Source: an uncultured Christensenella sp.
GTDB taxonomy: Bacteria; Bacillota; Clostridia; Christensenellales; DTU072
Length of the DNA: 12,402 nt
Reading direction: 5' to 3'
Assembly: GCA_964450015.1 (NCBI GenBank)
Contig: CAYVEU010000028.1
Coordinates: forward strand, 4,236 to 16,637
The notes below the pieces were generated by a model. The model was not told the origin of the DNA. It made no database searches and saw only the letters and a list, made by a program, of their open reading frames with translations. Every line of letters starts with the position of its first letter. The first letter of the stretch is position 1. The position numbers were made by a program, and so were the translations under genes. This document shows positions 1-12,402 of the stretch, piece by piece.

Positions 1-296
1 TTAACGTAGCAAGCGGTTCCGATACAGACGGAAATCTGATATTGACCTTGCGGATTGAGCGTGAATTGCGAATAGAAAGTCGCCACGCCGAAAACTTCTT
101 CCATGGAAACGTTCAATTCCTCGGCGATGATGCGCTGTACTTCGATAGGCAAATAGCCGTAAATTTCCTGCGCAGCTTGAAGCGAAGGCATTAAACCTCC
201 CTGCATGGTCTTCGTAACGGCAAGCCTGGCTCTAAGCTTTTCTTCTTGCTCGCGCGTGCCTGAAAACGAAACTTTTGTGAGTTTTATTTTACCCAT
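1..296 (-). CDS. NuoE/HndA-family thioredoxin-like [2Fe-2S] ferredoxin subunit (NADH dehydrogenase 24 kDa / hydrogenase subunit-like); C-terminus lies beyond window start
   Basis: Reverse-strand translation from ATG (294-296) gives MGKIKLTKVSFSGTREQEEKLRARLAVTKTMQGGLMPSLQAAQEIYGYLPIEVQRIIAEELNVSMEEVFGVATFYSQFTLNPQGQYQISVCIGTACYV. The GVATFY...CxGTAC motifs are typical of NuoE/HydC. RBS GGAGGG lies at 301-306 (minus), 4 nt upstream of the ATG. The ORF is open to position 1. Confidence 0.8.
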   Translation of the reverse strand, partial: MGKIKLTKVSFSGTREQEEKLRARLAVTKTMQGGLMPSLQAAQEIYGYLPIEVQRIIAEELNVSMEEVFGVATFYSQFTLNPQGQYQISVCIGTACYV

Positions 297-326
297 GTTA
301 CCCTCCATTGATAAATTATCGGTAAT

Positions 327-355
327 ATTATACCATAGCATTTTGCGATACGCAA
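327..355 (-). promoter_or_regulatory. Candidate sigma-A promoter for the NuoE-like gene (TTGCGT-17-TATAAT on minus strand)
   Basis: Minus-strand -35 TTGCGT (355->350) and -10 TATAAT (332->327) with a 17-nt spacer, about 30 nt upstream of the ATG at 296. Confidence 0.35.
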
Positions 356-477
356 GATAATTATTTCTTTTGTTTGCTATTTTTTACCGAGCAGGTCATA
401 GCATTAACGGATGCTTTGCGCGGGAAAATAAAGTTGATTTATCGTAAAAAAATAAGTGTGTTGGCGCCTAACCGAAA

Positions 478-505
478 GAGGCTGTCGCATTTAGCGAACA
501 GCCTC
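478..505 (-). terminator. Hairpin downstream of citrate synthase stop (possible intrinsic terminator, weak U-tract)
   Basis: Perfect 8-bp stem GAGGCTGT/ACAGCCTC with a 12-nt loop. The minus-strand downstream sequence UUUCGGUUA is only moderately U-rich. Confidence 0.35.
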
Positions 506-555
506 CGTTGCATTTACTCTTATTTATATCCTTATTATATATAATAAATGCCCGC

Positions 556-1929
556 TTATACTCTTTTGCTTAACGAAACGTATTGCTGTTTCTTCGCAAT
601 CCCGACGTAACCGGGGCGGATGATTTTTCCTTTGTTGGCGAGTTCTTCTATACGGTGCGCAGTCCAACCGGACATACGCGCTACGGCAAACATCGGCGTA
701 AACAGTCCGAGCGGCAATCCAAGCATATTGTATACGAACCCCGAATAAAAATCGATATTCGGGCATACGCCTTTATAAATTTTCCGCATGTCGGCAATAA
801 CTTCGGGGGCAAGTCTTTCGATTTTTTCGTAAAGCTCGTATTCTTTGTCGAGATGCTTTTCAACGGCAAGCAGTTTTACGTATTCTTTCAAAATATCCGC
901 TCTCGGGTCGCTTAGAGAATATACTGCGTGTCCCATGCCGTAAATAAGCCCCGACTTATCGAACGCTTCTTTTTTCAGTATCTTAGCCAAATAATCTTTA
1001 AGCGCACCTTCGTCACCGGTAGGAACGTTACGCTTTATATCCTCGAACATTTCCACGACCTTTATATTCGCTCCGCCGTGGCGCGGACCTTTTAACGAGC
1101 CCAAAGACGCGGCGATAACCGAATAGGTATCCGAACCCGAAGAGCTTACGACGTGGGTCGTAAAAGTCGAGTTGTTGCCGCCGCCGTGCTCGGCGTGCAG
1201 GACCAAACAAATATCGAGCAGCTTTGCTTCGAGCGAGCTGTAAACGCTGTCCGCCCGCAACAAGTGCAATATGTTTTCTGCGGTCGAGAGATTGTCGTCG
1301 GATTGGTGAATAATCAAGCTGTTGTTATTGTTGTAATACTCGTTGACTTGATAGCTGTAAACAGCAATCGCAGGCAATTGCGCAATCAGTTGCAAACACT
1401 GCCTCAAAACGTTCGCCATGCTTATATCGTCCGCCTTGTGGTCGTAAGAATACAGTGACAGTACGCTCCTTGCAAGCGAATTCATCATATCGGCAGAAGG
1501 CGCTTTCATAATTATATCCCTAACGAAGCTTTTGGGAATTTTCCTTAAACTTATGAGCAGAGACTTAAAATCTTCAAGCTGTTTTTTATTGGGAAGCGAA
1601 CCGAAAATAAGCAAATAAACGGTCTCCTCAAACCCGAAGCGTTTTTCCTTGACGAAGCCCGCCACCAGTTTTTTTACGTCTATACCGCGGTAGTACAATT
1701 CTCCCTCTATCGGCTTTTTCTCCCCGTCCTTTTCCGAAAAGCTTATAATATCGCTTATCTCGGTAAGTCCGGCGAGCACTCCCGTGCCGTTTATATCCCT
1801 AAGCCCTCTTTTTACGTCGTACTTTTCATAATTTGCCGAATCGATCAAAGTGCTTTGGTATGCAAGCTTGCTTAAAGCCGATATTTGCTCTTTTTGTCCG
1901 GATTCGAGCTTCGATAAAATAAAAGTCAT
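556..1929 (-). CDS. gltA: Citrate synthase
   Basis: 457-aa ORF carrying the citrate synthase signature blocks HAEHGGGNNSTFT, GPRHGGAN, GMGHAVY and NIDFYSG. SD GAGGT lies 9 nt upstream of the ATG at 1927-1929. Confidence 0.92.
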   Translation of the reverse strand: MTFILSKLESGQKEQISALSKLAYQSTLIDSANYEKYDVKRGLRDINGTGVLAGLTEISDIISFSEKDGEKKPIEGELYYRGIDVKKLVAGFVKEKRFGFEETVYLLIFGSLPNKKQLEDFKSLLISLRKIPKSFVRDIIMKAPSADMMNSLARSVLSLYSYDHKADDISMANVLRQCLQLIAQLPAIAVYSYQVNEYYNNNNSLIIHQSDDNLSTAENILHLLRADSVYSSLEAKLLDICLVLHAEHGGGNNSTFTTHVVSSSGSDTYSVIAASLGSLKGPRHGGANIKVVEMFEDIKRNVPTGDEGALKDYLAKILKKEAFDKSGLIYGMGHAVYSLSDPRADILKEYVKLLAVEKHLDKEYELYEKIERLAPEVIADMRKIYKGVCPNIDFYSGFVYNMLGLPLGLFTPMFAVARMSGWTAHRIEELANKGKIIRPGYVGIAKKQQYVSLSKRV

Positions 1930-1963
1930 TCTCAGTTACCTCAAAAAACAAATATGATTGTTT

Positions 1964-1992
1964 ATTGTAGCATAAAAATGAAAACTTTGCAA
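1964..1992 (-). promoter_or_regulatory. Candidate promoter for citrate synthase (TTGCAA-17-TGcTACAAT, extended -10)
   Basis: Minus-strand -35 TTGCAA (1992->1987), 17-nt spacer, TG at 1972-1971 and -10 TACAAT (1969->1964). Located about 35 nt upstream of the start codon. Confidence 0.45.
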
Positions 1993-2048
1993 ATCGCATA
2001 TTTTTGATGACTTTTGAACGATTTTTAATAAAAATTATCCGCGTATAG

Positions 2049-2080
2049 AAAAAAAGCACGGGCGTCGCCCGTGCTTTTTG
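2049..2080. terminator. Bidirectional intrinsic terminator (ends the minus-strand three-gene cassette)
   Basis: AAAAAAA-GCACGGGCG-tc-GCCCGTGC-TTTTT: a 9-bp GC-rich stem at 2056-2074 flanked by A-run and T-run. It lies 30 nt downstream of the stop at 2107 on the minus strand. Confidence 0.7.
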
Positions 2081-2106
2081 ATTTTTTCGTTTCGAAATCC
2101 ATTCGT

Positions 2107-2598
2107 TTAAGTGATTACCACCGAAGCATAGAAATGACTCGCGGTACTCGAAGCGGAACCGTTTAATAAAATCACGAGATAGTAGGTTTCCCCTTTTTTG
2201 AGATAAGCTCTCAACTTTGGCGTCTTGCCGCTATCGCTAATCAAAGTTTTTTTGTCTTTATCCCTGAGCGCAACGGAAACAGCATACGGCGAATTTATAG
2301 TAAAAGTGTAATAACCGTTTGAAGAATCCGCCTTGTAGCTGTAATAGGTTGTCGAACTCGTCAAGCACTTGACGCTGCTGTTGGTGCCGTACTTCAATGC
2401 TCCCGACGTCTTATACGGCGAGCGGCTACTTCCGCTTGAACTTGCGTTGCCTACGCCGATAACTCCCGCTAAGGCGAAAAATACGACAGCCAGCACGATA
2501 GATACAATGAGAATCATCAATCTTTTCGGCGACTTTGCAATTTGTTTAAAAACGTTTTGTCTTAACGTTATAGTCTTTTCTTCCGAAACATCGTTCAT
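2107..2598 (-). CDS. Hypothetical membrane-anchored protein with Ser/Thr/Tyr-rich beta-type ectodomain
   Basis: 163-aa ORF. The N-terminal ~30-aa basic segment is followed by a TM helix IVSIVLAVVFFALAGVIGVG, then NASSSGSSRS... and YYTFTINSPYAVSVAL...GETYYLVILL beta-like repeats. Its ATG overlaps the upstream stop (TAATG at 2596-2600). GGAGAG SD lies 8 nt upstream. Confidence 0.7.
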   Translation of the reverse strand: MNDVSEEKTITLRQNVFKQIAKSPKRLMILIVSIVLAVVFFALAGVIGVGNASSSGSSRSPYKTSGALKYGTNSSVKCLTSSTTYYSYKADSSNGYYTFTINSPYAVSVALRDKDKKTLISDSGKTPKLRAYLKKGETYYLVILLNGSASSTASHFYASVVIT

Positions 2599-3932
2599 TA
2601 TTTACTCTCCTCTATGCTGCTCTCGTTTTCCGCGTCGCCGACGCCGGTCTTTTCGTTCTCGACGAAATAAGCGTCTTCCTTTTCCTCGTCGCCTGTCTCC
2701 TTGCTCTTTTTGTTGAAAATCTTAATTTTATCCCACGCAAAAGCCGCCGTCAAGCCGAAAATCAAACTCGTACACCCTAAAATAATCAATCCTGCTACCA
2801 CCGAAGCTATCATCGTGAAGCACCCTACCAAGATACATAACGTCAACAGTATCAAAAATGCCGACGGACGACGCTTCTTCGGGCTAATCCAAGTGGACTC
2901 GGTTGCCGTCGTTTTCGTCCCCAAACCGCCGAACAACCGCCTTTTGAGCTTTTCATTGACTATGTCCGCTTCGTACTTATCCTGTTCGCCGGTGCGCTTT
3001 AAATATCTGTTCAACGCAAAATCCTTTTCCGCTTCGGTCAACGTCAACGGGAAATTGGGATATTTTTCGTGAATAGCGGCTTTTTCCTCGTAACGTTTTA
3101 ACGCTTGCTCCGCCATTTCGTTTTCAAAGTTCTTTATCCGCTCGGCTTCCGCCAACGCAAAATATTGATTTTCCAGTTTCTCCGTCGCATTGTTGGGGAT
3201 AACTATATTCAAAATGCTGACGTCGGCAACCGACAAGCCGTAACCTAGGCACAATTCTCGCAAGTCTTTTGCCGCTCTTTCGCCCATGCTTTGGTAATAC
3301 TTGGACAAATCGAAAAACGTTGCGTCGTTTTCCTCGATAACTTTAAGTACTACGTTGCGTATGCATTTGTTTATTAAATCGTGTAGCGTGACCACCGCTA
3401 AATTTAAATCTATTTGCGACAAGTCGAGATCAATTTTCTTGACCAATTCCAAAGAGTCGACTATCTTCAATTTTACTTTTGCCGTGGTTTTTAATTTTAT
3501 CGGCAACGCCAATTGTTTGTCAAAGTAGCGTACTATTTCGCCCTCTCTGGTTTCGTAGTTATAAAAAACGCAGATATTTTTATCGTAACTTTTTAACAGC
3601 CATATGGTTTTGTTTTTATCGTATCCTTCTACTTTGGTGAATTTTTCGTAAAGATAAATATTTACCAAATCTTTGTGCAGCTGATTTTCGTTGAGCAATA
3701 AAATATTGCTGTATCTGCAAGCGACCCACTCGCAAAGAGTCTTCCTTTGAAATTCGTCCGCAGGATTTAACTTTCTCGCATAGGCGGTATTGGCGTTCAT
3801 ACATTCGACGGCCGCTCGCCTCTCCGTTTCTTTGGCTAAGTTCAACGACGAAAATTTGATTTTTTCGCTCAATACTTTTTGACAAAGTTCACTCGCCTGA
3901 CGACTCCCGCGCACCTGTCCAACAGTACACAT
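2598..3932 (-). CDS. SPFH/band-7-like domain protein with coiled coil, C-terminal transmembrane hairpin and acidic tail
   Basis: 444-aa ORF. Segment IRNVVLKVIEENDATFFDLSKYYQSMGERAAKDLRELCLGYGLSVADVSILNIVIPNNATEKLENQYFALAEAERIK matches the C-terminal SPFH pattern (RxVIG.., GIxVxxVxIxxIxxP, AExxK). This is followed by an EAE/KRYEEK coiled coil, a ~44-aa hydrophobic segment SAFLILLTLCILVGCFTMIASVVAGLIILGCTSLIFGLTAAFAW, and a D/E-rich tail. SD AGGAGGG lies about 12 nt upstream. The ATG overlaps the upstream stop (TAATG at 3930-3934). Confidence 0.75.
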   Translation of the reverse strand: MCTVGQVRGSRQASELCQKVLSEKIKFSSLNLAKETERRAAVECMNANTAYARKLNPADEFQRKTLCEWVACRYSNILLLNENQLHKDLVNIYLYEKFTKVEGYDKNKTIWLLKSYDKNICVFYNYETREGEIVRYFDKQLALPIKLKTTAKVKLKIVDSLELVKKIDLDLSQIDLNLAVVTLHDLINKCIRNVVLKVIEENDATFFDLSKYYQSMGERAAKDLRELCLGYGLSVADVSILNIVIPNNATEKLENQYFALAEAERIKNFENEMAEQALKRYEEKAAIHEKYPNFPLTLTEAEKDFALNRYLKRTGEQDKYEADIVNEKLKRRLFGGLGTKTTATESTWISPKKRRPSAFLILLTLCILVGCFTMIASVVAGLIILGCTSLIFGLTAAFAWDKIKIFNKKSKETGDEEKEDAYFVENEKTGVGDAENESSIEESK

Positions 3933-4117
3933 TATTTACTTTTCCCTCCTTGTAAATATAAATAGTCGGAACACATTTCGCAAATCGAAGCGTCGGCAGA
4001 ATTTACGTGACCGCATATTTCGCAAATTATGCCCTTGTTATTCGGGATTTCCATATTCAAACTGACTTTTGCTTCCGCTTCGGATTTATTTAAACGTATA
4101 AACTTTTCCGTTCCCAA
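3932..4117 (-). CDS. Small zinc-ribbon protein (CxxC...CxxC), start uncertain (TTG 4117 or ATG 4054)
   Basis: C-terminal CEICGHVNSADASICEMC forms a CxxC-x10-CxxC ribbon. A strong SD GGAGGGAGAG (4130->4121) sits 8 nt before the in-frame TTG at 4117-4115. An alternative ATG at 4054 has a poor SD. The longer tracked ORF start (TTG at 4207) overlaps the predicted -35 box and is unlikely. Confidence 0.55.
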   Translation of the reverse strand: MGTEKFIRLNKSEAEAKVSLNMEIPNNKGIICEICGHVNSADASICEMCSDYLYLQGGKSK

Positions 4118-4177
4118 ATTCTCTCCCTCCTTTATTGTTCGTTTCACTTTCCCATTATACCGGGAAACGACTTTTTT

Positions 4178-4207
4178 ATTATAAAACCGACAAAAAATTA
4201 AAGTCAA
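4178..4207 (-). promoter_or_regulatory. Candidate promoter of the zinc-ribbon/SPFH/membrane cassette (TTGACT-18-TATAAT)
   Basis: Minus-strand -35 TTGACT (4207->4202), 18-nt spacer, -10 TATAAT (4183->4178). A second TATAAT lies at 4159->4154. A ~45-nt leader runs to the GGAGGG SD. Confidence 0.5.
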
Positions 4208-4284
4208 GCACCTGCCGTAAACTTCTATACGCCTATGAAAAATTTTTCGAAAAAAATTTATTCCCGAAAACTATTCTTCCCTTA

Positions 4285-4330
4285 CAAAAAATAAAGCATA
4301 GAACCGTCTTGATTCTATGCTTTGCTTTTA
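4285..4330. terminator. Intrinsic terminator of the P-type ATPase gene (bidirectional hairpin)
   Basis: Perfect 11-bp stem AAAGCATAGAA/TTCTATGCTTT (4293-4303 / 4313-4323) with a 9-nt loop. The minus-strand U-tract is UUUUUUGU (complement of 4285-4292). Located 30 nt downstream of the stop at 4354. Confidence 0.7.
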
Positions 4331-4353
4331 GTTTTATTTTCGCCGACTGCCGA

Positions 4354-6993
4354 TTATTGTTTTTTGTATACCTTGCGCATGATAATTTTACAAAGTTCGA
4401 CGAGCGGTATTATCGCAATCGCCGCGAGTATTGCCGTAAGCCATTGTAAGAACGTTAAGTCTACTATTCCGAAAACGCCGTTAAGTCCGGGGATTGCCGC
4501 CACCCCGACAGTAAGCGCCGCGCCCACGCCGAACGCAACGAACATAAAGCGGTTTTTGAAAAAGCCTTTGCGGAATATACTGCCGTTAAGACTACGCGCG
4601 TTAAAGCAATGGAACAATTGAATAAGACACAGCGTTATAAACGCGAGGCTCTCGCCGACGTCGTGCCCCCAACTGCCGTAAACGCAGCCGAAAAACACCG
4701 CGAGTACGATAACCGTTTGCAAAATGCCTTGATACACTATGTTTATTCCCAAATGCCCCGCAAACAAATTGTCGTCGGATTTTCTCGGCGGGTTGTCCAT
4801 AATGTCGTCGTCGCCGTCTTCCATTCCCAATGCCAGCGCAGGCAGGCTGTCCGTGACGAGATTTATCCACAGTATTTGTATCGGCAATAAAAACACCGCG
4901 TTTTGTCCCGTAATAGAAAACACTATTGTGGATATAAACAAACTAAGCACCTCGCAAATATTCGCGCTCAACAAAAACTGTATAGTCTTTTGCATATTGT
5001 CGAATATCTTGCGCCCCTCTTTTACAGCTTCGACGATGGTTGCGAAATTGTCGTCGGCAAGCACCATGTCCGCCGCGCCTTTCGTCACGTCCGTACCGGT
5101 AATTCCCATGCCTACGCCTATGTCCGCCGCCTTAATACTCGGCGCGTCGTTTACTCCGTCGCCCGTCATCGCGACTATCTTCCCTTTTGCTTTCCACGCC
5201 TTGACTATCCGCACCTTGTGCTCGGGACTTACTCTTGCGTATACGCGGTAATTTTCCACGTTATCTCTCAGCTCGTCGTCGCTCATTTCGCTGAGAAGCG
5301 CGCCCGTGACGACCTGCTTTTCGCTGTCGCAAATTTTAAGCTCTTTCGCAATAGCGTACGCGGTATCCTTGTGGTCGCCCGTAATCATGACCGCCGTAAT
5401 GCCCGCCTTTTTGCACACTTCTACCGCAGCCTTAACTTCCTCTCGCGGCGGGTCTATCATTCCGCTCAAACCCAAAAACACCAAATTGCTTTCATAAACG
5501 CTTCCGTCGTCTTCCTTTTCGGCGTATGCGAGAACTCTCAACGCTTCCGACGCAAACAGAGAATTTTGCTTCAATATTTCCGCTCTGTCTGCGTCCGTCA
5601 TCTCTCTTATCTTCCCGTCGGCAAAAATTTTGTCACACCGTTCCGTTAAAATATCGGGCGCGCCTTTCGTATATACGGTCCGTTTTCCGTCACAGATATT
5701 GACGGTCGTCATAAGCTTACGTTCGCTGTCGAACGGTATCTCGTCTACGCGCGGATTTTCGTTATTCAATTTAACGCTGTCGCCCGTAAGATTGTAGTAT
5801 GCAACGAGCGCGGTTTCCGTCGGGTCGCCCATAAGCATAACGCCGTTCCCGTCGTTTTTCAACACGGTGTCGTTGCAAAGCGTCATACATTTTGCAACTT
5901 CCTTTTCGGCTGCCTCGCCCTCGGCGTACACCTTTTTGACCGTCATTTTATTTAATGTAAGCGTACCCGTCTTGTCTGAGCATATAATTTCAGTCGAGCC
6001 TAGCGTTTCTACGGCGGGAAGCTTTTTTATTATCGCGTTGCGCTTGCTCATTCGCTGTACGCCTATCGCCATAATAATGGTTATTACCGCGGTAAGCCCC
6101 TCGGGAATAGCCGCCACCGCAATGGCAACAGCCGTCATAAACGCGTCTATTACCGCGTCCACCGTCACGCCTATATGAATAGTGCTCAAAACGCTGACTA
6201 TGAAAATGACCGCCGCTATTGCAATAACCGCAATCGAAATGAATTTACCCGTTTTGTTGAGTTTTTTCTGTATGGGCGTTTCTTCGTCGCTGTCCGTTAG
6301 CATATCGGCAATCTTCCCGAGTTCGGTTTTCATTCCCGTTGCGACAACGACGCCTTCGCCCCTGCCGTAGCTGACCACCGAGGACGAAAACGCCATATTC
6401 ACCCTGTCGCCTATGCCCGCATTGTCGTCGCATACGACTTCCGCGTCCTTTTCCACTGGTACCGATTCGCCCGTCAATGCAGACTCCTCTATTTTAAGCG
6501 ACCGCGTTTCGATAAGCCGCAAATCGGCGGGCACGACGTCGCCTGCTTCCAGTAAAACTATATCGCCGACTACCAGCTTGGCGCTCTCTATTTTGATTAT
6601 TTCGCCGCCGCGCCTTACTTTGGCAAACGGTTTGCTCATGTTTTTCAGCGCTTCCAACGCCTGTTCCGCCTTGGACTCTTGCACGACGCCGATTATCGCG
6701 TTAATTATTACAATTGCCAGAATAATGCCGACGTCTATAAATTCGTCATAGGTCTTTTGCACGACCGCAATTACTGCCGTCACAACCGCCGCGCACAACA
6801 AGACGATGACCATTACGTCCTTGAACTGTTCTAAAAACCTTACGATAAGGCTCTTCTTTTTCTCGCCTTTTAATTCGTTTGCGCCGTCTCTTGCCAGCCT
6901 TTGCTCCGCGCTTTGCCGATTTAAACCGTCTTTTCCGCTGTCCGACGCTTTGAAACACTCGGCTAAACCCATCGAATACCATTTCAAGTCCAT
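4354..6993 (-). CDS. Cation-transporting P-type ATPase, type IIA/IIB (Ca2+/Mn2+ efflux, PMCA/SERCA-like)
   Basis: 879-aa ORF with the phosphorylation motif CSDKTGTLTLNKM. The hinge motifs are TGDHKDTA and MTGDGVNDAPSIKAADIGVGMG. The TM4 IPEGL motif is typical of P2 ATPases. About 10 predicted TM segments. SD AGGAG lies 6 nt upstream of the ATG at 6991-6993. Confidence 0.95.
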   Translation of the reverse strand: MDLKWYSMGLAECFKASDSGKDGLNRQSAEQRLARDGANELKGEKKKSLIVRFLEQFKDVMVIVLLCAAVVTAVIAVVQKTYDEFIDVGIILAIVIINAIIGVVQESKAEQALEALKNMSKPFAKVRRGGEIIKIESAKLVVGDIVLLEAGDVVPADLRLIETRSLKIEESALTGESVPVEKDAEVVCDDNAGIGDRVNMAFSSSVVSYGRGEGVVVATGMKTELGKIADMLTDSDEETPIQKKLNKTGKFISIAVIAIAAVIFIVSVLSTIHIGVTVDAVIDAFMTAVAIAVAAIPEGLTAVITIIMAIGVQRMSKRNAIIKKLPAVETLGSTEIICSDKTGTLTLNKMTVKKVYAEGEAAEKEVAKCMTLCNDTVLKNDGNGVMLMGDPTETALVAYYNLTGDSVKLNNENPRVDEIPFDSERKLMTTVNICDGKRTVYTKGAPDILTERCDKIFADGKIREMTDADRAEILKQNSLFASEALRVLAYAEKEDDGSVYESNLVFLGLSGMIDPPREEVKAAVEVCKKAGITAVMITGDHKDTAYAIAKELKICDSEKQVVTGALLSEMSDDELRDNVENYRVYARVSPEHKVRIVKAWKAKGKIVAMTGDGVNDAPSIKAADIGVGMGITGTDVTKGAADMVLADDNFATIVEAVKEGRKIFDNMQKTIQFLLSANICEVLSLFISTIVFSITGQNAVFLLPIQILWINLVTDSLPALALGMEDGDDDIMDNPPRKSDDNLFAGHLGINIVYQGILQTVIVLAVFFGCVYGSWGHDVGESLAFITLCLIQLFHCFNARSLNGSIFRKGFFKNRFMFVAFGVGAALTVGVAAIPGLNGVFGIVDLTFLQWLTAILAAIAIIPLVELCKIIMRKVYKKQ

Positions 6994-7021
6994 TTTTATC
7001 TCCTAATATCTTTATTATTCT

Positions 7022-7165
7022 CAAAAAAATAAGACTCAACGCATAGCAAAAACTATGCGTTGAGTCTTGTCGTTTCCGATAAGCCAAATTAAACCGGAGT
7101 TTAATCAGTGATGTTGACTTTACCGACGTTTCCCCGACGAAAAACGCCGACTACTCCCTCAACGT
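7022..7165 (-). promoter_or_regulatory. Structured 5' leader of the ATPase: candidate ON-type riboswitch or attenuator (possible yybP-ykoY/Mn2+-like) ending in intrinsic terminator 7022-7068
   Basis: Minus-strand leader 5'-UUGAGGGAGUAGUCGGCGUUUUUCGUCGGGGAAACGUCGG...UUAAACUCCGGUUUAA...CGGAAACG ACAAGACUCAACGCAUAG-UUUUUG-CUAUGCGUUGAGUCUU-AUUUUUUUGA. The terminator is a perfect 16-bp stem (7031-7046 / 7053-7068) followed by a U7 tract, 22 nt before the SD. The 5' UUGAG can pair with CUCAA inside the terminator's 5' arm as an anti-terminator P1. The GGGAGUAG and CGUCGGGGAAAC segments resemble conserved yybP-ykoY 5' elements. That resemblance is from memory and unverified. Confidence 0.5.
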
Positions 7166-7169
7166 TTTG

Positions 7170-7198
7170 ATAATATCATTATATTCCCCATCTGTCAA
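7170..7198 (-). promoter_or_regulatory. Candidate promoter for ATPase leader (TTGACA-17-TATTAT)
   Basis: Minus-strand -35 TTGACA (7198->7193), 17-nt spacer, -10 TATTAT (7175->7170). The predicted TSS near 7163 coincides with the start of the GGGAGUAG leader. Confidence 0.5.
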
Positions 7199-7232
7199 TA
7201 AGTTTTCTTAAAAAAATTATGCTCGGTTTACC

Positions 7233-7261
7233 TTGACTTGAAATTCTTATATCTATATAAT
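7233..7261 (+). promoter_or_regulatory. Consensus sigma-A promoter for the decarboxylase gene (TTGACT-17-TATAAT)
   Basis: TTGACT at 7233-7238 and TATAAT at 7256-7261 with an exact 17-nt spacer. Lies about 40 nt upstream of the ATG at 7301 and is divergent from the ATPase promoter. Confidence 0.65.
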
Positions 7262-7300
7262 TATGATAACGACACAATGTTAAAAGGAAACGAATAAATT

Positions 7301-8563
7301 ATGAAAAAACCGTTTATAACTAAGGAAAAAGCCGCTGAGATCGCGGCGGTATACCCCACTCCTTTTCACGTCTACGACGAAAAAGGAATTGTCGACAATG
7401 CAAAAGAGCTTTTCGCTTCTTTCGGTTGGAACAAAGGCTTTAAGGAATATTTTGCCGTAAAAGCTACCCCGAACCCCGCAATTTTGAAGCTTTTGAAATC
7501 CTGCGGCTGCGGCGTAGACTGTTCCAGCCTTACCGAACTTTTAATGGCGGAAGCGTGCGGATTTTCCGGCGACGAAATCATGTTTTCCAGCAACGAAACT
7601 CCCGCTCAGGAATTTGTGCTGGCACGCAAACTGAACGCAATCATCAACTTGGACGATATTACCCATATCGACTTTTTAAAGCAAAACGGCGGAATACCCA
7701 AAAAATTATGTTTGCGCTTCAATCCGGGCGGCGACTTCAAAATCGGCAACCGCATTATGGGCAACCCTGCCGACGCAAAGTACGGTCTTACCCGTCCGCA
7801 AATGTCCGAAGCCGTCAAGCGCTTGCTGAAAGAAGGCGTAGAGGAATTCGGTATTCACGCGTTTTTGGCAAGCAACACTTTGGGCAACGACTACTACCCC
7901 GAGCTTGCCCGTATCCTTTTTGAAACCGTCGCGGAAATAACCGAAGAAACGGGCGCGAAGTTCGTTTTCGTAAATTTGAGCGGCGGCATAGGCGTGCCCT
8001 ACCGCCCCGACCAACCGAAAAACGACGTTAAAGTTATCGCCAAAGGCGTGGAAAAAGCCTATAACGAAGTGCTTGTCGCCCGCGGCATAAAAGACGTTAA
8101 AATATTCACCGAGCTCGGTCGTTATATGCTCGCGCCCTACGGACACCTTGTAACGAGAGCAATCCACGTCAAGCACACCCACAAGGAATATATCGGCGTT
8201 GACGCTTGCGCGGCAAACCTTATGCGCCCCGCAATCTACGGCGCGTATCATCATATAACGGTACTCGGCAAGGAAAACGCGGACTGCGACCGAATCTACG
8301 ACGTAGTCGGCTCGCTGTGCGAAAACAGCGACAAATTCGCGGTGGACAGAGCCCTGCCTCAAATCGATATAGGCGACCTTTTGGCTATCCACGACGCGGG
8401 CGCGCACGGTTTCTCAATGGGCTACAACTATAACGGCAAATTGAGAAGCGCGGAAATATTGCTCCACGCCGACGGCTCTTTCGACTGTATCCGCCGCGCC
8501 GAAACTGTTAAGGACTACTTCGCAACCTTCAACTTTATGGACGAATTTAAAGAATACAGATAA
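7301..8563 (+). CDS. lysA: PLP-dependent fold-III decarboxylase, diaminopimelate decarboxylase (LysA) family
   Basis: 420-aa ORF with the PLP-lysine block FAVKATPNPAILKLL and the glycine-rich PLP phosphate loop NLSGGIGVPY. Also carries GSLCENSD (cf. DAPDC CESGD) and HDAGAHG. SD AAGGA lies upstream. The exact substrate (DAP, carboxynorspermidine or ornithine) is not resolvable by eye. Confidence 0.85.
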   Translation: MKKPFITKEKAAEIAAVYPTPFHVYDEKGIVDNAKELFASFGWNKGFKEYFAVKATPNPAILKLLKSCGCGVDCSSLTELLMAEACGFSGDEIMFSSNETPAQEFVLARKLNAIINLDDITHIDFLKQNGGIPKKLCLRFNPGGDFKIGNRIMGNPADAKYGLTRPQMSEAVKRLLKEGVEEFGIHAFLASNTLGNDYYPELARILFETVAEITEETGAKFVFVNLSGGIGVPYRPDQPKNDVKVIAKGVEKAYNEVLVARGIKDVKIFTELGRYMLAPYGHLVTRAIHVKHTHKEYIGVDACAANLMRPAIYGAYHHITVLGKENADCDRIYDVVGSLCENSDKFAVDRALPQIDIGDLLAIHDAGAHGFSMGYNYNGKLRSAEILLHADGSFDCIRRAETVKDYFATFNFMDEFKEYR

Positions 8564-8587
8564 GCCGAAAAAACTAAAATATACGAG

Positions 8588-8618
8588 AAAAGCTTGCCAA
8601 ACGGCAGGCTTTTTCTTT
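8588..8618 (+). terminator. Intrinsic terminator after the decarboxylase gene
   Basis: AAAAGCTTGCC-aaac-GGCAGGCTTTTTCTTT: a 7-bp stem with one G-U pair (8592-8598 / 8603-8609) followed by a T-run at 8610-8618. Confidence 0.7.
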
Positions 8619-8876
8619 ATGAAGTATTTCAATTTGCCTTATAATTTAGAACTCCTCTCTCTATACTTCGCTTTGTCCCGATTTTAAATGCGCTTTTTTG
8701 CAGTTATATTTACAATTTATCGGATATTTGCCGATTGTTGTTATAATCAACTTAATTTGTAATTATCGTTTTCCCATTTGCGGCGTATTTATCGTCGAAA
8801 TAAGAACTCTGAATTATATCCTCCGCAGCTCATACCCTCGTTTATTCAAAATATTTATAAATAAGTATTATAAGCG

Positions 8877-8912
8877 TTGCTACTTACCCAGCGAAATGTG
8901 TTAGAATATAAT
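8877..8912 (+). promoter_or_regulatory. Candidate promoter for surface-protein gene (TTGCTA ... TGtTAGAAT / TATAAT)
   Basis: -35-like TTGCTA at 8877-8882, extended -10 TGtTAGAAT at 8899-8907, and an overlapping TATAAT at 8907-8912. The SD GGAGG (8927-8931) is 5 nt before the ATG at 8937. The spacer is 19 nt, so the assignment is tentative. Confidence 0.35.
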
Positions 8913-8936
8913 AAACGCTAAAACACGGAGGAACTC

Positions 8937-10280
8937 ATGAGTAAAAATATTAGGCTCTCGATTTTTATTATTATTCTCTTCACGTTATTGGCGTTATGCG
9001 CGGCAACGAATTATTCCGATATAGCGTACGCGGCGGACGATAATACGGTAGAACTCGTATTCGTTTTCGACGAAAAGGTCTTAACGGAATTGCTTGTGAC
9101 GGAAGGCACGATCGCTCGCTCGCCCGATCTCGAAGATATTGCCGACGGTATACAAACGGGATATACCGTAGAATGGCGGTTTGCCGATAATAGAAAAGCG
9201 GAATTTCCATACGCCGTCAACGCAGCGGATTCGACCGAGGGCAAAATTTTCTTCTACGGTTCCCTCGTTCCGACAGAACCTGAAATAACGATAACCGTTT
9301 GCGCAGGAACCGACGAAACGACTTTTTCATACGCGTTCGGCACCGAACCCGCCTTGCCCGAGAAAGTTTTCGGCTTTACGGTAAGCGACTGGTACTTGGA
9401 CGACGATTACGGTAAAAAGTATACGCCGAAAATAATCGAAACGCCGTTTACACTCTACCCGCTTTTTACCGACAGGAAAATTACCGTCACGGTAGACGGC
9501 GAGGAAACCGAAGTGGATTTCGGCTCTAAGCTTCCGCCAAAAGCGGACACCGCTACGCACAAATTTGTAGGCTACTTGCAAAACGGGCTTCCTTTTAACG
9601 GAAGAATTTTATCACCTACTGCTTTAACTGCCGATTTCGAAAGAGTTAAATTTTGCGTGACCGTCGTAAAAGACGATTCGACAAAATTGTATTTTACCGT
9701 CGGCGAAGCGATAGAAAAGGACGCATTGGCAAGCTACGGCAATAAATTTACCTTGGACGCCGCAGGCGAAAACGCAGTAGCGTTTCCATTCACTCCCGAA
9801 GACGACGTAAATATCTACGCGTTTGACGAAACAACGGCCGTACCGGAAACGCCGACTACGCAAACCTTTGCGATAACCGTAATTTCCGAACACGCCGAAT
9901 TGATTGTAGCGTCCCGTTCGGAAGCCGGAAAAATCATCTCGTTTCGCGTCGTTTTCGTGGAAAGCGGTTTTAAAATAAATTCCCTGACAATTTCGTCCGA
10001 CGGTGCTTCCGTGCCCATGATTTTCGACAATACGACAGGCAGATTTATAATGCCGGAAGGCGACGTAACGATAACGATTACGTTTACCGACTCCGACGCA
10101 AATAATTATACGAACGCCAAGATAAAATTGACGACGAAAGAAATAATAGCCATATCCGTGACGGGCTCTGCCCTGCTGATTGCGGGCGTAACGATTTTAA
10201 TTATCAATATCAAAAAGAATAAAGATAAGAAGAAAACGGAAAAGAAACCGAGCGACGCTAACGGCTCGGCTTCAACGTAA
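8937..10280 (+). CDS. Secreted acidic Thr/Asp/Glu-rich surface protein with N-terminal signal peptide and C-terminal TM anchor plus Lys-rich cytoplasmic tail
   Basis: 447-aa ORF. The signal peptide is MSKNIRLSIFIIILFTLLALCAATNYSDIAYA|ADD. The ectodomain is long and beta-rich. The C-terminus is IIAISVTGSALLIAGVTILIINI followed by KKNKDKKKTEKK. No LPXTG or choline-binding repeats. Strong SD. Confidence 0.8.
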   Translation: MSKNIRLSIFIIILFTLLALCAATNYSDIAYAADDNTVELVFVFDEKVLTELLVTEGTIARSPDLEDIADGIQTGYTVEWRFADNRKAEFPYAVNAADSTEGKIFFYGSLVPTEPEITITVCAGTDETTFSYAFGTEPALPEKVFGFTVSDWYLDDDYGKKYTPKIIETPFTLYPLFTDRKITVTVDGEETEVDFGSKLPPKADTATHKFVGYLQNGLPFNGRILSPTALTADFERVKFCVTVVKDDSTKLYFTVGEAIEKDALASYGNKFTLDAAGENAVAFPFTPEDDVNIYAFDETTAVPETPTTQTFAITVISEHAELIVASRSEAGKIISFRVVFVESGFKINSLTISSDGASVPMIFDNTTGRFIMPEGDVTITITFTDSDANNYTNAKIKLTTKEIIAISVTGSALLIAGVTILIINIKKNKDKKKTEKKPSDANGSAST

Positions 10281-10346
10281 TTGAACGTAAATAACGCAAG
10301 TCTAGCACAAACAATTCTTGTTCTTTTTAAATACAATTCGGGCGTT

Positions 10347-11051
10347 TTATTTATCCGCTTCTTCCGAAGACGCGTTCTCGCAGTTTTTATCTGCTCTCAT
10401 TTTCGATTTTTCGCTCAAAGCAAGCAATTGATAAGCTCTCACGAACAGTTCGCTCGTGTCGGAAATGTCTTTGCTGTTATCTACGATAGCTTTCACGACG
10501 TCCTTTTCAAAATTTTCGTTAGCTATTATTACGAACTTAAAATTTAGACCCTTTTCTTTGAAAAATTGGTTAAGATGTTTAATGGGTTGTGCTAAACTAC
10601 TAAATAGCTCGTTATTGATTTTCGGCGTAGCAAAGACAATTTCCGCAGTCCTTGCATTTAAGTAACCGTATATGCTTAGTGCTGTGCGTATATATTTCCC
10701 AATTACTTTACAAATAGTTTTCTTCTTTGAAGCATAGTTTAAACCGCCGGCGTGAAACGCCACGTCAACGGCATAAAACGTGGGTTCGCCGTCTCCGAAC
10801 TCAACACCCAACAGGTCGATTTCTCCCTGTTTGACTACTTGGCTCAGCGAACTGTTACCGAAAAGCTTGTAATCGTATTTTTTTTCGAAATACCCGTGCA
10901 AATCCTTAAATATCTCTTCGCTTACGCATTTCTTCTCATCGGACAAAACCGCCCATTGCCCCGAAACTTTCCAATTCGTGTGCACCAGCCTACATTTCTT
11001 TACGTGTAAAAGCCAAGAATAAAGAAGGGATTCCGCTATTTCTATTTTCAT
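10347..11051 (-). CDS. Hypothetical protein (234 aa), possibly nuclease-fold; co-oriented and likely co-transcribed with rarA
   Basis: ORF with SD AAGGAG 7 nt upstream of the ATG at 11049-11051 and only a 50-nt gap from the rarA stop. No recognisable catalytic signature. An E(6)...EIDLLGVE...VDVAF pattern is vaguely PD-(D/E)xK-like, and the tail is charged. Confidence 0.65.
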   Translation of the reverse strand: MKIEIAESLLYSWLLHVKKCRLVHTNWKVSGQWAVLSDEKKCVSEEIFKDLHGYFEKKYDYKLFGNSSLSQVVKQGEIDLLGVEFGDGEPTFYAVDVAFHAGGLNYASKKKTICKVIGKYIRTALSIYGYLNARTAEIVFATPKINNELFSSLAQPIKHLNQFFKEKGLNFKFVIIANENFEKDVVKAIVDNSKDISDTSELFVRAYQLLALSEKSKMRADKNCENASSEEADK

Positions 11052-11101
11052 TTATTTCTCCTTGGTTATTCGAACCGATATTTTATTTCTCAACCGTTTA
11101 T

Positions 11102-12402
11102 TTATTTCTTTCCCAATTGCTCTTTTAAGAAGTTCAAAAATTCTTCGATTCTTTTCTCATTGCCCGTTCCCGACAGCTTAAAATAATGCGTATCTTTCAA
11201 TTCCTCCGGCATACAGTTCTTGCCCGAATAGTGATTTTTCGAAGAATGGACGTTATCGAGCCCGATACCCCTGCCAAGCTTTTTTGCGCCGCCGTAACTC
11301 GAATCTTGCAAAAACGGCGGTATGGGAATATTGCCCGTGCGTTCGACGTCGCTCATTGCATACCCGATACCGTAAACCGCGTCCGATTTCGGACAGCAAC
11401 AAACGTACAACGCGGCGTGTGCCAAAATTTTAGCGGCTTCCGGCATTCCTATCCTTTCGATTGCGAGCATCGCGCTAGTAGCGACTACTAACGCGTTAGA
11501 GTTTGCCAGTCCTACGTCTTCGCTTGCGCATACGCATATTCTTCTTGCAATGTACTTAATATCCTCGCCCGCTACCAACATTCTGGCGAGATAATACAGC
11601 GTGGCGTCGGGTTCGGTATGTTTCATCGACTCGATAAACGCGGAAATAGCGTCGTAATGGTTGTCCCCGTCGACGTCGTAGCGTATGGCTTTCTTCTGAA
11701 TACATTCTTCCACGACTTCCATCGTTATCCGAATACGCCCGTCGGAATCGGGCTCGGTCGTAAGCCGCGCAAGTTCCAAAGCGTTTAATACGGCTCTCGC
11801 GTCACCGTCCGCAACGTCCGCCAAAAATTCTTCGGCGTCCTTGTCTATTACTATATCGTCGTTTCCGTATCCCTTTTCTTTGTCGCTCAACGCACGATCG
11901 ATAAGCGTCGCCAAATCGTCTTTCGAAAGCGGTTTCAATTCGAAAATTCGGCAGCGGGACAGTAGCGCGTTATTGACTTCGAAATACGGATTTTCGGTAG
12001 TCGCGCCGATAAGAGTGAGCGTTCCGTCCTCGACGAACGGCAATAGATAATCCTGCTGTCCTTTGTTGAACCTATGTATCTCGTCGATAAAAAGAATGGT
12101 CCGCTTGTTTAGTACGGCAATGGAATTTTTTGCTTCCTTTACGACTTCTTCCACGTCTTTTTTGCCCGCGTTTGTAGCGTTTATCTGCCTGAAAAGGCAG
12201 TTGGTCGTATTTGCTATGACCTTTGCCAACGTCGTCTTGCCCGTTCCGGGCGGTCCGTACAAAATAATGGAGCCGAGCTTGTCCGCCACGATAACCCTGT
12301 AAAGCAATTTGCCCTTGCCGATAACGTGCCGCTGCCCGACTATTTTGTCAAGAGTAGTCGGACGCATTCTCGACGCCCGCGGATAGGACTTGTTCTTTTC
12401 TT
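11102..12402 (-). CDS. rarA: Replication-associated recombination protein A (RarA/MgsA, AAA+ ATPase); N-terminus extends beyond window end
   Basis: Walker [13 protein letters not shown], Walker [11 protein letters not shown], sensor/arginine finger [11 protein letters not shown], and the MgsA C-terminal domain. The reading frame stays open upstream of the M at 12367 (..[23 protein letters not shown]), matching the canonical RarA N-terminus, so the true start is at or beyond 12402. Confidence 0.92.

Follow-up and report, generated by a model that had tools for sequence, protein, structure and literature searches.

A self-anchored SPFH protein and its zinc-ribbon partner: a putative membrane-scaffold cassette from uncultured gut Clostridia with distant homology to YdjI

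Organisation of the cassette

The analysed stretch of DNA (12,402 nucleotides, hereafter the window) comes from a member of the uncultured gut Clostridia and contains a cassette of three minus-strand genes, which encode proteins of 61, 444 and 163 aa. In the order of transcription, the genes and the features assigned to them are as follows.

4178..4207, minus strand: promoter-like site of the sigma-70 type, TTGACT-18-TATAAT (consensus scan)
3932..4117, minus strand: gene 1, zinc-ribbon protein of 61 aa, with a TTG start behind AAGGAGGGAGAG
2598..3932, minus strand: gene 2, SPFH protein of 444 aa with a C-terminal membrane hairpin (Pfam, AF2 model)
3633..3905, minus strand: all-helical N-terminal domain of the gene 2 product, aa ~10-100, family-specific and with no known relative
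3189..3611, minus strand: SPFH (band-7) domain, aa ~108-248
2988..3188, minus strand: long helix after the SPFH domain, aa 249-290, together with the motif best conserved in the family, aa ~281-311 (model, alignment)
2733..2870, minus strand: hydrophobic hairpin near the C-terminus, aa ~355-400, with SVVAG linking its two TM helices (hydropathy, model)
2601..2732, minus strand: acidic C-terminal tail, aa 401-444 (translation)
2107..2598, minus strand: gene 3, bitopic protein of 163 aa
2051..2079, minus strand: intrinsic terminator at the 3' end of the cassette, with a 13-bp stem (7 GC pairs) and a 3-nt loop

At both gene junctions, the stop and start codons overlap by 1 nt as TAATG, and each of the three genes has its own SD, with AAGGAGGG and GAGGAG at the two junctions. 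The promoter-like site agrees with the consensus at 11/12 positions, which is the joint best score of the region, and it is located downstream of the ATPase gene's terminator (4323-4293), ahead of the SD of gene 1. Its role as the promoter of the cassette is predicted from this consensus match alone; it looks like a promoter of the housekeeping type, and its sequence carries no sign of stress regulation. The terminator is followed by TTTTTTT on the minus strand and, as it is flanked by an A-run on one side and a T-run on the other, it is potentially bidirectional. Since the P-type ATPase gene upstream also has a terminator of its own, the cassette is bracketed by the two. All statements that an earlier note had made at the level of the sequence, namely the TAATG overlaps, the SDs, a dedicated promoter and a strong terminator, were thus verified. 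The GC content of the cassette equals that of its flanks, and a search of the window against Rfam found no RNA family.

Gene 1 encodes a small zinc-ribbon protein

The maximal open reading frame of gene 1 spans 3932..4207 on the minus strand. Within this frame, the TTG at 4117 is the likely start, giving 61 aa, because homologues keep the pattern k-v-S-L-x-V-x-x-P upstream of the internal ATG. The earlier note had proposed a small CxxC...CxxC zinc-ribbon protein as a partner in the cassette, and this was borne out: the Cys ligands C32, C35, C46 and C49 are part of the motif C-x2-C-G-H-x-N-x6-C-x-M-C-S-x-Y-L and are invariant in an alignment of 15 sequences, together with G36, N39, S50, Y52 and L53. 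The 61-aa sequence shows no hydrophobic stretch, so the protein is probably soluble.

Against the zinc-ribbon families of Pfam, the gene 1 product scores under the threshold. By hhalign, it matches the fused C-terminal ribbons of two Band_7_1 proteins, P0134 (88%, E 3e-6) and P0160 (87%, E 4e-6), and among 181 proteins the ribbon HMM matches solely the C-terminal ribbons of Band_7_1 proteins. Judged by these profile comparisons, the 61-aa protein is the detached counterpart of the C-terminal ribbon that is fused in YdjI-type proteins. An origin of the gene by simple fission of such a ribbon is unlikely, as the gene is situated upstream of the SPFH gene and the fused ribbon is C-terminal.

Gene 2 encodes a divergent SPFH protein

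The gene 2 product was recognised by the Pfam family Band_7 (26.2 bits; cut-off 23.6) and scored right at the cut-off for Band_7_1, PF13421 (24.0 bits; cut-off 24.0), in the latter case over profile positions 98-205 of 211 only. The comparison with Band_7_1 proteins by hhalign (99.3%, E 2.6e-20, 138 columns) likewise starts from template column 95, and the N-terminal ~95 residues of the Band_7_1 domain are absent from the gene 2 product. Proteins combining Band_7_1 with a zinc ribbon also appear as the tail matches of the gene 2 profile search, and the identity underlying the homology to the YdjI type amounts to 19% over the SPFH domain. The AF2 model of the 444-aa protein (pLDDT 77.8) has a fold resembling HflK/C, prohibitin, stomatin and QmcA; a search of the PDB with the SPFH family profile returned no relative by sequence, and relatives appear at the fold level only. 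Profile searches had been named as a way to disprove an SPFH relationship, and with the Band_7 match above its cut-off they point to the relationship instead. Out of 1.84 billion cluster representatives, 98 match the family at E<=1e-30; it is rare and patchy, and uncultured gut Clostridia were the only group in which it was found.

The SPFH domain is followed in the model by helices at aa 249-290 and 300-315. This region includes the family motif Y-E-x-K-A-x-I-H-x-K-Y-P-x-F-P-L-T-L-T-E-A-E-K-D-F-A-L-N-R-Y-L, and 17 of the 29 invariant columns in an alignment of 22 sequences fall within aa 270-310. In two proteins, P0134 and P0135, an SPFH domain and the identical invariant motif occur together with a ribbon fused at the C-terminus (CEVCGQEIPANSTQCQYCSN), and by this combination the two appear to be bridging forms between the gene 2 family and the ribbon-fused proteins. 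SHOCT domains often occur downstream of Band_7_1 (PMC3581485), and the post-helix motif (…LTLTEAEKDFALNRYL) has a similar pattern by eye. Pfam, however, found no SHOCT, neither on the whole 444-aa protein (E<=1) nor on nine excised conserved segments (E<=10), and we rejected this assignment. Of the 44 residues of the acidic tail, 15 are Asp/Glu and 8 are Lys; the tail has low pLDDT and is variable among homologues. Overall, the SPFH/band-7 core, the long helix (read as a coiled coil) and the acidic tail that had been noted from the sequence of the middle protein are present according to Pfam, the model and the translation.

Membrane anchor and topology of the SPFH protein

In a hydropathy scan of 97 full-length family representatives, a C-terminal hydrophobic block of 45-50 aa was found in 96, and an N-terminal TM segment in none (0/97). 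This extends to the family the initial observation that the protein is anchored by a C-terminal hairpin and not by an N-terminal TM segment. The hairpin helices of the AF2 model comprise residues 356-376 and 378 onward, and with two such helices the 444-aa protein anchors itself. The hairpin is flanked by KKRRP and DKIKIFNKKSK, and based on the positive-inside rule and on the lack of a signal peptide on the 355-aa N-terminal region, both of its ends are predicted to be cytoplasmic.

SPFH proteins are universal membrane organisers, and in the solved SPFH cages the N-terminus is located at the membrane, with the C-terminus forming the distal cap. To our knowledge, the solved assemblies of HflK/C, flotillin, stomatin, prohibitin, erlin and QmcA all begin at an N-terminal anchor. 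The C-terminal anchor of the gene 2 family may entail an assembly of another geometry, or the absence of a cage. Such an anchor is unusual in an SPFH protein, yet judging by published descriptions it is precedented (PMC11237479).

Gene 3 encodes a membrane-tethered beta-sandwich protein

In the gene 3 product, a basic N-tail predicted to be cytoplasmic (aa 1-26) precedes a TM helix (aa 27-49); a Ser-rich linker then leads to an ectodomain (aa ~74-162), which is predicted to fold as a beta-sandwich similar to PPC and collagen-binding domains. This arrangement agrees with the single-pass protein with a beta ectodomain that had been described before. Pfam gave no match on the gene 3 product of the window. 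In third proteins, the sandwich is present in 1-3 copies; an N-terminal TM helix tethers it to the membrane, and no peptidase is attached.

A single-sequence search with the gene 3 product returned the query itself only, and a profile built from positional homologues retrieved 11 homologues among 5.8 billion proteins; from these searches, the protein seems to diverge very fast. In one relative, P0108, the SPFH protein appears to carry the third-protein domain as a fusion, behind a third TM helix. This match (28.5 bits, E 1.4e-8 in 181 sequences) was the sole one beyond the training set; the score is modest and the profile-profile check was weak (hhalign 28%), so that we regard P0108 as a single candidate fusion.

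Synteny and genomic neighbourhood

The zinc-ribbon gene is located directly upstream of the SPFH gene in 16/16 related loci, at distances of -1 to 17 nt, with a single larger gap of 69 nt (L007), and an SD precedes each gene. It is thus always co-encoded and translationally coupled with the SPFH gene across these loci. The third gene follows the SPFH gene in 9/14 assessable loci (gaps of -8 to 18 nt) and can differ between close relatives, being present in L014 and absent in L013. The conserved core of the cassette is therefore a dyad of zinc-ribbon and SPFH protein, and the third gene is optional and missing in about one third of the loci. The recurrence of the pair and the triad with such short gaps indicates an association beyond chance. 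Accordingly, synteny does reach beyond the source genome, and of the three-gene unit originally described, the dyad holds throughout, whereas the third member recurs in nine of the 14 assessable loci.

In the flanks of 14 loci, which contain 83 genes, each Pfam family was seen in two loci at most, and the recurring families include no PspA, NfeD, protease or defence genes. The neighbours are housekeeping genes that vary by locus. PADLOC gave 0 matches for all three proteins, and a comparison with PHROGs revealed nothing meaningful. The enrichment near PspA or defence genes that had been put forward for testing was thus not seen in these flanks, and the idea of a defence-type module finds no support.

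Comparison with known systems

YdjI of Bacillus subtilis (SamI), encoded in the pspA-ydjGHI (samGHI) operon, is a soluble SPFH protein with a zinc finger that is recruited by YdjG/YdjH and localises PspA (PMC8581546); PspA-independent signalling roles have been described as well (bioRxiv 10.64898/2026.02.06.704340). The gene 2 product appears to share the SPFH subtype of YdjI (hhalign 99.3% to Band_7_1 proteins), and in both systems a similar Cys4 zinc ribbon is associated with the SPFH domain, the protein acts at the cytoplasmic face of the membrane (predicted for the cassette protein) and the operon encodes small membrane proteins (PMC8581546). In contrast to the C-terminal fusion of the YdjI type, however, the ribbon of the cassette is a separate 61-aa protein encoded upstream, and while YdjI is soluble and needs YdjG/YdjH, the cassette protein is self-anchored by its C-terminal hairpin. 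It further differs by a helical domain in place of the first ~95 residues of Band_7_1 and by the addition of the invariant post-helix motif.

The partners differ even more clearly. YdjG consists of two zinc ribbons, an NTF2-like domain and a TM segment, and YdjH of a TPM domain (PMC11237479), whereas the cassette contains neither pspA nor a YdjG-like or YdjH-like (TPM) gene, and Pfam found no match to TPM_phosphatase, PspA_IM30 or TF_Zn_Ribbon on either partner protein. The small 61-aa protein corresponds to the ribbon in the C-terminus of YdjI and is not an equivalent of YdjG; the third protein is predicted to be PPC-like, without a TPM domain, and is set apart from YdjG and YdjH on the basis of their published descriptions. 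The likeness to ydjGHI seen in the earlier note thus holds for the SPFH domain and the zinc ribbon, but not for the partners, a probably soluble ribbon protein and a putatively PPC-like one.

All 12 prokaryotic SPFH subfamilies have been described with N-terminal TM regions or as soluble (PMC2636767), and a band-7 protein with a C-terminal 2TM segment and SHOCT was already reported in 2024 (PMC11237479). The cassette protein shares with the latter group the two-TM segment after band-7 but, compared by description only, has an acidic tail and no detectable SHOCT; no polyamine genes were found near the cassette in the flanks of 14 loci, and the description of that group mentions neither zinc-ribbon nor PPC-like partners (PMC11237479). 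Relative to stomatin, flotillin, prohibitin, HflK/C, QmcA and erlin, which are anchored N-terminally, the cassette protein is anchored C-terminally, has a shorter helix and lacks an NfeD or FtsH partner, but it keeps the SPFH alpha/beta domain and the long helix following it as features of the superfamily. Unlike in SPFH-NfeD operons, the third protein and the flanks show no match to NfeD, and the sandwich is predicted to be PPC-like and not an OB fold. It also departs from PPC domains (PF04151) and the collagen-binding domains of clostridial collagenases, as it comes without a peptidase, TM-tethered and in 1-3 copies. Anti-phage defence systems are likewise distinct from the cassette, which has no PADLOC match and no location in a defence island, its flanks being of housekeeping type.

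Possible function of the cassette

On balance, and with modest confidence, we interpret the products of the cassette as a self-contained membrane scaffold around a divergent SPFH protein of the YdjI type (Band_7_1), a complex that probably serves envelope organisation or the handling of envelope stress. This function is derived from a distant relationship, with 19% identity across the SPFH domain, and the membrane-stress module proposed earlier likewise draws on the relationship to YdjI and on nothing besides it. The entire SPFH part would face the cytoplasm, where the zinc-ribbon and SPFH proteins would associate in a stoichiometric complex along the inside of the membrane. As in other SPFH proteins, this complex could oligomerise via the SPFH domain, the long helix and the invariant post-helix motif, and would organise or stabilise a membrane patch. 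In loci with the third protein, the TM helix of that protein might pack against the hairpin and thereby link a ligand-binding domain outside to the scaffold inside. Unlike YdjI, such a complex would depend neither on receptors of the YdjG/YdjH type nor on an operon-encoded PspA. The transfer of the YdjI mechanism is uncertain, as the cassette protein lacks the N-terminal third of Band_7_1 and has another domain in its place. With its uncharacterised relative of YdjI, the cassette is a genuine and conserved variation on a type of system already known, and not a new type.

A cassette that acts as a Psp-type partner of a PspA homologue encoded elsewhere would be compatible with the YdjI-type SPFH domain, given that YdjI binds and localises PspA (PMC8581546) and that Psp partners are commonly encoded apart from pspA (PMC11237479). 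We nevertheless consider this unlikely, since no family, PspA_IM30 included, recurs in more than two of the 14 loci and no PspA_IM30 match is found in the window, and since the partners are unlike YdjG or YdjH as described in PMC11237479. The resemblance of the fold to HflK/C, prohibitin, stomatin and QmcA could alternatively suggest a cage that serves the quality control or compartmentalisation of a membrane client, for instance a protease or a channel, comparable to HflK/C-FtsH or stomatin/QmcA-NfeD, with the third protein as an NfeD-like partner. The translational coupling of a small membrane protein to an SPFH gene follows classical SPFH operon logic (PMC2636767), and PPC domains are typical of secreted proteases. 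This is quite improbable, however, because NfeD, ClpP-like and FtsH genes are not recurrent nearby in the flanks of 14 loci, and because the third protein's beta domain and the SPFH domain are predicted to lie on different sides of the membrane; this beta domain would also be a PPC-like sandwich in place of an OB fold, and it is missing in one third of the loci.

A role in anti-phage defence or abortive infection, with a fast-evolving beta-sandwich protein at the surface triggering an SPFH effector in the membrane, would fit the very fast divergence of the third protein (11 homologues among 5.8 billion), the variation of its gene between close relatives (L014 and L013) and the rare, patchy occurrence of the family. 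It is nonetheless very improbable: no PADLOC model matches and PHROGs gave nothing meaningful, the housekeeping neighbours differ per locus without recurring defence genes, the GC content is that of the flanks, and the proteins contain no nuclease, NTPase or other enzymatic effector domain. That three open reading frames of unrelated functions are adjacent by accident is hardly credible, considering the pair in 16/16 and the triad in 9/14 loci, start and stop codons that overlap or lie within 18 nt, and fused forms for both partners (the ribbon in P0134, P0135 and P0160, the third protein putatively in P0108).

Within the favoured interpretation of a self-contained scaffold, the cassette would represent a simpler version of the poorly understood YdjI/SamI system, with two to three proteins and no separate receptor, and could help to define the roles of the zinc ribbon and the SPFH domain at the membrane. 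Its practical weight is limited by the rarity of the family and its confinement to uncultured gut Clostridia. A more speculative and rather doubtful extension is an "inverted" SPFH assembly, in which the C-terminal, helical-wall end is at the membrane in a lattice or cage geometry unlike that of the solved SPFH complexes, and in which contact between the hairpin and the TM helix of the PPC-like protein would couple a cell-wall or external ligand to the cytoplasmic SPFH/zinc-ribbon scaffold independently of PspA. A C-terminally anchored family raises the question of whether the cage architecture is obligatory for SPFH function, and the detached ribbon subunit and the putative natural fusion to an extracellular binding domain are further traits of this family.

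Organization of the cassette

The zinc-ribbon, SPFH and third genes form a coupled minus-strand cassette, as the earlier note had proposed, with a 1-nt TAATG overlap at each of the two gene junctions, where AAGGAGGG and GAGGAG were found 8-15 nt 5' of the ATGs. The promoter-like site and the terminator described in that note were found as well.

Features of the cassette and its upstream neighbour (window positions)
4354..6993, P-type ATPase gene preceding the cassette, with its own terminator at 4323-4293
4207-4178, minus strand, promoter-like site TTGACT-18-TATAAT (11/12 positions match; consensus match only)
3932..4207, minus strand, small (zinc-ribbon) gene, maximal ORF
2598..3932, minus strand, SPFH gene, 444 aa
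2107..2598, minus strand, third gene, 163 aa
2051-2079, minus strand, terminator closing the cassette (13-bp stem with 7 GC, then a T-run)

Based on its own promoter-like site, the closing terminator and the separate terminator of the ATPase gene, the cassette is apparently transcribed as a unit of its own. The 2051-2079 stem lies between an A-run and a T-run and could therefore terminate transcription from both directions; the citrate-synthase gene downstream has its own promoter-like site (1993-1964, minus strand). The surrounding genes are all ordinary (citrate synthase, cation P-type ATPase, PLP-dependent decarboxylase and MgsA), GC content is even (0.41-0.45 within the cassette versus 0.41-0.51 in its surroundings), and an Rfam scan of the window returned no RNA family. 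Adjoining the MgsA gene, a 234-aa ORF (10347-11051, minus strand) falls into no assigned family, with only weak Pfam matches (HamA, E 0.016; Redoxin, E 0.005) and no match in PHROGs. The 447-aa protein encoded at 8937-10280 (plus strand) is probably surface-anchored: it has a signal-like hydrophobic segment at its N-terminus, and at its C-terminus a TM helix and a Lys-rich tail. Its only Pfam matches, to domains resembling InlB B-repeats, are weak (Flg_new_2, E 0.017).

An SPFH protein of the YdjI type

In Pfam, the 444-aa protein matched Band_7 (26.2 bits, cut-off 23.6) and Band_7_1 (24.0 bits, cut-off 24.0), both confined to residues 144-274. Among 1.84 billion cluster representatives, a profile search recovered a family of 98 proteins at E<=1e-30, almost all of them 400-500 aa long and sharing the layout seen in an AF2 model of the window protein (22 homologues as input, pLDDT 77.8).

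Layout of the 444-aa protein in the AF2 model
aa 11-100, N-terminal helical domain
aa 108-248, alpha/beta domain
aa 249-290, 42-residue helix
aa 300-315, short conserved helix, followed by a disordered linker
aa 356-~400, two hydrophobic helices

The weaker tail of this search, with matches limited to profile positions ~138-260, consists of Band_7_1 proteins carrying one or more C-terminal zinc ribbons, which is the architecture described for Bacillus subtilis YdjI (PMC8581546; PMC11237479). When the family was compared with 16 of these proteins by profile-profile alignment, the probability was 99.3% (E 2.6e-20, 138 columns). The first ~95 Band_7_1 residues have no counterpart in the family and are replaced by its specific helical domain. 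These comparisons place the 444-aa protein among SPFH proteins, in the YdjI (Band_7_1) type, and the earlier assignment to SPFH held. Searched against PDB sequences, the family profile gave no match; solved SPFH complexes occur among the fold-search matches.

The strongest conservation lies not in the SPFH domain but where the long helix ends and in the segment that follows (Y-E-x-K-A-x-I-H-x-K-Y-P-x-F-P-L-T-L-T-E-A-E-K-D-F-A-L-N-R-Y-L), with aa 270-310 holding 17 of the 29 invariant alignment columns. We infer a family-specific interaction or oligomerisation motif. Its likeness by eye to SHOCT was rejected, as Pfam reported no SHOCT even at E<=10. A Met-Cys N-terminus recurs in many family members, often as the Cys-plus-basic motif M-C-[FL]-x-K-K, and is not invariant: the window protein starts MCTVGQ… (3927-3932, minus strand), and Met-Cys also begins the proteins P0009, P0011, P0012, P0014, P0016 and P0019 and in loci L003, L004 and L005.

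The zinc-ribbon gene

In 16/16 related loci (10 in species-representative genomes, 6 on metagenome contigs), the SPFH start codon is preceded by an ORF of 48-88 aa, with 3-17 nt between them (69 nt in L007); the window genes overlap by 1 nt. The synteny thus extends beyond the window genome; of the triad proposed as a unit, this pair is the part that is conserved. Across a 15-sequence alignment, the four Cys, G36, N39, S50, Y52 and L53 are invariant; Pfam zinc-ribbon models remain below threshold. A weakly conserved k-v-S-L-x-V-x-x-P stretch sits 5' of the window's internal ATG, which favours the TTG start at 4117 and a 61-aa protein.

A link between the small protein and the C-terminal ribbon of Band_7_1 proteins comes from two 355-aa proteins, P0134 and P0135, which combine a Band_7_1-type N-terminus, SPFH domain, long helix and invariant motif (…YAEKAKIYKDYNYAYMTEYEKDKELNR…) with a C-terminal fused ribbon, CEVCGQEIPANSTQCQYCSN. 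P0134 matched the SPFH family profile at 97.8% (E 8e-13, 202 columns), and its ribbon matched the zinc-ribbon profile at 88% (E 3e-6), as did the ribbon of the classical Band_7_1 protein P0160 (87%, E 4e-6, 40% identity, 30 columns); a mixed Band_7_1 alignment matched less well (36%). Over 181 collected proteins, a zinc-ribbon HMM matched only Band_7_1 C-terminal ribbons. These profile matches identify the small-gene product as the YdjI-type zinc ribbon in detached form, encoded by an upstream gene of its own and not fused at the C-terminus. We claim no route of detachment; simple fission would not give the ribbon-first order, because the fused ribbon is C-terminal. The YdjI analogy of the earlier note was largely right, for the SPFH domain and for the zinc ribbon; the small protein, likened there to YdjG, corresponds instead to YdjI's own ribbon.

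In L007 (3075-3341, plus strand), the zinc-ribbon protein is longer, with a ~35-aa C-terminal extension past the ribbon, and its start is uncertain, as the assigned codon GTC is not a valid start. The P0004-carrying relative L013 has, 5' of the cassette (174-2126, plus strand), four tandem paralogous genes (93-112 aa), each encoding a C-x2-C…C-x2-C zinc ribbon at the N-terminus and, after it, two hydrophobic helices, with weak Pfam matches to Zn_Ribbon_1 and DUF4190: a second, membrane-bound zinc-ribbon kind adjoining the zinc-ribbon/SPFH pair.

A C-terminal membrane anchor

The anatomy proposed earlier, an SPFH core with a C-terminal hairpin, proved largely right. In a hydropathy scan of 97 full-length family representatives, 96 showed a hydrophobic block of 45-50 residues within their last quarter and none an N-terminal TM segment. 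The block of the window protein, SAFLILLTLCILVGCFTMIA-SVVAG-LIILGCTSLIFGLTAAFAW, is bordered by KKRRP and DKIKIFNKKSK; since no signal peptide precedes the 355-residue N-terminal region, both ends of the hairpin are predicted to be cytoplasmic. This C-terminal anchoring differs from all 12 subfamilies of a prokaryotic SPFH survey, each either soluble or equipped with TM regions at the N-terminus (PMC2636767). For a C-terminal two-TM segment, one mention exists, of a band-7 protein that also has SHOCT, in polyamine operons (PMC11237479), so the anchor is unusual, not unprecedented.

Post-hairpin tails are of two kinds, acidic and disordered (window 2601-2732, minus strand) or a helical repeat rich in Tyr, with the pattern Y-x3-E-E-Y-x-K-x4-Y (e.g. 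YQRQYEEYQKALDDYYSKQ), several-fold expanded in P0080. This comparison took in the window protein and P0002-P0005, P0013, P0020, P0035, P0044, P0066, P0080, P0101 and P0113.

An accessory third gene

The 163-aa protein comprises:
a basic N-terminal tail
a TM helix, aa 27-49
a Ser-rich linker
a Ser/Thr/Tyr-rich domain

A single-sequence search of 5.8 billion proteins detected no homologue, and a profile of its counterparts at other loci retrieved only 11 database proteins. Genes of the same position and layout are present in L002, L003, L004, L005, L011, L012, L014, L015 and L016, their products sharing 20-30% identity with the window protein; that of L002 has the domain in three copies. Given its absence in L001, L007, L009/L010 and L013 (L006 and L008 end too early to be scored), the third gene is accessory rather than core, contrary to its earlier inclusion in the unit.

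The single-pass layout of the earlier note was recovered in the sequence, and in line with its beta ectodomain the AF2 model is an eight-stranded sandwich (domain pLDDT 70-88, overall 62.6). Together with a Pfam PPC score of 25.1 bits for the L002 protein, just below the 25.9 cut-off, and a profile match to the metalloprotease domain 2luw in PDB (E 0.03), the model points to a PPC/collagen-binding-like domain at fold level, membership being unproven. The SPFH family member P0108 (614 aa) carries a third TM helix and a third-gene-like domain after the hairpin. An HMM of 18 third-gene proteins matched its residues 483-603 (28.5 bits, E 1.4e-8 for 181 sequences), the sole match outside the training set; with a smaller profile, hhalign gave a weak 28%. 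This fusion supports a physical link between the SPFH and third-gene proteins and agrees with the topology predicted for the parts: in-out-in for the hairpin, in-out for the third helix, and the sandwich outside.

Downstream of its triad, L002 carries five genes on one strand (4817-9517, plus strand; 74, 544, 292, 207 and >571 aa) that had no Pfam match; an internal repeat (…KRYFVRQSFSFEAKLRASDDEVK… / …KRYFVRKSYAFEAKLRASDSEVK…) occurs in the 544-aa product.

Possible role and distribution

YdjI is brought to the membrane by YdjG and YdjH and localises PspA (PMC8581546), and it also has PspA-independent signalling effects (bioRxiv 10.64898/2026.02.06.704340). That the cassette is a PspA-recruiting arm, with PspA encoded elsewhere in the genome, appears unlikely to us. 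The gene neighbourhood showed no link to PspA or to defence: among 83 flanking ORFs of 14 loci, PspA, NfeD, FtsH, polyamine or defence genes did not recur, and no Pfam family occurred in more than two loci (DegV, MFS_1, TrkA_N, SMC_N and AAA_21 in two). As PADLOC and PHROGs also gave no useful match to the cassette, it stands autonomously among housekeeping genes. A client-enclosing quality-control cage is a decidedly improbable reading, with no protease or NfeD nearby and the third-protein domain predicted on the wrong side of the membrane. We give very little credence to the defence-type module suggested earlier, which is at odds with the lack of a model match, a defence island and an effector enzyme at the cassette. 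Chance adjacency of the genes was rejected by synteny and natural fusions.

SPFH proteins oligomerise on membranes, where they delimit or stabilise membrane patches and client proteins; in solved SPFH cages, the C-terminal end forms the distal cap. In the mechanism that we consider most likely, the zinc-ribbon and SPFH proteins would assemble stoichiometrically at the cytoplasmic face, with the hairpin as tether, and the complex would self-associate via the SPFH domain, long helix and invariant motif. The third protein, where present, would dock through TM contacts and expose its binding domain at the cell surface. Such a complex, needing no separate receptor, would serve to organise the envelope or to handle stress. 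With the anchor at the end that caps solved cages distally, the assembly may have a geometry unlike any yet known.

The SPFH family is uncharacterised, rare and rearranged in architecture. All ten genome matches are uncultured Clostridia, the host MAGs being assigned to Clostridia, Clostridiales, Eubacteriales, one Christensenellaceae and Candidatus Stercoripulliclostridium.

Follow-up and report, generated by a model that had tools for sequence, protein, structure and literature searches.

What kind of element lies ahead of the gene of a type-II P-type ATPase in the stretch of 12,402 nucleotides analysed here (the window), and does it couple the production of this pump to the level of a metal ion? 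In the initial annotation, the leader of this Ca2+/Mn2+-type pump was put forward as a candidate ON-riboswitch acting on transcription and related to the yybP-ykoY Mn2+ element, possibly as a divergent or novel variant. Conserved nucleotides, covariation, a covariance model built from homologues (R1), the overlap of aptamer and terminator and the nature of the downstream gene support the core of this proposal, with the ligand assigned by analogy. We consider it very likely that the leader is a riboswitch of the yybP-ykoY (Mn2+) class, of the P4-less three-way-junction subtype, and that it switches on the transcription of a monocistronic unit encoding a type-II P-type cation-efflux ATPase. The idea of a divergent or novel variant, by comparison, finds no support: the element is a regular member of a known family, of a subtype already characterised in Streptococcus, where the mgtA leader of S. 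pneumoniae is organised in the same way (PMC6649816), and it does not represent a novel type of element. That the leader binds a metal, that this metal is Mn2+ and that regulation runs in the ON direction are proposals made by analogy with characterised relatives. The features of the locus are collected in Table 1.

Table 1. Features of the ATPase locus, in the order in which the leader is transcribed (positions are those of the window).
Feature	Position	Strand	Remarks
lysA	7301-8563	+	gene upstream of the ATPase leader, divergent
Sigma-70-type promoter	7170-7198	-	matches 11 of 12 consensus positions
Predicted yybP-ykoY-type aptamer, P4-less three-way-junction subtype	7058-7164	-	match to model R1 and MFE fold
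P1.1 switch helix, 5' strand CGUUGAG	7158-7164	-	pairs with 7064-7058; helix 1 covaries
L1 5' strand GGAGUA	7152-7157	-	invariant in 51 of 51 aligned leaders, partly by selection; opposite AAGA
P1.2 5' strand GUCG	7148-7151	-	pairs with CGAC 7072-7069; helix 2 covaries
P2 hairpin	7126-7147	-	9 bp, 7147-7139 with 7134-7126; loop GUCG
P3.1 5' strand UAAAGUC	7116-7122	-	pairs with GGCUUA 7085-7080; A7121 unpaired
L3 AACAUCAC	7108-7115	-	C7113 and A7112 are the equivalents of metal-contacting C40 and A41
P3.2 hairpin	7087-7106	-	8 bp, 7106-7099 with 7094-7087; loop UCCG; helix 6 covaries
P3.1 3' strand GGCUUA	7080-7085	-	covariation and column counts
Junction single strand UCGGAAA	7073-7079	-	7 nt, in place of P4, between P3.1 and P1.2
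P1.2 3' strand CGAC (7072-7069) and L1 3' strand AAGA (7068-7065)	7065-7072	-	
P1.1 3' strand CUCAACG	7058-7064	-	common to the terminator 5' arm
Intrinsic terminator	7023-7068	-	17-bp stem, 7068-7052 with 7047-7031; loop UUUU, then A and U7 (7030-7023)
Shine-Dalgarno AGGAG	7000-7004	-	not sequestered by the terminator
Type-II (Ca2+/Mn2+-type) P-type ATPase, 879 aa	4354-6993	-	NCBIfam, Pfam and LMCA1 match
Terminator-like hairpin and U tract	4293-4323	-	30 nt past the ATPase stop codon

All elements of the leader lie with the ATPase gene on the minus strand, and the leader transcript reads ...CGUUGAGGGAGUAG... in this direction. The promoter that had been predicted (TTGACA-17-TATTAT, with a start near 7163) was borne out, with the -35 element TTGACA at 7198-7193, a spacer of 17 nt, the -10 element TATTAT at 7175-7170 and an extended -10 TG at 7178-7177; the predicted transcription start at about 7163 falls at the foot of the first helix. 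The leader folds much more stably than its dinucleotide shuffles (z = -6.95), none of the 200 shuffles being as good. The terminator (-27.8 kcal/mol) and its U7 tract (7029-7023) are present as first described, except that the stem (7068-7031) is not a perfect one of 16 bp and consists of 17 pairs, 16 of them Watson-Crick and one U-G, closed by a loop of 4 nt. The possibility that this hairpin is the 3' end of an upstream gene was ruled out, since lysA is divergent on the plus strand, and the hairpin at 7068-7031 is thus an attenuator within the leader. A search of the lysA-ATPase intergenic region for an operator-like palindrome found none.

The regulated gene begins with an ATG at 6993, and Pfam recovers all of the domains expected of a type-II P-type ATPase. 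Among the NCBIfam models, those of PMR1-, SERCA- and PMCA-type Ca2+-ATPases fit best, and the only cut-off that the protein passes is that of the Ca2+-ATPase model TIGR01517. The closest solved relative is the Listeria Ca2+-ATPase LMCA1, which is matched over its full length with 694 bits. Given the terminator-like hairpin (4323-4293) that follows the open reading frame, the unit is probably monocistronic and the riboswitch would control a single gene.

When the RNA of 7164-7058 is folded alone (ViennaRNA), its minimum free energy structure is a three-way junction of -34.2 kcal/mol. The features that define the family were taken from PMC6649816, PMC11087558 and PMC12153347. The initial annotation had noticed that the 5' block comes close to the yybP-ykoY consensus; indeed, the L1 block GGGAGUAG at 7158-7151, paired with AAGAC (AAGA-C at 7068-7064), agrees with the RF00080 consensus UGGGGAGUAGC and is invariant among the aligned leaders, whose selection in part ensures this. 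It had also stated that the 3' half does not obviously match, which does not hold: L3 GUCAACAU, UGGC and AAGAC are all present. The RF00080 consensus blocks UGGGGAGUAGC, GUCAACAUAC and UGGC find their counterparts in GAGGGAGUAGU, GUCAACAUCAC and UGGC of the window. In L. lactis numbering the metal site is formed by G8-G9-A10 and C40-A41, with N7 of A41 contacting Mn2+ (PMC6649816), and G7157, G7156 and A7155 of the window correspond to G8, G9 and A10 in this numbering. The AGA of the L1 3' strand is reported as invariant, and a conserved C-G pair in P3.1 as the receptor of a cross-helix A-minor contact (PMC6649816); in the window the receptor pair is C7116-G7085, adjoining L3. The window has all of the L1 and L3 nucleotides that are invariant in the family.

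Three small hairpins had been described in the leader. The hairpin UUAAAC-UCCG-GUUUAA constitutes the tip of P3.2. The hairpin CGGCG-UUUUU-CGUCG is probably not functional, its place being taken by the 9-bp P2, which can form together with P1.2 and has a counterpart in the long P2 of a close relative (L083, below). The hairpin CG-GAAA-CG (7078-7071) is probably not functional either; we considered it as a vestigial P4 and rejected it, since homologues are unstructured there (UUAAA or UGAAA) and its 3' CG belongs to the covarying P1.2 (7151-7148 with 7072-7069).

A genome collection scanned with the ATPase gave 80 loci with homologues that are 49-56% identical, mostly from Clostridia MAGs and Enterococcus, the top relative in this collection being 56% identical. 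Leaders were selected for the presence of G[GA]AGUA[GA], AGAC and a P1.1 of 4 bp or more. In 48 of the 80 loci this motif-plus-pairing scan located such a leader immediately ahead of the ATPase gene, with one stray match elsewhere; 37 leaders are without the P4 hairpin, like that of the window, and about 11 have it. Because these features served to choose the leaders, it is partly by construction that GGAGUA and AGAC are invariant and P1.1 is paired in our alignments, and that AGA is followed by C in 52 of 52 leaders. Neither the L3 nucleotides nor the receptor pair nor helices P1.2, P2, P3.1 and P3.2 were selected for. In the alignment of 52 leaders the L3 columns corresponding to C7113 and A7112 hold C in 50 of 52 and A in 52 of 52, and the receptor-pair columns hold C in 52 of 52 and G in 51 of 51. 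The unselected invariants present in the window are thus the C-G receptor pair, the L3 C-A and the GG of UGG.

For the covariance model R1 we used the 37 P4-less leaders of ATPase homologues and left the window out; the model matches the leader of the window from end to end (7164-7058) with 50.3 bits (E = 7.7e-11). Since R1 never saw the window, a match of this significance is not due to chance. Furthermore, R1 recognises the validated mntP riboswitch of E. coli (positions 465-573 of locus L081; 25.8 bits, E = 7e-5) at the same place as the RF00080 match, as well as leaders with a four-way junction that precede homologous ATPases. Across 100 sources of homologous loci (701 kb) it yields 52 matches, all of them on the coding strand upstream of an ATPase homologue.

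Conservation and covariation of the leader in related genomes were evident in two alignments, with 83-89% of the cells paired compared with 27-42% when the structure was slid along the alignments as a control. In the first (A1), a plain MAFFT alignment of the window with the 37 P4-less leaders on which a hand-drawn structure of five helices was scored, 83.1% of the cells pair, compared with 30-41% in the slid controls, and the covariation score is 0.509, compared with at most 0.166 in the slid controls; none of 500 shuffles reaches 0.509. In the alignment fitted to the model, 88.7% of the cells are paired and the covariation score rises to 0.649. Across both alignments 23-25 of the 27 pairs have changed on both sides, and in P1.2 (helix 2), where 95-97% of the cells are paired, this holds for each of the 4 pairs. 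RNAalifold, run independently on the model-fitted alignment, recovered P1.1, P1.2, P2 and P3.2. Note that RNAalifold on the raw MAFFT alignment returned only P1.2 and a spurious GAGU/ACUC pairing, as the variable hairpins are misaligned there, and for this reason the hand-drawn structure was used instead.

The nearest relatives that we found are the metagenomic loci L083 and L082, whose ATPases are 75% and 68% identical to that of the window over the N-terminal 150 aa. Both keep the TTGACA element, the extended -10, the aptamer and the overlapping terminator. The sequences of P1.2 and P2 differ from those of the window in both loci, with a long hairpin of different sequence at the position of P2 in L083, and the terminator stems carry compensating changes (e.g., CAACGCAUAG/CUAUGCGUUG compared with CAAUGCA/UGCAUUG).

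The overlap of the aptamer with the terminator provides the basis for a switch. The segment AAGACUCAACG (7068-7058, minus strand) comprises the 3' strands of L1 and P1.1 and makes up the first 11 nt of the terminator 5' arm; since it is common to both, the two structures are mutually exclusive. The complementarity of UUGAG (7162-7158) to CUCAA (7064-7060) in the terminator 5' arm, which had first suggested a switch, was confirmed. Folding of the full leader favours the form with the terminator, P2 and P3 (-41.3 kcal/mol) over the aptamer form (-25.3 kcal/mol), so that the default state would be OFF. Automatic detection places the start of the terminator within AGAC or the P1.1 3' strand for at least 41 of the 50 leaders from homologues, and inspection by eye adds several others. 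Since the Shine-Dalgarno sequence is not sequestered, control would be transcriptional.

In the mechanism that we propose, transcription would begin at about 7163 and the nascent RNA would fold into two legs, P1.1-L1-P1.2-P2 and P3.1-L3-P3.2. An abundant divalent ion would be held between the two loops, L1 (GGAGUA/AAGA) and L3 (AACAUCAC), with the C7113-A7112 pair as its contact in L3, docking the legs and stabilising P1.1 (7164-7158 with 7064-7058). The segment AAGACUCAACG would then be kept in the aptamer, the 17-bp terminator could not nucleate, and read-through would allow the pump to be made. Without the ion, the same 11 nt would go to the far more stable terminator and transcription would stop at the U7 tract. 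This scheme parallels the behaviour of P1.1 in L. lactis, where it is the switch helix and where its stabilisation permits read-through (PMC11087558), and the Mn2+-dependent read-through that has been demonstrated for S. pneumoniae mgtA (PMC6649816).

Among the known systems, the leader of S. pneumoniae mgtA (caxP; Martin et al. 2019, PMC6649816) has a canonical yybP-ykoY aptamer with a three-way junction in which UNAAA stands for P4, followed by a terminator and a PII-type ATPase. It shares with the window the P4-less three-way junction, the L1 GGGAGUA paired with AGA, the L3 C-A pair, the C-G receptor pair, the logic of an ON switch, a terminator that overlaps the 3' end of the aptamer, and a downstream PII-type Ca2+/Mn2+ ATPase. 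The differences are matters of detail: the junction of the window is GGAAA and not the streptococcal UNAAA, its L3 is of the AACAU type seen in E. coli mntP, as opposed to GUCAAUAC, its P2 is longer (9 bp) and its host is Clostridia-like. The yoaB riboswitch of L. lactis, for which there is a crystal structure, is likewise a transcriptional ON switch with a P-type ATPase as target and with the P1.1 3' strand common to the terminator (PMC11087558), and it agrees with the window in the L1 sequence and in the C40-A41 pair; it differs in having a four-way junction with P4 stacked on P3, whereas the window is without P4. The mntP riboswitch of E. coli (Rfam RF00080), which has the L1 (GGGGAGUAG) and L3 (GUCAACAUAC) blocks in common with the window and is matched by R1, is built on a four-way junction, controls translation and does not operate through a terminator (PMC12153347), and has an MntP-family exporter as target rather than a P-type ATPase. 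The alx leader of E. coli also has a three-way junction, but there it is P2 that is missing (PMC12153347). In Clostridia, an Mn2+ riboswitch has been placed before the cation-translocating P-type ATPase CD2503 of C. difficile in a review (PMC11477304), where it is a prediction, and by its description it resembles the arrangement in the window. The locus adds one more case in which a manganese riboswitch would control a P-type cation pump, an arrangement for which there are characterised examples in Lactococcus and Streptococcus and a predicted one in C. difficile.

Searches with Rfam 15 gave a different picture. At gathering thresholds the whole window has no match, and RF00080 does not match positions 6950-7320 at E <= 10; among all other Rfam models (M-box, NiCo, T-box and others), the only matches there were chance-level ones to miRNA and sRNA models, arising from the terminator hairpin. 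RF00080 also matched none of 18 related loci. We abandoned the reading of this result as the sign of a divergent element once the positive control failed: the validated mntP leader of E. coli scores 41.6 bits, below the threshold of 45, so that the Rfam negative is uninformative. Similarly, with RF00080 the leaders of homologous ATPases that have the canonical four-way form reach no more than 16 bits or are missed altogether. As printed, the model is without the P1.1 pairing and without the AGAC strand and contains a long insertion in P4. The Rfam search, a negative outcome of which the initial annotation had listed among the grounds for refutation, was negative, but the failed mntP control makes it unreliable here. 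The wider use of these observations is that RF00080 of Rfam 15 misses the whole group (the window and the 18 related loci): pipelines that rely on it would leave such leaders unannotated or list them as orphan structures, and the group would be recovered if RF00080 were re-seeded to take in P1.1, the AGAC strand and leaders of P4-less layout.

The failure of RF00080 with the window and the 18 related loci, together with the missing P4 helix and the junction GGAAA in place of UNAAA, could be taken to indicate a new riboswitch class that resembles yybP-ykoY in the 5' block only. We regard such a class as extremely improbable, because all of the L1, L3 and receptor invariants are in the window, R1 finds both E. 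coli mntP and the four-way-junction leaders of homologous ATPases, RF00080 puts its own validated member below threshold, and the loss of P4 has already been documented within the family (PMC6649816). The strength of the terminator raises another alternative, namely that the leader is a ligand-independent attenuator or that the terminated leader is a stable transcript acting as a small RNA, since a transcript of about 140 nt would be expected to accumulate. Related leaders are in fact filed in Rfam as the sRNA family SSRC10 (RF02617, Streptococcus sRNA 10), and the Enterococcus homologue L003 scores 39.7 bits with this model, below the cut-off of 56. However, the window itself has no match to RF02617 at E <= 10, the element always lies directly upstream of the ATPase gene, and conservation is centred on the metal-binding loops while the helices covary as their sequences drift, neither of which a plain attenuator or a base-pairing sRNA needs. 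This alternative is highly improbable in our view.

Within the preferred reading of the leader as a yybP-ykoY-class ON switch, the ligand is most likely Mn2+ by analogy with its relatives. Ca2+ may possibly be bound as well: the resemblance of the pump to LMCA1 and the affinity that the S. pneumoniae aptamer has for Ca2+ in vitro leave some probability, as far as sequence goes, for a Ca2+ or dual response. A leader of the same fold and family could have Ca2+, or Ca2+ with Mn2+, as its physiological signal and induce a Ca2+-efflux pump when cytoplasmic Ca2+ rises, a possibility that fits the match of the pump to LMCA1 as its best solved relative and the NCBIfam cut-off passed for TIGR01517 only, and that we nevertheless consider unlikely. 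To our knowledge, every characterised member of the yybP-ykoY family responds to Mn2+, which counts against a Ca2+ signal. The study of S. pneumoniae mgtA gives its aptamer a higher affinity in vitro for Ca2+ than for Mn2+ (PMC6649816), but the same study found Mn2+ to be far better than Ca2+ at activating mgtA read-through, both in vitro and in vivo, and the window retains, as A7112, the adenine that through its N7 makes the soft-metal contact at A41 (PMC6649816).

A narrower version of this idea concerns the clostridial P4-less leaders that precede LMCA1-like pumps and whose junction is not UNAAA; their signal might be Ca2+, or Ca2+ and Mn2+ in combination, instead of Mn2+ alone. We offer it as a speculation that is quite unlikely to hold; if true, it would define a natural subgroup of Ca2+-responsive riboswitches inside the yybP-ykoY fold. 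As to the junction itself, UNAAA has been reported as invariant among streptococci (PMC6649816), and the window has GGAAA, not UNAAA, in the corresponding alignment columns (178-182). At the first junction position, 36 leaders of the 52-leader alignment have U and 8 have G, and the closest relatives of the window have GUAAU and UUUGU. Since the junction varies in this way among the 52 leaders, UNAAA is not invariant outside the streptococci.

The manganese family model of Rfam (RF00080 'Manganese', yybP-ykoY; Rfam 15) spans 177 positions and includes neither the P1.1 pairing, which forms the switch helix, nor the AGAC strand, while it carries a long insertion in P4. The validated riboswitch of Escherichia coli mntP (locus L081, positions 462-558) scored 41.6 bits with this model, below the gathering score of 45. 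In Clostridia and Enterococcus, the model missed nearly all of the Mn-riboswitch-like leaders that precede ATPase genes, of both the three-way and the four-way junction types, a statement that is based on comparison loci L012, L024, L025, L035, L041 and L068, and 18 related loci.

A leader of this kind was matched by another Rfam family. The leader of the ATPase homologue of Enterococcus ureasiticus (locus L003, positions 2744-2864) scored 39.7 bits against RF02617 (SSRC10, 'Streptococcus sRNA 10'). The consensus of this family contains GGGAGUAG, GUCAAUAC and GAGAC blocks, plus a terminator, and its sequence thus resembles that of a streptococcal P4-less Mn2+ riboswitch, which appears to have been catalogued as an sRNA.

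A search of the genome-collection loci with R1, the covariance model derived from 37 homologous ATPase leaders, revealed that roughly one in two ATPase homologues has no detectable aptamer upstream (loci L001, L005-L009 and others), among them the most similar homologue in the collection (L001, 56% identical). Riboswitch control is therefore patchy across this family of pumps. The source organism is itself very sparsely sampled; the ATPase and the citrate synthase of the window each form a singleton 90% cluster from one NCBI contig of 16.6 kb, and the closest relative in the genome collection is a Christensenellaceae or Clostridia MAG with 56% identity.

Features of the window surrounding the ATPase gene and its leader
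Feature	Position	Strand	Remarks
Citrate synthase gene	556-1929	-	
Hairpin, 13-bp, GC-rich	2051-2079	both	A and T runs flank either side
ORF, 163 aa	2107-2598	-	no Pfam or NCBIfam match
ORF, 444 aa	2598-3932	-	SPFH/Band-7 domain
ORF, 91 aa	3932-4207	-	no Pfam or NCBIfam match
lysA promoter, near-consensus	7233-7261	+	TTGACT-17-TATAAT
ORF, 447 aa	8937-10280	+	no Pfam or NCBIfam match
ORF, 234 aa	10347-11051	-	weak, partial match only: antiphage GapS6b family, E = 6e-4

Downstream of the ATPase terminator, the three ORFs within 2107-4207 have overlapping stop and start codons and constitute an apparent operon. The GC-rich hairpin that separates the last of them from the citrate synthase gene looks like a bidirectional terminator, and it accounts for the weak matches to Rfam 'leader' and sRNA families at 1986-2201. 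On the other side of the ATPase gene, the lysA leader of only ~35 nt harbors no lysine riboswitch, and the ATPase and lysA promoters are arranged back to back, a distance of ~35 nt separating the two -35 boxes (7193-7238).
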